This document shows positions 1 to 64,000 of a DNA stretch of 64,000 bases, in pieces. A program made the translations under genes and the position numbers. Position 1 is the first letter of the stretch, and each line of letters starts with the position of its first letter. This DNA is from an uncultured Chloroflexia bacterium (GTDB lineage: Bacteria > Chloroflexota > Dehalococcoidia > DSTF01 > JALHUB01), in contig CAVXOY010000018.1 in the NCBI GenBank assembly GCA_963763495.1, positions 16,592 through 80,591 on the forward strand, given 5' to 3'. The notes beneath the pieces are model-generated. The model did no database searches. It was not told the DNA's origin and saw nothing but the letters and a program-made list of their open reading frames with translations.

Positions 1-171
1 CAGATCAAGGACAGCCGCGTGGATGACCGACAGGTTTTCGTTGGTCCGGATATCTTCGGGCAGCCTGTCCGGGGAGCGCACAGTCACCCTGACGCTCACG
101 CCGCGATTCAACAGCTCGTTCACAAGCAGCCGCCCGGTCGCCCCGGTTGCCCCGACTACGAGCGTTGTCAT
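1..171 (-). CDS. NAD(P)-binding Rossmann-fold protein (NmrA/atypical-SDR-like), N-terminal fragment running off the window edge
   Basis: Own translation of the reverse strand from ATG 171-169: MTTLVVGATGATGRLLVNELLNRGVSVRVTVRSPDRLPEDIRTNENLSVIHAAVLDL. It carries a GxxGxxG dinucleotide-binding motif. It is absent from the ORF track because it is shorter than 60 aa and truncated. Confidence 0.55.
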   Translation of the reverse strand, partial: MTTLVVGATGATGRLLVNELLNRGVSVRVTVRSPDRLPEDIRTNENLSVIHAAVLDL

Positions 172-223
172 ACTTTATCCGCTCTCATTGCGGTACCATC
201 TTCCTGTCGATGAGTTGAGACTT

Positions 224-298
224 TGGTGGGCCGTGAGGGATTCGAACCCTCGACTCCCGGATTAAAAGTCCGGAGCTCTACCGCTGAGCTAACGGCCC
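224..298 (-). tRNA. tRNA-Lys (anticodon UUU), CCA encoded
   Basis: The reverse complement folds as a cloverleaf. Acceptor GGGCCGT/ACGGCCC; D arm GCTC-AGCGGTA-GAGC; anticodon arm CCGGA-CTTTTAA-TCCGG (anticodon TTT); variable loop GAGTC; T arm GAGGG-TTCGAAT-CCCTC; discriminator A plus CCA. Confidence 0.93.
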
Positions 299-403
299 GC
301 CTCTGCAAATATAGAAGACGCCTAGAAACCTGTCAAACCCTGGGCAAAGAGAAGCCCCATCCTGCAGGATAGGGCATCGCAGCGCGACGGCTGATCGCTG
401 AGG

Positions 404-960
404 CTACGTCACCTTCAGCGGCACCCCCTGCTGACACAGCGGACACTCCGACGGCTCGTACGACGGCACCACCAACTCCAGACAGGCGAAGAACGGCAGC
501 CCAAAGTCCACCTTGCCGCCCGTGCGGTCCACCAGCACCGCTACGCCGATAGGGACGCCTCCCGCTTCCCGCACCGCGTCGATCACCTGCCGGATGCTCC
601 CGCCCGTCGTCAGCACGTCGTCCACCACCAGCACCCGCTCGCCGGGGTTCACTACAAAGCCGCGCTGGAATCGCCGTCCGCCTTCGACGCTCTCAGCGAA
701 GATGCCGCGCACCCCCAACTGCCGTCCCACCTCGAAGCTCAGGATCACGCCGCCCGTCGTCGGGCCGGCCACCAGCTCGACGTCCGCCGCTCGCGGAAGT
801 GGTCGGCGATCATGCCGCACAGGCGCTCCGTGTAGGCTGGGTACTGCAGCACCTGAAACTTCTCGACATAAGCGCCGGAGTGACGCCCCGACGTGAGCTG
901 AAAGTGGCCCTCCTGAAACGCGCCCGATCGCCGGAACAGCTCCAGGGCCTCATCGCTCAT
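404..960 (-). CDS. pyrE: orotate phosphoribosyltransferase, frame broken once near 790-800
   Basis: The C-terminal part is ORF 404-820, with PRPP loop VLVVDDVLTTGGS. The N-terminal part, MSDEALELFRRSGAFQEGHFQLTSGRHSGAYVEKF..., reads from 960 inside ORF 745-1920. The ATG overlaps the lepB stop (ATGA, 957-960). Confidence 0.85.
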
Positions 961-1884
961 TGCACCGGCTCCAGCGCGCCTACCGGCGTTGGCGTCATTT
1001 CTTCGACGCTGGTCGGCGCCGGCTCGCTGCCCGCCGGCTTTATGTGGGGACTGGATACCAGGCCGAAGGAAGAGAACGGCCAGTACGTTAGCCACGCCTG
1101 ACCGATGATGTTCTCCTCGGCCAGCATCCCCCAGACGTGGGAGTCGAAGCTGTTGTTGCGATTGTCGCCGAGGACGAAGTAGTGGTCCGGGGGCACCTTC
1201 TCCGGCCCGTACGAATAGTGGGCGCGGACCGTGATGTACGGCTCCTTGAGATACCTGCCGTCGATGAACACCAGCCCGTCTCGTATCTCGATCGTCTCCC
1301 CCGGCTCGACCGATGATGCGCTTGATGAAGTCCCGCGACGGGTCATCCGGGAAGCGGAAGACTATTACGTCGCCCCGGTGCGGTTCTCGGAACACGTAGT
1401 GATAGGGGTCATCCCCTGAATCATAGAACGGCAGGAAGTCGAGGAAGCCCAGGTTGACCTTGAAGTAGGTCGCCTTGCTCACCAGCAGGTACTGCCCGTC
1501 ATGAAGGGAACCCTCCATGCTCGCTCCCTGGACGCGGAAGTTCTGCACCGCCGCCCGCACGGCGATGAAGATAAGCAGGGCGAGGATGAGCGTCTCCACC
1601 GCGTCGCGGGCGAACCGGCCCAGGCGCAGCCGCATCGATGGCCCCGTCTCGACGGGGGCCTCAACCGCGACGTCATCCGGCATGGCCCAGGGCGAGAAGC
1701 CGATGGGCGAGCTCGTATCCGATGACCAGAAGAACTCTATGTTAGGCTCTGTCTCCTCTGTCGGAGACGGCGAAGTGATCTCGGGGGTAGCCTCAGGCGC
1801 AGCCTCAGAGATAATCTCCGGGGGCTCGGCGTTTCCCGATCTGTCTGGGGTAGCGGATCTCTCCTCTTCGGGTCCAGATTCCAT
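957..1884 (-). CDS. lepB: signal peptidase I (S26), frame broken once near 1310-1320
   Basis: The N-terminal piece lies in ORF 745-1920, with TM LILALLIFIAVRAAV and Ser box GASMEGSL. The C-terminal piece is ORF 957-1346 (GDNRNNSFDSHVWG). The ATG at 1884 (MESGPEE...) is preferred over the GTG at 1920 because a TGCTATAAT box lies between them. Confidence 0.85.
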
Positions 1885-1896
1885 AATGTCGCAGAG

Positions 1897-1905
1897 ATTA
1901 TAGCA
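1897..1905 (-). promoter_or_regulatory. extended -10 element TGCTATAAT 12 nt upstream of the lepB ATG (very short or no leader)
   Basis: The reverse complement of 1897-1905 reads TGCTATAAT. No convincing -35 element is seen. Confidence 0.35.
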
Positions 1906-2056
1906 TGTGAGGTCTTCCACTAACTATTGACGGACTGTTAAGGAAATACTAAAGGATGATGTCGCTGGATTGGTCGCCTGACCACTCGCGCTGGAAACGA
2001 ATGGCTGGTCTTGCGCGCTCTGATAGAATGGCTCTGACCACGACGAAGCGACTTTC

Positions 2057-2719
2057 ATGGGGGTGAGATTGCCGGACGGGATAGCGGAAGAGGAAACGCT
2101 GCTGGCCCGCAGCCGAGAGGGCGACCTGGCCGCCTTCAACGCCCTCGTCGAAGCGTATCAGGGGCGCGTCTACAATCTGTGCCTGCGCATGCTCGCCTCG
2201 CCCGAAGCGGCGGAAGACGCCGCCCAGGAAGCCTTCCTCTCCGCCTATCGCAACATCGACCGCTTTCGCGGCACGGCCTTTCGGTCGTGGCTGCTCCGGA
2301 TCGCCGTCAACGCCTGCACCGACGAGCTACGCCGCCGTCATCGCCGACCCCAGGTGTCGCTGGAGGCCGGCCCGGCCGCAATCGACGGCCCTCTGGAGCC
2401 GCCCGACACATCCGATTCCCCCGAAGAGTGGGCGCTTCGCAGCGAAGTGAGCCGTCACCTCCAGAGCGGTCTCATGAGACTGCCGCTGGACCAGAGGGCG
2501 GTCGTGGTTCTCTGCGACGTGCAGGGGATGAGCTACGAGGAGATCGCGGCGACGCTCGTGCTCTCTGTGGGCACCGTCAAGTCGCGCATCAGCCGGGGAC
2601 GGGCGCGCCTGCGCCGTCTCCTGCTGGAAAACGCGGAACTTTTGCCCCAGCGGTTTCGTCATAATATTGGTAGTGAGGATAGCGAGGAGGGCGCAGACCC
2701 ACCCTCCTCCGAGGCGTGA
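2057..2719 (+). CDS. ECF (sigma-70 family group 4) RNA polymerase sigma factor
   Basis: Region 2: AEDAAQEAFLSAYRNIDRFRG..FRSWLLRIAVNACTDELRRR. Region 4: QRAVVVLCDVQGMSYEEIAATLVLSVGTVKSRISRGRARLR. Confidence 0.9.
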   Translation: MGVRLPDGIAEEETLLARSREGDLAAFNALVEAYQGRVYNLCLRMLASPEAAEDAAQEAFLSAYRNIDRFRGTAFRSWLLRIAVNACTDELRRRHRRPQVSLEAGPAAIDGPLEPPDTSDSPEEWALRSEVSRHLQSGLMRLPLDQRAVVVLCDVQGMSYEEIAATLVLSVGTVKSRISRGRARLRRLLLENAELLPQRFRHNIGSEDSEEGADPPSSEA

Positions 2720-3508
2720 CAATGTTTGACTGGCTCAGAGTTCACCGGCACCCCGTCAAGGAGGCGGATCTATCCGCCTACCTCGACGGCGAACTCCCGC
2801 CCGAGCGAAAGCGGCAACTGGAAGAGCACCTTCGTTCTTGCGACGGCTGCAGCCGCCGGCTCGACGCTCTGCGTACCCTAGCGGCGGCCCTGCGCGAGAT
2901 GCCGGAGTCCCCGCTGCCTCGCTCCTTCACCCTCACGCCGGAACAAGCGCGCGGCGTCCAGAAGGCGAAGCCGTCTTCTACCGCTGCCCGCCTGTACCCG
3001 GCATTCCGGACGGCGGCCGCGGCGGCTATCGTCCTTCTCTTCGCCTCCGTCGGCGCCGACATCTTCCTCCAGTCCGGTGGTCGAGCCGACCGAACCACAG
3101 GCCGTCATGCTCGGGGCTGCTCGCGAGTCGGCGGCGACTTCCGGCGAGGGCAACGTTGCAGCCGACCAAGCGGCGGAGGAGAAGGGCGTCGCCGAGGACT
3201 ATGAAGCCGCTCCCGTCCCCTCGACAGCGCAGTCGACCCCGCTCATGGCCCCGTTGCCGCAGCCGCTGGTGACCCCTCTGCCGGGGGAAAGCGGCACGCC
3301 TCTCCCTGGTCTGGCGGCCGGCGCCCCGGAGACGCCTCCGGCTGTGGCCATTCCCACACCGCCGCTGGCTGAAGAGGCTGCTGCTGTTGAGCAGGAGGAA
3401 GACGAGGATTTCGACTGGCTGCGGGCTGCGGAAGGAGTTCTTGGTGGACTGGCGCTGGGCTTTGTCGCCGTTGCCTTTTTCGCGAGGCGGCGGTCGCGGC
3501 GGACCTGA
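2716..3508 (+). CDS. membrane anti-sigma factor (zf-HC2), frame broken once near 3075
   Basis: The GTG overlaps the sigma stop (GTGA, 2716-2719). It has the HxxxCxxC motif HLRSCDGC and a TM segment AAAAIVLLFASVGADIF. It continues in ORF 3077-3508 as a Pro/Ala/Glu-rich tail with a second hydrophobic segment, VLGGLALGFVAVAFFA. Confidence 0.75.
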
Positions 3509-3557
3509 TAATGTAACTGAGCGCTGGCGGGCTGAATCCGTCCAGCCAAAGAAGGAG

Positions 3558-4302
3558 ATGACTATCATGCGTAAACAGATTGCAGTTCTCTCGATAGCGG
3601 GCCTGCTCGTGCTGGGCCTTCTGAGCGCCGCCTGCGAAGGGGACAAGGTGACCGTCGCCAACCAGCAGGCCGAGTCGCTGGGAATCACCGTCAGCGGCGA
3701 AGGCAAGGTCTCCGGCGCGCCCGACGTGGCCGTCCTCACCCTCGGGGTCTCCGCCCTCGCGCCCTCGGTCAAAGACGCGCGCGACCAGGCGGCCACGGCC
3801 ATGAAGGGCGTCACCGACTCCATCAAGGGCAACGGCGTGGACGAGAAAGACATCCAGAGCAGCCAGTACAGCATCTACCCCGAGTACGACTACCGCAACG
3901 ACACGCAGGAGCTGCGCGGCTATCGGGTGACCAACATCGCCACCGTCAAGATCCGTGACATCGACAACACCAGCAAGATAATCGACGATGCTGCTGCCGC
4001 CGGCGGCGACCTCACCCAGGTGCAGGGCATCAACTTCACCATCGACGACCCCGACGAGCTTCGCGACGAGGCCCGCGAGGAGGCGGTGAAGGACGCGAAG
4101 GCGAAGGCGGAGCGCCTGGCCGAACTGGCCGGTGTGAAGCTTGGGCAACCCCATCTCCATCCGTGAGTACACCAGCTCGCCGCCGGTCGCCTACCGGGAC
4201 GTCGGCATGGGGGGCGATATGGAGGCCGCGCCCTCCACTCCCATCGAGCCGGGCGAGTTGGAGGTGATACTGAGCGTCGACGTCATCTACGCCATCGAGT
4301 AG
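3558..4302 (+). CDS. SIMPL/DUF541-family lipoprotein, frame broken once near 4148
   Basis: GAAGGAG lies just upstream of ATG 3558. Lipoprotein signal ...LLVLGLLSAAC. The body ITVSGEGKVSGAPDVAVLTLGV...AKAKAERLAELAGVKLGQP is typical of SIMPL. The last ~50 aa (ISIREYTSSPP...VDVIYAIE*) read in another frame through to TAG 4300-4302. Confidence 0.7.
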
Positions 4303-4372
4303 CGGGGCGTTGTCGCAAGTCATGCCCTAGGTGGGGCTAGGCGACGACTTTCCTGGATAGTTGAACACAACT

Positions 4373-4395
4373 GGCGACCCCCACTGGGGGTCGCC
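4373..4395. terminator. GC-rich hairpin (10-bp stem, 3-nt loop) after the SIMPL gene; no U-tract
   Basis: GGCGACCCCC-ACT-GGGGGTCGCC. Candidate factor-independent terminator of the kind seen in high-GC genomes. Confidence 0.4.
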
Positions 4396-4405
4396 GACAC
4401 AAAGA

Positions 4406-4433
4406 TTGACAAGCGGGCAGGCAGTGGTATAAT
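4406..4433 (+). promoter_or_regulatory. sigma-70-type promoter for the YVTN-repeat gene
   Basis: TTGACA (4406-4411), 16-nt spacer, TATAAT (4428-4433), with TGG immediately upstream giving an extended -10. Confidence 0.6.
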
Positions 4434-4499
4434 CGCCTCCACTGACAGCTCGCTGCTGATTATTACCCGCTCATTGACGTTCTCGCCAACAGGGAGGTT

Positions 4500-6497
4500 G
4501 TGCGATGCGGTTGGTGCTGTCCTCGATTTGCGCTTCTCATGCTCGTGGCTGGCGCCTCGATTGCCGGTAACGGGCCAGCGGCGGCCGCCCAGCCCACGGT
4601 GATTGCCACCGTCCAGATAGGGTTTGGCGGGCACTACCCCCGGTGGATCGCCGCCAACCCTTCCACAAACCGCATCTACGTGACCAACGATAGAAGCCAC
4701 AATGTTTCGGTGATTGACGGCGCGAGCAACGCCATCGTGGCCACGGTCCCGGTTGGCAACCCGAATGGCGTTGCCGCTAATCCCACCACGAACCGCATCT
4801 ACGTGGCTGGCGGTGGCGGTGTATCAGTCATGGACGGCGTTTCGAACACCGTCACGGCGACTGTGCCCGTAGGCTCCGGTCCCCAGGGCGTTGCGGTCAA
4901 CCCCATTACCAACCGCATCTACGTAGCGAACTGGGAAAGCGACAACGTGTCGGTGATTGACGGGATCAGCAACGCCGTCGTGGCCACTGTGTCCGTGGGC
5001 AACTCCCCCGACGGCGTTGCCGGTAATCCCACGACCAACCGCATCTATGTGACAAACGAGAACGGCAACAATGTATCGGTGATCGACGGCGCAACCAACG
5101 CCGTCGTGGCCACCGTGGCCGTAGGCACCTCTCCCGAGGGCATCGCCGCTAATCCTACGACGAACCGCGTCTACGTGGCGAACTGGACGAGCAACAACGT
5201 GTCAGTGATCGATGGGACCAGTAACACCGTCGTGACCAGCGTGCCTAGTGCCTACAATGTCTACGGCGTTGCCGTAAACCACGTCACCAATCGCATCTAC
5301 GTGAGCAACGCAGTGAGCAGCGTCTTGGTGATCGACGGCTCCACCAACGCTGTCGTGGCCACCATTCCCCTGGCGAGCCAGTTGCAGGGCGTTGTGGCCA
5401 ACCCTTCAACCAACCGCATCTACGTAGTTCAACCCGACATCAGCGACGTCTCGGTGATCGACGGGGTCACGAACAACCTAGTGGCTACGGTGTCCGTTGG
5501 CAACGACTGTATGGGGAGTTGCCGCCAACCCCGCCACCGACCGCATCTACGTGGCCAACTGGTGGAGCGCCGACGTGTCGGTGATCGACGGGGCGACCGA
5601 CAGCGTAGTAGCCACCGTGCCTGTGGATCGGTTCGCCTCGGGTATTGGCGCTAACCCTACAACGAACCGCATCTACGTGGCAGGGCTTAGCGTGTCGGTG
5701 ATCGACGGGTCCACCAACAACGTGGTTGCCACCGTGCCCGGAGGCGGCCGAGAAGTAGCCGTCAACCCGGCAACGAACCTGATCTACGTGACGAACTCGG
5801 TTGGTGTATCGGTGATCGACGGCGCAACCAACGCCGTCGTGACCACCGTGGCCCTAGGCGACTCTCCCAGGGCGTTGCCGTCAACCCCAGCACCAACCGC
5901 ATCTACGTGGCCAACGAGAACGGCAACAATGTATCGGTGATCGACGGGGCAACCAACAATGTGGTGGCCACGGTCCCGGTAGGCTACTATCCGAGCAGCG
6001 TTGCTGCCAACCCCACCACCAACCGCATCTACGTAGCCCACGATATGCACAATAGCGTATCGGTGATCGACGGCCATACGAACGCCCTCGTGACCACCGT
6101 GGCCCTAGTAGACTCTCCCCAGGGCGTTGCCGTCAACCCAGCAACGAACCGCATCTACGTGGCCAACTACGACAACAATAGCGTGTCGGTCATCGACGGA
6201 GTTAGCAACGCTGTAGTGGCCACCACCCCTGTCGGCAACGGGCCTAGAGGTGTTGCCGTTGTCGCCGCAACCAACCGCGCCTACGTGGCCAACTCTGTGG
6301 GCGACACGGTGTCGGTGATTCCCTATCCCCCACCGCCAGTGGGCGGAGTCGCCGAGTATCCACAGCTTGAACCTCAATCCATCCTCACTGAGCAGACGCG
6401 CGCAGCCACCAAATCCTTTGCCATCGTTGCCGTGGCCGGTGGAGTCCTCCTACTTGTGGCTAGCGCGTGGTATGCCAGGAAACACTGGTTAGCCTAA
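4500..6497 (+). CDS. secreted, C-terminally membrane-anchored YVTN-family beta-propeller repeat protein (14 blades), frame broken twice (~5510, ~5867)
   Basis: Three ORF-track pieces: 4500-5654, 5497-5940 and 5907-6497. Signal peptide LLMLVAGASIAGNGPAAAA. There are 14 repeats of the pattern NPxTNRIYVAN..SNNVSVIDG.TN.VVATVPVG..P.GVA. C-terminus: PPPPVGG...FAIVAVAGGVLLLVASAWYARKHW. Confidence 0.8.
4660..6300 (+). repeat. tandem ~120-126-bp coding repeats (YVTN blades) with long near-identical DNA stretches
   Basis: Recurring strings AACCGCATCTACGTGGC and GTGTCGGTGATCGACGG. The stretches 5838-5886 and 6089-6130 are almost identical. Confidence 0.85.
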
Positions 6498-6851
6498 CTC
6501 TCACGACTTGTCAGACGCACCGGGACCCCGTACAATCCGGTCGTCAGATGTCACGCGGGCAAGACCGCAGGATTCGTCCTCGCAGAGCGCCATCTGCCTG
6601 CCGTCCGGGACCCTTCCCTCAGATTCGGCGAACAGCGCCGCTTAGGGTTGACTCTTGGCATCAGAGCGGGATACGATTAGAATCTCAGGGCGCCGCGGTG
6701 TTCGCGCAGCGCCGAGGATCATCAGGAAAAGATGGAAAGCGACGAAGACGGCGATCAACGCCGTCACAGCCAAGAAACCGAGGGAGGCGCTCCGCTTCAG
6801 ATGAGCCGCTGACGCGTGTTTTCGTGTCGCCGCGGCTCTCCTCTGCGGCGG

Positions 6852-6892
6852 ACCACCTCCCGAACAGCCATAGCTTGGGGAGGTGGTTTTTT
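6852..6892 (+). terminator. intrinsic-terminator-like hairpin plus U6 that also sequesters the SD of the downstream gene (candidate attenuator or riboswitch expression platform)
   Basis: ACCACCTCCC (6852-6861) pairs with GGGAGGTGGT (6878-6887) around a 16-nt loop. It is followed by TTTTTT (6887-6892) and then ATG 6893. The GGAGG Shine-Dalgarno lies in the 3' arm. Confidence 0.6.
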
Positions 6893-8128
6893 ATGCCTTT
6901 CCTCAGCCAGCTCTTGGGTCGTCCCGTCCTCGACCTTGAGGGGACCCGTGTCGCGATCCTCCGCGACCTGCTTGTCCCGATGGACGTCCCCTATCCGCCT
7001 GTACTCACTGTCGCCGTCGCCACCCGCGGGCGTCTGCACGCCGTCCCCTGGAGCCGCGTCGCCTCCGTGACGCCGCGCGGCACCGCTCTCGGCCACCGCA
7101 TCGACCTTGACGCCCTTCCCGAGCCGGGGGAAGACCTTATCTGGCTCGGCCGCGATCTGCTGGACAAGCAGATCGTCGATACTCACGGCGTCAAGCTCGT
7201 CCGCGTGAACGACATCTCGCTCACCCCCATCAACGGTGACCTCCGCCTGGCGGGCGTTGACAGCTCCATCGCCGGTCTCTTTCGCCGTCTGGGACTGGAG
7301 TGGGTGACCCGCGCCGCCCGCTGCTACCGACCCCGCCTCATCGACTGGCAGGAGGTCGACGTCGGCCCCGCCGTCGACGAGGTGCGTCTCAAGGTGCCCT
7401 TCGACCGCCTGCGCGCCATGCGCCCCGCTGACATCGGCGCCATCATAAGCCAGATGTCCCCCGGCGAGGCTGCCGACGTTCTGGAGGTGCTCGACGACAA
7501 GACAGCCGCCGACGCCCTGGCCGAGCTCTCCGACGAGCACCAGGCCGCCGTCCTCACCGCTATGGATCTGGATGAGGCCGCCGACGTTCTCGACCAGATG
7601 CCGCCCGACGAGGCCGCCGACGTGCTGGGCGACGTCCAGGAGGTGCGCGCCGGTGAGTTGATGAGACTGATGGCGCCCCATGCCGCCAAAGAGGTGCGAT
7701 CGCTTCTCGCCTATGAAGAGGACGAGGCGGGTGGACTGATGAACAGCCGTCTCGTCGCCGTCCTGGAGACAGACACTGCCGACGAGGTAATCACCGTCCT
7801 CCGGCGCATCGCTCCCCCGGAGGACGAGAGCTACTACCTCTACGTCGTCGACAGCGCCAACCGCCTTCGCGGCGTCATCTCCCTCCGCGACCTCATCATC
7901 GCCCAGCCGGACGCGCCCGTCGCCAGCTTCATGCAGCGCGACATCGCCTCCGTGCGTCTGGACGACTCCAAGGAAGAGGTGGCGCGCAAGCTCATCCGCT
8001 ACGACCTTCTCGCCATTCCCGTGACGGACGAGGACGGCGACCTCAAGGGCGTCGTGACCGTCAACGACGTTCTCGATCTTGTGACCCCGCGCTCTTGGCA
8101 GAACCGGCCGCGTCGAATGACAGGATGA
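6893..8128 (+). CDS. soluble PRC-barrel + MgtE N-terminal domain + CBS-pair protein (MgtE cytosolic module without the membrane pore)
   Basis: In-frame ATG inside ORF 6467-8128 with SD GGAGG. Acidic helical repeats EAADVLEVLDDKTAADALAELSDEH...DEAADVLDQMPPDEAADVL. CBS pair LLAYEEDEAGGLMNSR...YLYVVDSANRLRGVISLRDL...LLAIPVTDEDGDLKGVVTVNDVLDLV. No hydrophobic C-terminal domain is present. Confidence 0.85.
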   Translation: MPFLSQLLGRPVLDLEGTRVAILRDLLVPMDVPYPPVLTVAVATRGRLHAVPWSRVASVTPRGTALGHRIDLDALPEPGEDLIWLGRDLLDKQIVDTHGVKLVRVNDISLTPINGDLRLAGVDSSIAGLFRRLGLEWVTRAARCYRPRLIDWQEVDVGPAVDEVRLKVPFDRLRAMRPADIGAIISQMSPGEAADVLEVLDDKTAADALAELSDEHQAAVLTAMDLDEAADVLDQMPPDEAADVLGDVQEVRAGELMRLMAPHAAKEVRSLLAYEEDEAGGLMNSRLVAVLETDTADEVITVLRRIAPPEDESYYLYVVDSANRLRGVISLRDLIIAQPDAPVASFMQRDIASVRLDDSKEEVARKLIRYDLLAIPVTDEDGDLKGVVTVNDVLDLVTPRSWQNRPRRMTG

Positions 8129-8131
8129 ACG

Positions 8132-9433
8132 ATGGCAGAAGAAGTCGAGCGCGATGCCTCTGTGAAGGGCGGCGCCGGGCTCCGCCTCGGCATCCTAACT
8201 CGGCTTAGCCTCTTCCTGGCCGTCATGGGCCCCGGCCTGATCACCGGCATCGTCGACGACGACCCGACAGGGATCGCCGGCTACTCCATCGCCGGCGCCC
8301 GCTTCGGCTACAGCTTCCTGTGGGCCATCGTCCTCTGCGTCTTCGCCCTCGCCATCATCGCCGAGATGGCCGCCCGCCTCGGCGCCATCACCGGCAGGGG
8401 CCTCGCCGACATGATCCGCGAACGCTTTGGCGTGCGCATAACCACCCTGGCGATGCTTGTTCTTCTCGTGGCGAACGCGACCACTACGGTTGCTGAGTTC
8501 GCCGGTGTCGCCGGCGCCTCTGAGATATTCGGTGTCTCAAAGTACCTTACTGTTCCCCTTGCGGCGGCGCTGGTTCTCGGTGTCGTCATCCTCGGCTCCT
8601 ATCATCACGTGGAGAAAGTGCTGCTGTTGGGCTCGCTCGTCTTCGTCGCCTACATCATCACCGGCTTCCTGGCGAAGCCCGATTGGGGGCAAGTGGCCAC
8701 CCATTCCGTCGTTCCCAGCTTCCATTTCTCCTTGCCCTATCTCACCGTGCTCATCGGCGTCATCGGCACTACCATCACGCCCTGGCAGCAGTTCTATCTC
8801 CAGTCCGGCGTCGTCGACAAGGGCTTGGGAGAGCGCGAGTACCGGCTTGTCCGCTGGGATGTCTATGCCGGCGCCTTCGCCTGCACGCTCGTCGCCTTCT
8901 TCATTATTGTTACGACGGCGGCGACGCTTCATGCCAACGGCGAGCCGGCGGAGACCGTGACCGACGTCGGCCGGGCCCTCCATCCCCTGGCCGGCGACTT
9001 CGCGGCCAATCTCTTCGCCATCGGCCTGCTCAACGCCTCCCTGCTGGCCGCCGCCGTCTTGCCCCTCAGCACCGCCTACGCCGTGTGCGGCGCCTTCGGC
9101 TGGGAGCGCAGCGTCAGCCGGCGTCTCCGCGAGGCCCCCGCCTTCTTCGGCCTCTTCGCCGGACTGATCGTCGTCGGCGCGGCGGCGGTTCTGATTCCCG
9201 GCCTGCCCCTACTGACCCTCCTCTTTATCCCCAACGTCGTCGGCGGCATCCTCCTGCCCGTCATCCTTGTCCTGATGCTGAAGCTTGTCAACGACCGCCG
9301 CATCATGGGTCGCTGGGTCAACTCCTCCCGTCAGAATGCCGTGGCCTGGGTTACGACGATAGTCATGGTCGCGCTGGCCGCCGTCTACGCCTTGATCGCC
9401 CTCCTCCAGCTAGCGGGCATCGTCAACGCCTGA
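8132..9433 (+). CDS. Nramp/SLC11-family transporter with a non-canonical (NRMT-like) metal-binding motif
   Basis: 433-aa polytopic protein. The TM1 motif reads DDDPTGIAGY where canonical Nramp has DPGN. The TM6 motif reads GVIGTTITPWQQFYLQS where canonical Nramp has G-A-x-x-M-P-H. It starts 3 nt after the upstream stop. Confidence 0.85.
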   Translation: MAEEVERDASVKGGAGLRLGILTRLSLFLAVMGPGLITGIVDDDPTGIAGYSIAGARFGYSFLWAIVLCVFALAIIAEMAARLGAITGRGLADMIRERFGVRITTLAMLVLLVANATTTVAEFAGVAGASEIFGVSKYLTVPLAAALVLGVVILGSYHHVEKVLLLGSLVFVAYIITGFLAKPDWGQVATHSVVPSFHFSLPYLTVLIGVIGTTITPWQQFYLQSGVVDKGLGEREYRLVRWDVYAGAFACTLVAFFIIVTTAATLHANGEPAETVTDVGRALHPLAGDFAANLFAIGLLNASLLAAAVLPLSTAYAVCGAFGWERSVSRRLREAPAFFGLFAGLIVVGAAAVLIPGLPLLTLLFIPNVVGGILLPVILVLMLKLVNDRRIMGRWVNSSRQNAVAWVTTIVMVALAAVYALIALLQLAGIVNA

Positions 9434-9603
9434 CATCGAAGGGTGCCGGCAACGGATCAGATGCGCCGATGAAGCACGTTGCCCGAACATGTGATATGCT
9501 CAACGGTTGGCTTGTCTTGAGGGCCGTGATAGGACTGACTCCACCGCGAGCTTGTTGGGGTGCTGTCCGGCGGCATCCTCCTAGAAACACCGCCTGACCT
9601 GAT

Positions 9604-10372
9604 ATGTCGGAACACTTGGAACTAATCGCTCTTAGGCTTCTCCGCCAGCCTCGCCGCTGGCCTTGCCTCCGGACTGGGGGCGCTGCCCGCCATCTTCATG
9701 ACGCGGGCCTCGGACAAGTTGATGGACGGCCTGCTCGGGTTCGCCGCCGGGGTCATGCTTGCTGTCACCCTGTTCGGCTTGCTCATCCCCGCCATCGACG
9801 AAGGCGGCATATGGGTAACGATGTTCGGGCTGGTGGTGGGTGTAGCCGTCCTGGTCTTCATGGACAACTTCGCGCCTCACCCTCACTTCATCCTGGGAGC
9901 GAACGACGTCCCCAACAGCTCTCCCGCCCGCTTGCGCCGGATCCGGCTGCTGCTCTTGGCGATAACCATCCATAACCTCCCCGAAGGTTTCGCCGTCGGC
10001 GTTGCCTTTGGCACCGAAAACATCGATGCCGGGCTCATCCTTGCCCTCGGCATCGGGCTTCAGAACCTGCCCGAGGGGCTGGCCGTCGCATTGCCGATGG
10101 TTAGAGAGGGTTACAGTTCACGACGAGGCATAGGCTATGCGACCCTCAGCGGCCTGGTGGAGCCGCTAGCAGGACTCATCGGCGTTTCCCTGGTCGTCCT
10201 CCTCACCCCTCTGCTTCCCTTCGCGCTCGCCTTCGCTGCCGGCGCCATGCTCTACGTGCTCGTCGACGAGATCATCCCCGAAAGCCATCGGCGCGGCCAC
10301 GACAACGCTGCCACCATGGGCACGCTCGCGGGCTTTGGGCTCATGCTGGTCTTGGAGCGTCTGTTTTCCTGA
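9604..10372 (+). CDS. ZIP-family divalent metal transporter (ZupT/GufA-like), probable frame break near 9625-9632
   Basis: ORF 9698-10372 carries ITIHNLPEGFAVGVAF and GLQNLPEGLAVALP motifs. The same frame stays open to 9626 (…LLASLAAGLASGLGALPAIF) with no start codon. ATG 9604 (MSEHLELIAL) sits in another frame. Confidence 0.8.
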
Positions 10373-10389
10373 ACAACAGAGAAAATGCC

Positions 10390-10419
10390 TTGACACTCCT
10401 CTCGCCCCCTGAGTAAGAT
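10390..10419 (+). promoter_or_regulatory. sigma-70-type promoter of pyrG
   Basis: TTGACA (10390-10395), 18-nt spacer, TAAGAT (10414-10419). An 8-bp GC hairpin follows at 10428-10450. Confidence 0.5.
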
Positions 10420-10470
10420 ATTTGGTGGGCGGCGCCTCCTGAGCGCCGCCTAATCCATAGATAGAGGGCG

Positions 10471-12154
10471 ATGCCGAAGTACATATTCGTCACAGGCGGG
10501 GTAGTCAGCTCCGTCGGCAAAGGGATAGCAACGGCGGCTATCGGCCGCATCCTCAAGAGCCGCAACATCTCTGTCTCCATCCAGAAACTCGACCCCTACC
10601 TCAACGTTGACCCCGGCACCATGTCGCCTTACCAGCACGGCGAAGTATTCGTCACCAGCGACGGTGCGGAGACTGACCTCGACCTGGGACACTACGAGCG
10701 CTTCATCGATGAGGACCTCACCGGCCTCAGTTCCGTGACCACCGGTCAGATATACCAGGCCGTCATCCAGAAAGAGCGGCGGGGCGATTTCCTGGGTGGT
10801 ACCATCCAGGCGATCCCCCACATCACCGGCGAGATCAAGAACCGCATCCGTGACGTGGCCCGGGCCAGCGGCAGCGATGTCATCATCGTCGAGGTCGGCG
10901 GCACCGTAGGCGACATCGAAGGCCAGCCCTTCCTGGAGGCGATCCGTCAGATGCGCAACGAGGAGGGAAGGGAGAACCTGCTCGCCATCCACGTAACCCT
11001 CCTCCCCTACATCGGCTCCACCGGCGAGATCAAGACCAAGCCCACTCAGCACAGCGTCCGCGAGTTGCGCAGCGTCGGTATCCAGCCCGACGTCATCGTC
11101 TGTCGCAGCGACTACGCGATGACGTCAGGAGACCAAGGACAAGATCGCCCTCTTCTGCGACGTCGAGAAGCGGGCTGTCGTCCCTCTCCGTACCATGTCC
11201 AGCATCTATCAGGTGCCCCTCGTCCTCGAAGAGGCCGGTCTGGGCGATCTGATCATCGAGCGCCTCGGCCTTCCCGCCGGCTCCCGCGACCTGCGCGGCT
11301 GGCGTGAGTTGGTGGACCGCCTTCTCCATCCAAGCGGCAGGGTGGTTGTGGCCATCGCCGGCAAATACGTGGAACTGCCCGACGCCTACCTCTCCGTCAA
11401 AGAGTCCCTCATCCATGCCGGCATCCATCATGACGTAGCGGTGGACATCGAATGGGTTCACTCCCAGATACTGGAGGAGCCGGACGGCGAGGCGATCCTC
11501 CAGCGTGTCCACGGTATCATCGTGCCGGGTGGCTTCGGCGAGCGCGGCATCGAAGGCAAGATTAGGGCTGCTCGCTTTGCCCGCGAGCAAGAGGTACCGT
11601 ACCTGGGCCTGTGCCTGGGGATGCAGGTAATGGTCGTTGAAGCGGCCCGCTTGGCCTTTGGTGACGACACCGCCAACTCCACCGAGTTTGCACCCGATAC
11701 CCCCTATCCCGTCATAAGCCTCCTCGAAGAACAGCGCGGCGTCTGCGAGATGGGCGGCACGATGCGCCTGGGCAGCTACCCCTGCCGTCTTGTCCCGGGC
11801 ACCCGCGCCCATCAGGCCTACGGTGTGGAGGAGGTCAGGGAGCGTCACCGTCACCGCTACGAGTTCAACAAGGCCTTCGAAGAGCCCCTGGCCGGGGTCG
11901 GTCTGATCGCCAGCGGCCTCTCTCCTGATGGCTCGCTGGTCGAGATCTGTGAGATGCAGGACCATCCCTTCATGGTCGGCACTCAGTTCCACCCCGAGTT
12001 TCGCTCTCGCCCCGACCGCCCCCATCCCCTCTTCCGGGACTTCATAGCGGCGGCCAAGGCAAGAGCTCTCGGGGAAGCGTCTTCGCCCGCCTATTCGCGG
12101 TCGGAAAGCGATATCGCTGCTCCCGCCGCCCACGGTGATACTCACGGCCAGTGA
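10471..12154 (+). CDS. pyrG: CTP synthase, frame broken once near 11118-11125
   Basis: Two ORF pieces, 10471-11307 and 11195-12154. N-terminus [19 protein letters not shown]. Glutamine amidotransferase domain with GLCLGMQ and the HRHRYEFN motif. Confidence 0.93.
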
Positions 12155-12283
12155 ACGCCGTGTTTCCTTTGCCCGGTTCTTCAGCCGTCGGCCGTGTTCT
12201 CATCCAATGGGGCAACAGTCTACAATTGTTGAGAGGGCCCTATTTCCTAACCGCTGGTTGACCAGCGAGTGCCGGAGAGACAC

Positions 12284-12952
12284 ATGAGACTCTTTCTTGA
12301 TACCGCGAACATCGATGAGATCCGTGAGGTGGCCCGAATGGGTGTCCTCTCGGGCGTCACAACGAATCCAACCCTAATGGCCAAGGAGAAGGGTGTCGAG
12401 TATAGGGAGAGAGTGGTGGAGATCTGCGAGGTGGTGAAGGGGCCGGTCTCCGCCGAGTGCATCGCCCGCGATGTCCCCGGCCTCATCGCCGAAGCGAAAG
12501 AAGTCGCTGCCTGGCACCCCAACGTCGTCGTCAAGATTCCTATCGATGCGGTCGGTCTTGAGGCTACGTCCAAACTGTCTCGGGAAGGCGTCAAAGTGAA
12601 CATGACGCTCGTCTTTTCCGCCAACCAGGCTCTTCTGGCGGCTCTTGCCGGCGCTGCCTACGTGAGCCCCTTCGTCGGCCGCCTCGACGATGCCGGCCAC
12701 GATGGCATGGAGGTCGTCCGCGACGCTGTGGAGATTATCGATCGCTACCATCTGCCTTCTCAGGTCATTGCCGCCAGCCTGCGGCACCCCCGCCACGTCA
12801 TCGCCGCCGCCAAATGCGGTGCTCCCGTTGCCACCTTGCCTTATAAAGTGTTCATGGCTATGCTTAAGCATCCCTTGACCGATGTCGGTATCGAGCGCTT
12901 CCTCGCCGACGCGCAGACATACTCCAGAACAACGACGCGAAAACAAAGTTGA
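12284..12952 (+). CDS. tal: transaldolase / fructose-6-phosphate aldolase (short subfamily 3B)
   Basis: MRLFLDTANIDEIRE...GVTTNPTL...VVVKIP...NMTLVFS...YVSPFVGRLDD. The start is taken at the second Met of ORF 12269-12952. Confidence 0.88.
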   Translation: MRLFLDTANIDEIREVARMGVLSGVTTNPTLMAKEKGVEYRERVVEICEVVKGPVSAECIARDVPGLIAEAKEVAAWHPNVVVKIPIDAVGLEATSKLSREGVKVNMTLVFSANQALLAALAGAAYVSPFVGRLDDAGHDGMEVVRDAVEIIDRYHLPSQVIAASLRHPRHVIAAAKCGAPVATLPYKVFMAMLKHPLTDVGIERFLADAQTYSRTTTRKQS

Positions 12953-13092
12953 GCTTCCGTCGAGGGGGTATTTGTGGTAAACATGGCAGGTGATATAATA
13001 TGAAGCTGTAGCCACGAGCTGGCAGTGCTTCATCTCCCGCATTTTACAGAAACCCCGTGAGTCTATACCATGATCAGCCGAGGACTGTGACT

Positions 13093-14376
13093 ATGAGTCC
13101 ACCGACCGGGCTAAACATCGCTGAGCTAGAAACGAAGACGCGCGAAGACCTAATGGACATCGCGAAGGAGCTTGGTATCTCCGGATACAGCTCTCTGAAA
13201 AAGCAGGACCTGATCTTCCGTCTGCTCCAGGCCCAAACAGAGCGGGAAGGTAACATCTTCAGCGGTGGCGTCCTCGATCTCGTCGACGACGGCTACGGCT
13301 TCCTGCGCAGCGAGAGCCTCCTCCCCGGCATCAACGACGTCTACGTTTCCCAGTCTCAGATCCGTCGCTTCGCCCTCCGCACCGGCGACTACGTCACCGG
13401 CCAGGTGCGGCCCCCCAAGGACAGCGAAAGATATTACGGGCTGCTTCGCGTGGAAGCGATCAACGGTCTCGACCCCGAGGTCGCGAAGGGTCGTCCCTAC
13501 TTCGAGAGTCTGACCGCCATCTTCCCCGACCGCCTGCTCAACTTGGAGACAACCCCCGAGCAGCTTTCGGCGCGGGTCATTAACCTGATCGCTCCTATTG
13601 GTCGTGGCCAGCGCGGTCTGATCGTCTCTCCGCCTAAGGCAGGCAAGACGTTTCTTCTCAAGGCAATTGCCCACGGCGTCACCACCAACTACACCGATGT
13701 TCACCTCATGGTGCTCCTTATCGGCGAGCGTCCCGAGGAAGTCACCGACATGAAACGCTCCATCGTGCACGGCGAGGTGATAAGCTCCACCTTTGACGAG
13801 CCGGTGGAAGACCACGTCCGCGTCGCCGAGGTCGGCCTCGACCGCGCCAAGCGTCTCGTCGAGTGCGGCAAGGACGTTGTCATCCTTCTCGACAGCATCA
13901 CCCGTCTCACCCGCGCCTACAACTTGGCGATGCCTACCAGCGGTCGCACCCTCTCCGGCGGCATCGATCCCATCGCCCTGCACCCACCCAAGCGTTTCTT
14001 CGGCGCTGCCCGCAACACCGAGGAAAGCGGTAGCCTCACCATCATCGGCACCTGCCTGATCGATACCGGTAGCCGCATGGATGAGGTTATCTACGAGGAG
14101 TTCAAGGGTACGGGCAACATGGAAGTCCACCTTGACCGGCGCCTCTCCGAGCGGCGGATATGGCCCGCCATCGACATCCACCGTAGCGGCACCCGTCGCG
14201 AAGAGCTGCTTTTGGATGAGGAGACCCTGCGTCAGGTCTGGCTGGTCCGCCGCATGACGGCCATGATCAGCGCCAACGCCCCCAATCCCACCGAGGCGAC
14301 GGAGCGCCTGCTGGAGAGGCTCGCCCGGACCAGCAACAACGCTGAGTTCCTGGCCACCCTCAAGCAAGAGATCTAA
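13093..14376 (+). CDS. rho: transcription termination factor Rho
   Basis: N-terminal [23 protein letters not shown]. Walker [22 protein letters not shown]-terminal [27 protein letters not shown] 13093 has a GAGGA SD; an alternative GTG lies at 13057. Confidence 0.95.
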
Positions 14377-14468
14377 AAGAATTCTCTCGCCTGTGCGCCC
14401 CGATCGGACTGCCTCCGATTGAATCTGGAGATCTGCCTTTCTGCCGGCCTTCAGATTCAACCAAGGGG

Positions 14469-14498
14469 TTGACTTATTGGAAAACCAACGGGTAAAAT
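14469..14498 (+). promoter_or_regulatory. sigma-70-type promoter in the rho-M23 intergenic region
   Basis: TTGACT (14469-14474), 18-nt spacer, TAAAAT (14493-14498). A truncated copy of the same module (TTGACA-8 nt-TAAAAT) lies at 14524-14543. Confidence 0.45.
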
Positions 14499-14600
14499 AG
14501 CGCGAGTTGGGCTTCCAGCCCCCTTGACAAGATGGTGTAAAATACCTCGTAGTTTGCGAACAGCAAACCGGAGGAGTCGTCGAAGTAGGAGGCAAGGAGC

Positions 14601-15825
14601 ATTAGAGGCACGCTCAGCCCACGTTCGCCGAAGCCGCCGAGACGGCTAGGGACGTGCAACGGAAACGGCCTGGGTCACCAGCCCCCAATCCCCGCAGGAT
14701 CTTGCCGTAAGCATCGGCATTCTGCCCATATACTTATCCTCGCGGTTATTTCTGTATCTATTGTTTGCGCCGCGTCCTTTGCTGGCCATCTCCACATCGC
14801 TTCTCACGACAACTCCTCGTCTGTAAACGGTCTCTCCTTCTCCGGCGTAGCCGCCGCTGTCGTCCCCAGCGAAGAATCGGTGCTCCGCTCACCGTTGTTG
14901 CCGCTTACCACCGTTTCTACGCAACAAGAGGAAGCCGCCCCGCTTCCTGCTCCCACGCCCACGCCGACGCCGGAGGTCTCGCTGTTTGCCGCCTCTGTCT
15001 TGCCTGAGGTAGTGACGCCGGAGCCGGTGAAGCCTGCGTTCTTCGTCTACACCGTCCAAGAAGGAGACACGGTGGGTAGCGTGGCCGCTCGCTTCGGCAT
15101 CTCCGTCCACCTCAATCCTCTGGAACAACCTTGACCTGGAGAACGCGGACGCCCTGTCCGTCGGCCAGCAGCTCCGCGTCCCCAACAGCGATGGCATCAT
15201 CTACGAAGTCCGCCTTGGGGACACCCTGAGCGATGTGGCCGGCTACTTCGGCGTTGAGGTCGATGACATACTGGACTTCCCAGCCAACAACCTCGAGAGC
15301 GTCGACGACATCGTCGAGAACCAGACGGTGTTCATCCCCAACGGGTCGATGCCGGCGCCCGCTGAGCCCGTACCCGTGGTGACGGAAGTCGATGATCCTA
15401 CTCCTGACAGCGAGCCGGCAGACTCGCCACCGCCGTCGAGTGGGCCCTCCTCCGCTGCCGGTTTCGTCTGGCCGGCCAGCGGCCCCATCTCCAGCTACTT
15501 CAGCGGCGGCCACCCGCTCGGCATTGACATCGACCAGTTCAACAGCCCGGGCGCGCCCATATATGCCGCCGCGTCTGGCACCGTCACCTTCGCCGGTGGC
15601 ACCACCTGCTGCTCCTACGGCCTGTACATCGTCATCAACCATGGGAACGGCCTGGAGACCCTATACGCCCACCTCGGCTCCTTCATCGTCTCTCAGGGCC
15701 AGTACGTTGAGCAGGGACAGGTTATCGGCTACGTCGGCCTGACCGGCTACACGACCGGCTACCACCTCCACTTCGAGGTGCACCTGAACGGCCAGGTCGT
15801 CGACCCCTTGGGCTATCTGCCCTAG
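14601..15825 (+). CDS. membrane-anchored LysM-LysM-M23 (lysostaphin-like) peptidoglycan endopeptidase; start uncertain, frame broken once near 15108
   Basis: C-terminal M23 motifs: HPLGIDID...YIVINHGNGLETLYAHL...GYTTGYHLHFEV. Two LysM domains: YTVQEGDTVGSVAARFGISV and YEVRLGDTLSDVAGYFGVEV. The first canonical start is GTG 14880, but the frame is open back to 14589 and encodes RKHRHSAH-ILILAVISVSIVCAASFAG. An in-frame ATT at 14601 lies 8 nt after AGGAGG. Confidence 0.75.
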
Positions 15826-15907
15826 GCAGTCCTAACCCCCGAACGGATCTCTTTCGTCCGCCGTACGCTATGCCTTTGACTGGTAGTCTGGGGTTATGTC
15901 TTTGTGT

Positions 15908-16543
15908 CTAGCGCTTGTAGTCGAGGAGGGAGACCTGCGTCTCGCTGGGCAGCGATGAGTGGGTGATCGTGAGGCGGGGTTGGGGATCGACGAGAGTAAC
16001 GCTCATCTCCTTGAGAAAACCTTCTACGCTCTCCAGCTTCGCCGTCGCCGTCGGCGTCGCGTAGTTCATAGGGATGACAAGCTTCGGCTCCAGCAGGTTG
16101 ACCGTCTCGGCGGCCGCGGCGGCGTCCAGCGTTCCCCCGCCCCCTACGGGGATCAGCAGCACGTCCACACCGCTCATCTCCTCAACCTGCTCCGACGTTG
16201 GGACGTGGTCCAACCTCCCCAGGTGGCAGATGCGGAGGTTCTCCGTCTCGATGACGTAGGCGGCGTTCTTCGCCTCTTCGCTCCCCCTGTTGTGGCGGGT
16301 GGATATGCCGGTGATGAGCACGCCCGCTCGTTCATACTCCCCCGGCCCCCAGACCACCAGCGGCGACCCGCTGACCCCCGCCAGATAGCTATGGTCAGGA
16401 TGGTCGCAGCTTACGGTGACGATATCCGCCGCCGGTTTCCCGATGGCGTAGCCGCTGCTCTTGGGGCAAGGGTCGGTGACGATTGCCGCCTCCCGGCTGC
16501 GGAGGCGAAAGCAGGAGTGTCCTAGCCAAGTAAGCTCCATCAC
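15908..16543 (-). CDS. metallo-beta-lactamase-fold hydrolase (UPF0173-like)
   Basis: LTWLGHSCFRL...TVSCDHPDHSY...VLLIPVGGGGTL. It is of the typical short MBL-fold family. Confidence 0.7.
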   Translation of the reverse strand: MMELTWLGHSCFRLRSREAAIVTDPCPKSSGYAIGKPAADIVTVSCDHPDHSYLAGVSGSPLVVWGPGEYERAGVLITGISTRHNRGSEEAKNAAYVIETENLRICHLGRLDHVPTSEQVEEMSGVDVLLIPVGGGGTLDAAAAAETVNLLEPKLVIPMNYATPTATAKLESVEGFLKEMSVTLVDPQPRLTITHSSLPSETQVSLLDYKR

Positions 16544-16728
16544 CGGCAGTATAGCATGCGACCCCGCCTTCAGTCAGCTACTTGCTGAGGCTCCAGGCCG
16601 ATGATCAGCAGCGTAATGATCATTGCGCTCATCCTTTTAGCGCCCAGACGTTTCCTGAGGTATAATTGGGGCGTCTGCAATTGCCGCAGAGGTTGTGACA
16701 ACCCATGCTTTACCGCGTTTAGGACAGT

Positions 16729-17772
16729 ATGGCTATGTTGACGGAAAGAACATCCCAGATACTCGTCCACATCATCGGTGAATACGTGGATACCGCCCTG
16801 CCGGTCGGGTCCGAGACCATAGTCCGCAAGTACAGCTTGCCGTTCTCAGCAGCCACCGTCCGCAACGAGATGGTGCGCTTGGAGGAAGAAGGCTACATCA
16901 CCCATCCCCATACCTCAGCCGGCCGCATCCCCTCCGACAAAGGCTATCGCTACTACGTCGAGAGCCTGATGGAAGAGGATGACCTGCCGCCGGACGAGAA
17001 GCAGTCCATCCGCCAGCGCTTCCACCGCGTCGAGCGTGCGGCTGACAGGCGGCCGGACTCTCTAGAGGAGTGGGTGCGCTTAGCGGCGATCGTCCTTGCC
17101 GAAAGCGTACACAACGCTGTCGTTGCCACTGTCCCCCGCGCGCCCCAGTGCCGCCTCCAGCACGTGGAGATGGTCTCTCTCGACCAGAAGCGGGCCCTCC
17201 TGATAGTCGTCTTCCTGGGGGCCCAGGTCAGGCGGCGGGTCATAACCTTCTCCGACCCCATCGACCAGGAGCAGCTTGTCGCCCTTGCCGGCCGTTTGAG
17301 CGACGCCTACGGTGGCTTCAACCTGGCCCAAGTGAAAGCCGACGAGACGGCATCTCTATCGTCTCTGGAGCGGCGGCTGGCTGAGTTCGTGGCCGAGATC
17401 ATGGCAATCGAGGAGCAGTCGCTGTTTGAGGAAGCCTATCTCGGCGGCATGCTTCATATGTTCAACCAGCCCGAGTTCTCGCAGATGGATATCGCTATGG
17501 AGATGATGGCCGCACTTGAAGAAGGGAATCTCCCCAAGGCGATCCCCTTCGAGAGCCTCCCCGGCGAGGGTGTGGGCGTAGTCATCGGCGGCGAGAACCA
17601 CGGCGACACAATGCGCCGCTGCAGCGTCGTCCTCACCCGCTACGGCATCCCCAGCACCGCCACCGGCGCCCTTGCCGTCGTCGGTCCCACCCGCATGCGC
17701 TACTGGCGCGTGATCCCGACCCTTCGCTACCTCTCCTCCCTGATGGGGGAGCGGGTGGCCCAGTTGTGCTAG
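16729..17772 (+). CDS. hrcA: heat-inducible transcriptional repressor HrcA
   Basis: N-terminal winged helix: LTERTSQILVHIIGEYVDTALPVGSETIVRKY...SAATVRNEMVRLEEEGYITHPHTSAGRIPSDKGYRYYV. Confidence 0.93.
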   Translation: MAMLTERTSQILVHIIGEYVDTALPVGSETIVRKYSLPFSAATVRNEMVRLEEEGYITHPHTSAGRIPSDKGYRYYVESLMEEDDLPPDEKQSIRQRFHRVERAADRRPDSLEEWVRLAAIVLAESVHNAVVATVPRAPQCRLQHVEMVSLDQKRALLIVVFLGAQVRRRVITFSDPIDQEQLVALAGRLSDAYGGFNLAQVKADETASLSSLERRLAEFVAEIMAIEEQSLFEEAYLGGMLHMFNQPEFSQMDIAMEMMAALEEGNLPKAIPFESLPGEGVGVVIGGENHGDTMRRCSVVLTRYGIPSTATGALAVVGPTRMRYWRVIPTLRYLSSLMGERVAQLC

Positions 17773-17803
17773 TTGGAATTAGGAGGAGAAGCTAGAGGAA
17801 AGG

Positions 17804-18463
17804 ATGTCCGAACAAGAACAAGAGGGAGAGCGGCCGTCGATCCTGGACCACCGCAGCTCCGCCGGAGGAAAGAAAAGCGCCGAATCGGCGAAACCCGCCG
17901 CTGAAGCCAAAGACATCGAGGCTCTGAAGGCCGGCCTCGAAGAAGAGAAGAAGAAGGCCGAGGCCTACCTCGCCAACTGGCAGCGGGCCGCCGCCGACTT
18001 CCAGAACTACAAGCGCCGCACCGAGCAGGAACGGGAAGAGTTGGGACGGCTGGCCAACGCCGCCCTCGTCATCAACATCCTGCCCACCCTCGATGACCTG
18101 GAGCGCGCCCTCACCAGCGTCGATAGCCATCTCGCCGGCCTCACCTGGATCGACGGCATATGGCTGATCTACCGCAAGCTCCAGGCCGTCCTCGAGGCGA
18201 GCGGTGTCAAGCAGATCAATACCGAGGGCCAGGAGTTCGACCCCCGTTTCCACGAAGCCGTCATGACCGGTGAGGGCGAGGAGAACAAGATAATCTCCGA
18301 AGTCCAGAAGGGCTACATGCTCGGCGACCGCGTCATCCGACCCGCCGCCGTCGTCGTCGGCCGCGGCCAAGAGAAGAGAATCCGAATCTGGAGGCGGTTA
18401 GCTGGGCGCTATGGGTTACGGACAGTATGGACAGCGAGACGGACATACGGGATTGAGCAATGA
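17804..18463 (+). CDS. grpE: nucleotide exchange factor GrpE with an atypical ~35-aa basic C-terminal tail
   Basis: ADFQNYKRRTEQE...INILPTLDDLERAL...FDPRFHEAV...GYMLGDRVIRPAAVVV. This is followed by GRGQEKRIRIWRRLAGRYGLRTVWTARRTYGIEQ, which runs into the low-GC insert. Confidence 0.9.
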   Translation: MSEQEQEGERPSILDHRSSAGGKKSAESAKPAAEAKDIEALKAGLEEEKKKAEAYLANWQRAAADFQNYKRRTEQEREELGRLANAALVINILPTLDDLERALTSVDSHLAGLTWIDGIWLIYRKLQAVLEASGVKQINTEGQEFDPRFHEAVMTGEGEENKIISEVQKGYMLGDRVIRPAAVVVGRGQEKRIRIWRRLAGRYGLRTVWTARRTYGIEQ

Positions 18464-19308
18464 GCCCGTTTCTGAGGAAGTAGAGAGCGGCCAAATTCGC
18501 TTCCGGCTGGCCTACCTGAAGACACCGCAAAATGAGGCGCATTTTGTGATTCACGCAGATCCGCGCTTCCGGACCTACTCCAGCGATCTCCAGCCTGAAG
18601 GGGTGCTTGAGAGACTGGGCTTCCAACCGTTTCCCACGTGCAACGTGTTGGGTGGGGGATGCCACTGACCTGTATTTCGCTGAGGCCCGTTCAGACGCAA
18701 GGCAGCGCGGAGACATGCTTCGCGAATCAGCCCACTCACGATGCGTACAAGCGTTTCATTGAGTACTTTCCGGGCTTAGTCAAGACGATGATGGATGTCG
18801 ACTTCAAGCTCCGAATGGCGGGCTTTGACATCTTTCCTTGGGAGGGTGTGGGTATGAAGCCCTGGGACATCACTAGTGGCGTCAAGGAGATCTTTGTACC
18901 ACCCGCCCATGAGCACGAGGCCTACGTCAAGATCCGTGACATCATCAAGAAGGCACACGCTACGTTACTCGCTTGCTGACCCCTATGTGGACAGCGACCT
19001 ATTTCGACTGCTTTCGAACGTTGATCCAAAGGTTCAGGTGCGCATTCTTACGCGTAATACTGCCGAATGACTTTACTCTAGAACTGCAAAAGTTCCGCGG
19101 TGAAGGTCATAACGTCGAGGCACGAGGCGACTCTACCTTACTGCACGATCGGTTTATTCTCGCTGATGCGGAGTGCTATCATCTTGGCCCCTCGATCAAA
19201 GACGCGGGCGTCAAGGGCTTCGCGATCAGCCTGATGGAAGATCGGACGGTTGTAGAGGCCATACGCAAAGTCGTACAACAGGCCTGGGAGGGGGCGAATC
19301 CTCTCTAG
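18411..19308 (+). pseudogene. decayed gene of unknown function in a low-GC insert; the C-terminal part resembles a PLD-fold/MIT_C-like 'HDR' module
   Basis: Pieces appear in at least 4 frames: ORFs 18411-18668, 18638-18979, 18876-19070 and 18973-19308. Joined reading: ...FVPPAHEHEAYVKIRDIIKKAHATLL/LADPYVDSDLFRLLSNVDPKVQVRILTRN/LPNDFTLELQKFRGEGHNVEARGDSTLLHDRFILADAECYHLGPSIKDAGVKGF.... Hand-counted GC is about 43-55% per 60-nt line. Confidence 0.4.
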
Positions 19309-19503
19309 GCTATTGACACTAACCAGAGGGGGTCGCCCCGCCACAGGGGCTCCGGGGATGCGCCCCCAAGAGCAGGGATACATCCCTGGGTGGGCAGGGT
19401 GGGAAAATCCATCGTCGTCTAGCAGATAGACGGCAAGCGATCTCTAGCTGAGAAACAAGCTATCATCTAATCAAACATATCGCCTTAAGCGGAGGAGACT
19501 ACC

Positions 19504-21405
19504 ATGGCGAAAGTAATAGGAATCGACCTCGGAACCACCAATAGCTGCGTCGCCGTCATCGAGGGCGGCGAGCCCACCGTCATCCCCAACACCGAAGGCG
19601 GGCGCACCACCCCCTCCGTCGTCGCCGTCAGCAAGTCGGGCGAGCGCCTCGTCGGCACCGTTGCCAAGCGCCAGGCCATCACCAACCCCGATAACACCGT
19701 CTACTCCATCAAGCGCCTCATGGGCCGCCGCTTCGACGACCCCGAGGTCGAGCGCGACAAGACCCTCCTCTCCTACAAAATCGCAAGCTCCCCCAACGGC
19801 GACGCCCACGTGACGATGGGTGGCCGCGACTACTCCCCCGCCGAGATCTCCGCCATGATCCTCCAGAAGCTGAAGTCGGACGCCGAGGCCTATCTGGGCG
19901 AGCCCGTCACCGAGGCGGTCATCACCGTCCCCGCCTACTTCAACGACAGCCAGCGCTCGGCGACCAAGGACGCCGGCAAGATCGCCGGCCTCGAAGTCCT
20001 GCGCATCATCAACGAGCCCACGGCTGCCTCCCTCGCCTACGGCCTCGACAAGAAGGCGGAGGAGACGATAGCCGTCTACGACCTGGGTGGCGGCACCTTC
20101 GACATCTCTATCCTCGAGTTGGGTGAAGGCACCTTCCAGGTGAAGTCCACCAGCGGCAACACCCACCTCGGCGGCGACGACTTCGACCAGCGCGTCATCG
20201 ACTGGCTCTGCGACGAGTTCAAGCGTGACCAGGGCATCGACCTCAAGCAGGACCGCATGGCCCTCCAGCGCCTCAAGGAAGCGGCGGAGAAGGGCAAGTG
20301 CGAGCTGTCCTCCGTCATGCAGACTGAGATCAACCTGCCCTTCATCACCGCCGACGCCGCCGGCCCCAAGCACATGAACATCACCCTCTCCCGCGCCAAG
20401 CTGGAGCAACTGGTGCACGAACTCGTCGAGAGCACCCTCGGCCCCTGCAACCAGGCCCTCTCCGACGCCGGTGTCACCGCCGCTCAGGTCGACGAGGTGG
20501 TGCTCGTCGGCGGTCAGACGCGCATGCCCCTTGTCCAGGAGACCGTCCGCCAGTTCTTCGGCAAGGAGGCCCACAAGGGCGTCAACCCCGATGAGGTCGT
20601 TGCCGTCGGCGCCGCCATCCAGGCCGGCGTCCTCAAGGGCGAGGTCCACGACGTCCTCCTCCTCGACGTCACCCCCCTCACGCTCGGCATCGAGACGCTG
20701 GGCGGCGTCATGACCCCGCTCATCCAGCGGAACACGACGATCCCCAGCAGCAAGAGCCAGACCTTCAGCACGGCCGCCGACAACCAGCCCAGCGTCGAGA
20801 TCCACGTCCTTCAGGGCGAGCGCGCCATGGCCGGCGACAACAAATCGCTGGGTCGCTTCATGCTCGACGGCATCCTGCCCTCGGCGCGCGGCATCCCTCA
20901 GATCGACGTCACCTTCGATATCGACGCCAACGGCATCCTCAACGTCTCCGCCCGCGACAAGGCGACCGGCAAGGAGCAGAAGATCACCATCACCGCCGGC
21001 TCCGGCCTCAGCAAGGACGAAGTCGAGCGCTACCAGAAAGAGGCCGAGCTCCACGCCGAAGAGGACCGCCGCCGCCGCGACGAGATCGAGACGCGCAACA
21101 TGGCCGACAGCATGGCCTACACCGCCGAGAAGATCCTCCGCGACCAGGCCGACAAAGTCCCCGCCGACCTCAGGAGCGAGGTCGAGGGCAAGGTCGCGGC
21201 CCTGCGCAGCGCCCTCCAGTCCGGCGGCATCGACCAGATACGCAGCGCGATGAATGAGCTATCGGAGTCGATGCAGAAGATCGGCGCTGCCGCCTACGGC
21301 CAAGGCGGGCCGGAGATGGCGCCCGGCGCTGAGGGTCCTGAGGGCGGCGAGCCGTCCGCGCCACCGGAAGAAGGCACCGTCGAAGGCGAGTTCCGCGAGG
21401 TATAA
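19504..21405 (+). CDS. dnaK: molecular chaperone DnaK (Hsp70)
   Basis: [18 protein letters not shown]...[12 protein letters not shown]...[10 protein letters not shown], with a C-terminal lid. The ORF is an intact 633 aa. Confidence 0.98.
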
Positions 21406-21471
21406 CAATTGTCCGCGGTGCGGGCATCGGGCCTGCCGTGGATGCCCAGCGTGGATCGTGACCGAGCGCAG

Positions 21472-22203
21472 CTAGATGGGCGCTCCCTCCAGCCTCAGCA
21501 GCTTCTCCTTCACGTCCAGCCCGCCGCCGTACCCGTGGAGCCCGCCGTCGCTGCCGATGACACGATGACAGGGCACGACAATGGGGATAGGATTCTGGCC
21601 CAAGGCAGCGCCCACGGCCCGCGACGCTCTCGGCTTGCCGATGCGCCGCGCGATCTCGCCGTAGCTCACCACCTGCCCGGCCGGTACCTCTGCCGTCGTT
21701 TCTAGCACCAGCCGCTGGAATCGAGTCTGTCCGGTAAGATCCACGACCATGTCGAAGCGCTTTCGCCGCCCGGCGAAATACTCCCGCAGTTGCGATGTAG
21801 CGCCTTTGACATCCTCACCTGCCCTCAGCGGTCGAAAGCCCCGTCTCTGCAAGCGTCCCACGAAGTCCTGTTCCGTGCTGGGGAACGAGATGGCGCAGAG
21901 TCCCCTTTCCGAGACGGCCATGAAAAGCCGTCCCACGGGTGAACGACTCCACACACCGTAGCTGGCTACAGGTTTGGCCGCCAGACTAAGCGCCTCTTCG
22001 AGCCTCGCGCGCGCCGCACTAACGACCTTGTCCAGTGCCACCTCTTTGGCGGCCGCGTCCAGGGCCACCAGCAGCCGCGCATGCTTTGACCACAGGATGT
22101 GGCAGGCAGGGCAAGAAGCGATGTGTTCCCGCCATTCTTCCGGGGAGGAGTCCCCCGCCAGCAGGGCCACTAAATCCTTTTCCGTTAGGCACTCTCTGGT
22201 CAT
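21472..22203 (-). CDS. cytoplasmic zinc-anti-sigma (ZAS, HxxxCxxC) domain fused to a complete methylated-DNA-protein-cysteine methyltransferase (Ogt/MGMT)
   Basis: The N-terminal ~78 aa carry HIASCPAC, and there is no TM segment. The rest is Ogt: SPVGRLFMAVSERGLCAISF...VVSYGEIARRIGKPRASRAVGAALGQNPIPIVVPCHRVIGSDGGLHGYGGGLDVKEKLLRLEG. The ATG overlaps the stop of the upstream ECF sigma (ATGA, 22200-22203). Confidence 0.85.
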   Translation of the reverse strand: MTRECLTEKDLVALLAGDSSPEEWREHIASCPACHILWSKHARLLVALDAAAKEVALDKVVSAARARLEEALSLAAKPVASYGVWSRSPVGRLFMAVSERGLCAISFPSTEQDFVGRLQRRGFRPLRAGEDVKGATSQLREYFAGRRKRFDMVVDLTGQTRFQRLVLETTAEVPAGQVVSYGEIARRIGKPRASRAVGAALGQNPIPIVVPCHRVIGSDGGLHGYGGGLDVKEKLLRLEGAPI

Positions 22204-22685
22204 GATGTCACCTCCGCGAAGTGCGCCCTAATCCGGCGCAACCCCTGGTAGACGTTCGCCCTGGCCGAATCCATCGAGCAGCCCAACACCAGCGCTATCT
22301 CGTCATAGCCCATTCCCTGGAACTTGCGCAGCAGCACGGCCTCGCGCTGACGCCGGGGCAGCGAGTCCACAAACGATCTGACGGCGAGGGCCAGCTCGTG
22401 GGCGCCCTCCTCCGGACTGTCCCCGTACACCAGCGCCTCATCCAGCGGTAACGGTTGGCGAGCGCGCCGGCGCCGGGCGTCATGGCACACGTTCGAGGCT
22501 ATCCGATACAGCCACGCTCTCCGGTTGGCCGTCTCAGGGAGTCGAGGATAGGCGCGAAAAGCGCGCAGAAAAGTCTCCTGGAAAGCGTCCTGGGCGGCCT
22601 GGGAGTCGCGGAGGCTGCGCACTGCGTAACTCATTATCTCCCGTTGATAGCGGTCTATCAGGCTTTCAAAAGTCGGGGCTGCCAA
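22200..22685 (-). CDS. ECF RNA polymerase sigma factor
   Basis: Region 2: AQDAFQETFLRAFRAYPRLPETANRRAWLYRIASNVCHDARRRR. Region 4: QREAVLLRKFQGMGYDEIALVLGCSMDSARANVYQGLRRIR. TTG start preceded by AGGAGG with a 4-nt spacer. Confidence 0.88.
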   Translation of the reverse strand: MAAPTFESLIDRYQREIMSYAVRSLRDSQAAQDAFQETFLRAFRAYPRLPETANRRAWLYRIASNVCHDARRRRARQPLPLDEALVYGDSPEEGAHELALAVRSFVDSLPRRQREAVLLRKFQGMGYDEIALVLGCSMDSARANVYQGLRRIRAHFAEVTS

Positions 22686-22807
22686 GTTCCCTCCTGCTGG
22701 TAGACGGCGTTCGCCTCCATCCCGTCGGCTTTCTCTGCCGCGCCCATTGTAGCAGTTGCTTTCGCGCCTTCAGAAGAGTCCTGGGTCTCCTCGTCCGGCA
22801 CTGACAT
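22658..22807 (-). CDS. 49-codon acidic upstream ORF overlapping the ECF sigma start (uORF, small protein, or frameshifted N-terminal extension)
   Basis: Own translation: MSVPDEETQDSSEGAKATATMGAAEKADGMEANAVYQQEGTWQPRLLKA*. ATG 22807-22805 is preceded by GAGGAGG 4 nt upstream. Third positions are mostly G/C. Confidence 0.35.
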   Translation of the reverse strand: MSVPDEETQDSSEGAKATATMGAAEKADGMEANAVYQQEGTWQPRLLKA

Positions 22808-23063
22808 ATCGCCTCCTCTTCTGGCGCGTTATCCCTCACCACTTAGTAAGACTCTGTGGCGGCCCGTTTTGTGAAATGGATCAGCCGAGAAAGAGGGATG
22901 GTTAATCAGAGGAGCTAGGGCGCCGAGAGAGTGTTCCTCAGCGCCTTCAACCCCGACACTGTATCGTTTCCCTGACGGACTTGCCGCAGATTCAGTAACC
23001 GCCGGGCGTGAGGCGAACGGAAAACGGTCTCCCGTTTCTATCTGGGCCTATGTGGTGCCGCGG

Positions 23064-25535
23064 CTACGCTGCCTTGCGGTCGATTCGGGGTTTGCGGGGG
23101 CTTGGACGCCTGAACGGCCGCTGCCGCTTTGTGGCGTACATCGCGGCGTCCGAGAACTTGATGAGGTCGGCGATGGTCCTGCCGTCTTCAGGGTACATGG
23201 CGAGTCCTATGCTGGCCCCAACTGATATTGTCGCTCCTGTTTCCGGGTCGCTGACGGTGGTCTTTGCCAACGCGTCCATCACTTGGTTGCGGTAGTACTC
23301 AGCGGCATTCCTGTCGGCGCTCGGCAGGATTGCCACGAACTCATCTCCCCCGTATCGTCCCACTACCGCGTCGTCTCTTGATAGGGCGTCGGCCACGGCC
23401 ACAAGCAGGGCGTCGCCCACCTGGTGGCCGTAGGTGTCGTTTGTGACCTTCAGGCCGTTGACATCGATCATGGCCACGGCCCATACAGCAGCCTGTTCTC
23501 CATCGGAGATCAGACTGCGCATCTCGTCCACAATGCCCCCATGATTGAGGACCCCGGTTAGCGGATCGCGGCGTGCCTGCTCCCGTAGGGCCTCCGCTGC
23601 CGCCTTGCGCTCGGTGATGTCGGTGAAAAGCCCACGATGCACCTACGGCCGTCTAAGGCCATCAGAATGGCGTTGACGTCAGCGTAGAATAGGCTGCCGT
23701 CTCTGCGCTGGCATGGAATGTCAGCTGCCAACGGCTTTTCACCCCGCGCTTGGGCCTCGAACTCGGCCAGCACGTAACTCAGGACTCCTCTGGGTGAATG
23801 TCCGCCATGCCCAGCCGCAAGAACTCCTCTTCAGTGTATCCGAACATCCTGCACATCGCGGGGTTGGCATGGCGGAATTGCTTCGTTTGCAGGTCGGCCA
23901 CGAGCATTCCGTCTGGGGCGCCTGCGAACAGCGCCTTGTACCTTGCCTCGCTTCCCGTAGCGTCTGCTCCACCTGTCTGCGCTCGATGACCCGTCCCAAT
24001 CGCTCGGCGATGGCATTGACAAGGCTCCTTTCTTCCGTCAGGAAGGGGCCCTCATCGCTTTCCGGCTTCTCCTCCAGGTAGCAGACCTCCACGGCGCCAA
24101 TCCGCTCGCCGTTGACGATGATGTCGCTGGTTTGCCTCCAGGCCGTTTCTCTGAAACTCCCCGACAGATACTCTTGACCGCCTAGGACGATTCGTGCGCA
24201 GGTAATCTCCGGATACTGCCAAGCGGGGGGGATGAGGTTGGCCGTCCCTTGGAGTATCTCTTCCAGCGAAATGTCCGGCCTCTGAACCAGATTCGAGATT
24301 CCATAAAGGCAATTCAGCTCCTTGGCCCGCTCTTTCAGATCGTGTTCGCTCTCGCGCAACGCCTCCTCCGCCTGCTTCTGGGCAGTGATGTCTCGAATCG
24401 CCCCGATCATGGTGGCAGGTTGTTCATTTGAGTAGCGAACGAACACGCTGTTGTCGCTGAACCAGCGGTATTCTCCGTCCTTGCGTTTCGAGCGGTATAC
24501 GGATATCGCGCTCCTTTGGCCTTCGTCCCAATCCTTCGTCAGGTTTTTTATCTCCCCTGTCAGCCGTTTGCCATCTTCGGGATGGATTCTTTCAGCAACT
24601 CCTCCAAGGCCCATGGCAACGACCTCTTCGGGGGTAAATCCGGTTAGCTCAAGCACGGATGGGCTGACATAGTCGTAGGTGCCGGTTTGAAGGTTGCTCT
24701 TGTATATGAAGTCGCGGGATACGTCGAGGACGTAGCGGAAGTGCTGCTCTGATTCCTGAAGCTGCGCCGATCTCTCAACCAGCGCGTCCGTCATCTCGTT
24801 GAAGTCGTGGGCCAGCGATGCCACTTCCTCTGGGCCGGCCACCTTTGCCCTTGCTTCCAGATTCCCTGACGCGACGGCCCTGGCACTTACCGAAGCGAGG
24901 CGAGGGGCCGCACGATCGACACGACAAGCACTATGAGCGTAGCGGCGCCTCCCAGGATGGCAAAGGCGCTAAGCCCGATGCAGTTGAGAGTGGTCTCTGA
25001 GCTCGCTCGCGCCGCGCCCTCCGCCACCAGCGCCGCCTGCTGCTCACTGAGACGCACTAGTCTCCCATCATCGCCTCGATCTTGTGCCACATCTGCGGGT
25101 AGTATTGCAGGCCCAGTTCCACCCTGGTGGGCCGGTCGGCGGTGGCGGCGAAGCGAGGACTGTCCACCTCTTGCCGCACTTGGTCCATCTGCTCGGCAAA
25201 GCTGTCGAGGGCGGCGATCTGGTCGGTCTCGCCGATGGCGCCAGCGTGGAGCGAGCCTTCGCCAGGCTCTTGTCTCCACTCCTGTGCTTGGCGGTAGGAG
25301 TCGATGAACGGGGCAGCGTCTTCCGCGAATACTGCGGCGTCATAGGGTCGGCGCCGCGGAAGAATTGCGCCCGGCATCTTCCAGGCGGGCGATCACGGTG
25401 CTCTTTGCTCGAGCCCCTCGTGGTCCCGGTCCTTCTGGCGTGCCAGGTCGCGAGCGCTGCCAAGCTGACCAGGAGCACCAGCAGCACCAGGATCGCTACC
25501 TTGGCTCGCCCTTGCGCTGATCTCAGACCAAACAT
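23064..25535 (-). pseudogene. membrane sensor diguanylate cyclase (TM-periplasmic domain-TM-HAMP-PAS-GAF-like-PAS-GGDEF) with at least 6 frame breaks
   Basis: Pieces: 25068-25535 (TM AILVLLVLLVSLAALA), 25057-25377, 24887-25279 (second TM), 23739-24842 (HAMP end, PAS, GAF-like region). An unlisted frame gives a PAS domain (YKALFAGAPDGMLVADLQTKQFRHANPAMCRMFGYTEEEF). Then 23558-23773 and 23064-23642 (GGDEF, RYGGDEFVAIL). Confidence 0.75.
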
Positions 25536-25839
25536 CGCTCCCGGCTTCCGTGACCTCGCTCGGTTCCTTTTCGATCATGGCGAGTCGCCGCGTTGCCCGC
25601 CTTCGCAGTCGCGGAGCTAGAAGGCGTGCGTACAGCAGCCCCTTTCGTAGGCATTATCGGACAACCTCAGCCAGCGGCCATCTATCACCGGGCAGACTCG
25701 CGCAGCACCTCAGGATTCGTCCCGGCACAACGTTCCCCGCGTTACTCACAATTCGGCCAGTCCGACCCCGCGCTGCCTCCATCCGTGCTATCATCTCCCT
25801 GACGCGACAGATAGCAAAGGATTGCCCTGACAGCACGGC

Positions 25840-27174
25840 ATGAAGCGAGAGCTACCCTGGCCCAACAAGCTCCTCTACGCCTCCGGCTCCCTCGGCGGCA
25901 ACGTCATCTCCCGCAGCAAAGACCTCTGGCTCATCTACTTCTTCGCCCCGCCGTCCGACGCCGACATCCCGACCCTTGTCCCCCGTCTCACCATCGGCAT
26001 CCTCATGTTCGTCGCCCGCATGATCGAAGCCCTCGACGACCCCCTCATCGGCTACTGGAGCGACCGCACCAGCTCCCGTTGGGGACGCCGCATCCCCTTC
26101 GTCGTCACCGCTACGCCGTTCTATGCCTTCTTCTTCTTCCTTCTCTGGACGCCGCCCGACAACCACGAGTCGATTCGCAACGCCGCCTACTTCTTCGTTA
26201 TGCTGGAGAGCTTCCATCTCTTCAGCACCCTCTCCGGCGGCCCCTTCGAGTCCCTCCTGCCCGAGATCGCTGCCACCAGCAAAGACCGAGTCGGCATCGT
26301 CGTCTGGCAGGTGGCTTTTGGCGCTGTCGGGGCAGGCATCGGCATGGTGGCCAGCGGCCTCATCATCGACAGCCTGGGCTACTGGCAGATGGGCCTCATA
26401 ATGGGGGTCACCGGCCTCCTCTCCCGCTACGTCGCCCTTGGCGGCGCCTGGCGCCACGTCCGCGTCGAGCAGCCGCCGGCAAAGATCGACCTCGTGCGCG
26501 CCTTCCGCACGACCCTTACCAATGACCAGTTCCTCTTCTTTCTTCCTACCTTCGTCCTCTTCAACGCCGGCATATCGATGATGACCGGCATGCTCCCCTT
26601 CTTCGCCGACGCCGTCCTCAACGTCGAACAAGAGGGCAGGACCGTGGCCGCTCTCACCGCCACCAGCATCGGCTTCCTCGCCCTCGCCCTTTTCCCCATG
26701 TATCGCCTCGCTGTGCGCCGGAGCAAGGCTTGGGCCTACCGCTGGGCCATGCTCATCGCCGGCTTCTACCTGCCCTGGCTCTTCTTCATGGGCTTCCTGC
26801 CCGGCATTGGCAGAGTCCTCCAGTCCTTCTTCTTCGTCGCCTTCATCGGCATCCCTATGACCGCTATGAACGCCTTTCCCAACGCCATCATGGCCGACAT
26901 CATCGACTACGACGAGCTGGAGACGGGCGAGCGCCGCGAGGCGATGTACTACGGCACCCAGGCCACCCTGGAGAAGATGGCCTCCGCCCTCTATCCTCCC
27001 ATCCTCGCCCTCCTGCTCATCGCCGGCAGCACCGCCGATAACCCATTGGGCATCCGGCTCGTCGGCCCTGTGGCCGGGCTGCTCTGTCTGGCGGCCTACC
27101 TCTGCTTCCGCGGCTACCGCCTGCCCGATCAGGTAACCGCCGAAACGGTGACAAAACGCGGCCGTCCAGCGTGA
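25840..27174 (+). CDS. MFS transporter, glycoside-pentoside-hexuronide (GPH) cation symporter-like
   Basis: Intact, polytopic, 444 aa. The GPH-like N-terminus reads KLLYASGSLGGNVI...FVARMIEALDDPLIGYWSDRTSSRWGRRIPF. Confidence 0.75.
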   Translation: MKRELPWPNKLLYASGSLGGNVISRSKDLWLIYFFAPPSDADIPTLVPRLTIGILMFVARMIEALDDPLIGYWSDRTSSRWGRRIPFVVTATPFYAFFFFLLWTPPDNHESIRNAAYFFVMLESFHLFSTLSGGPFESLLPEIAATSKDRVGIVVWQVAFGAVGAGIGMVASGLIIDSLGYWQMGLIMGVTGLLSRYVALGGAWRHVRVEQPPAKIDLVRAFRTTLTNDQFLFFLPTFVLFNAGISMMTGMLPFFADAVLNVEQEGRTVAALTATSIGFLALALFPMYRLAVRRSKAWAYRWAMLIAGFYLPWLFFMGFLPGIGRVLQSFFFVAFIGIPMTAMNAFPNAIMADIIDYDELETGERREAMYYGTQATLEKMASALYPPILALLLIAGSTADNPLGIRLVGPVAGLLCLAAYLCFRGYRLPDQVTAETVTKRGRPA

Positions 27175-27264
27175 AAAGAGCCGCCCCAATCTGGTATGAT
27201 TAGGTGATCGGCTGTATCTGGATATCGGCTTGCTTTAGCGGATGGGAATGCAATCACTATCGGT

Positions 27265-28380
27265 ATGACTACTAAGACTGACTACTACGACCTTCTCGGC
27301 GTCTCTCGCGACGCCAGCCCCGAAGAGATAAAGAAAGCCTTCCGCCGTCTGGCGATGAAGCACCACCCCGACCGCAACCGCGATCCCGGCGCTGAGGATC
27401 GCTTCAAGGAGATCAACGAGGCTTACGAGGTGCTCTCCGATCCCCAGAAGCGCTCGGTCTATGATCGCTATGGCCATGCCGGTATGGACAGCTCCTTCGC
27501 CCGCGGCTTCGACGGCTTCGATCTCGGCGGCTTCGGCGACATCTTCGACGCCTTCTTCGGCGGCACGGCCGCCCGCCAGAGTCGCCGGCCGCAGCGCGGC
27601 CCCGACCTGCGCCTCGATCTCGCCCTCACGTTCGAGGAGGCGGTCTTCGGCTGCGAGAAGGAGATCGAGATACCCCGCCACGAGCCCTGTTCCGTCTGCA
27701 AGGGGCTGCGCGCCGAGCCCGGCACCGAGCCTGAGAAGTGCCCCGCCTGCGGCGGCAGCGGCGAGGTGCGTCGCGCCCAGCGCAGCATCTTCGGCCAGTT
27801 CATCAACGTCGCCACCTGCGACCGCTGTCGTGGCGAGGGCCGCGTGATCGCCCATCCCTGCCGTCACTGCCGGGGCAGCGGCCGCGAGAAGAAGGTACGC
27901 AAGCTCCAGATCAAGATACCCGCCGGCGTCGACAGCGGCTCCCAGATGCGCCTAACCGGCGAAGGGGAAATGGGCGGCTATGGCGGCGCCCGTGGCAACC
28001 TCTACGTCGCCTTCTCCGTCCGTGAACACCCGCTCTTCCAGAGGGATGGCGATGTCATCATCTACACCCTCGACGTCAATTTCGCCGAGGCGGCTCTGGG
28101 CGAAGAGGTGCGCATCCCCACTCTGGACGGCGACCGCCCGCTGAAGATACCCGCCGGTACGCAGAATGACCACCTCTTCGTGCTCAAGAAGCAGGGCGTC
28201 CCCCACATCCGCGGCGGTGGTCGCGGCGACATGATCGTCAGAGTGCGCGTTGTCACTCCCACCCGCCTGAACGAGGAGCAGAAGCGCCTCCTGGCTCAGT
28301 TGAAGGAGTCTCTGGGCGAGGACGGCGCCGGCAAGGACGGCAAGCGGATCATCGACAAGATCAAGAAGGGTCTCGGCTGA
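27265..28380 (+). CDS. dnaJ: co-chaperone DnaJ (Hsp40)
   Basis: J domain DYYDLLGVSRDASPEEIKKAFRRLAMKHHPDRN. G/F-rich region. Four CxxCxG(x)G-type zinc-finger repeats (CSVCKG, CPACGGSG, CDRCRGEG, CRHCRGSG). Confidence 0.97.
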   Translation: MTTKTDYYDLLGVSRDASPEEIKKAFRRLAMKHHPDRNRDPGAEDRFKEINEAYEVLSDPQKRSVYDRYGHAGMDSSFARGFDGFDLGGFGDIFDAFFGGTAARQSRRPQRGPDLRLDLALTFEEAVFGCEKEIEIPRHEPCSVCKGLRAEPGTEPEKCPACGGSGEVRRAQRSIFGQFINVATCDRCRGEGRVIAHPCRHCRGSGREKKVRKLQIKIPAGVDSGSQMRLTGEGEMGGYGGARGNLYVAFSVREHPLFQRDGDVIIYTLDVNFAEAALGEEVRIPTLDGDRPLKIPAGTQNDHLFVLKKQGVPHIRGGGRGDMIVRVRVVTPTRLNEEQKRLLAQLKESLGEDGAGKDGKRIIDKIKKGLG

Positions 28381-28443
28381 TAGAATAGCCGCTGGGGCTC
28401 AGTACCTTCCCGTAACCCCTCGATTCTCGCGAGGACTGATTCA

Positions 28444-29352
28444 TTGGACTGGCTGGAAATAGCTGTACCCGCGGCCCCCGGCGACGTGGAAGCCGTCGCC
28501 GACGTCCTGCGCCGCTACGCGCCGACCGGCGTCGCTATCGAAGAGCCCCTCCTCTCCCACGGCGACAGCGTCTCGATTGACACCGACCGCCCCGCCCTCG
28601 TCAAGGTCTACCTGCGCCAAGGCGATCATCTCCCCTCCCAAAGACGTGCCCTGCGCCGCGACCTCTCCCATCTCACCCTCTCGGTCCCTCTTCCCCCGCT
28701 GCGTGGCCGCTGGGTCCGCGAGGAGGACTGGGCCGAGTCCTGGAAGCAGCACTTCCACGTCGAGCGGATAGGGAAACGGCTCGTCGTCCGCCCCCGCTGG
28801 CGGGAGTACCATCCTCAGCCCGGCGACGTTGTCATCAACATCGACCCCGGCATGGCCTTCGGCACCGGCCAGCACGCGACCACCCACATGTGCCTCCTTG
28901 CCCTGGAGAAATACGTCTTCGCCGGCTGTCATCTGCTCGACCTCGGTACCGGCTCCGGCATACTCGCCATCGCCGCCGCCGAACTGGGTGCCGGGCATGT
29001 CCTCGCCCTCGATATCGATGCCTTGGCCACGTCCGTCGCTCACCACAACGTCGAGGCCAACGCCGTCAACGACCGCGTGCGGGTGACCCTGGGTAGCCTG
29101 GCCGAATACTGGCCTCTCGCGACCCCTTACCAGGCCGCCTTCGATATTGTTGTGGCGAACATCAACGCCTCCACCATAATCGAGATGGCGCGCCCCCTGG
29201 TGGAGACCCTCAAGAAGGGCGGTGTCGGCATTGCCGGTGGTATCATCGAGGAACGGTTCCAGAGTTGCCGCGATGCCCTGGAAGAGGCCGGCGCTGCTAT
29301 CATCGACGTGATGACCGGCGGCGAGTGGCGGACGATCGTATTCGAGGCGTGA
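28444..29352 (+). CDS. prmA: ribosomal protein L11 methyltransferase
   Basis: MDWLEIAV...WKQHFHVERIG...INIDPGMAFGTGQHATT...LDLGTGSGILAIAAA...GGIIEERF. Confidence 0.9.
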   Translation: MDWLEIAVPAAPGDVEAVADVLRRYAPTGVAIEEPLLSHGDSVSIDTDRPALVKVYLRQGDHLPSQRRALRRDLSHLTLSVPLPPLRGRWVREEDWAESWKQHFHVERIGKRLVVRPRWREYHPQPGDVVINIDPGMAFGTGQHATTHMCLLALEKYVFAGCHLLDLGTGSGILAIAAAELGAGHVLALDIDALATSVAHHNVEANAVNDRVRVTLGSLAEYWPLATPYQAAFDIVVANINASTIIEMARPLVETLKKGGVGIAGGIIEERFQSCRDALEEAGAAIIDVMTGGEWRTIVFEA

Positions 29353-29355
29353 CAG

Positions 29356-30108
29356 ATGAACAGGTTCTTCGTCTCCCCTGAGACCCTCACGGCGGCGGAA
29401 GTCGAGCTGGACGGCCCTCTCTCCCGTCGCCTCCGCTCCGTCCTCCGCATGCGCAAGGGAGACATCGTCGTCCTCCTCGACGGCCGCGGCTACGAATACG
29501 AGGCGGTGCTGGAAGACGTGGATGGGGCGTCTGTTCGCGCCCGCGTCCGGGAGCGCCGGCCCAGCCTGCCCGAGCCGCCCGTCGACGTCGTGCTCTATCA
29601 GTCGGTGATCAAGGGCGACCGCTTCGACTGGGTGCTTGAGAAGGGGACAGAGCTGGGGGTGACGCGGTTCGTGCCCCTCATCGTTGAGCGCAGCGTCGTC
29701 CGTCCTCATTCCGGCGCCTCGGCCCGCGGCGAGCGCTGGCAGCGCATCGTCACCGAGGCGGCGGAGCAGTGCGGCCGCTCTCGGCTCCCTGTGGTCGCGC
29801 CCGTCACCGAGTTCGACGATGCCCTCGCCTCTGCGGCCGGCCTCTGCCTGCTTCCCTGGGAGGAGGAGCGCTCCCTCGGCCTGCGCACGGTGCTGCGACA
29901 GGAGATGGAGTCCCTGAAAGCGACGGAGCGACCGATTGTGAGCCTCTTCATCGGCCCCGAGGGTGGCTTCACGGAGAAAGAAGTGGAGAGCGCTCGTTCG
30001 CGGGGAGTGCGGGTCGTCTCGTTGGGGCGGCGCATCCTGCGCTCTGAGACGGCGGGGATCGCTGCCGTCGCTGCCGTCCTCTACGAGCTGGGCGAGTTAG
30101 GCGGCTAA
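29356..30108 (+). CDS. rsmE: 16S rRNA (uracil1498-N3)-methyltransferase
   Basis: MNRFFVSPE...LYQSVIKGDRFDWVLEKGTELGV...AAEQCGRSRLP...LFIGPEGGFTEKEVE...LGRRILRSETA. Confidence 0.9.
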   Translation: MNRFFVSPETLTAAEVELDGPLSRRLRSVLRMRKGDIVVLLDGRGYEYEAVLEDVDGASVRARVRERRPSLPEPPVDVVLYQSVIKGDRFDWVLEKGTELGVTRFVPLIVERSVVRPHSGASARGERWQRIVTEAAEQCGRSRLPVVAPVTEFDDALASAAGLCLLPWEEERSLGLRTVLRQEMESLKATERPIVSLFIGPEGGFTEKEVESARSRGVRVVSLGRRILRSETAGIAAVAAVLYELGELGG

Positions 30109-30124
30109 TGCCCGGCCTCTCCGG

Positions 30125-31206
30125 CTAGGGCCCCTTTTCCTCCAGCGTCCAGGGGATCGGGTCGATCTCTACCCCGCGCACGATGACCTCCCAGTGAAGG
30201 TGCGGCCCCGTGACCATGCCGGTGCTGCCCGCATTTCCTACTAGGTCGCCCTTGTTCACCATCTGTCCCGCCTGCACCGCGATCGCCGAGAGGTGATGGT
30301 AGCCGCTGAACACGCCCGCCCCGTGGTCGATGATCACGCTGTTCCCCCGTATCGGCGCCGGCCCGGCGTAGGCTACGCGGCCGCTGTTCGACGCCACCAC
30401 CGGCACGCCCTCTTCCGCTGCCAGGTCGACGCCGCCGTGATGGCTGCTTACCGGCCCCCCGTTATAGCTTCGCCCAATCCCGTACGGGCTGACGATGATG
30501 GCATCGACAGGGTAGATGAAGACGCCTGCCCAGAGCTTCTGCGCTGTGAACAGGGCAAAGGTATGGCTCGTATGTTTGCCTCTTCCTGGGCCAGCTCCGG
30601 CGTCAGGAGGGCTGTGCTCTCCGGCGGTAGGTCGATGTTCTCCACCGGATAGTCCATCGCCACCACGCCGATCTGGGTCTGCAGCTCTCCCAGCAGTGTC
30701 CCGTTTGCCTGGTACAACTGAATGACTACCGGATAGTCGCCCGCCGGTTGGTCGACGCCTGCCGCCAGTATCCCCCAGAAGAACTCGCCGTCGGCCACCA
30801 GGGGGTAGCGCCGCTCGTTGAAGACCGCCATCGCGCTGGGGGCCATGTATCCCCAGAGGCGTACCATGCTGGCCTCTCCTTGCCCGATCACATCCGGCGA
30901 CAACTGCACCTGAGGCGCGGCCACCGGCGTCTCCACCGGCGGCGCGCCGGCTGGCGTTTCGATGGGAGGGATGGGTGAAGGCTCCAAAGTAGATGGGGAA
31001 GGGGTCGCTGTGCCGACCGGTTCAACCGATGCTGTCGCTCGGAGAGTCGGTCTCGCGGTAGGGGATGAAGCTGCCGGCCGCGTCGCGGTCGCTATCTGGA
31101 TCGCCTCCTCGCTGTCCGATCCCGAAGAGCAACCTGCCGCCAGCGCTATCGTTAGTCCTAGTACCGCCGTGAAAAGCCATCTCTGCCGAGTCATTGCTGG
31201 TTCCAT
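30125..31206 (-). CDS. M23-family peptidase lipoprotein, frame broken once near 30560-30575
   Basis: Lipobox LTIALAAGC plus a Pro/Thr/Ala-rich linker in ORF 30448-31206. The catalytic end reads ...SSHHGGVDLAAEEGVPVVASNSGRVAYAG...IDHGAGVFSGYHHL...GSTGMVTGPHLHWEV (ORF 30125-30406 and its open upstream frame). Confidence 0.8.
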
Positions 31207-31485
31207 CCCTCTAGTATCTTCCGCTTCCCCATGTTACCCGATGCGTGAGCCCCAGGCCAACGTCAGTAGCTGTCCAGCCATCCGTCAAGATGCCCTTCGT
31301 TGTGATGCTTCTGTCGGCATGCCATGCCGCGTTCGGATTGGAGAAAGGCGTGGTTTCCGCGCTCTGCTCCCTCCCGCGCCCTCGCCCCGGTGCCCCGCCC
31401 CCGCGAAGGGACCCGCCCGCCCGCCCAGAGGGGGATCCCCCCTCTCGGACTCCCCCTTCTGCCCGGCGAGTGGATGGGGTGGTGT

Positions 31486-32572
31486 CTACTCAGCGTCGGG
31501 ATGAGGCAGCCGCTCCGCCACCGGCAGCATCGATGGGAACGGCGCGTGAGGCTCCGTTTGGTACCAGTAGGCGGTGCTGGAGTAGTCGTTGCTCAGCTTG
31601 TTGGCGTGCCCGTGCTCGATGGTCACCCTGATCGACTTCTCGAACATAACCGGGTCCTCGATGTGGAAGCGGTAGAGCGAGTTCTTCCCCTTCCACAGCC
31701 AGTCCGGCGTGCCGCTGTAGACCGTGACGCCGTAGTAAGGCGTGCAGAACTCCTGCTGCGGGCAGAAGGCTGTGTTGAAATAGTCCTCCGTGCCTGTCCC
31801 GTGCAGCGTCGGCGGCCAGACGTCGCCGTCGATGAAGATCATGTCGTCGCCCTCGCCGTACCAGTCGTTCATCTGACGCGAGAAGCAGTCGACGTTCAGA
31901 TTGCAGCCGACGTAGTGTCCCTTGCCTTCCGCCTCCAGGATAACGTAGTTGCCCTTCCCGTCGAGGTTGGGCGTCGTCCACATCTTCCTGCGCAGCTCTC
32001 CGAAATCGCCGGCCGCCGGGTTGTCATCGAACCGTCCCTCTCCCCAGCCCTGCGTCGGATTCTCCCGCCGCCACTGGGCGTGGAAGCGGCCCAATCCCTC
32101 TTCCAGCCGGTCGTGCTCCTCGTAGTCAACGTAGTAGAAGAAGATCATCCCCGTCTCTGCCTCGTTCGTCACCTCGATGCGGGCGCCGCTGGCGAAGGGC
32201 ATGGGGAAGAAGCAGTTGAAGCCGCGGCCGTCCTGTGGCCCCATGCTGAGCGGCTGACGACCAGAAGTTCTTGACGATGCCGTGCCCGATGCCGAAGAAA
32301 TCCCCGATCGGCGCCTCCACGCAGGGCGTTGCCGACCCGTCCCAATACATTCGCAGCAACGTTGTGCGCGCGCTCAGCGGATTGTTGGGGGCGGCCATGG
32401 TGCACCAGATGTGACGGATGATCCCGGCGCCCTCGATGTCGCAGATGCGGGCAGTCTCGCTGCCCCTCAGAATAATCATATCGGCGTTGCCGCCGCTCTT
32501 GTCCCAACTCGAGGCGCGGCGCCGCCTGCCGCTCCGAAGCCTCGCCAGTTCTGCCAACGACATGCCGATCAT
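31486..32572 (-). CDS. DUF2961 / glycoside hydrolase family 172-like protein, frame broken once near 32255
   Basis: ORFs 32126-32572 (SSWDKSGGNAD...IRHIWCTM...LRMYWDG) and 31486-32244 (GRGFNCFFPMPF...YYVDYE...HYVGCNLN...GEGDDMIFIDG...LHGTGTEDYFN...YRFHIEDP). Confidence 0.75.
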
Positions 32573-32700
32573 GATCTGGCCTCCTCCATAGAAGGTGTCT
32601 AGGGTTTGGGCGTCGTCTTCTTCAGGGAGTCTAGCAGAGCGCTATGGGTGGGGGAATGCGGGTTCAGGGAAAGCGAGAAGATGGGGAGGACCGGCCTAGA

Positions 32701-34815
32701 CTAGGCTGCCGCTTCCTTCTGCTGTGACTCGAGCACCCCGATGAACGTTTCCACAAGCTGGGGATCGAACTGGGTGCCGGCGTTCTTGCGCAGCTCTGCC
32801 ACCGCTATCCGATGGCTCTGCCCCTTTCGGAATGGCCGGTCTGACGTTATGGCGGAGTAGGCGTCCACAACCGCCATGATCCGGCCCAGCAGCGGTATCG
32901 CCTCACCCTTGAGCCCGCGGGGATATCCGTTACCGTCCCATCGCTCGTGGTGGTTGACCACCGCGTCCGCTACGTCCTCGGCGTGGGGAACACCCTGGAT
33001 AATGAGGCCGCTCAGGACGACGTGCTGCTCCACGACGTGGCGCTCCTCCGTCGTGAGAGGTCCCGGTTTCTTGAGAATGCCGTCTGGTATCCCGATCTTG
33101 CCGATGTCGTGCAGGAGCCCCGCGATGCGCAAGGCGCTCTGCGTGTTCTCGGAGAGCCCCAGCGCTTGCCCCAGCATCATCGCGTACTCTGCGTTCTCCT
33201 CGCTGTGTGACTTCGTGTAGCGGTCTTTCTTGTCGACCACCTGCACCAGTCCGTCGAGCACCCCCAGCGTGGTGGCCTGATAGATGGAGAGCTGGCCCGG
33301 TCTTCGGTTGGCCAGCGTTACCTTGTCGCCGCCTGCCCGCTTCGACTCGAAAAGGGAGGCGTCGGCATAGGCGAGCAGCTCCTCCTTGTTGGTGCTGTCT
33401 TGCGGGTATACGGCGACGCCCATGCTTATCCGCAGGGGCAGCCGTTGCCCCCTCTCCATGCGAAGCCCTTGCCCGGAGAGCCTCTTGCGTATTCGTTCAG
33501 CGGTAGCTTCTCCGCGCCGCCGGTTCATTCCCGGCGCTACGACCATGAACTTGTCTCCACCGAATCTGCTGGCAATCTCCCCATTTCGGGTCGTGCCCTG
33601 GATGATCTCGGCGACAAGCCTGAGCACCTTGTCCCCCGCCGCGTGTCCGTAGGTGGCGTTGAAGAGCTTGAAATTGTCGATGTCCGCCAGGATCACCGCT
33701 ATTGGCTGGTGCTGCTCTCTTGCTCGTTCTATCTCTTGTGTCAGGATTTCCTGTATGTAGCGATGATTGTACAGGCCGGTCAGACTGTCCGTGTTGGCAA
33801 GTCGGGAAAGTCGCTCGTAGCTCTCTTGCAGCGCGAGGCTCATCTGGTTGAAGCTTCGCTTCAGCGTCCGGATCTCCTCCACGCCCTTTTCCGCCATCGT
33901 CTCCCCGTAGTTCCCTTCGCTGATGCTCTGGGCTCGGAGGGCCAGTCGTTTGATGGGAGAAGACACACTCCTGGCGGCGAAGAAGACCGCTGCCATAACG
34001 CACAGCCCGCCTGCCAGCATGATCGCGATGATCTTGATTGCAATAGTCTGAACGCGTCCCATGATGTCATCCGTCGACATCAGCACTGACATCTGTACCG
34101 AGCCGGTTGTGCCCGTTGCCAGTTCGGTGGTTAACACCCCGTAGTCTGCCTCTACTTTCGCCTCTTCCAGATCGCTCGCCGCGGCAGATGGATCTTCCTC
34201 AACGTAGATATCAGCCAGCGACGAGCGGACGGAGACGTCGTTTACGGTGAGGGTCAGCCCGGCATCGACTTCGCGGGCCAGGCTATCCAGAAAACTCTGG
34301 TCCAGAAGTTTGCCCGTGACGATGAACTTAGTGGGCGCCCCTGTCCCGTCTTGCAGAGGGGCGATGCCGAGGAGCCAGAGGGATTCCCCCGACCCCGTGA
34401 TCGTGGAGAGTGCCTTCGCCTTGCCGGCCAGCTTCAGGTCGAGGGCTCCCAGACTGGGAAGAGGCCCAACCCCGATCAGCGGCACGGCACTGGCAGACAT
34501 CAGTTGGATAGAGTCGATGTCGTTGGCTGTCATCGCCGGCGCGAAGTAACGGTCAACCGGCAACGTTTCCGGCTGGCCGACCGGGGCGTGTGTCTCGACT
34601 ACGTCAGCAAGGGATCTGGTTATCCCTCGTTGGTCCCGCTCTTGCTGTTCCAGCAGCAGCCTAATTGCGGCGCTCGTGCTCTCTAGACGGTCCTCTACAT
34701 TGGCCCGCGCGTTGGCATGCGCCAGCTTCAGCCCCACGATCGTGCCGCCTACCATGAGTGTCACGAAGATGGCCACCAGCGGCACAAAGAGCTGCTTGTT
34801 AAGCGTCCACTTCAT
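32701..34815 (-). CDS. membrane sensor with HAMP, degenerate GGDEF (GGDKF) and HD-GYP phosphodiesterase domains
   Basis: Intact 704 aa. N-terminal TM plus an extracytoplasmic domain plus a second TM. DSLTGLYNHRY...RFGGDKFMVVA. The HD-GYP part reads LLHDIGKIGIPDGILKKPGPLT...HHERWDGNGYPRGLKG. Confidence 0.85.
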   Translation of the reverse strand: MKWTLNKQLFVPLVAIFVTLMVGGTIVGLKLAHANARANVEDRLESTSAAIRLLLEQQERDQRGITRSLADVVETHAPVGQPETLPVDRYFAPAMTANDIDSIQLMSASAVPLIGVGPLPSLGALDLKLAGKAKALSTITGSGESLWLLGIAPLQDGTGAPTKFIVTGKLLDQSFLDSLAREVDAGLTLTVNDVSVRSSLADIYVEEDPSAAASDLEEAKVEADYGVLTTELATGTTGSVQMSVLMSTDDIMGRVQTIAIKIIAIMLAGGLCVMAAVFFAARSVSSPIKRLALRAQSISEGNYGETMAEKGVEEIRTLKRSFNQMSLALQESYERLSRLANTDSLTGLYNHRYIQEILTQEIERAREQHQPIAVILADIDNFKLFNATYGHAAGDKVLRLVAEIIQGTTRNGEIASRFGGDKFMVVAPGMNRRRGEATAERIRKRLSGQGLRMERGQRLPLRISMGVAVYPQDSTNKEELLAYADASLFESKRAGGDKVTLANRRPGQLSIYQATTLGVLDGLVQVVDKKDRYTKSHSEENAEYAMMLGQALGLSENTQSALRIAGLLHDIGKIGIPDGILKKPGPLTTEERHVVEQHVVLSGLIIQGVPHAEDVADAVVNHHERWDGNGYPRGLKGEAIPLLGRIMAVVDAYSAITSDRPFRKGQSHRIAVAELRKNAGTQFDPQLVETFIGVLESQQKEAAA

Positions 34816-35034
34816 GGGAAAGTGACCCTTTTCACAAGTACCTGCTCTGTGTTTCTATAATCGGAAACACAATTAGGCTTCAGCAGTACTTGCCCGAATG
34901 ACGTTTCCCTGGGTGTCGCCGTCCCTCTCGGATGACCCTCGTCGGGCGCATCCTGATTCAGGGCGAAGCCCGTCTTTGACCTTTCCCTGCCTTTCCCTTA
35001 TCGTGAGAGGGCTGCTCCAAGAAAGGAGAGTCAG

Positions 35035-35922
35035 GTGTCTGCTCTTGCCGTCATCGATGCTCATGTTCATACCTATCCCACCTCTCAGATCGGCCGCCAG
35101 GCGACCGGCGGCTTGGCCTTCAGCGGTTGCGACGGCACCATCCAGGAACTCCTTGGGCTGATGGCCGTCGGCGGCATTGACAAGGCGGTGATGGTGAACA
35201 TGACCCCCGTCGCCGATATGCGGGAGGCAGCCCTCGCCGCCGGCCAGGGGCCCTACGAAGAAGTGGCTCGCCAGATGATCGAGCGGATGAAGCGGCGCAA
35301 CGCTTGGACCTGCCAGGTCGCCCGTGACCATCCCTCCCTCATTCCCTTCATTAGCCTCGACCCTTCGATGGGCGCCGACGACGCCGTCGCTGAGATAAGG
35401 CAGCGAGTGCAGGAAGGCGCCCGTGGCATCAAGCTCCATCCCTCCAGCCAGCGCTTCAACCCCGACGACCGCAACCTCTGGCCCGCCTACGCCGAAGCGG
35501 AAGCCACGGGCCTGCCCATCATCTCCCATGGCGGCATCTTCCCCATGGACCCCGAGTCCTCCGACTATTCGCGTCCCCGCGCCTTCGCCCGCGTGCTGGC
35601 GGCATTCCCTCGCCTCACTCTGGTCGTGGCCCATCTCGGCCAGGGATACTTTGAGGAGTCTGTGGCGATGGCGTCCAAGTACCCCAACCTCTTCTTCGAT
35701 TGCTCCGGCGCTGTCAGTGGCGCCGTCGAGCCGCCCGCGCTTTCGGACGAAGAGGCCGTTGACATAATAAGACGGATCGGCGTCGAGCGCGTTCTCTTCG
35801 GCTCCGACTGGCCCTGGTTCCACCCCCTGCGCGACCGCGAACGCATCGAGGCGTTGTCCTTCTCCAACTCCGAGCGTGGCCTGATCCTGGGCGGGAACGC
35901 ACAGCACATAATGGGTGTCTGA
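35035..35922 (+). CDS. amidohydrolase-2 (TIM-barrel metal-dependent hydrolase) family protein
   Basis: VIDAHVHTYP...GIKLHP...PIISHGG...VAHLG...LFGSDWPW. GTG start with SD AAAGGAGAG. Confidence 0.7.
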   Translation: MSALAVIDAHVHTYPTSQIGRQATGGLAFSGCDGTIQELLGLMAVGGIDKAVMVNMTPVADMREAALAAGQGPYEEVARQMIERMKRRNAWTCQVARDHPSLIPFISLDPSMGADDAVAEIRQRVQEGARGIKLHPSSQRFNPDDRNLWPAYAEAEATGLPIISHGGIFPMDPESSDYSRPRAFARVLAAFPRLTLVVAHLGQGYFEESVAMASKYPNLFFDCSGAVSGAVEPPALSDEEAVDIIRRIGVERVLFGSDWPWFHPLRDRERIEALSFSNSERGLILGGNAQHIMGV

Positions 35923-36083
35923 CGCGCTTCTCGTCGGAGTGGGCCGGCTCTACAGCCTGCCCTTCGCTTTGGCGTCCCAATAGCGGAGTCGCGCTTCGCA
36001 CTCTCCCACCGGACACCTGAAAGCCACGGTTTCTGCTAGTATGGTCTTAGAGAGACGAACATCCTTCTACTAGAGAGGACGGT

Positions 36084-36602
36084 ATGGTGGACTATTCCAC
36101 GCTGATTGAGGAGAGACATTCTATCCGCGTCTACCAGAGTAAAGAGGTGGACGACGAAAAGCTCAACAAGGTCCTTCACGCTGCCAATAGGGCGCCCTCC
36201 GCCGGCAACCTTCAGGGCTATCAGATAGTGGCGGTGCGCTCACCTGAAGTGCGGCGGGCCCTCGCCCGCGCTGCCCTCGACCAGGAGTCCGTCGCCCAGG
36301 CGGCGGTCATCCTCGTCTTTCTCGCCGATCCCGCCCGCTCCGGCGAGAAGTACGGCCATCGCGGTGAGACCCTCTACTGCATCCAGGACGCCACCATCGC
36401 CTGCGCCTACGCCCAGCTTGCCGCCGCCGACCTTGGCCTCGGCTCCGTATGGGTCGGCGCCTTCCGGAAGGACGATGTCCGAGCGGCCATCGGCTCTCCT
36501 CCCGATCAGCTTCCCGTCGCCCTATTGCCCCTGGGCTACCCGGGCGAAGAGCCACCGATCACACCTCGGCGCTCCCTGTCCGACCTTGTCCGGCATATCT
36601 GA
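36084..36602 (+). CDS. nitroreductase-family (FMN) oxidoreductase
   Basis: IEERHSIRVYQ...NRAPSAGNLQGYQIV...QDATIACAYAQLAAADLGLGSVWVGAF. Confidence 0.8.
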   Translation: MVDYSTLIEERHSIRVYQSKEVDDEKLNKVLHAANRAPSAGNLQGYQIVAVRSPEVRRALARAALDQESVAQAAVILVFLADPARSGEKYGHRGETLYCIQDATIACAYAQLAAADLGLGSVWVGAFRKDDVRAAIGSPPDQLPVALLPLGYPGEEPPITPRRSLSDLVRHI

Positions 36603-36621
36603 GCTTGATGGGAGGTTTCAA

Positions 36622-38253
36622 ATGGCAGAGATCACCGGTGGCGAGGCAGTAGTCAGGACCCTTATCGCCCACGGCGTCGACGTTGTCTTCGGTCTCATCG
36701 GTGTCCATGCCCTCCCCATCTACGATGCCCTCTCCAAGCACCCGGAGCTCCGCCACATATCCGTCCGCCATGAGCAATCCGCTGCCTACCTCGCCGACGG
36801 CTACTCCCGCGCGAGCGGCCGCCCCGGCGTTTGCATCACCACCACCGGCCCCGGCGCCGCCAACACCGCCGCTGCTATGGGCACTGCCTACAGCGACTCT
36901 GTCCCCATCCTCAATATCACGACCCAGATACCCAGCGACCTGGTGGACAAGGGGAAAGGCTCCCTCCATGAAGCGAAGGACCAACTCGGCCTCTTTCGTG
37001 CCCTCACCAAATGGAACGCCCGCGTCGATCGCATTCAGGACATCCCGTCCGTCATTCACGACGCGTTCCTGGCGATGGCCGAAGGCCGTCCCCGTCCCAC
37101 CCACGTGGAGATATGCGCCGATACCCTCGCCGCCACTGCCGATGAGCAAAGCATCCCCTGGGCAAGCGGCGAAATCCCGGTGCCCGGCCCTGCCGCTGCT
37201 GCCGACAAGGTGGACTGAGGCAGCCCGTATGCTCGCGGCGGCTCAGTGCGCCCGTCATATGGGCGGGTGGTGGTGTAATCCGCTCCGGCGCTGCGGAAGA
37301 GCTGGCGCGACTCGCCGAGACCCTGCAGGCGCCGGTCGTGACCACCGTCCAGGGGAACGGCGCTATCCCCTACGATCACCCTCTTGCCCTGGGGTACCGT
37401 CCTGCTCAGGCCGCCGTGTCCGCCCTTCTTGCGAAATCCGACCTGCTCCTTGCCGTGGGCACTCGCTTTCCCGCCACTCAGACCTCTGACCTGGACGCTC
37501 ACGTTGCCCAAGCGTTTGATCCATGTCGACATCGATGAGGGAGAGATCGGCAAGAACTACCCCGCCGCCCTTGGCCTCGTCGGCGATGCCAGGGCCGTTC
37601 TGAGGCAGCTTCTGGATTCAGTGCCGCCGCTGTCCCGTGCCTCCTGCTGGGCCGGGAATGTCTCCGATATCCGGGCCAAGATCGCGGCGGAGATGAAGTC
37701 GAACGCCCCCGCAGAGATGGGACTTCTTGAGGTGATCCGCGGTGCTATTGACCGCGACGCCGTCGTCGTCTGCGACCAGACCAAGCCCGCCTATTGGGCA
37801 TCCGGCGCCTTCCCCGTCTTCGCTCCCCGCACCTTCCTCTACCCGGGCTATGGCACCCTCGGCTTCGGCTTCCCCGCCGCCCTCGGCGCCAAGATCGCTG
37901 TCCCCGACCGTCAGGTCATCTGCCTCTGCGGCGATGGCGGCTTCCAGTATGCCCTCCCCGAGCTGGCGACCGCCGCCCAGTTCGGCATCAATGTGACGGT
38001 GCTGCTCTTCAACGACAGCGCCTACGGCATCCTCAAGGACATGCAGGACGGCGCCTACGGGGGACGTCACTATGCCGTCGACCTGGTCAACCCCGACTTC
38101 CCGCGCCTAGTCGAGTCCTACGGCCTAAGTTGCCTGTCCCTTGATGGACAGGAGGGGTTAGAGGGTGCGCTCAAAGACGCCCTGGCTGCCGACCGCACGA
38201 CCGTCGTCGAAATCGACACGAGCGTCGCGCGTCCCCCTCAGGGTGTTCACTAG
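36622..38253 (+). CDS. thiamine-diphosphate-dependent enzyme (acetolactate-synthase-like), at least 3 frame breaks (~37215, ~37250, ~37490)
   Basis: N-terminal Pyr domain: GGEAVVRTLIAHGVDVVFGLIGVHALPIYDAL...HEQSAAYLADGYSRASGRPGVCITTTGPGAANT. C-terminal PP domain in ORF 37384-38253: GTLGFGFPAALGAKIA...LCGDGGFQY...LLFNDSAYG. Confidence 0.8.
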
Positions 38254-39926
38254 GACTGCGTTGACAAGACTGATGCGATGGTCACCGGAGAGGCGGGCTC
38301 CGTGTCCACCATGACGTTGATGCAGGCGGGCCGGCCGCTGGCGAATGCCCGCTCCAGCGCTGCTGCCACCTCCGTCGGCTTCTCTACCAACTCGCCGTAC
38401 ACTCCGAAGCCCTCCGCCGCTCGCTCGTAGTGCACGACTCCCAGCTCTGTCCCCACCACCCGGTCCTGGCCCCAGCGGAGTTGCTGCTCGTGCTTCACCA
38501 TCCCCCAGGCCTGGTCGTTGTTCACCACCACCACTATCGGTAGCTTGTGGCGCACCGCCGTCTCGAACTCGGCGAAGTTCAGGCCCAGCGAGCCGTCGCC
38601 GGTGATGACGAGTACCCGCTTGCCCGGATGGGCGAGCTGCGCCGCCAGCCCGAAGGGGATGCCCGTTCCCAGGCAGCCGAGGTAGCCGTAGCAGATCATA
38701 TGCCCCGGCTTCGCCATCGTCGCCGCCATCTGCATCCAGACGTACGTCTCACCCCCGTCGACGACGAGGATGTCGTCGTCCCCCAGGAAACTGTTCACCT
38801 CCGACGCCAGCCGGAAGGGGTGCATCGGCACCGCATCCGATTCCAGCGCCTCTTTGTACAGGAACCGGCTGCCCTGCTTCGCGTTCTGCAGCGTCGTCAG
38901 CCACTCGGGGCGGTCGGGAAACTGCCGGCCCGCCGCTGCCCGGCTGAGCGCCCGCAGCGCCTCCCGGCAATCGGCCACGATTCCCAAATCAACATCCCGG
39001 TTGCGCCCGATCTCCTCGCCCTCAATATCCACCTGGATCACCTTCGCCTCCGGCGCTATCCAGCGGCCTCCGCCCATGAACATGCCCATCCGCGCTCCCA
39101 GGAGCACCACCAGATCGGGCTGACCGTCCGGAATCATCCCCAGGATCGCCATCGTTCCCAGGCCGCCTGCTCCGAGGGGATGCCCGTCCTCCGGCACCGA
39201 CCCTCGCGTCATGCCGTTTGCCAGCACCGGCGTCTGCGTCTGTTCAGCAAACTCCCGCAACTCCGCCGTCGCGCCGGCGAACCAGACGCCGCGCCCGGCG
39301 ACGATAAGAGGACGTTTCGCCGCCGCCAGCAGCGTGAGCATCTCCTCCACCGCCTCCGGCGAAGGAGCGGGCGCCGCCTGCGGCCGGTACGTTTCCGGCA
39401 ACCTTACTGCCGCCTCATCCACCTTGGCGAACAGCACGTCCATCGGTATCTCCAGAAAGACCGGCCCCGGCCTGCCCGTCGTTGCCTGACGGAAGGCCAT
39501 CGCTGTGAACTCCCCTATCCGCTCCGGCGTCAGCACCGTCCGCGCCCACTTGGTGATCGGCTTGAAGAGCGACAGCCCGTCGAAGTCCTGGAGGGATAGC
39601 ATCTCGTCTTCCTTGACAGCGTGGCGGCCGCCCACCACCACCATCGGCACCGCGTCCATCTGCGCGTCCAGCACTGCTGTCACCACGTTAGCCACCCCCG
39701 GCCCGGCCGTCACGATCGCCACCCCCGCCTGGCCGGTCGCCCTTGCCCAACCTTCCGCCATGTGGCCGGCCGCCGCCTCGTGCCGGGCGTCATAGACCTT
39801 GATGTTGTGGTCGAGGCAGGCCTGGAAGATGGGGTCGATGTGTCCCCCGTGCAGCCCGAAGACTTGCCTGACCCCTTCTCGCTCCAGCATCCTGACGAAA
39901 ACCTCGCCGCCGTGTATCTGGGCCAT
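38250..39926 (-). CDS. thiamine-diphosphate-dependent enzyme (ALS/oxalyl-CoA-decarboxylase-like)
   Basis: Start at MAQIHGGEVFVRMLEREGV, inside ORF 38250-40115. HEAAAGHMAEGWARATGQAGVAIVTAGPGVANV...GCLGTGIPFGLAAQLA...ITGDGSLGLN...VVVNNDQAWG. Confidence 0.82.
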   Translation of the reverse strand: MAQIHGGEVFVRMLEREGVRQVFGLHGGHIDPIFQACLDHNIKVYDARHEAAAGHMAEGWARATGQAGVAIVTAGPGVANVVTAVLDAQMDAVPMVVVGGRHAVKEDEMLSLQDFDGLSLFKPITKWARTVLTPERIGEFTAMAFRQATTGRPGPVFLEIPMDVLFAKVDEAAVRLPETYRPQAAPAPSPEAVEEMLTLLAAAKRPLIVAGRGVWFAGATAELREFAEQTQTPVLANGMTRGSVPEDGHPLGAGGLGTMAILGMIPDGQPDLVVLLGARMGMFMGGGRWIAPEAKVIQVDIEGEEIGRNRDVDLGIVADCREALRALSRAAAGRQFPDRPEWLTTLQNAKQGSRFLYKEALESDAVPMHPFRLASEVNSFLGDDDILVVDGGETYVWMQMAATMAKPGHMICYGYLGCLGTGIPFGLAAQLAHPGKRVLVITGDGSLGLNFAEFETAVRHKLPIVVVVNNDQAWGMVKHEQQLRWGQDRVVGTELGVVHYERAAEGFGVYGELVEKPTEVAAALERAFASGRPACINVMVDTEPASPVTIASVLSTQS

Positions 39927-40126
39927 CTTCCCGTCCTTTCTCTCCGAAAGCCGTGATCTGGCTGTAGCTCTGGGATGGAAATCGCTGGGGCTAATATAGC
40001 ACCGTCGCTGCGATGGTGGGAGACTGCTTCCGAGCCTTCGTCGAGCGGTCCCGGCTATCTGCGTCCTTGACGTAATCCCCCCCAACTGATAGACAATATG
40101 GAGGGCACTATCCACGATACCTTAGG

Positions 40127-42194
40127 TTGGGGCGGGGTATGAGTTCAACCGGGTTGGCCGACGTTGAGGCCCACTGGGGCCGCAAGATCGTCGGGATCAC
40201 TGTCGCGATTGTCGTGGCCGCCATCGGCGCGTTTTTTGCCTACCGTGCCTTCTTCAGCGGTGGCGACAGCAAGCAGGAGCCTTACCAGCCGCAGACCGTC
40301 GGCAAGATGACCCTGCGCTCCATGATCACGACCTCGGGCGTAGCCATATCCCAGGATGAGGCCGTTCTCAGCTTCTCCCTTCCCGGCCAGATCACTGACA
40401 TCAAAGTCGAACTCGGCGACGAAGTGAAGTTCGACCAGCCTCTCATGAGCGTAAAGGCCGAAGAACTGGAAAACGCCCTTGCCGTCGCCCAGTCCAACCT
40501 CGCCGTCGCCCGTCTCCATCTCCGGAAGCTCCAGGAAGGTGCCACCTCCGCTGAGCTTGTCGCTGCCGAGGACGCCGTGACCGGCGCCGGGGCTGCGCTC
40601 ACCAAGGCCGAGAACGACCTGCATGACGCCCTCGATCCGCCGGAAGAGGCCGACCTGACCGCCGCCGAGCAGGCCGTGACGACCGCCGAGGCCGCTCTCT
40701 CCTCCGCCGAAAGCAAGCTCAACATCCTTCAGAACGGGGCGTCTGACGCTGACGTGGCTGCCGCTGAGGCAAACCTCATCCAGGCTGAGACCAGCTACTC
40801 GCAGGCCGAAAGGAACCTGGAGTCGGCCGAGGAGGACGAAGACAACGCTGCCAGCGGCTTCGAACTGGCGGCCGAGGACGTACTGCGATATCGATGGCCA
40901 CCTGGAGGACATCTGCGCCGATGTGCTGGCCAACAACTACGAGGACCCCCTGACCACCGATCAGGTGGACGCTCTCTCGGAGAGTGTCGCGCCCGAGCCC
41001 ACGCCCACCCGAACCCCCGGCCCCTCCCCCACCCGAACACCGACGCCGACTCCTATGCCACCCACCGCTACACCTACGCCGTGCGGCGATCCTTGCCCGA
41101 CCTTGACGCCGACACCCACGCGTACGCCTCGAAATACTCCCGAGCCGATTACCGATATTGAGAACGCCACGGGCAACCTCATCTATGCCAGCAACACCTA
41201 CCGTAACAGCATAACCGCTGTCGAGAATGCCGAGGACGATGTCACGATGACCGAAGCCCTCTATGTGGCGGCGGACCTCGCCCTCCAGGAACTCCAGGAC
41301 GGCGCCTCAGCCGAGGAGATCACCGCCGCCGAAGATGCGGTCGAGTCCGCCCGCGCTCAGCTTACCGCCAGCCAGGCTGCCCTTCAGAGAGTAATCGACG
41401 GAGCGTCCGACACGACGGTCGCGAACCTCTACGCCGCCACCGACAAAGCGCGCGCCACCCTCGCCTCCGCCGTCAGCGCCCGCGACGAATTGCGCGCGGG
41501 AGCCACAAACACCGAGACGGCGCTACAGGAACAGGAGGTTACTCAGGCCGAGCTGGCCGTCGAAAGGGCCCGTGACGCTCTTGACGAGGCCACCCTCCGT
41601 TCACCGTTCGATGGTGTTGTCTCTTCCTTACCGGTCAAGGTAGGCCAGTTTGTCAGCTCTGCCACGCCTGCCGCTACCATACTCACCCCAGGCGCCCTCC
41701 TGTTCGAGCTCAATATCGGTGAGACGGAACTGCCTAACATCAAGGTTGGCCAGGTGGGCGGCCTCATATTCGATGCTATACAGGGGAAAGTCTATCCCAT
41801 CCGTGTGGTCGCCATCGGCCTGTCCCCCGAGATCCAGCAGGGTGTCATCATCTACAAGGTTCGCACCCAGATCATAAGTGGCCTCGATGACCCCGCAGGA
41901 CCGCGGCCGGCGCCCGGAATGAACGGCTCTGCCTCTATCATCGCCGATCAGAAAGCAGACGTGGTTGCTATCCCCAGCGCCTTGATCCGGCGCCGGGGCA
42001 ACGAAAAGGTCGTGGAAGTCGTTGTCGACGGCCAGATCGAACTGCGCCCGGTGGAGACCGGCCTCAGCGATGGTGAGAACATTGAGATCACCAGCGGGCT
42101 CAACGTCGGCGACGTGATCGCTGTGCGTGGAGTGGGACTGGCAAGCACGAGCACGACCAAGAGGCATGAAGAGCTGCCGGAAGGGATCCGCTAG
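40127..42194 (+). CDS. HlyD/MacA-type periplasmic adaptor (membrane fusion protein) with a Pro/Thr-rich insert, frame broken once near 40885-40925
   Basis: ORFs 40127-41161 and 40923-42194. N-terminal TM IVGITVAIVVAAIGAFFAY. Long Ala/Glu coiled coils. Insert PEPTPTRTPGPSPTRTPTPTPMPPTATPTPCGDPCPTLTPTPTRTPRNTPEP. C-terminal beta-barrel LRSPFDGVVSSLPVKVGQFV. An alternative ATG lies at 40139. Confidence 0.8.
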
Positions 42195-42213
42195 AGGTGG
42201 TTGAGAGGCGGCG

Positions 42214-42951
42214 GTGATCAAGCTTGTCGGCATCAACAAAGTGTACAAAGCGGGTGACGTGCCGATCTATGCTTTGCGAGACGTCAGCCTCGAACTACCT
42301 GATGGTGAGTTCATAGCCATCATCGGCCCTTCCGGTTCCGGCAAATCGACCCTCATGAACATCATCGGCTGCCTTGATGTCCCCACGTCAGGTAAGTACA
42401 GCCTTGACGGGGTGGCGGTTGACACCCTCGGTGATAACGCCCTCGCCACGATCAGGAACCGTAGGATCGGCTTCGTCTTCCAGAGCTTCAACCTTCTGCC
42501 CCGGCTCACCGCAATCGAGCAGGTCGAGGTGCCCCTCACCTACCGCGGTGCCAGTAACCGCCGCAAACTGGCCCGCCAGGCCCTGATAGACGTCGGCCTC
42601 GGCGACCGTCTTCACCATCGACCTACTCAGCTTTCCGGCGGTCAGCAGCAGCGGGTTGCCATCGCCCGCGCCATCGTGAGTAGACCTTCCATCATTCTCG
42701 CTGACGAGCCCACCGGCGCCCTCGACAGCTCCACCAGTACCGAGATCATGCGCATCTTCGAGGCCCTAAACCATGAGATGGGCATGACCATTATCTTCGT
42801 GACCCATGAAAGAGAGGTTGCCGGCTGCACCCGCCGGATTATCCAACTCCGTGACGGGCAGGTAGTCAGCGACGCCGCCACTCCCGCCGCAGCGGAACTC
42901 TCCGCCTCCGCCTACCTCCAGGAGTCCCTTGTTGAGGAGCCTTCGGCTTGA
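42214..42951 (+). CDS. ABC transporter ATP-binding protein (MacB/LolD family)
   Basis: Walker [10 protein letters not shown]. Signature [14 protein letters not shown]. Walker [29 protein letters not shown] is typical of the MacB/LolD family. Confidence 0.92.
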
Positions 42952-44216
42952 ACCCTTTCGACACCATCCCGATAGCCCTTCGCGCCCTCGCCGCCAACAA
43001 GCTGCGTTCCTCGCTCACCATGCTCGGCATCATCATCGGCGTGGGCGCCGTCATCGCCCTCATGGCTGCCGGCCAAGGTGCTCAGAAGGGCATCACCGAC
43101 CGCATAAGAGGATTGGGCAGCAATCTCCTCTTCATCCGCCCCGGTCAGCCTGAGGACAACAAGAACAACGACCCGACCGGCGGGCAGGTCTTCACCCTGG
43201 TTAGCACCGACGCCGATGCGATCAACAACCCCGACCGCTTCCCCTATGTGGAGAGCGTCGCCGCTCAGGTGTTCTTCGAAGCCCCCATCACTTCCGGCGG
43301 GCAGAGCATGCAAGTCAACTTTACCGGCGTCACCCCGGACTACCAGTTCACCCGCGACCACTACGTTGCCTCGGGGCGCTTCATAACCGACGACGACGTA
43401 ACCCGGAAGGGCCTAGTCGCCGTCCTCGGTCCTAATGTCGCCGAGAATCTCTTCGGCGACGTCGATCCTATAGGTCGGACGGCGCGGTTGACTGTGGGGG
43501 CTTTCAGAATCTACTTCAGCTTCAACTTTCTCATCGTAGGTGTCATGGAGCGCAAGGGCGCCACCGCCACCGGCGATGAGGACGATCTCGTGATCATCCC
43601 CCTGCCCACGATGCAGGCGCGCATACCCTACATCCGCAATCCCAAGGGGCTCAGCAACGTCCACCAGATAACGGTAAAGATCTCCAGCTCCGACAAGTTC
43701 GGTCAGGCCAAGGAGGAGATAGCCGCCCTCCTGCGCGACCGCCACGGCGTCACCAAAGACGACTTCACCATTCGCTCTCAGGAAGACCTTGTCGCAACCG
43801 TCTCCGAGGTGTCACAGACGCTTACCATCCTCCTCGGCAGCATCGCCGGCATATCGCTCGTCGTTGGCGGCATCGGCATCATGAACATCATGCTCGTCTC
43901 TGTCACCGAGAGGACGCGCGAGATCGGCATCCGCAAGGCCCTCGGCGCCAAACGCCGCGACATTCTCGCTCAGTTCATGGTCGAGGCCATCACGGTCACC
44001 ATGCTGGGAGGACTAACGGGCATACTCGTGGGGGTGCTGGCAGCCCGTTTGGCCGATGGACAGCATGTCTTCGGGCGGGACCTCCAGACAGCCGTCACGC
44101 CCCTTTCGATCATGATTGCCTTCAGCGTCTCGGCTGTCATCGGCCTCTTCTTCGGCATATACCCCGCCTACAACGCTTCCCGCCTCAACCCCATCGAGGC
44201 CCTCCGCCACGAATAG
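42948..44216 (+). CDS. ABC transporter permease (MacB_PCD + FtsX domains)
   Basis: N-terminus [28 protein letters not shown] large extracytoplasmic domain. C-terminal FtsX motif [21 protein letters not shown]. It overlaps the upstream stop by 4 nt. Confidence 0.9.
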
Positions 44217-44250
44217 CGCTCCCGACAGTGCGGGTGGCCGTTTCTGCCGC

Positions 44251-44901
44251 CTATCCGCCGCTCTGCCTATGGCCCGGCCCCAAGATCCCCTGGAAGAAGG
44301 CGACGACCTCCTTTGTCATCGCCTCCTCCTGTCCCCACCAGAAATGGTCAGCGCCCGGGACGATGACTTTCCGGTGTTCCCCCTTAAGAGAGGGGACAAT
44401 ATCCTCCAGCCGCTCGGCGGGAGCGATGACGTCATCCGCCCCAAACACGAAGAGCGCCGGACAACGCAGCTCCCATCCCGAGAGATCCTGCATGGCCAAG
44501 GGCGGCGAGACCGCGGCTACCCCCCGCACGCGCTCGTCGACCGCCGTCAGAGCCACCAGCGCCCCGAAGGAATAACCGGCAAGTCCCATCCTGCCGCCGT
44601 CGACGTCAGGTGCCCCCTCCAGGTAATCGAGCGCGGCCTGAACGTCGCCGCGCTCCTCGATGCCGCCCCCATACGAGCCTTGGCTGGCGCCGCTGCCCCG
44701 AAAGTTGAACCGCAGCGCCCCGATTCCCGCCGACGCCAGCCCCTCGCAGATCGCGACCACCACCGAGTTGTGCATGTCGCCGCCGTACAGCGGATGGGGA
44801 TGGCATACTGCCACCGCCGGAAAAGGAGAACCGGCCTCGGGTCGGTGAAAGACCCCCTCCAGCGTCAGCCCGCCGGCGGAGAAGGTGACATACTGTTCCA
44901 C
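44251..44901 (-). CDS. alpha/beta hydrolase (serine hydrolase, GYSFG nucleophile elbow)
   Basis: AVCHPHPLYGGDMHN...FNFRGSGASQG...LAGYSFGA...GADDVIAP...GADHFW. Confidence 0.75.
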   Translation of the reverse strand: MEQYVTFSAGGLTLEGVFHRPEAGSPFPAVAVCHPHPLYGGDMHNSVVVAICEGLASAGIGALRFNFRGSGASQGSYGGGIEERGDVQAALDYLEGAPDVDGGRMGLAGYSFGALVALTAVDERVRGVAAVSPPLAMQDLSGWELRCPALFVFGADDVIAPAERLEDIVPSLKGEHRKVIVPGADHFWWGQEEAMTKEVVAFFQGILGPGHRQSGG

Positions 44902-45104
44902 TGACGCACTCCAAAGAGAAAGTTGGCCCGCGTGCCCGCTCGTGAGGGAGATCTGCTCCCGCCGGGGTTAGGAGGGCGGCTGCTAGACAACCTTTCTCAT
45001 CAGGCAGGGCGGGTGCCGGCCATCGAAATGGACGTAGCCGGAATGACACGCTGTGAGATTGGAGAACGATTCCTCCGCAAAGGCATATCTTAGTCAGGCC
45101 CTGA

Positions 45105-45605
45105 TCAAGGCCCGTTGATATGCGCGATGTTCTTGGCGTCAAACTTACGGAGTAGTTCCCGGAAGCTCTCTCTCTCCTTGAGCGACAGCACTCCGAATAG
45201 TTCGGCGTGGATCTCACACCAGGCGCGCTGGGTGTTCCGCCGTACCTCGTGGCCCTTCGCGGTGGGCGCGACCAGCACCTTGCGCCGGTCCTTGGGGTCG
45301 TTCGTGCGTTCCAGCAGTCCCCGTTCGCACATCCGGTCGACAAGGGTGGTTACGCTTGGGCTCTCCTGCAGCAAGAACCGCGCCAGCGCCTTGATGGTGA
45401 TGGGCTCCGGGTTGTTGGCAAATCGCGTCAGCGCGATTGCCTGGGGGATCGTCACGTTCCACTTCGCCAGGGCTCGCTCGCTCTCTTTGCGGAGGATGAC
45501 GGAGGCGATATACAGCAGACTCCATTCCTCGCGGTTGGCCTCTTCCAAGCCTTGTGCTAACTCGCATTCCTCGCGGCTGGCTGCCGCCGAGCTATACATT
45601 GTCAT
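45105..45605 (-). CDS. MarR-family transcriptional regulator
   Basis: Winged HTH: PQAIALTRFANNPEPITIKALARFLLQESPSVTTLVDRMCERGLLERTNDPKDRRKVLV. Confidence 0.85.
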   Translation of the reverse strand: MTMYSSAAASREECELAQGLEEANREEWSLLYIASVILRKESERALAKWNVTIPQAIALTRFANNPEPITIKALARFLLQESPSVTTLVDRMCERGLLERTNDPKDRRKVLVAPTAKGHEVRRNTQRAWCEIHAELFGVLSLKERESFRELLRKFDAKNIAHINGP

Positions 45606-45892
45606 GGCTCGTCTCCTTGATGGGAACGACTGTCACTACCACCCGTTCCCCTGCGCGGGTAAATAGTAGCACACTAACTAAGAGAATGCTACTTGACAAG
45701 CGAGTAGGAGTCGGGTACGAATTAAGAGATCGTGTCTATTCATTTAAGGCTAGTCAGCTTTCTGCTGATGGACTCCAGGTCGTCCGTCGCTACCCGTGGC
45801 ATCAGGGTTTGACGACGACCCCACTAATTGGTCTGTTGAGAGGGATAGTGACCCTTTTTCAGAGAGCAAGTGAGAACATGGAGGTATGACCA

Positions 45893-46393
45893 ATGGCAGG
45901 CAAGACACCGTTTCCTAAAGTAGTGGATGTCGACAAGGTCAAGGGGCTAAGTGAGTGGCACGCGCTCTACCAGGCGTACAATGCCGTTTTCAAGGTCCAA
46001 GAGCTCGCCCTTATCGCCCAGGGCATATCGCTGCCCCAGCTCCAGCTCCTATCCCTGCTGGCCTATGAGCAGCGCCCCCTCGCCATCAGCGAGCTCGCCA
46101 CCTGGATGGTTAAGGAGCCCAACAGCCTCACCGGCCTCGTCGACCGCGCCGAAGCCAAAGGCTGGGTCCACACCCACGGCGACCCCAAGGACCGGCGCAA
46201 GCGGCTCGTAGAGTTCACGACGGCCGGCGTCAAGAAGTTCGAAGAGGCCTTCAACCTCTCCAACGCCGTTGCCGCCAAGCTCTTCGGCAAGCTCAATGCC
46301 AGCGAACTGAACCAACTGAAGAACGCCAGCACGAAGCTCCGCGACGCTGCCCGCACTGACCTGGCGAAGCGGCCCACCTTCCGCGGCTTCTAG
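45893..46393 (+). CDS. MarR-family transcriptional regulator
   Basis: PQLQLLSLLAYEQRPLAISELATWMVKEPNSLTGLVDRAEAKGWVHTHGDPKDRRKRLV. Confidence 0.85.
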   Translation: MAGKTPFPKVVDVDKVKGLSEWHALYQAYNAVFKVQELALIAQGISLPQLQLLSLLAYEQRPLAISELATWMVKEPNSLTGLVDRAEAKGWVHTHGDPKDRRKRLVEFTTAGVKKFEEAFNLSNAVAAKLFGKLNASELNQLKNASTKLRDAARTDLAKRPTFRGF

Positions 46394-46499
46394 GCACGTT
46401 CCTTTCGCCGCCGAGGCGAACGCTGGGCACAGCGATCTCTCGCTTCCTGACCCTGGTCGAGTAGATACGCTGCTTGCCCGTCCGGCTCATCGCGAAGCA

Positions 46500-46547
46500 A
46501 GACGACGCTGCCGTCGACAGATGCGAGTCTGAGCGGCAGCGTCGTCT
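46500..46547. other. perfect 14-bp-stem hairpin (20-nt loop) in a 340-nt non-coding stretch
   Basis: AGACGACGCTGCCG (46500-46513) pairs with CGGCAGCGTCGTCT (46534-46547). No U-tract follows. Function unknown: terminator of the MarR gene, a protein-binding site, or part of an sRNA. Confidence 0.4.
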
Positions 46548-46699
46548 ACTCTTGTCCCGCGGTCCTCTACGGCGTCGCCGTAGGGTACGGTCTGAGCACG
46601 GCTCGACCGGTTAGCGACAATTGCCTCCGTCGCTGACCGAGAATCTCACACGGACAGCGCCCGCTTCGGCGGGATCAGGCTCCCCTGTCACCCTGCCAC

Positions 46700-46728
46700 T
46701 TGACGCTACGGCCCCTGATCGCTAAATA
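46700..46728 (+). promoter_or_regulatory. sigma-70-type promoter of groEL
   Basis: TTGACG (46700-46705), 17-nt spacer, TAAATA (46723-46728). It lies directly upstream of CIRCE. Confidence 0.6.
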
Positions 46729-46735
46729 TATAGTG

Positions 46736-46762
46736 TTAGCACTCTCCCCGAACGAGTGCTAA
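46736..46762 (+). promoter_or_regulatory. CIRCE operator (HrcA binding site), perfect consensus
   Basis: TTAGCACTC-TCCCCGAAC-GAGTGCTAA, a 9-bp inverted repeat with a 9-nt spacer. It sits 45 nt upstream of the groEL ATG. Confidence 0.93.
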
Positions 46763-46804
46763 AATATCGCCTGTAGCAAGAACAAAATCCATCACAAGGA
46801 GTGA

Positions 46805-48429
<1,625 letters not shown>

Positions 48430-48450
48430 CGGCGCAGCAAGCGCGAAATC

Positions 48451-48480
48451 GTAGGGCCGGGACGCAAGTTCCGGCCCTAC
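48451..48480 (+). terminator. intrinsic terminator-like hairpin after groEL
   Basis: GTAGGGCCGG-GACGCAAGTT-CCGGCCCTAC, a 10-bp stem, followed by TTCATCT. Confidence 0.6.
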
Positions 48481-48562
48481 TTCATCTAGGCTGGGGTGCT
48501 GTTTGTCCTCCTGCGCTCTCGTCCCACTTGCTCCTATCACCCCGCATCGCTAGATTCTAAGC

Positions 48563-49543
48563 ATGACGGCTGACAACGACACCCCCCGCTTCTTCGGCGG
48601 TATCGACCTCGGCGGCACCAAGATCCTCTCCCTCGTCGTCGACGCCGCCGGCTCGAAACTGGCGGAGGACGTCCGCCTCACCCTGACCGCCGAGGGCCCC
48701 GACGCCGTCGTCGCCCGCATGGTCGCCTCCCTGCGCGAGAGCCTCAAGAAAGCGGGCCTCCGCGACCGGCAGTTGGCGGCAATCGGCATCTGCTCTCCCG
48801 GCCCCATCGACTGTGATCGTGGCATCGTCACCCAGGCGCCCAACCTCCCCGGCTGGCACGATGTTCCCCTTACCGCCCTCTTCCAGCAGGCCTTCGGCGT
48901 CCCTTGCATCCTCGAGAACGACTGCAACGCGGCCGCCGTCGCCGAGCACCGCTTCGGCGCCGGTCGCGGTACCCGCCACATGCTCTACATGACCGTCAGC
49001 AGCGGCATCGGCGGCGGCATTATCATCGACGGCGCGTTGTATCGAGGCGTATCGGGAGGAGCGGGAGAAGTCGGCCACATCCCCCTAAACGAAGACGGCC
49101 CTCTCTGCGGCTGCGGCCGTCACGGCTGCGTCGAGGCCTACAGCTCCGGGCTTGCCATCGCCCGCATCGCGAGGGAGTACGCCGCCGCGAACCCCGACTC
49201 CCGTCTCGCTCGCCTCGCCGTCGAGAACGCGTCTTTCACCGCCAAGGACGTCTACGACGCCGCCCGCGACGGCGACGAGCCCGCGCGCGAGATCATCACC
49301 ACGGCGGGCCGCCGGCTGGGTTCGGACGTTGCCACCCTCATCGACATCTTCAATCCGGAGATGATCGTCATCGGCGGCAGCCTGATCAAGATGGGGGAGA
49401 TGTACCTGGGGCCGATGCGCGAGGCGGCGAAGAGCCAGGCCTTCCCCCTCCTCTGGAACGACGTTCGCATCGTCGAAGTCGCTCTCGGCGACTCAGCCCC
49501 CGCCCTCGGCGCTGCCGCCGTCGCCGCCGACGCCTTCAAATAG
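48563..49543 (+). CDS. ROK-family sugar kinase (glucokinase-like)
   Basis: FFGGIDLGGTKI...ENDCNAAAVAEHRFGAG...VSSGIGGGIIIDG...GEVGHI...CGCGRHGCVEAY. Confidence 0.88.
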   Translation: MTADNDTPRFFGGIDLGGTKILSLVVDAAGSKLAEDVRLTLTAEGPDAVVARMVASLRESLKKAGLRDRQLAAIGICSPGPIDCDRGIVTQAPNLPGWHDVPLTALFQQAFGVPCILENDCNAAAVAEHRFGAGRGTRHMLYMTVSSGIGGGIIIDGALYRGVSGGAGEVGHIPLNEDGPLCGCGRHGCVEAYSSGLAIARIAREYAAANPDSRLARLAVENASFTAKDVYDAARDGDEPAREIITTAGRRLGSDVATLIDIFNPEMIVIGGSLIKMGEMYLGPMREAAKSQAFPLLWNDVRIVEVALGDSAPALGAAAVAADAFK

Positions 49544-49647
49544 CGCCTCACGCTCTGTCTCGGTAGGGTCAAGCGTCTCTGCCCGACCCCCAGTCCTCCG
49601 GCAACCTTGCAGCGCTGCGGCGGCTGGCGGCGCTGTAGTCCCTGCCG

Positions 49648-50103
49648 TCAGCTTGCGGGGCGGATGCTGATGACCTCGTCGAGCTTGTTCGCCTCGTCGG
49701 CGACCGTGAGGCACACTACCTTGTACTCGCCCGCCTGCTCGACGCGGAAGGGGAAGGAGAGGTCGCCCGCGACCGGCGTCGCTTCCGGGCTGCCCTCCGG
49801 GTTGGCGGGTATCGTCGCCTTCCCGATGACCTGCACGACCGTGCTCCCCTGCTTGAGGCGGCACTCCACCTCCACCGGCACCGGATAGGTCTGGCTGTAC
49901 GCCAGCTCCACCCGTAGCTCCTCGCCCGCCGTCCTCGTGCCCGTGATCCGCAGGCCGGCCAGCGGGTCGGTGAGCTCGTCGCTGCTGCCGAACCCGATGC
50001 CGCAGCCCGTCGATAGCAGGGCCGCCGGGCCCAGCACCAGGAACAGCAGGATAGTGGGGACTCTTCTCAAGGGACAGCCTCGAATGATGGTCGAGGCCAT
50101 CAT
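49648..50103 (-). CDS. lipoprotein of unknown function
   Basis: Signal peptide plus lipobox ILLFLVLGPAALLSTGC. I recognise no family. Confidence 0.5.
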   Translation of the reverse strand: MMASTIIRGCPLRRVPTILLFLVLGPAALLSTGCGIGFGSSDELTDPLAGLRITGTRTAGEELRVELAYSQTYPVPVEVECRLKQGSTVVQVIGKATIPANPEGSPEATPVAGDLSFPFRVEQAGEYKVVCLTVADEANKLDEVISIRPAS

Positions 50104-50173
50104 AGCATAGAGCCCCGAACGAGCCCACCGCCTCTCGATTGCGACCCCTCCTGCCGCTGGCTATAATGGTCGT

Positions 50174-50851
50174 GTGAAGGCCCTCGACCTGCACCCGTGG
50201 GATGTCTCCACAGCGGAAGCTGTGGAGATTCAGCGTAAGCTTGCTCCCCGCGTAGTGCGGGAGGGTGTCCCGGCGGATGTCCGTCGCGTCGCCGGCGTCG
50301 ACATCTCGGTGGGACGGGGTTCCGCCGATGGCCGCGGCGCCGTCGTCGTTCTCCGCTATCCGGAGATGGAGGTGGAGGAGCAGGTGGTAGTGGAGGCCCG
50401 CGTGGGCTTCCCCTACGTGCCCGGCCTCCTCTCCTTCCGCGAGATACCCGTTCTGCTGGAGGCCTTCCGTCAGGTGAAGGAGAAGCCCGACCTGGTGCTC
50501 GTCGACGGCCAGGGGCTCGCGCACCCTCGCCGCTTTGGCATCGCCTGCCATCTCGGCCTGCTGCTCGACGTGCCGGCGGTCGGCTGCGCCAAGTCGCGGC
50601 TCTGCGGTGAGCACGGCCCGCCGGCGATGGAAGCGGGAAGCAGCGTCCCGCTCACGGACGGCGACGAGGTGATCGGCGCTGTTCTGCGCACCCGCGACGG
50701 CGTGTCGCCCGTCTACGTCTCGATAGGCCATCGCATCGCCCTGGACGAGGCGGTCGCCTGGGTGCTGCGCTGCTGCCGGGGATATCGGATACCGGAGCCG
50801 ACCCGCCTGGCCCACATGGCGGCCGGCGGCGCCTTGGCTATTAGCTCTTGA
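50174..50851 (+). CDS. nfi: endonuclease V (deoxyinosine 3' endonuclease)
   Basis: AGVDIS...FPYVPGLLSFREIPVLLEAF...LVLVDGQGLAHPRRFGIACHLG...VGCAKS...PVYVSIGHRI. Confidence 0.9.
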   Translation: MKALDLHPWDVSTAEAVEIQRKLAPRVVREGVPADVRRVAGVDISVGRGSADGRGAVVVLRYPEMEVEEQVVVEARVGFPYVPGLLSFREIPVLLEAFRQVKEKPDLVLVDGQGLAHPRRFGIACHLGLLLDVPAVGCAKSRLCGEHGPPAMEAGSSVPLTDGDEVIGAVLRTRDGVSPVYVSIGHRIALDEAVAWVLRCCRGYRIPEPTRLAHMAAGGALAISS

Positions 50852-50859
50852 GGGGTGAA

Positions 50860-51971
50860 ATGCAGGAGATCATAGAGAAGATCGCAGACTTGGAGAGCCG
50901 GATAGCGAAGATCATGGTGCGTCTTTGACGTAGCTGCTGTTGAGAAAGAGGCGCGGCAGCTAGAGGAAGAGTCGGCGCGCCCCGGCTTCTGGGATGACGG
51001 CACCTCAGCTCAGGCGGTGATGAAGCGGCTGGCGGACGCCCAGGAGGTCATCTCCACCTGGCGCGACCTGGAGCGGGCGGCGGGTGACCTGCGCGGTTTC
51101 GCCGAGCTGGCGCAGTCGGAAGGCGATGGAGATGACGGCCTCGCTTCGGAGACTCACCGACGAGGTCGACGCCCTGGCGGCGCGGCTGGACAGACTGGAG
51201 TTCGACCTCTCCTTCTCCGGCCCCTATGACAAGCGAAGCGCCATCGTCGCCATCCACGCCGGCGCCGGCGGCACCGAGTCGCAGGACTGGGCGGAGATGC
51301 TGTTCCGCATGTACCTCCGCTGGGCGGAGCGGCGTCGCTACAGCACCGATGTCCTCGACGTCGCGCCCGGCGACGAGGCAGGGATAAAGAGCGCGACTCT
51401 GGAGATAGGTGGCCGCTACGCCTACGGCCGCCTCCGCAGCGAGCGCGGCGTCCACCGGTTGGTGCGTCTCTCCCCCTTCGACGCCGATCACGCCCGCCAC
51501 ACATCCTTCGCCCTCGTCGAGGTGATGCCCGAGTCCGAAGGAGCGGCGGAGATATCCATCAACCCCGAAGACCTCCGCATCGATGTCTTCCGGGCCAGCG
51601 GTCACGGCGGCCAGAACGTCCAGAAGAACGCCACCGCTGTCCGCATCACCCACATCCCGACCGGCATCGTCGCCACCTGCCAGAACGAGCGCTCCCAGCA
51701 CCGCAACCGGGATTCCGCCATGAAGGTCCTGGAGGCGCGGCTCCTGGAGCAGGAGCTCGACAAGCAGGCCGAGGAGCAGGCCCGGATCAAGGGCGAGCAC
51801 GTCGCCGCCGGCTGGGGGAACCAGATCCGCAGCTACGTGCTGCACCCCTACAAGATGGTGAAGGATCACCGCACCAGTCACGAGACGAGCGATCCCAACG
51901 CCGTGCTCGACGGCGACCTGGACGGGTTTATGGAGGCGTATCTCAAAGCGACGATAGGGGGTACATCGTGA
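50860..51971 (+). CDS. prfB: peptide chain release factor 2, with the programmed +1 frameshift at codon 23 plus one additional unexpected frame break near 51120
   Basis: MQEIIEKIADLESRIAKIMVRL then in-frame TGA (50926-50928). The +1 frame continues DVAAVEKEARQLEEESARPGFWDD.... The main body is ORF 51084-51971, with SPF motif (RLSPFD) and GGQ (SGHGGQNVQK). Confidence 0.93.
50923..50929 (+). promoter_or_regulatory. prfB programmed +1 ribosomal frameshift site CTT TGA C
   Basis: The slippery CUU-UGA-C heptamer is in frame with ATG 50860 (codons 22-23). The upstream SD-like element is weak (GGTG at 50916-50919). Confidence 0.85.
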
Positions 51972-53291
51972 AGCTCATGGTTCGGGCAATAGCCCTGGCC
52001 TTCGCTGCCTGGATGTTGCTCGGCGGCGCTGTGACCGCCCAGGGCAGCATAACCGTCGATTTCGCGAACGCCCGCAACGAGTTCCCCGACGGCGTCGTCT
52101 TTGACATCTCCGTCCACAGCGATGTCGAGATCACCAGCGTCCGCTTCCGCTACACGATCCCGCCGGAGGGCGCGAACGTCTACGGCGAGCCGGAGTGCAA
52201 CAGCGGCGAGCAGGTCCGTTGCACCTTCAACCTCAAGAGCAGCCCCAAGCTCTTTCTCGCCCCCGGCACCACCGTCATTCATCACTGGCAGATCGAGGAC
52301 GCGGACGGCAACGAGCTGGAGACAGAGCCCGTCACGTTCATCTATGAGGATACCCGCTTTGACTGGGAGAGTATCAGCGAAGGTAATCTGGTCCTCTGGT
52401 ACTACTCCGCCGACGAGTCCGAGGTGACCCCTGTCCTTCAGACCGCCGTTGAGGGGCTGCAACGCATGGAAGATCTCCTCGGCGCCACCGTCGATTTCCC
52501 GGTGAAGGTCTTCCGCTATGCCTCCGCCGAAGAGATGCGGGAGGCGTCGTTCTACTCCAAGGACGCTCCCGCCGGCATCATCACCCTCGGCGAGGTCCCC
52601 TTCTCCGATACGGCTCTCGTGTCGGCAGACTACGAACCCCTCGACGTCTTGCGCCACGAGCTGGCGCACATAGTGGTAAGAAAGGCGGTCGAAGGGCCCT
52701 TCAGCAACATTCCCGCCTGGCTGGACGAGGGCACCGCCGTCTACGCCCAGGTGCGTCCTCTCGCCGGTGAGGAGGAGGCCCTGGAGGAGGCCATCCGCAA
52801 CGACGATGTCCTGTCGGTGCGGGGCATGACCTCTGCCAGTCTGGCCCGTAGCGCCTCCAACGTCAGCCTCTTCTACGCTCAGGCGTGGAGCGTAGTGTCG
52901 TTCCTCGTCGAGACGGGAGGGGAGGAGCAAGTACGCTCAGCTATTCGCCGCCCTCAAAGAGGGCACCACCGTCGACAAAGCCCTGCAGTCGATCTACGGC
53001 TTCGACCAGAACGGCCTGGACAACGCCTGGCGGGAGAGCGTAGGCCTTTCCCCGCGTGAGTCTGCGGGCTCCGGCGGGAAGAGCACTGCCGTGCCCCAGA
53101 TCACCCCCTTCAGCCTGGATGGCCAGCAGGGCGGCGAGTCGCGAGAAACGCCGTCGGCAGCGGATGGAGAGGGAGATGAGGGATTCCCGGTTGTCACCGT
53201 GGTGGCAGTGGCTGTTGCCGCCGTCGTAGTCGGTGGCTTTGCGGTGGGAGGGTTCGCCCTGGCGCGTCGCCGCCGCAAGCCGTCGTCCTAG
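51968..53291 (+). CDS. secreted HExxH zinc-metallopeptidase-like protein (peptidase-MA-like) with a C-terminal TM anchor, frame broken once near 52930
   Basis: The GTG overlaps the prfB stop. Signal peptide AIALAFAAWMLLGGAVTAQG. HELAH motif (VLRHELAHIVV), with LDEGTAVY downstream. The tail is in ORF 53091-53291: FPVVTVVAVAVAAVVVGGFAVGGFALARRRRK. Confidence 0.65.
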
Positions 53292-54812
53292 CGGTCGGTC
53301 TTCGCTGTGCCCTCGCCCGACGCCGTGTCGCTCTTCAGCGCCAGCTTCGTGGCCCCGAAGTAGGCCGGGCGGTAGCCGAAAACGGAGGCGTTGCTCTTCT
53401 CCGCGTCGCTCACGTAGAAGAACTGGTATCCCTCGTCGCTGAACGCCTGAAAAGCGTTGTATTTCAGTAGCCAGACGTAGCGTATGTCGTTCTCCTCGTC
53501 CACCGCCACTCCTCTATCCGAAAGCATGCTTATCGCCTTGTAGTCGTGGTCGAGGATGCCGATATCCAGCCTGTCCTTGTTCCGCATGACGAACTGCGGG
53601 TAGATGAACCCGGTGAAGACGACCGAGTGCGGAGGTAGGGAGATGCTTGCCAGCTCGTCGGCGAAATTGCGCTGGTTCTTCAGCGTGTCGATGTCGGACA
53701 GCATCATCCCGCTGCCGATCTCGGCGCTGGTAAAGCTCTCCCGGTTGATCTCGTCCCCGGGAGTCGTGACATCGACGAAGCCGGCGAACAGTATCATCGC
53801 CGACACTCCGACCAGCACCGTTCTCTGGAAGTAGCGCGCCATCAAGAAGAACCCGAAGGGGAAGACGGGGATGAGATATGCCACCTCGTGAGGCAGGCGG
53901 GTGAAGGACGTGAAGAAAAGAAGGATCATTGCCACCCATAGCGCCAGGTGCGACTCTCTTGTCAGGTCGCGGGGCAGCTTGAGAAGCCTTGGCACAGACA
54001 GTATCAGGCCAATGATGACTGACAGGGTGCCCACAATCCCCAACGTATCTTTGCCCAGCAGCTTCAGGACAGAGAGAAAGCCCACTTTCGCGTCGTAGAA
54101 GTTGAACATCCGCAGCCCGTAGACCGCGAGCACAGGCGAGTAGGCGATCAGCGAGGTCGCCCCTAGAGCGCCCAAGAACGGTATCGCCGACCGGAGCTGG
54201 CGCTCTCGCCACAGCCAGATCAGGAAAGCGGGCGCCGCCCAGCAGGAAGTGAGGCGAAACCCGATGGCCAGCCCCAAACAGACGCCGCCCAAGACGAGGC
54301 GTCCGCGCATCAGAGCTAAGTAGCAGCCCAGGATGAACGTCAGGGCCCACATGTAGTCCATCGTGCTTACGCTGTTTATCCAGAGCAGCGGCGCGAAGGC
54401 GAAGGCTACCGTCAGCACACCCTTGTTGGGCAGCTTCAGCTCTGCCAGTATCCGAGCGAAGAGATAGACGCCGACGAGCGAGACCAAGACAGTGGAGAGG
54501 TTCGTCCAGACCCAGCCGGCGCGCACCAGGGGCACAGTGACGAACTCGTGCAGCGGGAAGCCGGGCAGCCGGGAAGGGTAGTACTCGCCGTCGGAGAGGA
54601 GATGCTCGGCCGTGAGGGCCACGCGCCAGGCGTCGGGGTCGGTCCCGTAGCCCAGGTTCAGCCAGGGGATACGCGACACCACGTACACGACGGCAAGCGC
54701 CGCGAACGCCAGCGGCTGCGTGAAATCGAACTCCAGCGCCCGGTCGATGATGGCTCCCTATCGTTCCCTGCTGGCGGAATGCGGTTCCGCCTGTGGCTTC
54801 AGAGGATTCCAA
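53288..54812 (-). CDS. GT-C-fold membrane glycosyltransferase (GT39/PMT_2/ArnT-like), probable frame break near 54755
   Basis: The 466-aa ORF 53288-54688 is polytopic: YGTDPDAWR...SRLPGFPLHEF.... The frame stays open upstream (AIIDRALEFDFTQPLAFAALAVVY) without a start codon. ATG 54812 (MESSEATGGTAFRQQGTIG) is in another frame. Confidence 0.65.
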
Positions 54813-54844
54813 GGCCAGACCTTTCTAGTTTCCGGACGTTGACG

Positions 54845-55618
54845 TCAGGGCAGGATAATCCCGCTCTCTCGTCGTTCCGGCGCTCGTTGCTCCGCCGCTC
54901 GCTGCTCTATCGGCGATGACTCCCATGTGCCCTCGACCGGCTGGAGCGGCTTCCCCTGTGCAAACCGTACGATCTGCGCAATCAACGTGCTCTCATCCAG
55001 CGCCCCCACGAGAAACACTCTCTCGTCGAGGATGATGAACGGCACCGCCCGCACCCGGTAGCGCTCGGCCAGGCGGGGGAACTCGCCGATCTCCACCACG
55101 TCGGCGCTTATGCGAGGACTCTCCAGCGCCATCTTGTGGACCAGGCGGGCGACGCTGGGGCAATGAGGACAAGTGGGCGTAACGAAGACCTGAATCGCGA
55201 TGTCCTTCCTTAGCTTGCGCAACTGGCGAACCGTTTCTGTCGCCAGCTCTACCTTGCCGCGGGAGACATCGACGATGTCATCGATGAACGCCGGGAACTC
55301 GTGTCCGGCGGGAAACCCGTAGAACCGGATCGGCCTGTTGACAGGGCCTCGGAGCACCGTCCCCGGCACCTTGTCCACCTTGAGGCTGGCTGCGTCCGCG
55401 GTCGCCTCTGAGAACTCATATGTGTTGAGCCTTATCTTGGGTGAGAGCGCTGCCAACTCCTTGAGCGTCTGCTGTGTCTCCTCGCAGTAGGGGCACTCCT
55501 CCCGGCCGGGGACGATGATGGGGAGCTTCCGCTGCGTGAAGTGGTCGATCTTGACGGTGCCCACCAGTTCCCGGGCAAAGCGGGCGCGCAGGTACTCTTG
55601 GTCATGCAAAGAAATCAC
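54845..55618 (-). CDS. two-domain thioredoxin-fold protein disulfide oxidoreductase (glutaredoxin-like, two CxxC motifs)
   Basis: The CPYC and CPHC motifs are ~110 aa apart (PGREECPYCEET; TPTCPHCPSVA), an architecture like archaeal/thermophile PDO. Confidence 0.7.
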   Translation of the reverse strand: MISLHDQEYLRARFARELVGTVKIDHFTQRKLPIIVPGREECPYCEETQQTLKELAALSPKIRLNTYEFSEATADAASLKVDKVPGTVLRGPVNRPIRFYGFPAGHEFPAFIDDIVDVSRGKVELATETVRQLRKLRKDIAIQVFVTPTCPHCPSVARLVHKMALESPRISADVVEIGEFPRLAERYRVRAVPFIILDERVFLVGALDESTLIAQIVRFAQGKPLQPVEGTWESSPIEQRAAEQRAPERRESGIILP

Positions 55619-55650
55619 TGGAATCTCTCGCTATGCGCTGCACCTGTCCC

Positions 55651-56247
55651 CTAGGGCTCCTCTGTTTGGCGCGCTCGCAACTGACGCCACACCCCCACGA
55701 TGCGCTCCAGGACGGTGAGGTTGGTCAGCACGGCTAGTATCCAGAGGACGATGCGCATCTGGTCTATGATAAGCCCTATGCCGAGGACGATCACCCGTTC
55801 CGGCCGGGTAAAGAGGCCGTCCCGCATCTGCAGTCCTGCCGCTTCCGCCCGTGCCCGCACGTAGCTCACCAGAAGCGACCCCACTACCGCCGCGAAGGCC
55901 AAGACCGTCTCCTCGCGATGGCCGTGGCTGCTGAAATAGAAGAGGACGCCGCCCAGCACCGCCGCCTCAGAAAGACGGTCGGCCACCGAGTCGAATACTC
56001 CCCCGAAAACCGTCGCTTTTCCGGTGGCCCTCGCCAGGAGGCCGTCCATCATGTCCAGGGCGGCTGCCGCCGCCATCACGATACCGCCTGCCAGGAACTC
56101 GCCCCTCGCGATTAGGACGGAGGCTCCCAGCGCTCCCAATAGTCCCAGAGCAGTGATCATGTTCGGGGTGAGGCCGGTCTTCGCCAGGGCTCGGCCGACA
56201 GGCTCGGTTACCTGACGGGGTAGGGAATGAGGGATGATGTTGAACAT
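55651..56247 (-). CDS. CDP-alcohol phosphatidyltransferase (phosphatidylinositol-phosphate-synthase-like)
   Basis: Exact D-x2-D-G-x2-A-R-x8-G-x3-D-x3-D motif: DMMDGLLARATGKATVFGGVFDSVADR. A short (198 aa) 6-TM-type enzyme adjacent to a PimA-like GT4. Confidence 0.8.
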   Translation of the reverse strand: MFNIIPHSLPRQVTEPVGRALAKTGLTPNMITALGLLGALGASVLIARGEFLAGGIVMAAAAALDMMDGLLARATGKATVFGGVFDSVADRLSEAAVLGGVLFYFSSHGHREETVLAFAAVVGSLLVSYVRARAEAAGLQMRDGLFTRPERVIVLGIGLIIDQMRIVLWILAVLTNLTVLERIVGVWRQLRARQTEEP

Positions 56248-56265
56248 GAATGCAGTCCTTGCTGG

Positions 56266-57414
56266 CTATGGCGGATTCGTGGCTCCTACCTTGCGTTCGT
56301 ACTGAAGTCGTTCGTAGTAGGTGAGCACCCGCTGCGAGACGCGCTCCCAACTGTATTCCTGAGCCCGCTGCTGCGCTCGTTCTCCCATCTCGCGGCGCTG
56401 GTCAGGGTCGGCCAGCAGCTCGATAATGGCCTCAGCTAGGGCATCTACCTCCTTGGGCCGCACCAGGAGCCCCTCCACGCCGTGGGTGATGACGCTGGCA
56501 TACCCCTCGATGTTGCTGGCCACCATCGGCCTTCCTGCCGCCATCGCTTCCAAGAGAACGATCCCCTGGCTCTCGTTGCCCGTTGCCGGGGCGCAGACAA
56601 CGTCGGCTGTGTGCTGATAGCGCGCCAAGTCATCGTAAGAGACGTGACCGATGAACTCCACGTCCGCCAGCCCCTTCTCGGCAACCCAGTTCCGATAGCC
56701 ACGCGCCGCCCGGGTCGATGGGCCGACGATGAGGAGACGGGTCTCCGGCATCTTCGCTTTCACCGTTGCGAACGCTTCCAGGAGGTACTTGACGCCCTTT
56801 CGCTTCTCCAGCCGCCCCACGAACAGGACGTTCGGCCTGCCGTCGCTGTATTGAGGGATAGGGTCGCGCTCGCAGGCGAAATGCTCCACGTCCACGCCGT
56901 TGGGAATGATGTTGTAGTAGCCGGGGAAGTAGCGGCTGACGTGGTGCATCGCCGGCACGGAGACGGCGATCTTGCCGTCCAGGCGGCGGAACCAGCGCTT
57001 CAGGGCGCGGTGGCCGTAGAGATACCAGCGATTGCCTCCCCCCTCCTTCGCCGCGTGGAACGTGGCGACGTTGACGGCGTCGGACAGGCGCACGAAGTGA
57101 AACGGGAGGAACGGCGCAAAAGGCTCGTGCACGTGGACGACGTCAAATTGCCCCTCCTGAAGAAAACGCTTCACCTTTGGCGCCATGCGGAGGGACAAGG
57201 CGACGCGCGCTACCGAGCCGCTCGCTGGTACGCCGACAGGCCGGCCGATGGGGATGACGTTCTCCTCCGGCTTGTGAAGCGAGGGGCGGGATGATGGCGC
57301 GGCTATCTGCACCTCGTGACCCAGCCGGGTGAAGTTATCCCTCAGGTGGGAGATGTGACTGTTCACGCCTCCCGGCACGGCGAAATCGTAGGGCGATACG
57401 AGGGCTATCTTCAT
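56266..57414 (-). CDS. GT4 glycosyltransferase, PimA (phosphatidylinositol mannosyltransferase)-like
   Basis: Start at MKIALVSPYDFAVPGGVNSHISHL, inside ORF 56266-57492. HVHEPFAP...ATFH...FVGRLEKRKG.... E-x7-E motif ESQGIVLLEAMAAG. The ATG overlaps the PHP gene stop (ATGA, 57411-57414). Confidence 0.8.
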   Translation of the reverse strand: MKIALVSPYDFAVPGGVNSHISHLRDNFTRLGHEVQIAAPSSRPSLHKPEENVIPIGRPVGVPASGSVARVALSLRMAPKVKRFLQEGQFDVVHVHEPFAPFLPFHFVRLSDAVNVATFHAAKEGGGNRWYLYGHRALKRWFRRLDGKIAVSVPAMHHVSRYFPGYYNIIPNGVDVEHFACERDPIPQYSDGRPNVLFVGRLEKRKGVKYLLEAFATVKAKMPETRLLIVGPSTRAARGYRNWVAEKGLADVEFIGHVSYDDLARYQHTADVVCAPATGNESQGIVLLEAMAAGRPMVASNIEGYASVITHGVEGLLVRPKEVDALAEAIIELLADPDQRREMGERAQQRAQEYSWERVSQRVLTYYERLQYERKVGATNPP

Positions 57415-58163
57415 CGTCCGAACCGTTTGAAGAAACTGAGTATTGTCGGTCCCCAGCCGCTCTTCTTGGGCGTGACCGAGAAGCCGCGCCACTGCTGGAG
57501 CAGAAACCGCCGGTAGCCGATCTCCGACAGAGTCGGGTATCTCCCATTGTGGGCGCTGGTAGTTCCCATCAGGATACTGTGCCGCAAGTCCTCGGCGCTC
57601 TCTCCTTCGAAGACTGTGTAGGCGCTGCCGACTGCGGGCAGGAAGTGGGCGTCGCTACCGCCGACCTCCGGCAGGTGGTACATCTCCCGGTTTAGATGGC
57701 ACGCCTTCTTCATTCCCACGCCTGCACCGAGTCCCTTCCCGGACAACTGGACGGCGTCGAAGTACACGCCGCTCCCCCGCTCCCGCATGACCCTCTCGAT
57801 TGCTTTATCGCCGATGCTCCGGGTGAGCCAGTTCATCGGATGGGGGATTATGCAGAGTCCTCCCTGCCGGTGCACCGCCTCCAGGGTCGGGATCAGCGGC
57901 TTCAGGCTGGGCACCGGCTTCTCGATGAAAAGGGCGAGGAGATGGCCCTGGAGCGTCGTCACCTCCATCCCGGCTATGACATCGACCCGGTGATGTCCCC
58001 GTGCCCACTCTTCGCGCGCCTCCAGTCCCCCTGTCAAGTCATCGTGGTCGGTGACGGCGATGACGGAGAGGTCGGTCTTCTCGTCTGCGTACTCCAGGAG
58101 TTCGGCGACGGTTGCCATGCCGTCACCGCAGGCGGAATGAATATGCAGGTCTGCTTTGCCCAC
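57411..58163 (-). CDS. PHP-domain metal-dependent phosphoesterase
   Basis: ADLHIHSACGDG...IAVTDHDD...GMEVTT...IIPHP...GGSDAH. These are the canonical PHP His/Asp motifs. Confidence 0.82.
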   Translation of the reverse strand: MGKADLHIHSACGDGMATVAELLEYADEKTDLSVIAVTDHDDLTGGLEAREEWARGHHRVDVIAGMEVTTLQGHLLALFIEKPVPSLKPLIPTLEAVHRQGGLCIIPHPMNWLTRSIGDKAIERVMRERGSGVYFDAVQLSGKGLGAGVGMKKACHLNREMYHLPEVGGSDAHFLPAVGSAYTVFEGESAEDLRHSILMGTTSAHNGRYPTLSEIGYRRFLLQQWRGFSVTPKKSGWGPTILSFFKRFGR

Positions 58164-58243
58164 TACTGAGTCTTCCCGTCGTCTATGGTCTCGGCTGTCA
58201 TTGTACCATCGGTGGCGTAAGGTTGAAGGGCTGACCGAGGCTG

Positions 58244-61200
58244 CTAGTGCGCTTCGGCTGTCACCCGCTCCCAGAGGCGTGACACCTCCTGCGCGAGAGC
58301 CGAGTGCTCCGGCCGCTTCAGGTCGGGGTCGCCCTCCAGCAGGCGGGTCGCTTCGGTGCGCGCGAGCTCGATAAGCGGCACGTCTGAGAGTTGCGCCACC
58401 TTCAGGTCGGGGAGACCGCTCTGACGGGTACCGAAGAACTCGCCGGGGCCGCGCAGGCGCAGGTCAGCCTCGGCGAGGGCGAAGCCGTCCTGGTTATTCT
58501 CCACGAGTTGGAGCCGCTCTCTCGCCTCTGCCGAAGCACTATCGGAAAGGAGGAGACAGTAACTCTGGACGTCGCTGCGGCCGACGCGACCCCGGAGCTG
58601 GTGAAGCTGGGCCAGCCCGAAGCGTTCCGCTCCCTCTACCATCATGACCGTCGCGTTCGGTATATCCACGCCCACCTCTACCACCGCCGTTGAAACCAGT
58701 ATGTCCAGCCGCCCATCGCGGAAGTCACGCATCACCCGTTCCTTCTCCTGGCTGCCCAGGCGACCGTGCAGGAGCCCCAGACGCAGATCAGGGAACACCT
58801 CGCTGCTCAGTCGCTTGAACTCCTGGGTGGCGGCCCGTGTCACCAGCACCTCCGACTCCTCGATCAGCGGGCAAATGATGAAGGCCTGCCGCTCCTGCCG
58901 GACCTGTTCTCGCAGGAACTCGTAGGCCCCCTCGCGTTCCTCCGGCGCTACCCAGCGCGTCTCGATGGGTTTTCGCCCCAGCGGCATCTCGTCGATGACG
59001 GAGATGTCCAGATCGCCGTAGAGGGTGAGAGCGAGAGTACGCGGTATCGGGGTAGCGGTCATCACCAACAGATGGGGGTTGCGTCCTTTGCCGCGCAGGG
59101 CCGCCCTCTGCATCACCCCGAAGCGGTGCTGCTCGTCTACGACCGCGGCTCCCAGGCGAGAGAAGTCCACGTTTTCCTGAATGATGGCGTGGGTTCCCAC
59201 CAAGATGTCCACCTCGCCCGCAGCGACTGCCTCCCGGACGTTCTGCTTCTCCGGTGTCGACATGCTTCCTGTGAGGAGGGCGAGGCGCAGGGGTTGTGGC
59301 AGGTAGGGTACGGTAAGAGCGACGATGGGTCCCGGCTGCACCTGACCGGACAGGATGCGGCTGAGCGTTTGATAGTGCTGCTCGGCGAGGATCTCGGTGG
59401 GGGCCATCATAACGCTCTGATAGCCGGCGCTCTTGGCTGCGATCAGGCAGGCTGCTGCTACCACCGTCTTGCCGCTGCCCACGTCGCCCTGGAGGAGACG
59501 GCTCATGGGACGCTCCCGGGCGACATCCTCCAATACCTGGTGCATGGCCTTTGTCTGGGCTGCTGTCAGCGTGAAAGGAAGTGACTCGACATAACCGTCG
59601 CGGACTTCAGGAGGCAAGGGTAGTGGTTCGGCGAGACCGCGTTCCTGCCATTCCCGCTTGCGGATGAGCACCCCCGTTTGGATCAGCAGCAGCTCGTCGA
59701 AGGCCAGACGTCGCCGGGCCGCTCTCAGATCGTCCCAGCTATCGGGGTAGTGCATCTGCCGGATCGCCGTGGTGACCGGCAGGAACCGGTTTCGGGCCAG
59801 CAGGTCAGGCGGCAGGAGTTCCGGAACAACGTCGGCATAGCCGTCGAGCGCCTCTTTCGCCAGCCGGCGGGCCGTCCGTGCCGCCAGGCCGGATGTCGAA
59901 TGATAGACGGGCACCAGCCGACCCGTATGGATCAAGTCCTCCGATTCCAGAGGCTCGTATTCCGGGTTCTCCAGCGTCTTCTGCCCCTTGAACAGCGTCA
60001 CCTTTCCGGCCAGCACGATCTGCGTGTTCGTCCGAAGCTGGCGGGCGAGGTAGGGCTGGTTGAACCAGACGATGCGCATCACCCCCGTGTCATCTCCCAC
60101 CAGCGCCTCGGTGCCCTTCAGACGCCGCCCGATATTCGCCTCCGCGGCGCTCCATACCGTCCCGATGACCGTCTGCTCCTCGCCGACCACGAGCTCCGCG
60201 ATGGGCCGGATGTGGGCGAAATCGTTATGACGGCGGGGGAAGAAGTAGAGCAGATCGCGCACGGTCTCGACGCCCAGGTGAGCGAACTTGGCGGCCAGGG
60301 CGCTGCTCACTCCCCGGAGCGCTGTGATCGGCGCTGCCAAGTCTGCCTGACTTTTCGGCTGGTCGGCGGGAGGCCGTCGGGGTTTGGCCGGCGCTCTAGT
60401 CGCGGAGGACGCCCGCGCCGCCGCCGTTTTCGCGCTGGGGGCTTGCTTGGCTGGAGCCTGGACCGGCTGATTGATAAGGGTCAGGGTCTCCGCGAGCCAG
60501 CGCCGCCGCTGGTCAGGGGTCAGGGATGCGTAGCCATGCGAGGGCAAAGCCATGATCGAGCGCATGACGGGGGAGTTTGAGGCAAGGCTACCGCGCTCGA
60601 CGAGCCGCTTGAGGTAGCGGTCGATGCCTCCCATGACCGCCTTGTCCGTGTAGCCCTTGCGTCGTTCCAGTTCCAGGATATTGCGCAGTTGGGCTTCCGG
60701 CGGGTTCAATCTCCTCTTTACCCCCTCGACGACTACCATGCCCATCAGCCCTGGGCCGCCATGGGCCCCCAGCGCCGGCCCCAGGCGGGCGATGTGGATC
60801 GGCACGTCGGGGAGCCGTTCGCGGACCCAGTCTGCGAGCATATCGGCGTCGGCCGGTGTCGTAGTATACATGACCCCAACCTCGGCAATGTCAGGATAGG
60901 CCATCGCTAGCTCGAACATCCGCTTCAGCCCTCCGGCCCGCGTCCGGGCCCGACCGAGGGCGTGGATCTCGCCGCGAATGCCGAGTATCGGTTTGATGTC
61001 GAGGAGGTTTCCGAGCAGCGCCTCCAATCGGCTGATGCGTCCCCCCCGGCGCGCGTACTCCAGCGTGTCCAATAGGACGAACGTGTGCACCCTGTCCGCT
61101 ACCGAGCGCGCGGCCGCTACCACCTCTTCCAAAGGGGCTCCTGCTTTGGCCGCCTTGGCCGCGGCAATGACCACCAGGCCGAGTCCTAGAGAGGAGGTGG

Positions 61201-61573
61201 CGGAATCGACGACCTCTACCCGGCAGGGAGCGCTTAATGCGTCCCTGGCGATGGTCGCTGCCGCAACCGTTCCCGAAAAGTTGGCGCCGAGGTGGACGGA
61301 GACGATGGCGTCGGTCTCTGTCGATAGTCTCTCGTAGACCTCCAAGAATGCGCCGACGGGGGCCTGTGACGTGCTGGGGGCGATAGAGCTCTTCGTCAGC
61401 TTCTCGAAGAACTGCTCTGTGGTCAGGTCAACGCCGTCGCGGAAGGACTCCTGCCCGAACAAGACGATCTGGGGCACTACCGTGATCTGCAGCTCTTCGA
61501 CTGTCTGAGGTGAGAGATCCGCCGTGCTGTCCGTAACCACGCGCACGGTCATCGGCGACGGTCTCCCCAGCAA
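58244..61573 (-). CDS. recG: single 1109-aa ORF as assembled: DegV/FakB-like fatty-acid-binding domain (aa ~8-285) joined in frame to ATP-dependent DNA helicase RecG (aa ~290-1109)
   Basis: DegV part: VRVVTDSTADL...SQAPVGAF...LGAHGGPGLMGMVVV. RecG part: wedge domain, GDVGSGKT (Walker A), VVDEQHRFGV (DEQH), TATPIPRTL, QLHQLRGRVGR. The junction at 60707-60725 has a C5/G5 run, an out-of-frame TAA, GAGGAG and an in-frame TTG, so it may really be two genes. Confidence 0.8.
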   Translation of the reverse strand: MLGRPSPMTVRVVTDSTADLSPQTVEELQITVVPQIVLFGQESFRDGVDLTTEQFFEKLTKSSIAPSTSQAPVGAFLEVYERLSTETDAIVSVHLGANFSGTVAAATIARDALSAPCRVEVVDSATSSLGLGLVVIAAAKAAKAGAPLEEVVAAARSVADRVHTFVLLDTLEYARRGGRISRLEALLGNLLDIKPILGIRGEIHALGRARTRAGGLKRMFELAMAYPDIAEVGVMYTTTPADADMLADWVRERLPDVPIHIARLGPALGAHGGPGLMGMVVVEGVKRRLNPPEAQLRNILELERRKGYTDKAVMGGIDRYLKRLVERGSLASNSPVMRSIMALPSHGYASLTPDQRRRWLAETLTLINQPVQAPAKQAPSAKTAAARASSATRAPAKPRRPPADQPKSQADLAAPITALRGVSSALAAKFAHLGVETVRDLLYFFPRRHNDFAHIRPIAELVVGEEQTVIGTVWSAAEANIGRRLKGTEALVGDDTGVMRIVWFNQPYLARQLRTNTQIVLAGKVTLFKGQKTLENPEYEPLESEDLIHTGRLVPVYHSTSGLAARTARRLAKEALDGYADVVPELLPPDLLARNRFLPVTTAIRQMHYPDSWDDLRAARRRLAFDELLLIQTGVLIRKREWQERGLAEPLPLPPEVRDGYVESLPFTLTAAQTKAMHQVLEDVARERPMSRLLQGDVGSGKTVVAAACLIAAKSAGYQSVMMAPTEILAEQHYQTLSRILSGQVQPGPIVALTVPYLPQPLRLALLTGSMSTPEKQNVREAVAAGEVDILVGTHAIIQENVDFSRLGAAVVDEQHRFGVMQRAALRGKGRNPHLLVMTATPIPRTLALTLYGDLDISVIDEMPLGRKPIETRWVAPEEREGAYEFLREQVRQERQAFIICPLIEESEVLVTRAATQEFKRLSSEVFPDLRLGLLHGRLGSQEKERVMRDFRDGRLDILVSTAVVEVGVDIPNATVMMVEGAERFGLAQLHQLRGRVGRSDVQSYCLLLSDSASAEARERLQLVENNQDGFALAEADLRLRGPGEFFGTRQSGLPDLKVAQLSDVPLIELARTEATRLLEGDPDLKRPEHSALAQEVSRLWERVTAEAH

Positions 61574-61579
61574 AGTCCG

Positions 61580-63273
61580 CTATTCGAGGGAGATGATGTA
61601 GTTGTAGTGCGGTTGTCCGCCATAAACGACCTCAGTGTCGAGGGATGGGTAGTCCTTCTTGATCGCAGCCGCCAGCGTCAACGTCTCATCTTTGTCCGTG
61701 TCGGCCCCGTAGTAGATCGTGACGAGGCTGGTCTGGGGGTGACGGCCTGGCCCAGGCAGGAAAGGGCGGCATTGTAGGACGAGGCTTCGGCGATGACCAG
61801 CTTCCCGTCCAGGAGGGCGATTGACTGCCCCTTGCGCACCGATAGCCCGTCAACTACGACGGAGCGGATTGCCTTCGTCACCTCAATCGTCCGCACTTGG
61901 TGACGTGCCTCACCCATGATGGCAGCGTTCTCGCGCAGCCCTTTCTCCAGGTTCAATGCGAGGAGCGCCGCTATCCCCTGCGGTATCGACTGCGTCGGCA
62001 CCACCTGCGCGTCCTTCTTGCTGTGCTGCACCGCCTGCTCTGCCGTAAGGACGACGTTCTTGTTGTTGGGAAGCACGATGACCTCATCCTGGGGACAGGA
62101 GTCGATAGCTGTCAGGACCTGCTGCGTGCTGGGGTTCATTGTCCTTCCCCCGTGCACGATCGCTGTCACTCCTAGGCTGCGAAAGATGTCCTCCAGCCCT
62201 CTTCCCGACGCTACCGCCACCGTGCCGACGGGCGCGAGGTTGGGTTCGTATCCGATCTGGACCTTGTGCGAGAACTCCTCCGCCTGCGCCTGGATGTTGT
62301 CGACTTTGAGCCGCGTCAACTCTCCCAGCGACGTTCCGTAACTAATGGCGGCGCCTGGATTAGAGGTGTGTACGTGTACCCGCAGCGTCTTCTCGTCTCC
62401 TACCACCAGGACGGAATCGCCGAGTGCCACCATACGCTCCAGCACGACTTCCGCATCCAGCCCCTCTCCCGCCACCAGGAACTCGGTGCAGTATCCGAAT
62501 TCGCTCTCGCCGCCTTCGTGCAGCGTCGCCGTTGCGTTCAACCAGCTATGTTGGGGGTCCTGGATGGCCAGGGGTGCCAGAGGGGCCATGTCTCCCCGGA
62601 GGTAGCGCAGCGCTCCTTCCAGCATGATGTACAGCCCCTGGCCGCCGGCGTCGACTACTCCCGCGTCGCGTAGTACGGGTAGGAGAGTCGGCGTCTTCGC
62701 CACTGCCTTCTTGGCGGCGTCGACTGCCGACGTCAGAACGCTGCGAAGGCCACCCTCCAACTTCTGGGCCCGTTTTCGGGCGGCGACCCCTACCTCACGC
62801 ATGACCGTGAGGATCGTGCCTTCCACGGGGTTGCGTACAGCCCGATGGGCGCTGCTTGCCGCCTCCTCAAGAGCTGTGGCGAAGTCCAAGCCACCGAAGC
62901 GGTCTTTGCCGTCCAGACTGTCGGCGAAGCCTCGTAGCATCTGGGAGAGGATAACCCCCGAGTTGCCGCGCGCTCCCATTAGCGCTCCCCTAGCCATCGC
63001 CTTGGCGATGATGTCGGCGGAATCGCTGCCGGCCTGGTAGGCCTCGTCCATCGTGGCCTGCATCGTCAGGTACATATTGGTGCCGGTATCGCCGTCGGGG
63101 ACAGGGAAGACGTTGATGGAGTTGATCGCCTCCGCGTTGCGCTCCAGCCAAGTCGTGGCGGCAGCGAACATCCCCCGCAGGTCGTCGCCGGAGTAAGTGA
63201 GGACCTGCGGGCCGGCGGACTCTCGGCGGGCGGAGTCATCCACGGCTAGGCCCTCGGATTCAGCGTTGGTCAT
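61580..63273 (-). CDS. DAK2-domain fusion protein YloV / fatty acid kinase ATP-binding subunit FakA-like, frame broken once near 61735-61745
   Basis: LERNAEAINSINVFPVPDGDTGTNM.... The C-terminal end (TSLVTIYYGADTDKDETLTLAAAIKKDYPSLDTEVVYGGQPHYNYIISLE*) reads in another frame after a G5 run. The stop is at 61580-61582. Confidence 0.85.
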
Positions 63274-63358
63274 CAGGCAGCTTGCCTCCAGCCTTCCCTC
63301 GTGCTAAGATGGCAATCGAATTCTAGCAACACCGTTGCGCCCCGTAAAGGATAACCTG

Positions 63359-63571
63359 ATGTCTGGGAAGTGTGATATCTGCGGCAAGAGCACCGTGTTT
63401 GGTCGTAATATCCGGCACCGTCACGCCGGACGCTGGGAGCGTAAGGCTCCCCGGACCAACAGGGTGTTTCGCCCCAACGTCCATAAGCAGACTGTCCACG
63501 TCGAGGGTAGATCCCTGAGACTGAACGTCTGCACCCGCTGCCTGCGCACCCAATCGCGGGTGTCCGCATAG
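63359..63571 (+). CDS. rpmB: 50S ribosomal protein L28
   Basis: MSGKCDICGKSTVFGRNIRHRHAGRWERKAPRTNRVFRPNVHKQTV.... Start taken at the internal ATG of ORF 63335-63571, with AAAGGA upstream. Confidence 0.9.
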   Translation: MSGKCDICGKSTVFGRNIRHRHAGRWERKAPRTNRVFRPNVHKQTVHVEGRSLRLNVCTRCLRTQSRVSA

Positions 63572-63612
63572 CCAAGCGATCCCCTGCGTCTTTTTCTGCT
63601 GTCTGCCCCGAG

Positions 63613-64000
63613 CTAGTTCCTTGGTTCCGTTCGTGTTGCGCTCTCCCGCAGCCGCGCCATGTTGTCGGCGACGCTCCCCTTCTTGTTGAATATGGCCGTG
63701 CCCGCCACCAGAACTCGCACCCCTGCCTCTACGCAGCGGGGTGCCGTCTCCGGCGTTATACCACCGTCGATCTCTATCTCCACTGCCAGCCCCCGCTCGT
63801 CGAGAAGGCGGCGCAGACGGCGCACCTTCGGCAGCACATCCTCGATAAACTCCTGCCCGCCGAAGCCGGGGTCGACGCTCATGATCAGCGCCAGATCAAC
63901 CTCTGCCAGCACTTCCTCGATGGCGGCAAGCGGAGTCGCCGGGTTCAGAGCGACGCCCGCCCGCAGGCCGTGCCCTTTGATCTGCTCGATTACGCGGTGC
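63613..64000 (-). CDS. rpe: ribulose-phosphate 3-epimerase, C-terminal part (gene continues beyond the window)
   Basis: ...GLRAGVALNPATP...DLALIMSVDPGFGGQEFI...IEIDGGITPETAPRCVEAGVRVLVAGTAIF. Confidence 0.9.
   Translation of the reverse strand, partial: HRVIEQIKGHGLRAGVALNPATPLAAIEEVLAEVDLALIMSVDPGFGGQEFIEDVLPKVRRLRRLLDERGLAVEIEIDGGITPETAPRCVEAGVRVLVAGTAIFNKKGSVADNMARLRESATRTEPRN

Follow-up and report, generated by a model that had tools for sequence, protein, structure and literature searches.

A soluble protein resembling the cytosolic part of MgtE is encoded directly upstream of an Nramp-type transporter in an uncultured Chloroflexota bacterium, which raises the question of whether the two proteins form a two-polypeptide Mg2+ uptake system and how the expression of the pair is controlled. 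The window analyzed here is the whole stretch of 64,000 nucleotides that contains the pair (contig CAVXOY010000018.1, positions 16,592 to 80,591), and all coordinates refer to positions within it.

Organization of the Gene Pair

The partner gene (6893–8128, plus strand), assigned by Pfam, NCBIfam, and PDB matches and corresponding to what Shin et al. (2014) called the "MgtE-like fragment", encodes a soluble protein of 411 amino acids with PRC, MgtE_N, and two CBS domains. Its ATG at 6893 is preceded by GGGGAGGTGG and a T-run, and its TGA stop codon (8126–8128) is followed by ACG and then by the ATG of the transporter gene at 8132, leaving a gap of 3 nt. The transporter gene (8132–9433, plus strand) encodes 433 amino acids that match the Nramp family in Pfam (PF01566, E = 1.9e-91) over profile positions 1–356 of 357. 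Both products have the same length as many of their homologues. The positions and contents that the original prediction had assigned to the two coding sequences were borne out by the reading of the open reading frames and by Pfam, and the motifs that it named were found in the partner (PGEAADVL, LDEAADVL, PDEAADVL, and the end GVVTVNDVLDLV) as well as in the transporter (VDDDPTGIAGY and IGTTITPW).

A consensus scan identified a promoter-like site at 6648–6677 (plus strand; −35 TTGACT, 18-nt spacer, −10 TACGAT). The GGGTTGAC box of this site is kept among relatives, and two alignments (A2 and A3) show both the −35 and the −10 block to be conserved, with the sequence farther upstream diverging. 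Positions 6648–9433 appear to form one transcription unit, in which a promoter and a regulatory leader precede the genes for a cytosolic sensor subunit and an NRMT-type transporter.

The Partner Is a Cytosolic MgtE Module behind Two PRC Barrels

Within the partner, Pfam located MgtE_N at amino acids 176–277 (E = 8.5e-24), two CBS domains (E = 1.8e-19), and a PRC match (PF05239, 25.5 bits with a cut-off of 21.2), confirming the expected domains, and in the same search of the 411-amino-acid product the pore domain of MgtE (PF01769) was not found. Only 11 residues follow the CBS pair, and the mgtE model TIGR00400 covers only model positions 27–252 of 450 with a score of 156 bits, below the cut-off of 233. 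Based on the missing PF01769 domain, the short C-terminus, and the TIGR00400 score, the partner is not an MgtE channel but the cytosolic module only. The cytosolic domain of MgtE (2YVY) matches the partner both in sequence (E = 7e-43) and in fold.

The helical MgtE_N domain (7418–7723, plus strand) and the CBS pair (7739–8086, plus strand) were aligned with 2YVY and 2YVX, using the Mg site assignments for the Thermus thermophilus protein (TtMgtE) in PMC5882242. In the MgtE_N domain, D207 corresponds to TtMgtE E59 (Mg7), D239 to D91 (Mg4), and D243 to D95 (Mg6), and in the CBS pair D371 corresponds to D226 (Mg5), D392 to D247 (Mg4), and D395 to D250 (Mg5). Every tested acidic ligand of Mg4–Mg7 is acidic in the partner, and the equivalents of D91, D95, and D247 are Asp in 47–56 out of 58 family members. 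Three ATP contacts (Y170, R187, and D188) are kept as Y315, R332, and D333, and two positions are changed (N203 to Q348 and F227 to L372); the F227 position is Leu in 37 of the 58 family members. The F227A mutant of TtMgtE loses ATP binding, and the sensing of ATP, which had been proposed together with that of Mg2+, is doubtful for the partner because the adenine-stacking phenylalanine is replaced by Leu372.

The N-terminal region (6893–7345, plus strand) is occupied by tandem PRC barrels at amino acids 1–66 and 85–151, as indicated by an AF2 model that displays two barrels (pLDDT 84.7, pTM 0.79) and by fold matches in the PDB, led by the tandem-PRC proteins CdpB1/CdpB2 (8qzo, E = 5e-4), with reaction-centre H subunits and RimM ranking next. 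The combination of PRC, MgtE_N, and CBS is found in all partner homologues (57/57), and the tandem barrels are kept throughout the family. The partner is the whole Mg2+-sensing cytosolic part of MgtE, placed behind two PRC barrels and lacking the pore.

The Transporter Belongs to the NRMT Clade

The closest structure match of the transporter is EleNRMT (7QIA, E = 1.3e-105, 357 bits), with a gap-free alignment over amino acids 25–422. Matches to canonical proteins are far weaker (best MntH E = 4.4e-23, 85 bits; DraNramp E = 4e-23), and the NCBIfam MntH model gives 138 bits, under its cut-off of 430. On sequence, the transporter is a member of the NRMT clade (Nramp-related Mg2+ transporters, the sister group of SLC11) and not a canonical MntH, in line with the original prediction.

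The site residues of the transporter are D44, G47, E122, T213, T216, W218, L223, and N368, and the alignment equates D44, G47, E122, T213, and W218 with D55, G58, E133, T224, and W229 of EleNRMT. In TM1 the Asp is kept (D44) and the Asn is replaced by Gly (G47), and in TM6 the Ala is replaced by T213 and the Met position is T216. The histidine positions of the proton pathway in helix 6b are occupied by W218 and L223 (W229 and N234 in EleNRMT). A glutamine on helix 10 that is important for transport by EleNRMT (Q379, PMC8806188) is present in 69 out of 80 surveyed loci and is Asn368 here, a residue common to the Chloroflexota relatives of the window. EleNRMT takes up Mg2+ and Mn2+ without proton coupling and requires T224 for Mg2+ transport (PMC8806188). 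Mg2+ is the likely substrate of the transporter. T216 and N368 differ from A227 and Q379 of EleNRMT, which may weigh against the model set out below. The partner is not required for transport, since EleNRMT transports alone in liposomes (PMC8806188).

Recurrence of the Gene Pair

A total of 80 genome loci were surveyed, 76 of which had room for an upstream partner gene. A full PRC, MgtE_N, and CBS gene lies directly upstream on the same strand in 58 of these 76 informative loci, in lineages that include the Chloroflexota, Bacillota, Omnitrophota, Nitrospirota, Acidobacteriota, Syntrophales, Methanocellaceae, and Methanobacterium. The gaps between the two genes are small across the survey, and a 4-nt overlap is frequent. 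In the reverse direction, an Nramp gene follows five of six partner homologues. The expectation that the adjacency would recur in other genomes was therefore confirmed, and no finding emerged of the kind that the original prediction had named as refuting it. No partner was found within 6 kb at 13 of the 76 loci, and a single orphan partner homologue (P0106) lacks an adjacent Nramp gene. Apart from such partner-less loci, nothing speaks for a chance or lineage-specific juxtaposition without functional meaning, and the probability of this explanation is close to nil, as the order and strand are kept in 58/76 loci among both bacteria and archaea and the association was reported independently (PMC4072509); chance juxtaposition is refuted by the survey.

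The original prediction was made without knowledge of any characterisation of such a partnership. Shin et al. (2014, PLoS Genet, PMC4072509) had in fact already reported that most NrmT genes adjoin a gene for the MgtE cytoplasmic domain, and speculated on a cytoplasmic feedback regulation with chaperone activity as a listed alternative. The same study co-expressed one NrmT–partner pair (from A. capsulatum) and observed no added rescue. Full-text searches yielded no further account of the MgtE-like partner, and the later papers examined for it do not mention MgtE. The pair in the window is an ordinary member of the known family of NRMT/MgtE-like-fragment gene pairs; whereas the gene pairing has been known since 2014, the conserved leader with its small acidic open reading frame is new.

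A ZIP/ZupT-like gene (9604–10372, plus strand; Pfam Zip, NCBIfam ZupT) lies outside the conserved unit. Its ATG at 9604 is located about 170 nt downstream of the transporter gene, as had been stated, but the gene is not intact: compared with a 95%-identical contig (L096), in which an intact gene encodes 255 amino acids, it carries a 1-nt insertion near 9629 that breaks the N-terminus, so that the longest clean open reading frame starts at 9698 and lacks TM1. The suggested small divalent-cation locus is not conserved, as three relatives (L083–L085) lack the ZIP gene and carry pyrG directly after the pair.

A Conserved Leader with a Small Acidic Open Reading Frame

The partner gene is preceded by a conserved 5′ leader of about 208 nt (6685–6892, plus strand), which was characterized by nhmmer, Rfam scans, and folding. 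Conservation runs from the −35 box to the ATG at 6893 and is lost upstream of this box. The leader was matched in about 40 related contigs and only once within the window, and its folding z-score is −3.2. Scans of positions 6300–7100 against Rfam returned no family, M-box included, at gathering score or at E ≤ 10, and no yybP-ykoY Mn2+ riboswitch. With the same tool, an M-box (RF00380) was detected immediately ahead of the orthologous operon or gene in 8 of the 22 other loci that were scanned, among them L011 and L068, the Chloroflexota NRMTs with the closest site signature.

The alignment of leaders revealed a small upstream open reading frame of 26 codons and a TGA stop (6732–6812, plus strand; MESDEDGDQRRHSQETEGGAPLQMSR). 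Its ATG is invariant and is preceded by a purine-rich stretch, and the frame spans 23–27 codons from this ATG in the distinct leaders examined. TGA, TAG, and TAA interchange at one place as the stop codon, and three independent 3-nt indels keep the reading frame. The N-terminal consensus is ME[STA]D[ED][DG]GD, an acidic motif that is conserved in 27 leaders; in the window the peptide begins MESDEDGD, in which four of the six residues after Met are Asp or Glu and the others Ser or Gly, and the distant L041 leader encodes MDADPSGDRS. At a GC content of 63%, 26 codons is an unremarkable length for an open frame.

Hairpin H2 (6747–6765, plus strand; GACGGCG AUCAA CGCCGUC) lies within the small open reading frame and displays a compensatory GC to AU change (RNAalifold, pair counts). 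Codons 17–21 contain a putative pseudo-Shine–Dalgarno sequence that could act as the 5′ arm of an antiterminator (6782–6795, plus strand; GGGAGGCGCUCCGC), identified by its complementarity to 6848–6861 at 12 of 14 positions (antiterminator pair 124/230: GC in 10 cases, AU in 9). The 3′ arm of this antiterminator is overlapped by that of hairpin H5 (6829–6849, plus strand; GCCGCGG ... CUGCGGC), which is paired in 97.9% of cells across 27 leaders. The leader ends in a terminator-like hairpin that would sequester the ribosome-binding site (6852–6892, plus strand; sequence reading, pair counts), formed by the anti-SD ACCACCUCCC, a loop, the SD GGGGAGGUGG (6877–6886), and U6 directly before the ATG at 6893; it is paired in 99.3% of cells (pair 230/248: CG in 17 cases, UA in 7). 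At the anti-SD position, covariation is seen with each of the two alternative pairing partners, a covariation that comes from few independent events because the leader sequences belong to one fairly narrow clade. In minimum free energy structures of truncated transcripts, the pseudo-SD pairs with the anti-SD in eight of nine representative leaders, the distant L041 leader included. The antiterminator and the terminator are predicted by computation, from few independent lineages, to be mutually exclusive structures. In the full-length leader RNA, thermodynamics favours the terminator over the antiterminator by a wide margin, and a switch could therefore operate only kinetically. If a ribosome paused at the stop codon of the small open reading frame, it would cover the antiterminator arm only marginally.

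A Model of the Locus and Alternative Explanations

When a peptide has an N-terminus rich in Asp/Glu and Pro and in small residues, its translation is aborted more often as Mg2+ falls, and MgtL controls mgtA via Mg2+-dependent destabilisation of the ribosome (Chadani et al.). By analogy, translation of the small open reading frame with its acidic N-terminus (MESDEDGD) could place the operon under the control of Mg2+. At low Mg2+, ribosomes would abort or stall early on the frame, the free pseudo-SD would pair with the anti-SD, and the real ribosome-binding site would be open. At high Mg2+, ribosomes would read through the frame and strip the antiterminator, allowing the anti-SD:SD hairpin with its U-tract to form, and transcription would end and/or translation would be blocked. 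The leader would in this way switch the operon on at low Mg2+, as in mgtL-type attenuation.

At the protein level, the partner may dock on the cytoplasmic face of the transporter, probably via its PRC barrels and a basic, Trp-containing C-terminal tail. Cytosolic Mg2+ would fill the acidic sites between MgtE_N and the CBS pair, the module would close, and uptake would be inhibited, so that an unrelated LeuT-fold carrier would gain the feedback gate that MgtE holds in a single chain. The recurrent and tight same-strand adjacency, with nearly overlapping stop and start codons in many phyla, suggests a matched stoichiometry and a complex. Several observations speak against the model: the partner lacks the plug-helix sites Mg2 and Mg3, through which sensing is coupled to the pore in MgtE; rescue was no better when the A. 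capsulatum partner was co-expressed, and the NrmT of that pair behaved as a Mn2+ transporter (PMC4072509); EleNRMT transports alone; and some NRMT loci have no partner. The model as a whole, a sensor-gated NRMT importer with a Mg2+-controlled leader and its small open reading frame, has in our judgment an even chance of being correct. A bolder proposal is made tentatively, with somewhat less than even expectation: that the leader (6685–6892) is an undescribed class of Mg2+-responsive attenuator in Dehalococcoidia-like Chloroflexota that functionally replaces the M-box, and that the PRC barrels are a docking module for the gating of a LeuT-fold carrier.

Alternatively, the leader might be a riboswitch with direct ligand binding (Mg2+ or other), or be controlled by a protein, with the small open reading frame being incidental. 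Several conserved hairpins with compensatory changes would fit such an RNA, the changes in H2 override the conservation of amino acids in the small open reading frame, M-box RNAs hold the same position in other lineages, and an open frame of this length is not rare at such GC. An incidental frame is at odds with an invariant ATG behind a purine-rich stretch, an acidic N-terminal motif retained even in the distant L041 leader, stop codons that swap at one site, three independent in-frame indels, and an antiterminator arm that lies inside the frame, and we regard this explanation as unlikely, though worth serious consideration.

Rather improbable, in our view, is a pair that primarily takes up Mn2+ or a broad range of divalent metals, with a partner that responds to Mn2+ or another signal and not to Mg2+. 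The NrmT of A. capsulatum, encoded next to a partner gene but without an M-box, gave full rescue of a Mn2+-transport mutant and partial rescue of a Mg2+ mutant (PMC4072509), EleNRMT also moves Mn2+ (PMC8806188), the window lacks an M-box, and T216 and N368 replace Ala and Gln. This explanation has to accommodate the presence of T213, the equivalent of which is needed for Mg2+ in EleNRMT, M-box control of the nearest signature relatives, the failure to find yybP-ykoY, the conserved ligands of the MgtE Mg2+ sites, and an acidic leader peptide that fits a sensor based on Mg2+-dependent ribosome destabilisation. It is likewise rather improbable that the partner, rather than gating the transporter, buffers or chaperones metal in the cytosol, or regulates something else, and is merely co-expressed with it. 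Shin et al. offered chaperone activity as an alternative role, transport can proceed without the partner (PMC4072509, PMC8806188), and both an orphan partner and NRMT genes without a partner exist. A role unrelated to gating would leave unexplained why the tight same-strand adjacency includes overlapping or nearly overlapping stop and start codons and why the module coincides with precisely the portion of MgtE responsible for gating a pore. Furthermore, the PRC barrels seen in known structures attach to other proteins, as RC-H does to the L/M subunits and CdpB to its partner.

If the partner gates the transporter as in the preferred model, a Mg2+-sensing module can move between unrelated transporter folds as a separate subunit, and the conserved PRC barrels and retained Mg4–Mg7 ligands provide concrete targets for mutagenesis. 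The leader represents a greater novelty than the gene pair. If its acidic small open reading frame senses Mg2+ via ribosome stability, the MgtL principle reaches well past the enterobacteria, and the M-box and an upstream-frame attenuator would have converged on the same operon.

Comparison with Known Systems

The transporter is 46% identical to EleNRMT of Eggerthella lenta (PDB 7QIA; Ramanadane et al. 2022, PMC8806188), with which it shares the D, G, T, and W residues at the sites that separate NRMTs from Mn2+/Fe2+ Nramps and the lack of the proton-pathway histidines. The two proteins differ at the Met position (T216 vs. A227), in the residue before the Gly (Thr in DPTG, whereas EleNRMT reads DAGG), and on helix 10 (Asn368 vs. 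Gln379), and the EleNRMT study considered no partner protein. The partner shows about 41% identity with MgtE of T. thermophilus (2YVY, 2YVX, 5X9G) across about 230 residues and shares MgtE_N, the CBS pair, the acidic Mg4–Mg7 ligands, and the ATP-contact Tyr, Arg, and Asp. Unlike MgtE, it lacks the plug helix, the 5-TM pore, and sites Mg1–Mg3, has Leu in place of the adenine-stacking Phe227, and carries the additional N-terminal tandem PRC module and the basic, Trp-containing tail.

The operons of Shin et al. (2014) pair these two gene families in an identical order, likewise tightly linked and on one strand, and the same idea of a cytoplasmic feedback on an Nramp-related Mg2+ transporter was put forward there. 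The present analysis adds that the first ~150 residues of the partner are two PRC barrels conserved family-wide. Many of the published NrmT operons carry an M-box riboswitch, whereas the leader in the window is of a different kind that is absent from Rfam.

The leaders mgtL-mgtA and corL-corA of enterobacteria resemble that of the window in having a small open reading frame ahead of a Mg2+ importer, an N-terminus rich in Asp/Glu and small residues after Met (MEPDPT in MgtL, MESDEDGD in the window), and, as predicted for the window, a choice between two exclusive RNA structures that depends on the progress of the ribosome. There is no sequence homology between them, the phylum differs, the window peptide is without prolines, unlike MgtL, and the off-state in the window would be an intrinsic-terminator-like hairpin that buries the ribosome-binding site instead of the Rho-dependent terminator of the mgtL/corL type; unlike mgtL and corL, the leader in the window is known from computation. 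Compared with the M-box (ykoK, RF00380), the leader has no match in sequence or structure, even at E ≤ 10, and contains a conserved open reading frame, but its location matches that of the M-boxes ahead of orthologous NRMT operons, and the same logic is expected of both, with the operon off at high Mg2+.

Transporter and Partner Families

The partner gene (6893-8128, + strand, 411 aa), which encodes a soluble MgtE-like cytosolic module, and the transporter gene (8132-9433, + strand, 433 aa) share strand and reading frame, and the TGA stop codon of the former is followed by ACG and then by the transporter ATG at 8132. The ORF list and the sequence agree with the original prediction on both coding sequences, and every motif that it quoted was found in the two products. 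Both genes are intact, as their lengths equal those of dozens of homologues, which is worth noting since other genes in the window are broken. The family membership of both proteins is near-certain, and the functional reading of the original prediction, a two-polypeptide Mg2+ system, is reasonable.

The transporter is a full-length Nramp-family protein (Pfam, E = 1.9e-91). Its best match by far among all PDB sequences is the Nramp-related Mg2+ transporter (NRMT) of Eggerthella lenta (EleNRMT, 7QIA; E = 1.3e-105, gap-free over residues 25-422), whereas MntH and Nramp structures reach ~1e-22 or worse, placing the transporter nearer to NRMT than to canonical MntH as had been proposed. Residues treated in the EleNRMT study of Ramanadane et al. 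(2022, PMC8806188) were mapped onto the window protein with an offset of 11. D55 and E133 are kept (window D44 and E122), as are G58 (G47), which stands for the canonical Asn, and T224 (T213), which stands for Ala and is required for Mg2+ transport by EleNRMT (Ramanadane et al. 2022, PMC8806188). The canonical Met position is occupied by A227 in EleNRMT and T216 in the window, the first and second proton-pathway His positions by W229 (W218) and N234 (L223), and Q379 is conservatively changed to N368. By these features the transporter qualifies as a member of the NRMT clade, its two local differences from EleNRMT being T216 and N368.

The commonest NRMT signature within 80 genome loci is DAGG / TTIAPW / Q. 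The window signature, DxTG / TTITPW / N, is common only to two Chloroflexota relatives (L001 and L002), and four loci from Chloroflexia and Ktedonobacteria (L003, L011, L037, and L068) share DATG and the Asn with the window but have TTIAPW. The search pattern included the TM6 motif but not the TM1 and helix-10 residues, so the uniformity of TM6 among the loci does not constitute independent evidence.

Profile searches confirmed the predicted composition of the partner as PRC, MgtE_N and CBS domains without a pore. In the 411-aa protein, Pfam identified a PRC barrel (25.5 bits, against a cut-off of 21.2), MgtE_N at aa 176-277 (E = 8.5e-24) and two CBS domains (E = 1.8e-19), with no match to the MgtE pore domain. 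Of the 450 positions of the NCBIfam mgtE model, only 27-252 are covered, and the score stays under the cut-off of the model. The cytosolic domain of Thermus thermophilus MgtE (TtMgtE) matches aa 169-400 in a PDB sequence search (E = 7e-43), and the fold of an AF2 model of the whole partner (pLDDT 81.9) matches 2YVY, 5X9G, and 2ZY9 at E ~1e-20. A separate AF2 model of aa 1-166 (pLDDT 84.7, pTM 0.79) shows one small barrel at aa 1-66 and another at aa 85-151; the closest folds in the PDB are the tandem-PRC proteins CdpB1/CdpB2 (8qzo, E = 5e-4, TM ~0.5), and reaction-centre H subunits, MTH1859, and RimM come next. The architecture is PRC-PRC-MgtE_N-CBS-CBS with a short tail (PRSWQNRPRRMTG). PRC, MgtE_N, and CBS were matched in 57/57 partner homologues scanned, and a basic Trp-containing tail is present in many partner lineages, not all.

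Candidate Mg2+ and ATP Sites of the Partner

The Mg2+ sites assigned by Maruyama et al. (2018, PMC5882242) were applied to the partner through the alignment to the TtMgtE cytosolic domain. Acidic ligands are present for Mg4 (TtMgtE D91 and D247; window D239 and D392), Mg5 (D226 and D250; D371 and D395), Mg6 (D95; D243), and Mg7 (E59; D207), whereas nothing in the partner corresponds to the plug-helix sites (Mg2 and Mg3) or to the pore site (Mg1). Among 58 partner proteins from many phyla, an Asp is found at the equivalents of D91, D95, and D247 in 47, 56, and 47, respectively, and the D226 equivalent is weakly conserved. The ATP contacts Y170, R187, and D188 are retained, and the adenine-stacking F227 is replaced by Leu in the window partner and in 37/58 family members; the F227A mutant of TtMgtE does not bind ATP (Tomita et al. 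2017). With the Mg4-Mg7 ligands kept and F227 replaced, the alignment makes Mg2+ sensing by the partner plausible and ATP sensing, the other half of the proposed Mg2+/ATP sensor, doubtful.

Recurrence of the Gene Pair

The transporter-side survey covered 80 loci from contigs of one genome per species, in which every ORF was scored against the three parts of the partner. A total of 76 loci had enough upstream sequence, and in 58 of these (two of which are cut by contig ends) a full PRC + MgtE_N + CBS gene lies directly upstream on the same strand, so that the adjacency recurs in other genomes, as the original prediction required. The partner lies directly downstream in one further locus and 3 kb upstream in another, and was not found within 6 kb in 13 of the 76. 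The paired loci include Chloroflexota, Bacillota, Omnitrophota, Nitrospirota, Acidobacteriota, Syntrophales, Planctomycetota, Zixibacteria, Methanocellaceae, Methanobacterium, and others. The stop-to-start gaps between partner and transporter are small, with a frequent 4-nt overlap, although these values are approximate because the choice of start codons favoured the nearest start. A look-up from the partner side found the Nramp gene following in 5 of 6 homologues. Together, this recurrence is strong evidence that partner and NRMT form a functional unit.

The one orphan, in a Chloroflexi MAG (P0106, L179 3001-4248), is a PRC-MgtE_N-CBS gene without an adjacent Nramp gene and followed by proS on the opposite strand, indicating that the partner family can exist alone. 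The four loci with the DATG and Asn signature (L003, L011, L037, and L068) have no partner gene within 6 kb; this sister group thus seems either to have lost the partner or never to have gained it.

The Downstream ZIP Gene and Broken Neighbors

The original prediction extended the divalent-cation locus to the ZIP gene downstream, which can be ruled out as part of the system: although present in L096, it is absent from three comparison loci (L083-L085) and frameshifted in the window. Compared with the 95%-identical L096, where the gene is an intact 255-aa ORF, the ZIP/ZupT-like gene of the window carries, within 9604-9700, a 1-nt insertion near 9629 that puts its N-terminus (MSEHLELIA...) out of frame with the remainder, leaving a clean ORF from 9698 that lacks TM1. 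The 170-nt spacer between transporter and ZIP gene (9434-9603) is conserved with L096 at least as well as the ZIP coding sequence; it could carry a promoter or operator that serves the ZIP gene, and it has no Rfam match.

Two other genes show similar breaks. The pyrG gene (CTP synthase, 10471-12154) is split by a frameshift at ~11121-11126 relative to the single 560-aa gene of L083. A YVTN/NHL-like beta-propeller repeat gene (4500-6497) with repeated 'NRIYVAN...VSVIDG' units is spread over three ORFs that overlap and differ in frame (4500-5654, 5497-5940, and 5907-6497), probably one gene broken by indels. The frame breaks in the three genes probably reflect indel errors of the assembly and not true pseudogenes.

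A Conserved Leader Upstream of the Partner Gene

A total of 395 nt separate the upstream gene from the partner ATG at 6893. A consensus scan places a promoter-like site within this region (6648-6677), from which a leader transcript of ~208 nt (6685-6892) is predicted. Between the -35 box and the start codon, the sequence is conserved even in relatives with a partner protein of no more than 68-86% identity, and the sequence 5' of the promoter is unalignable among the same relatives.

A metagenome pattern scan returned 90 contigs; with nhmmer, true leaders were recognized on ~40 contigs, the remaining matches being due to chance. Apart from those that run out at a contig end, all full-length leaders on these ~40 contigs directly precede the partner gene, and nhmmer found no second copy in the window that would point to a regulon. 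A covariance model (R1) built from the aptamer-like leader core found no credible copies beyond L001 and the window among the 80 genome loci, and nhmmer additionally picked up the leader of L041. The few matches among genome loci indicate that the motif is clade-restricted, with limited power to detect covariation. A known riboswitch was ruled out as the identity of the leader, since Rfam matches were no better than chance, both for the whole window at gathering score and for 6300-7100 at E <= 10.

The 3' end of the leader is predicted to form a terminator-like, SD-sequestering hairpin (6852-6892) in which ACCACCUCCC pairs with GGGGAGGUGG, the ribosome-binding site (SD), followed by U6 and the ATG; at the DNA level the ATG is preceded by GGGGAGGTGG and a T-run. 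This hairpin was read from the sequence and the alignments, its loop exceeding the 8-nt limit of the terminator scan, which left it uncalled. At 12 of its 14 positions, an upstream pseudo-SD or predicted antiterminator arm (6782-6795, GGGAGGCGCUCCGC) is complementary to GCGGACCACCUCCC (6848-6861), a pairing incompatible with the terminator hairpin. Beside CCUCC, the anti-SD base covaries both with the SD (CG:17, UA:7) and with the pseudo-SD (GC:10, AU:9). When transcripts of nine representative leaders are cut before the SD, eight, the distant L041 among them, pair the anti-SD with the pseudo-SD in their minimum-energy fold.

The leader also contains a small ORF, which starts at an invariant ATGGA box (6732) and stops at 6810-6812 (MESDEDGDQRRHSQETEGGAPLQMSR). 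In 27 distinct leaders it spans 23-27 codons from the conserved ATG, retains the N-terminus ME[STA]D[ED][DG]GD, alternates between TGA, TAG, and TAA at one stop site, and has its frame preserved by three 3-nt indels. The N-terminus in L041 is MDADPSGDRS. The pseudo-SD falls in codons 17-21.

Distant leaders in L002 (~750-800, UUCGCCUCC...GGAGGCGAA) and L041 (4307-4528) likewise end in an anti-SD:SD hairpin just before the ATG, so that the expression platform may predate the recognizable leader sequence. An 81%-identical relative (L081 3548-3697, minus strand, and L082) has, on the opposite strand, an ORF of 42-49 aa with a match to the MgtE pore domain (PF01769), ~100 nt 5' of the leader start and ~300 nt ahead of the partner gene. 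This ORF, perhaps left over from a full-length mgtE, has no counterpart in the window.

Comparison with Known Mg2+ Transport Systems

The original prediction regarded the partnership as undescribed, but the association was published by Shin et al. (2014, PMC4072509), who found a homologue of the MgtE N-terminal cytoplasmic domain in the context of most NrmT genes and speculated that it gives cytoplasmic feedback regulation or has chaperone activity. In the same study, co-expression of the Acidobacterium capsulatum pair did not increase rescue, and the A. capsulatum NrmT behaved as a Mn2+ transporter. The EleNRMT paper (PMC8806188) mentions no partner gene and names MgtE only as another Mg2+ transport protein, MgtE is unmentioned in the 2026 BfraNramp preprint and in Cellier's 2022 review, and a full-text literature search found no paper that treats PRC-barrel, MgtE, and CBS jointly. 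Given this silence of the later literature on the partner, its PRC module appears to have gone unremarked.

A combined account of the locus would have the partner bind and gate the transporter in response to cytosolic Mg2+, docking through its PRC barrels and tail, with Mg2+ as the main physiological substrate and the leader sensing Mg2+ via translation of the small ORF. We give this account as a whole about an even chance of being correct.

Peptides with N-termini rich in small residues and in Asp, Glu or Pro cause ribosome drop-off, more strongly at low Mg2+; MgtL (MEPDPT...) controls mgtA in this way, and corL-corA is similar. In contrast to the window, 8 of 22 other loci scanned have an M-box immediately 5' of the orthologous operon or gene, among them loci with the partner (L019, L027, L028, L031, and L071) and without it (L011 and L068). 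The tandem M-boxes of L019, a Pelosinus MAG, lie at 3986-4163 and 4304-4475, upstream of the partner-NRMT operon. The simplest reading would be that the clade of the window swapped the M-box for a Mg2+ attenuator based on the small ORF. Against such an attenuator, the leader sequences are drawn from few lineages, RNA-level compensation in a hairpin inside the small ORF (H2) overrides the peptide sequence, in the full-length RNA the terminator greatly exceeds the antiterminator in stability, and a terminating ribosome would be less than ideally placed relative to the antiterminator arm. Set beside these known systems, the gene pair is a further case of the kind described in 2014, and the leader is the most original element of the locus.
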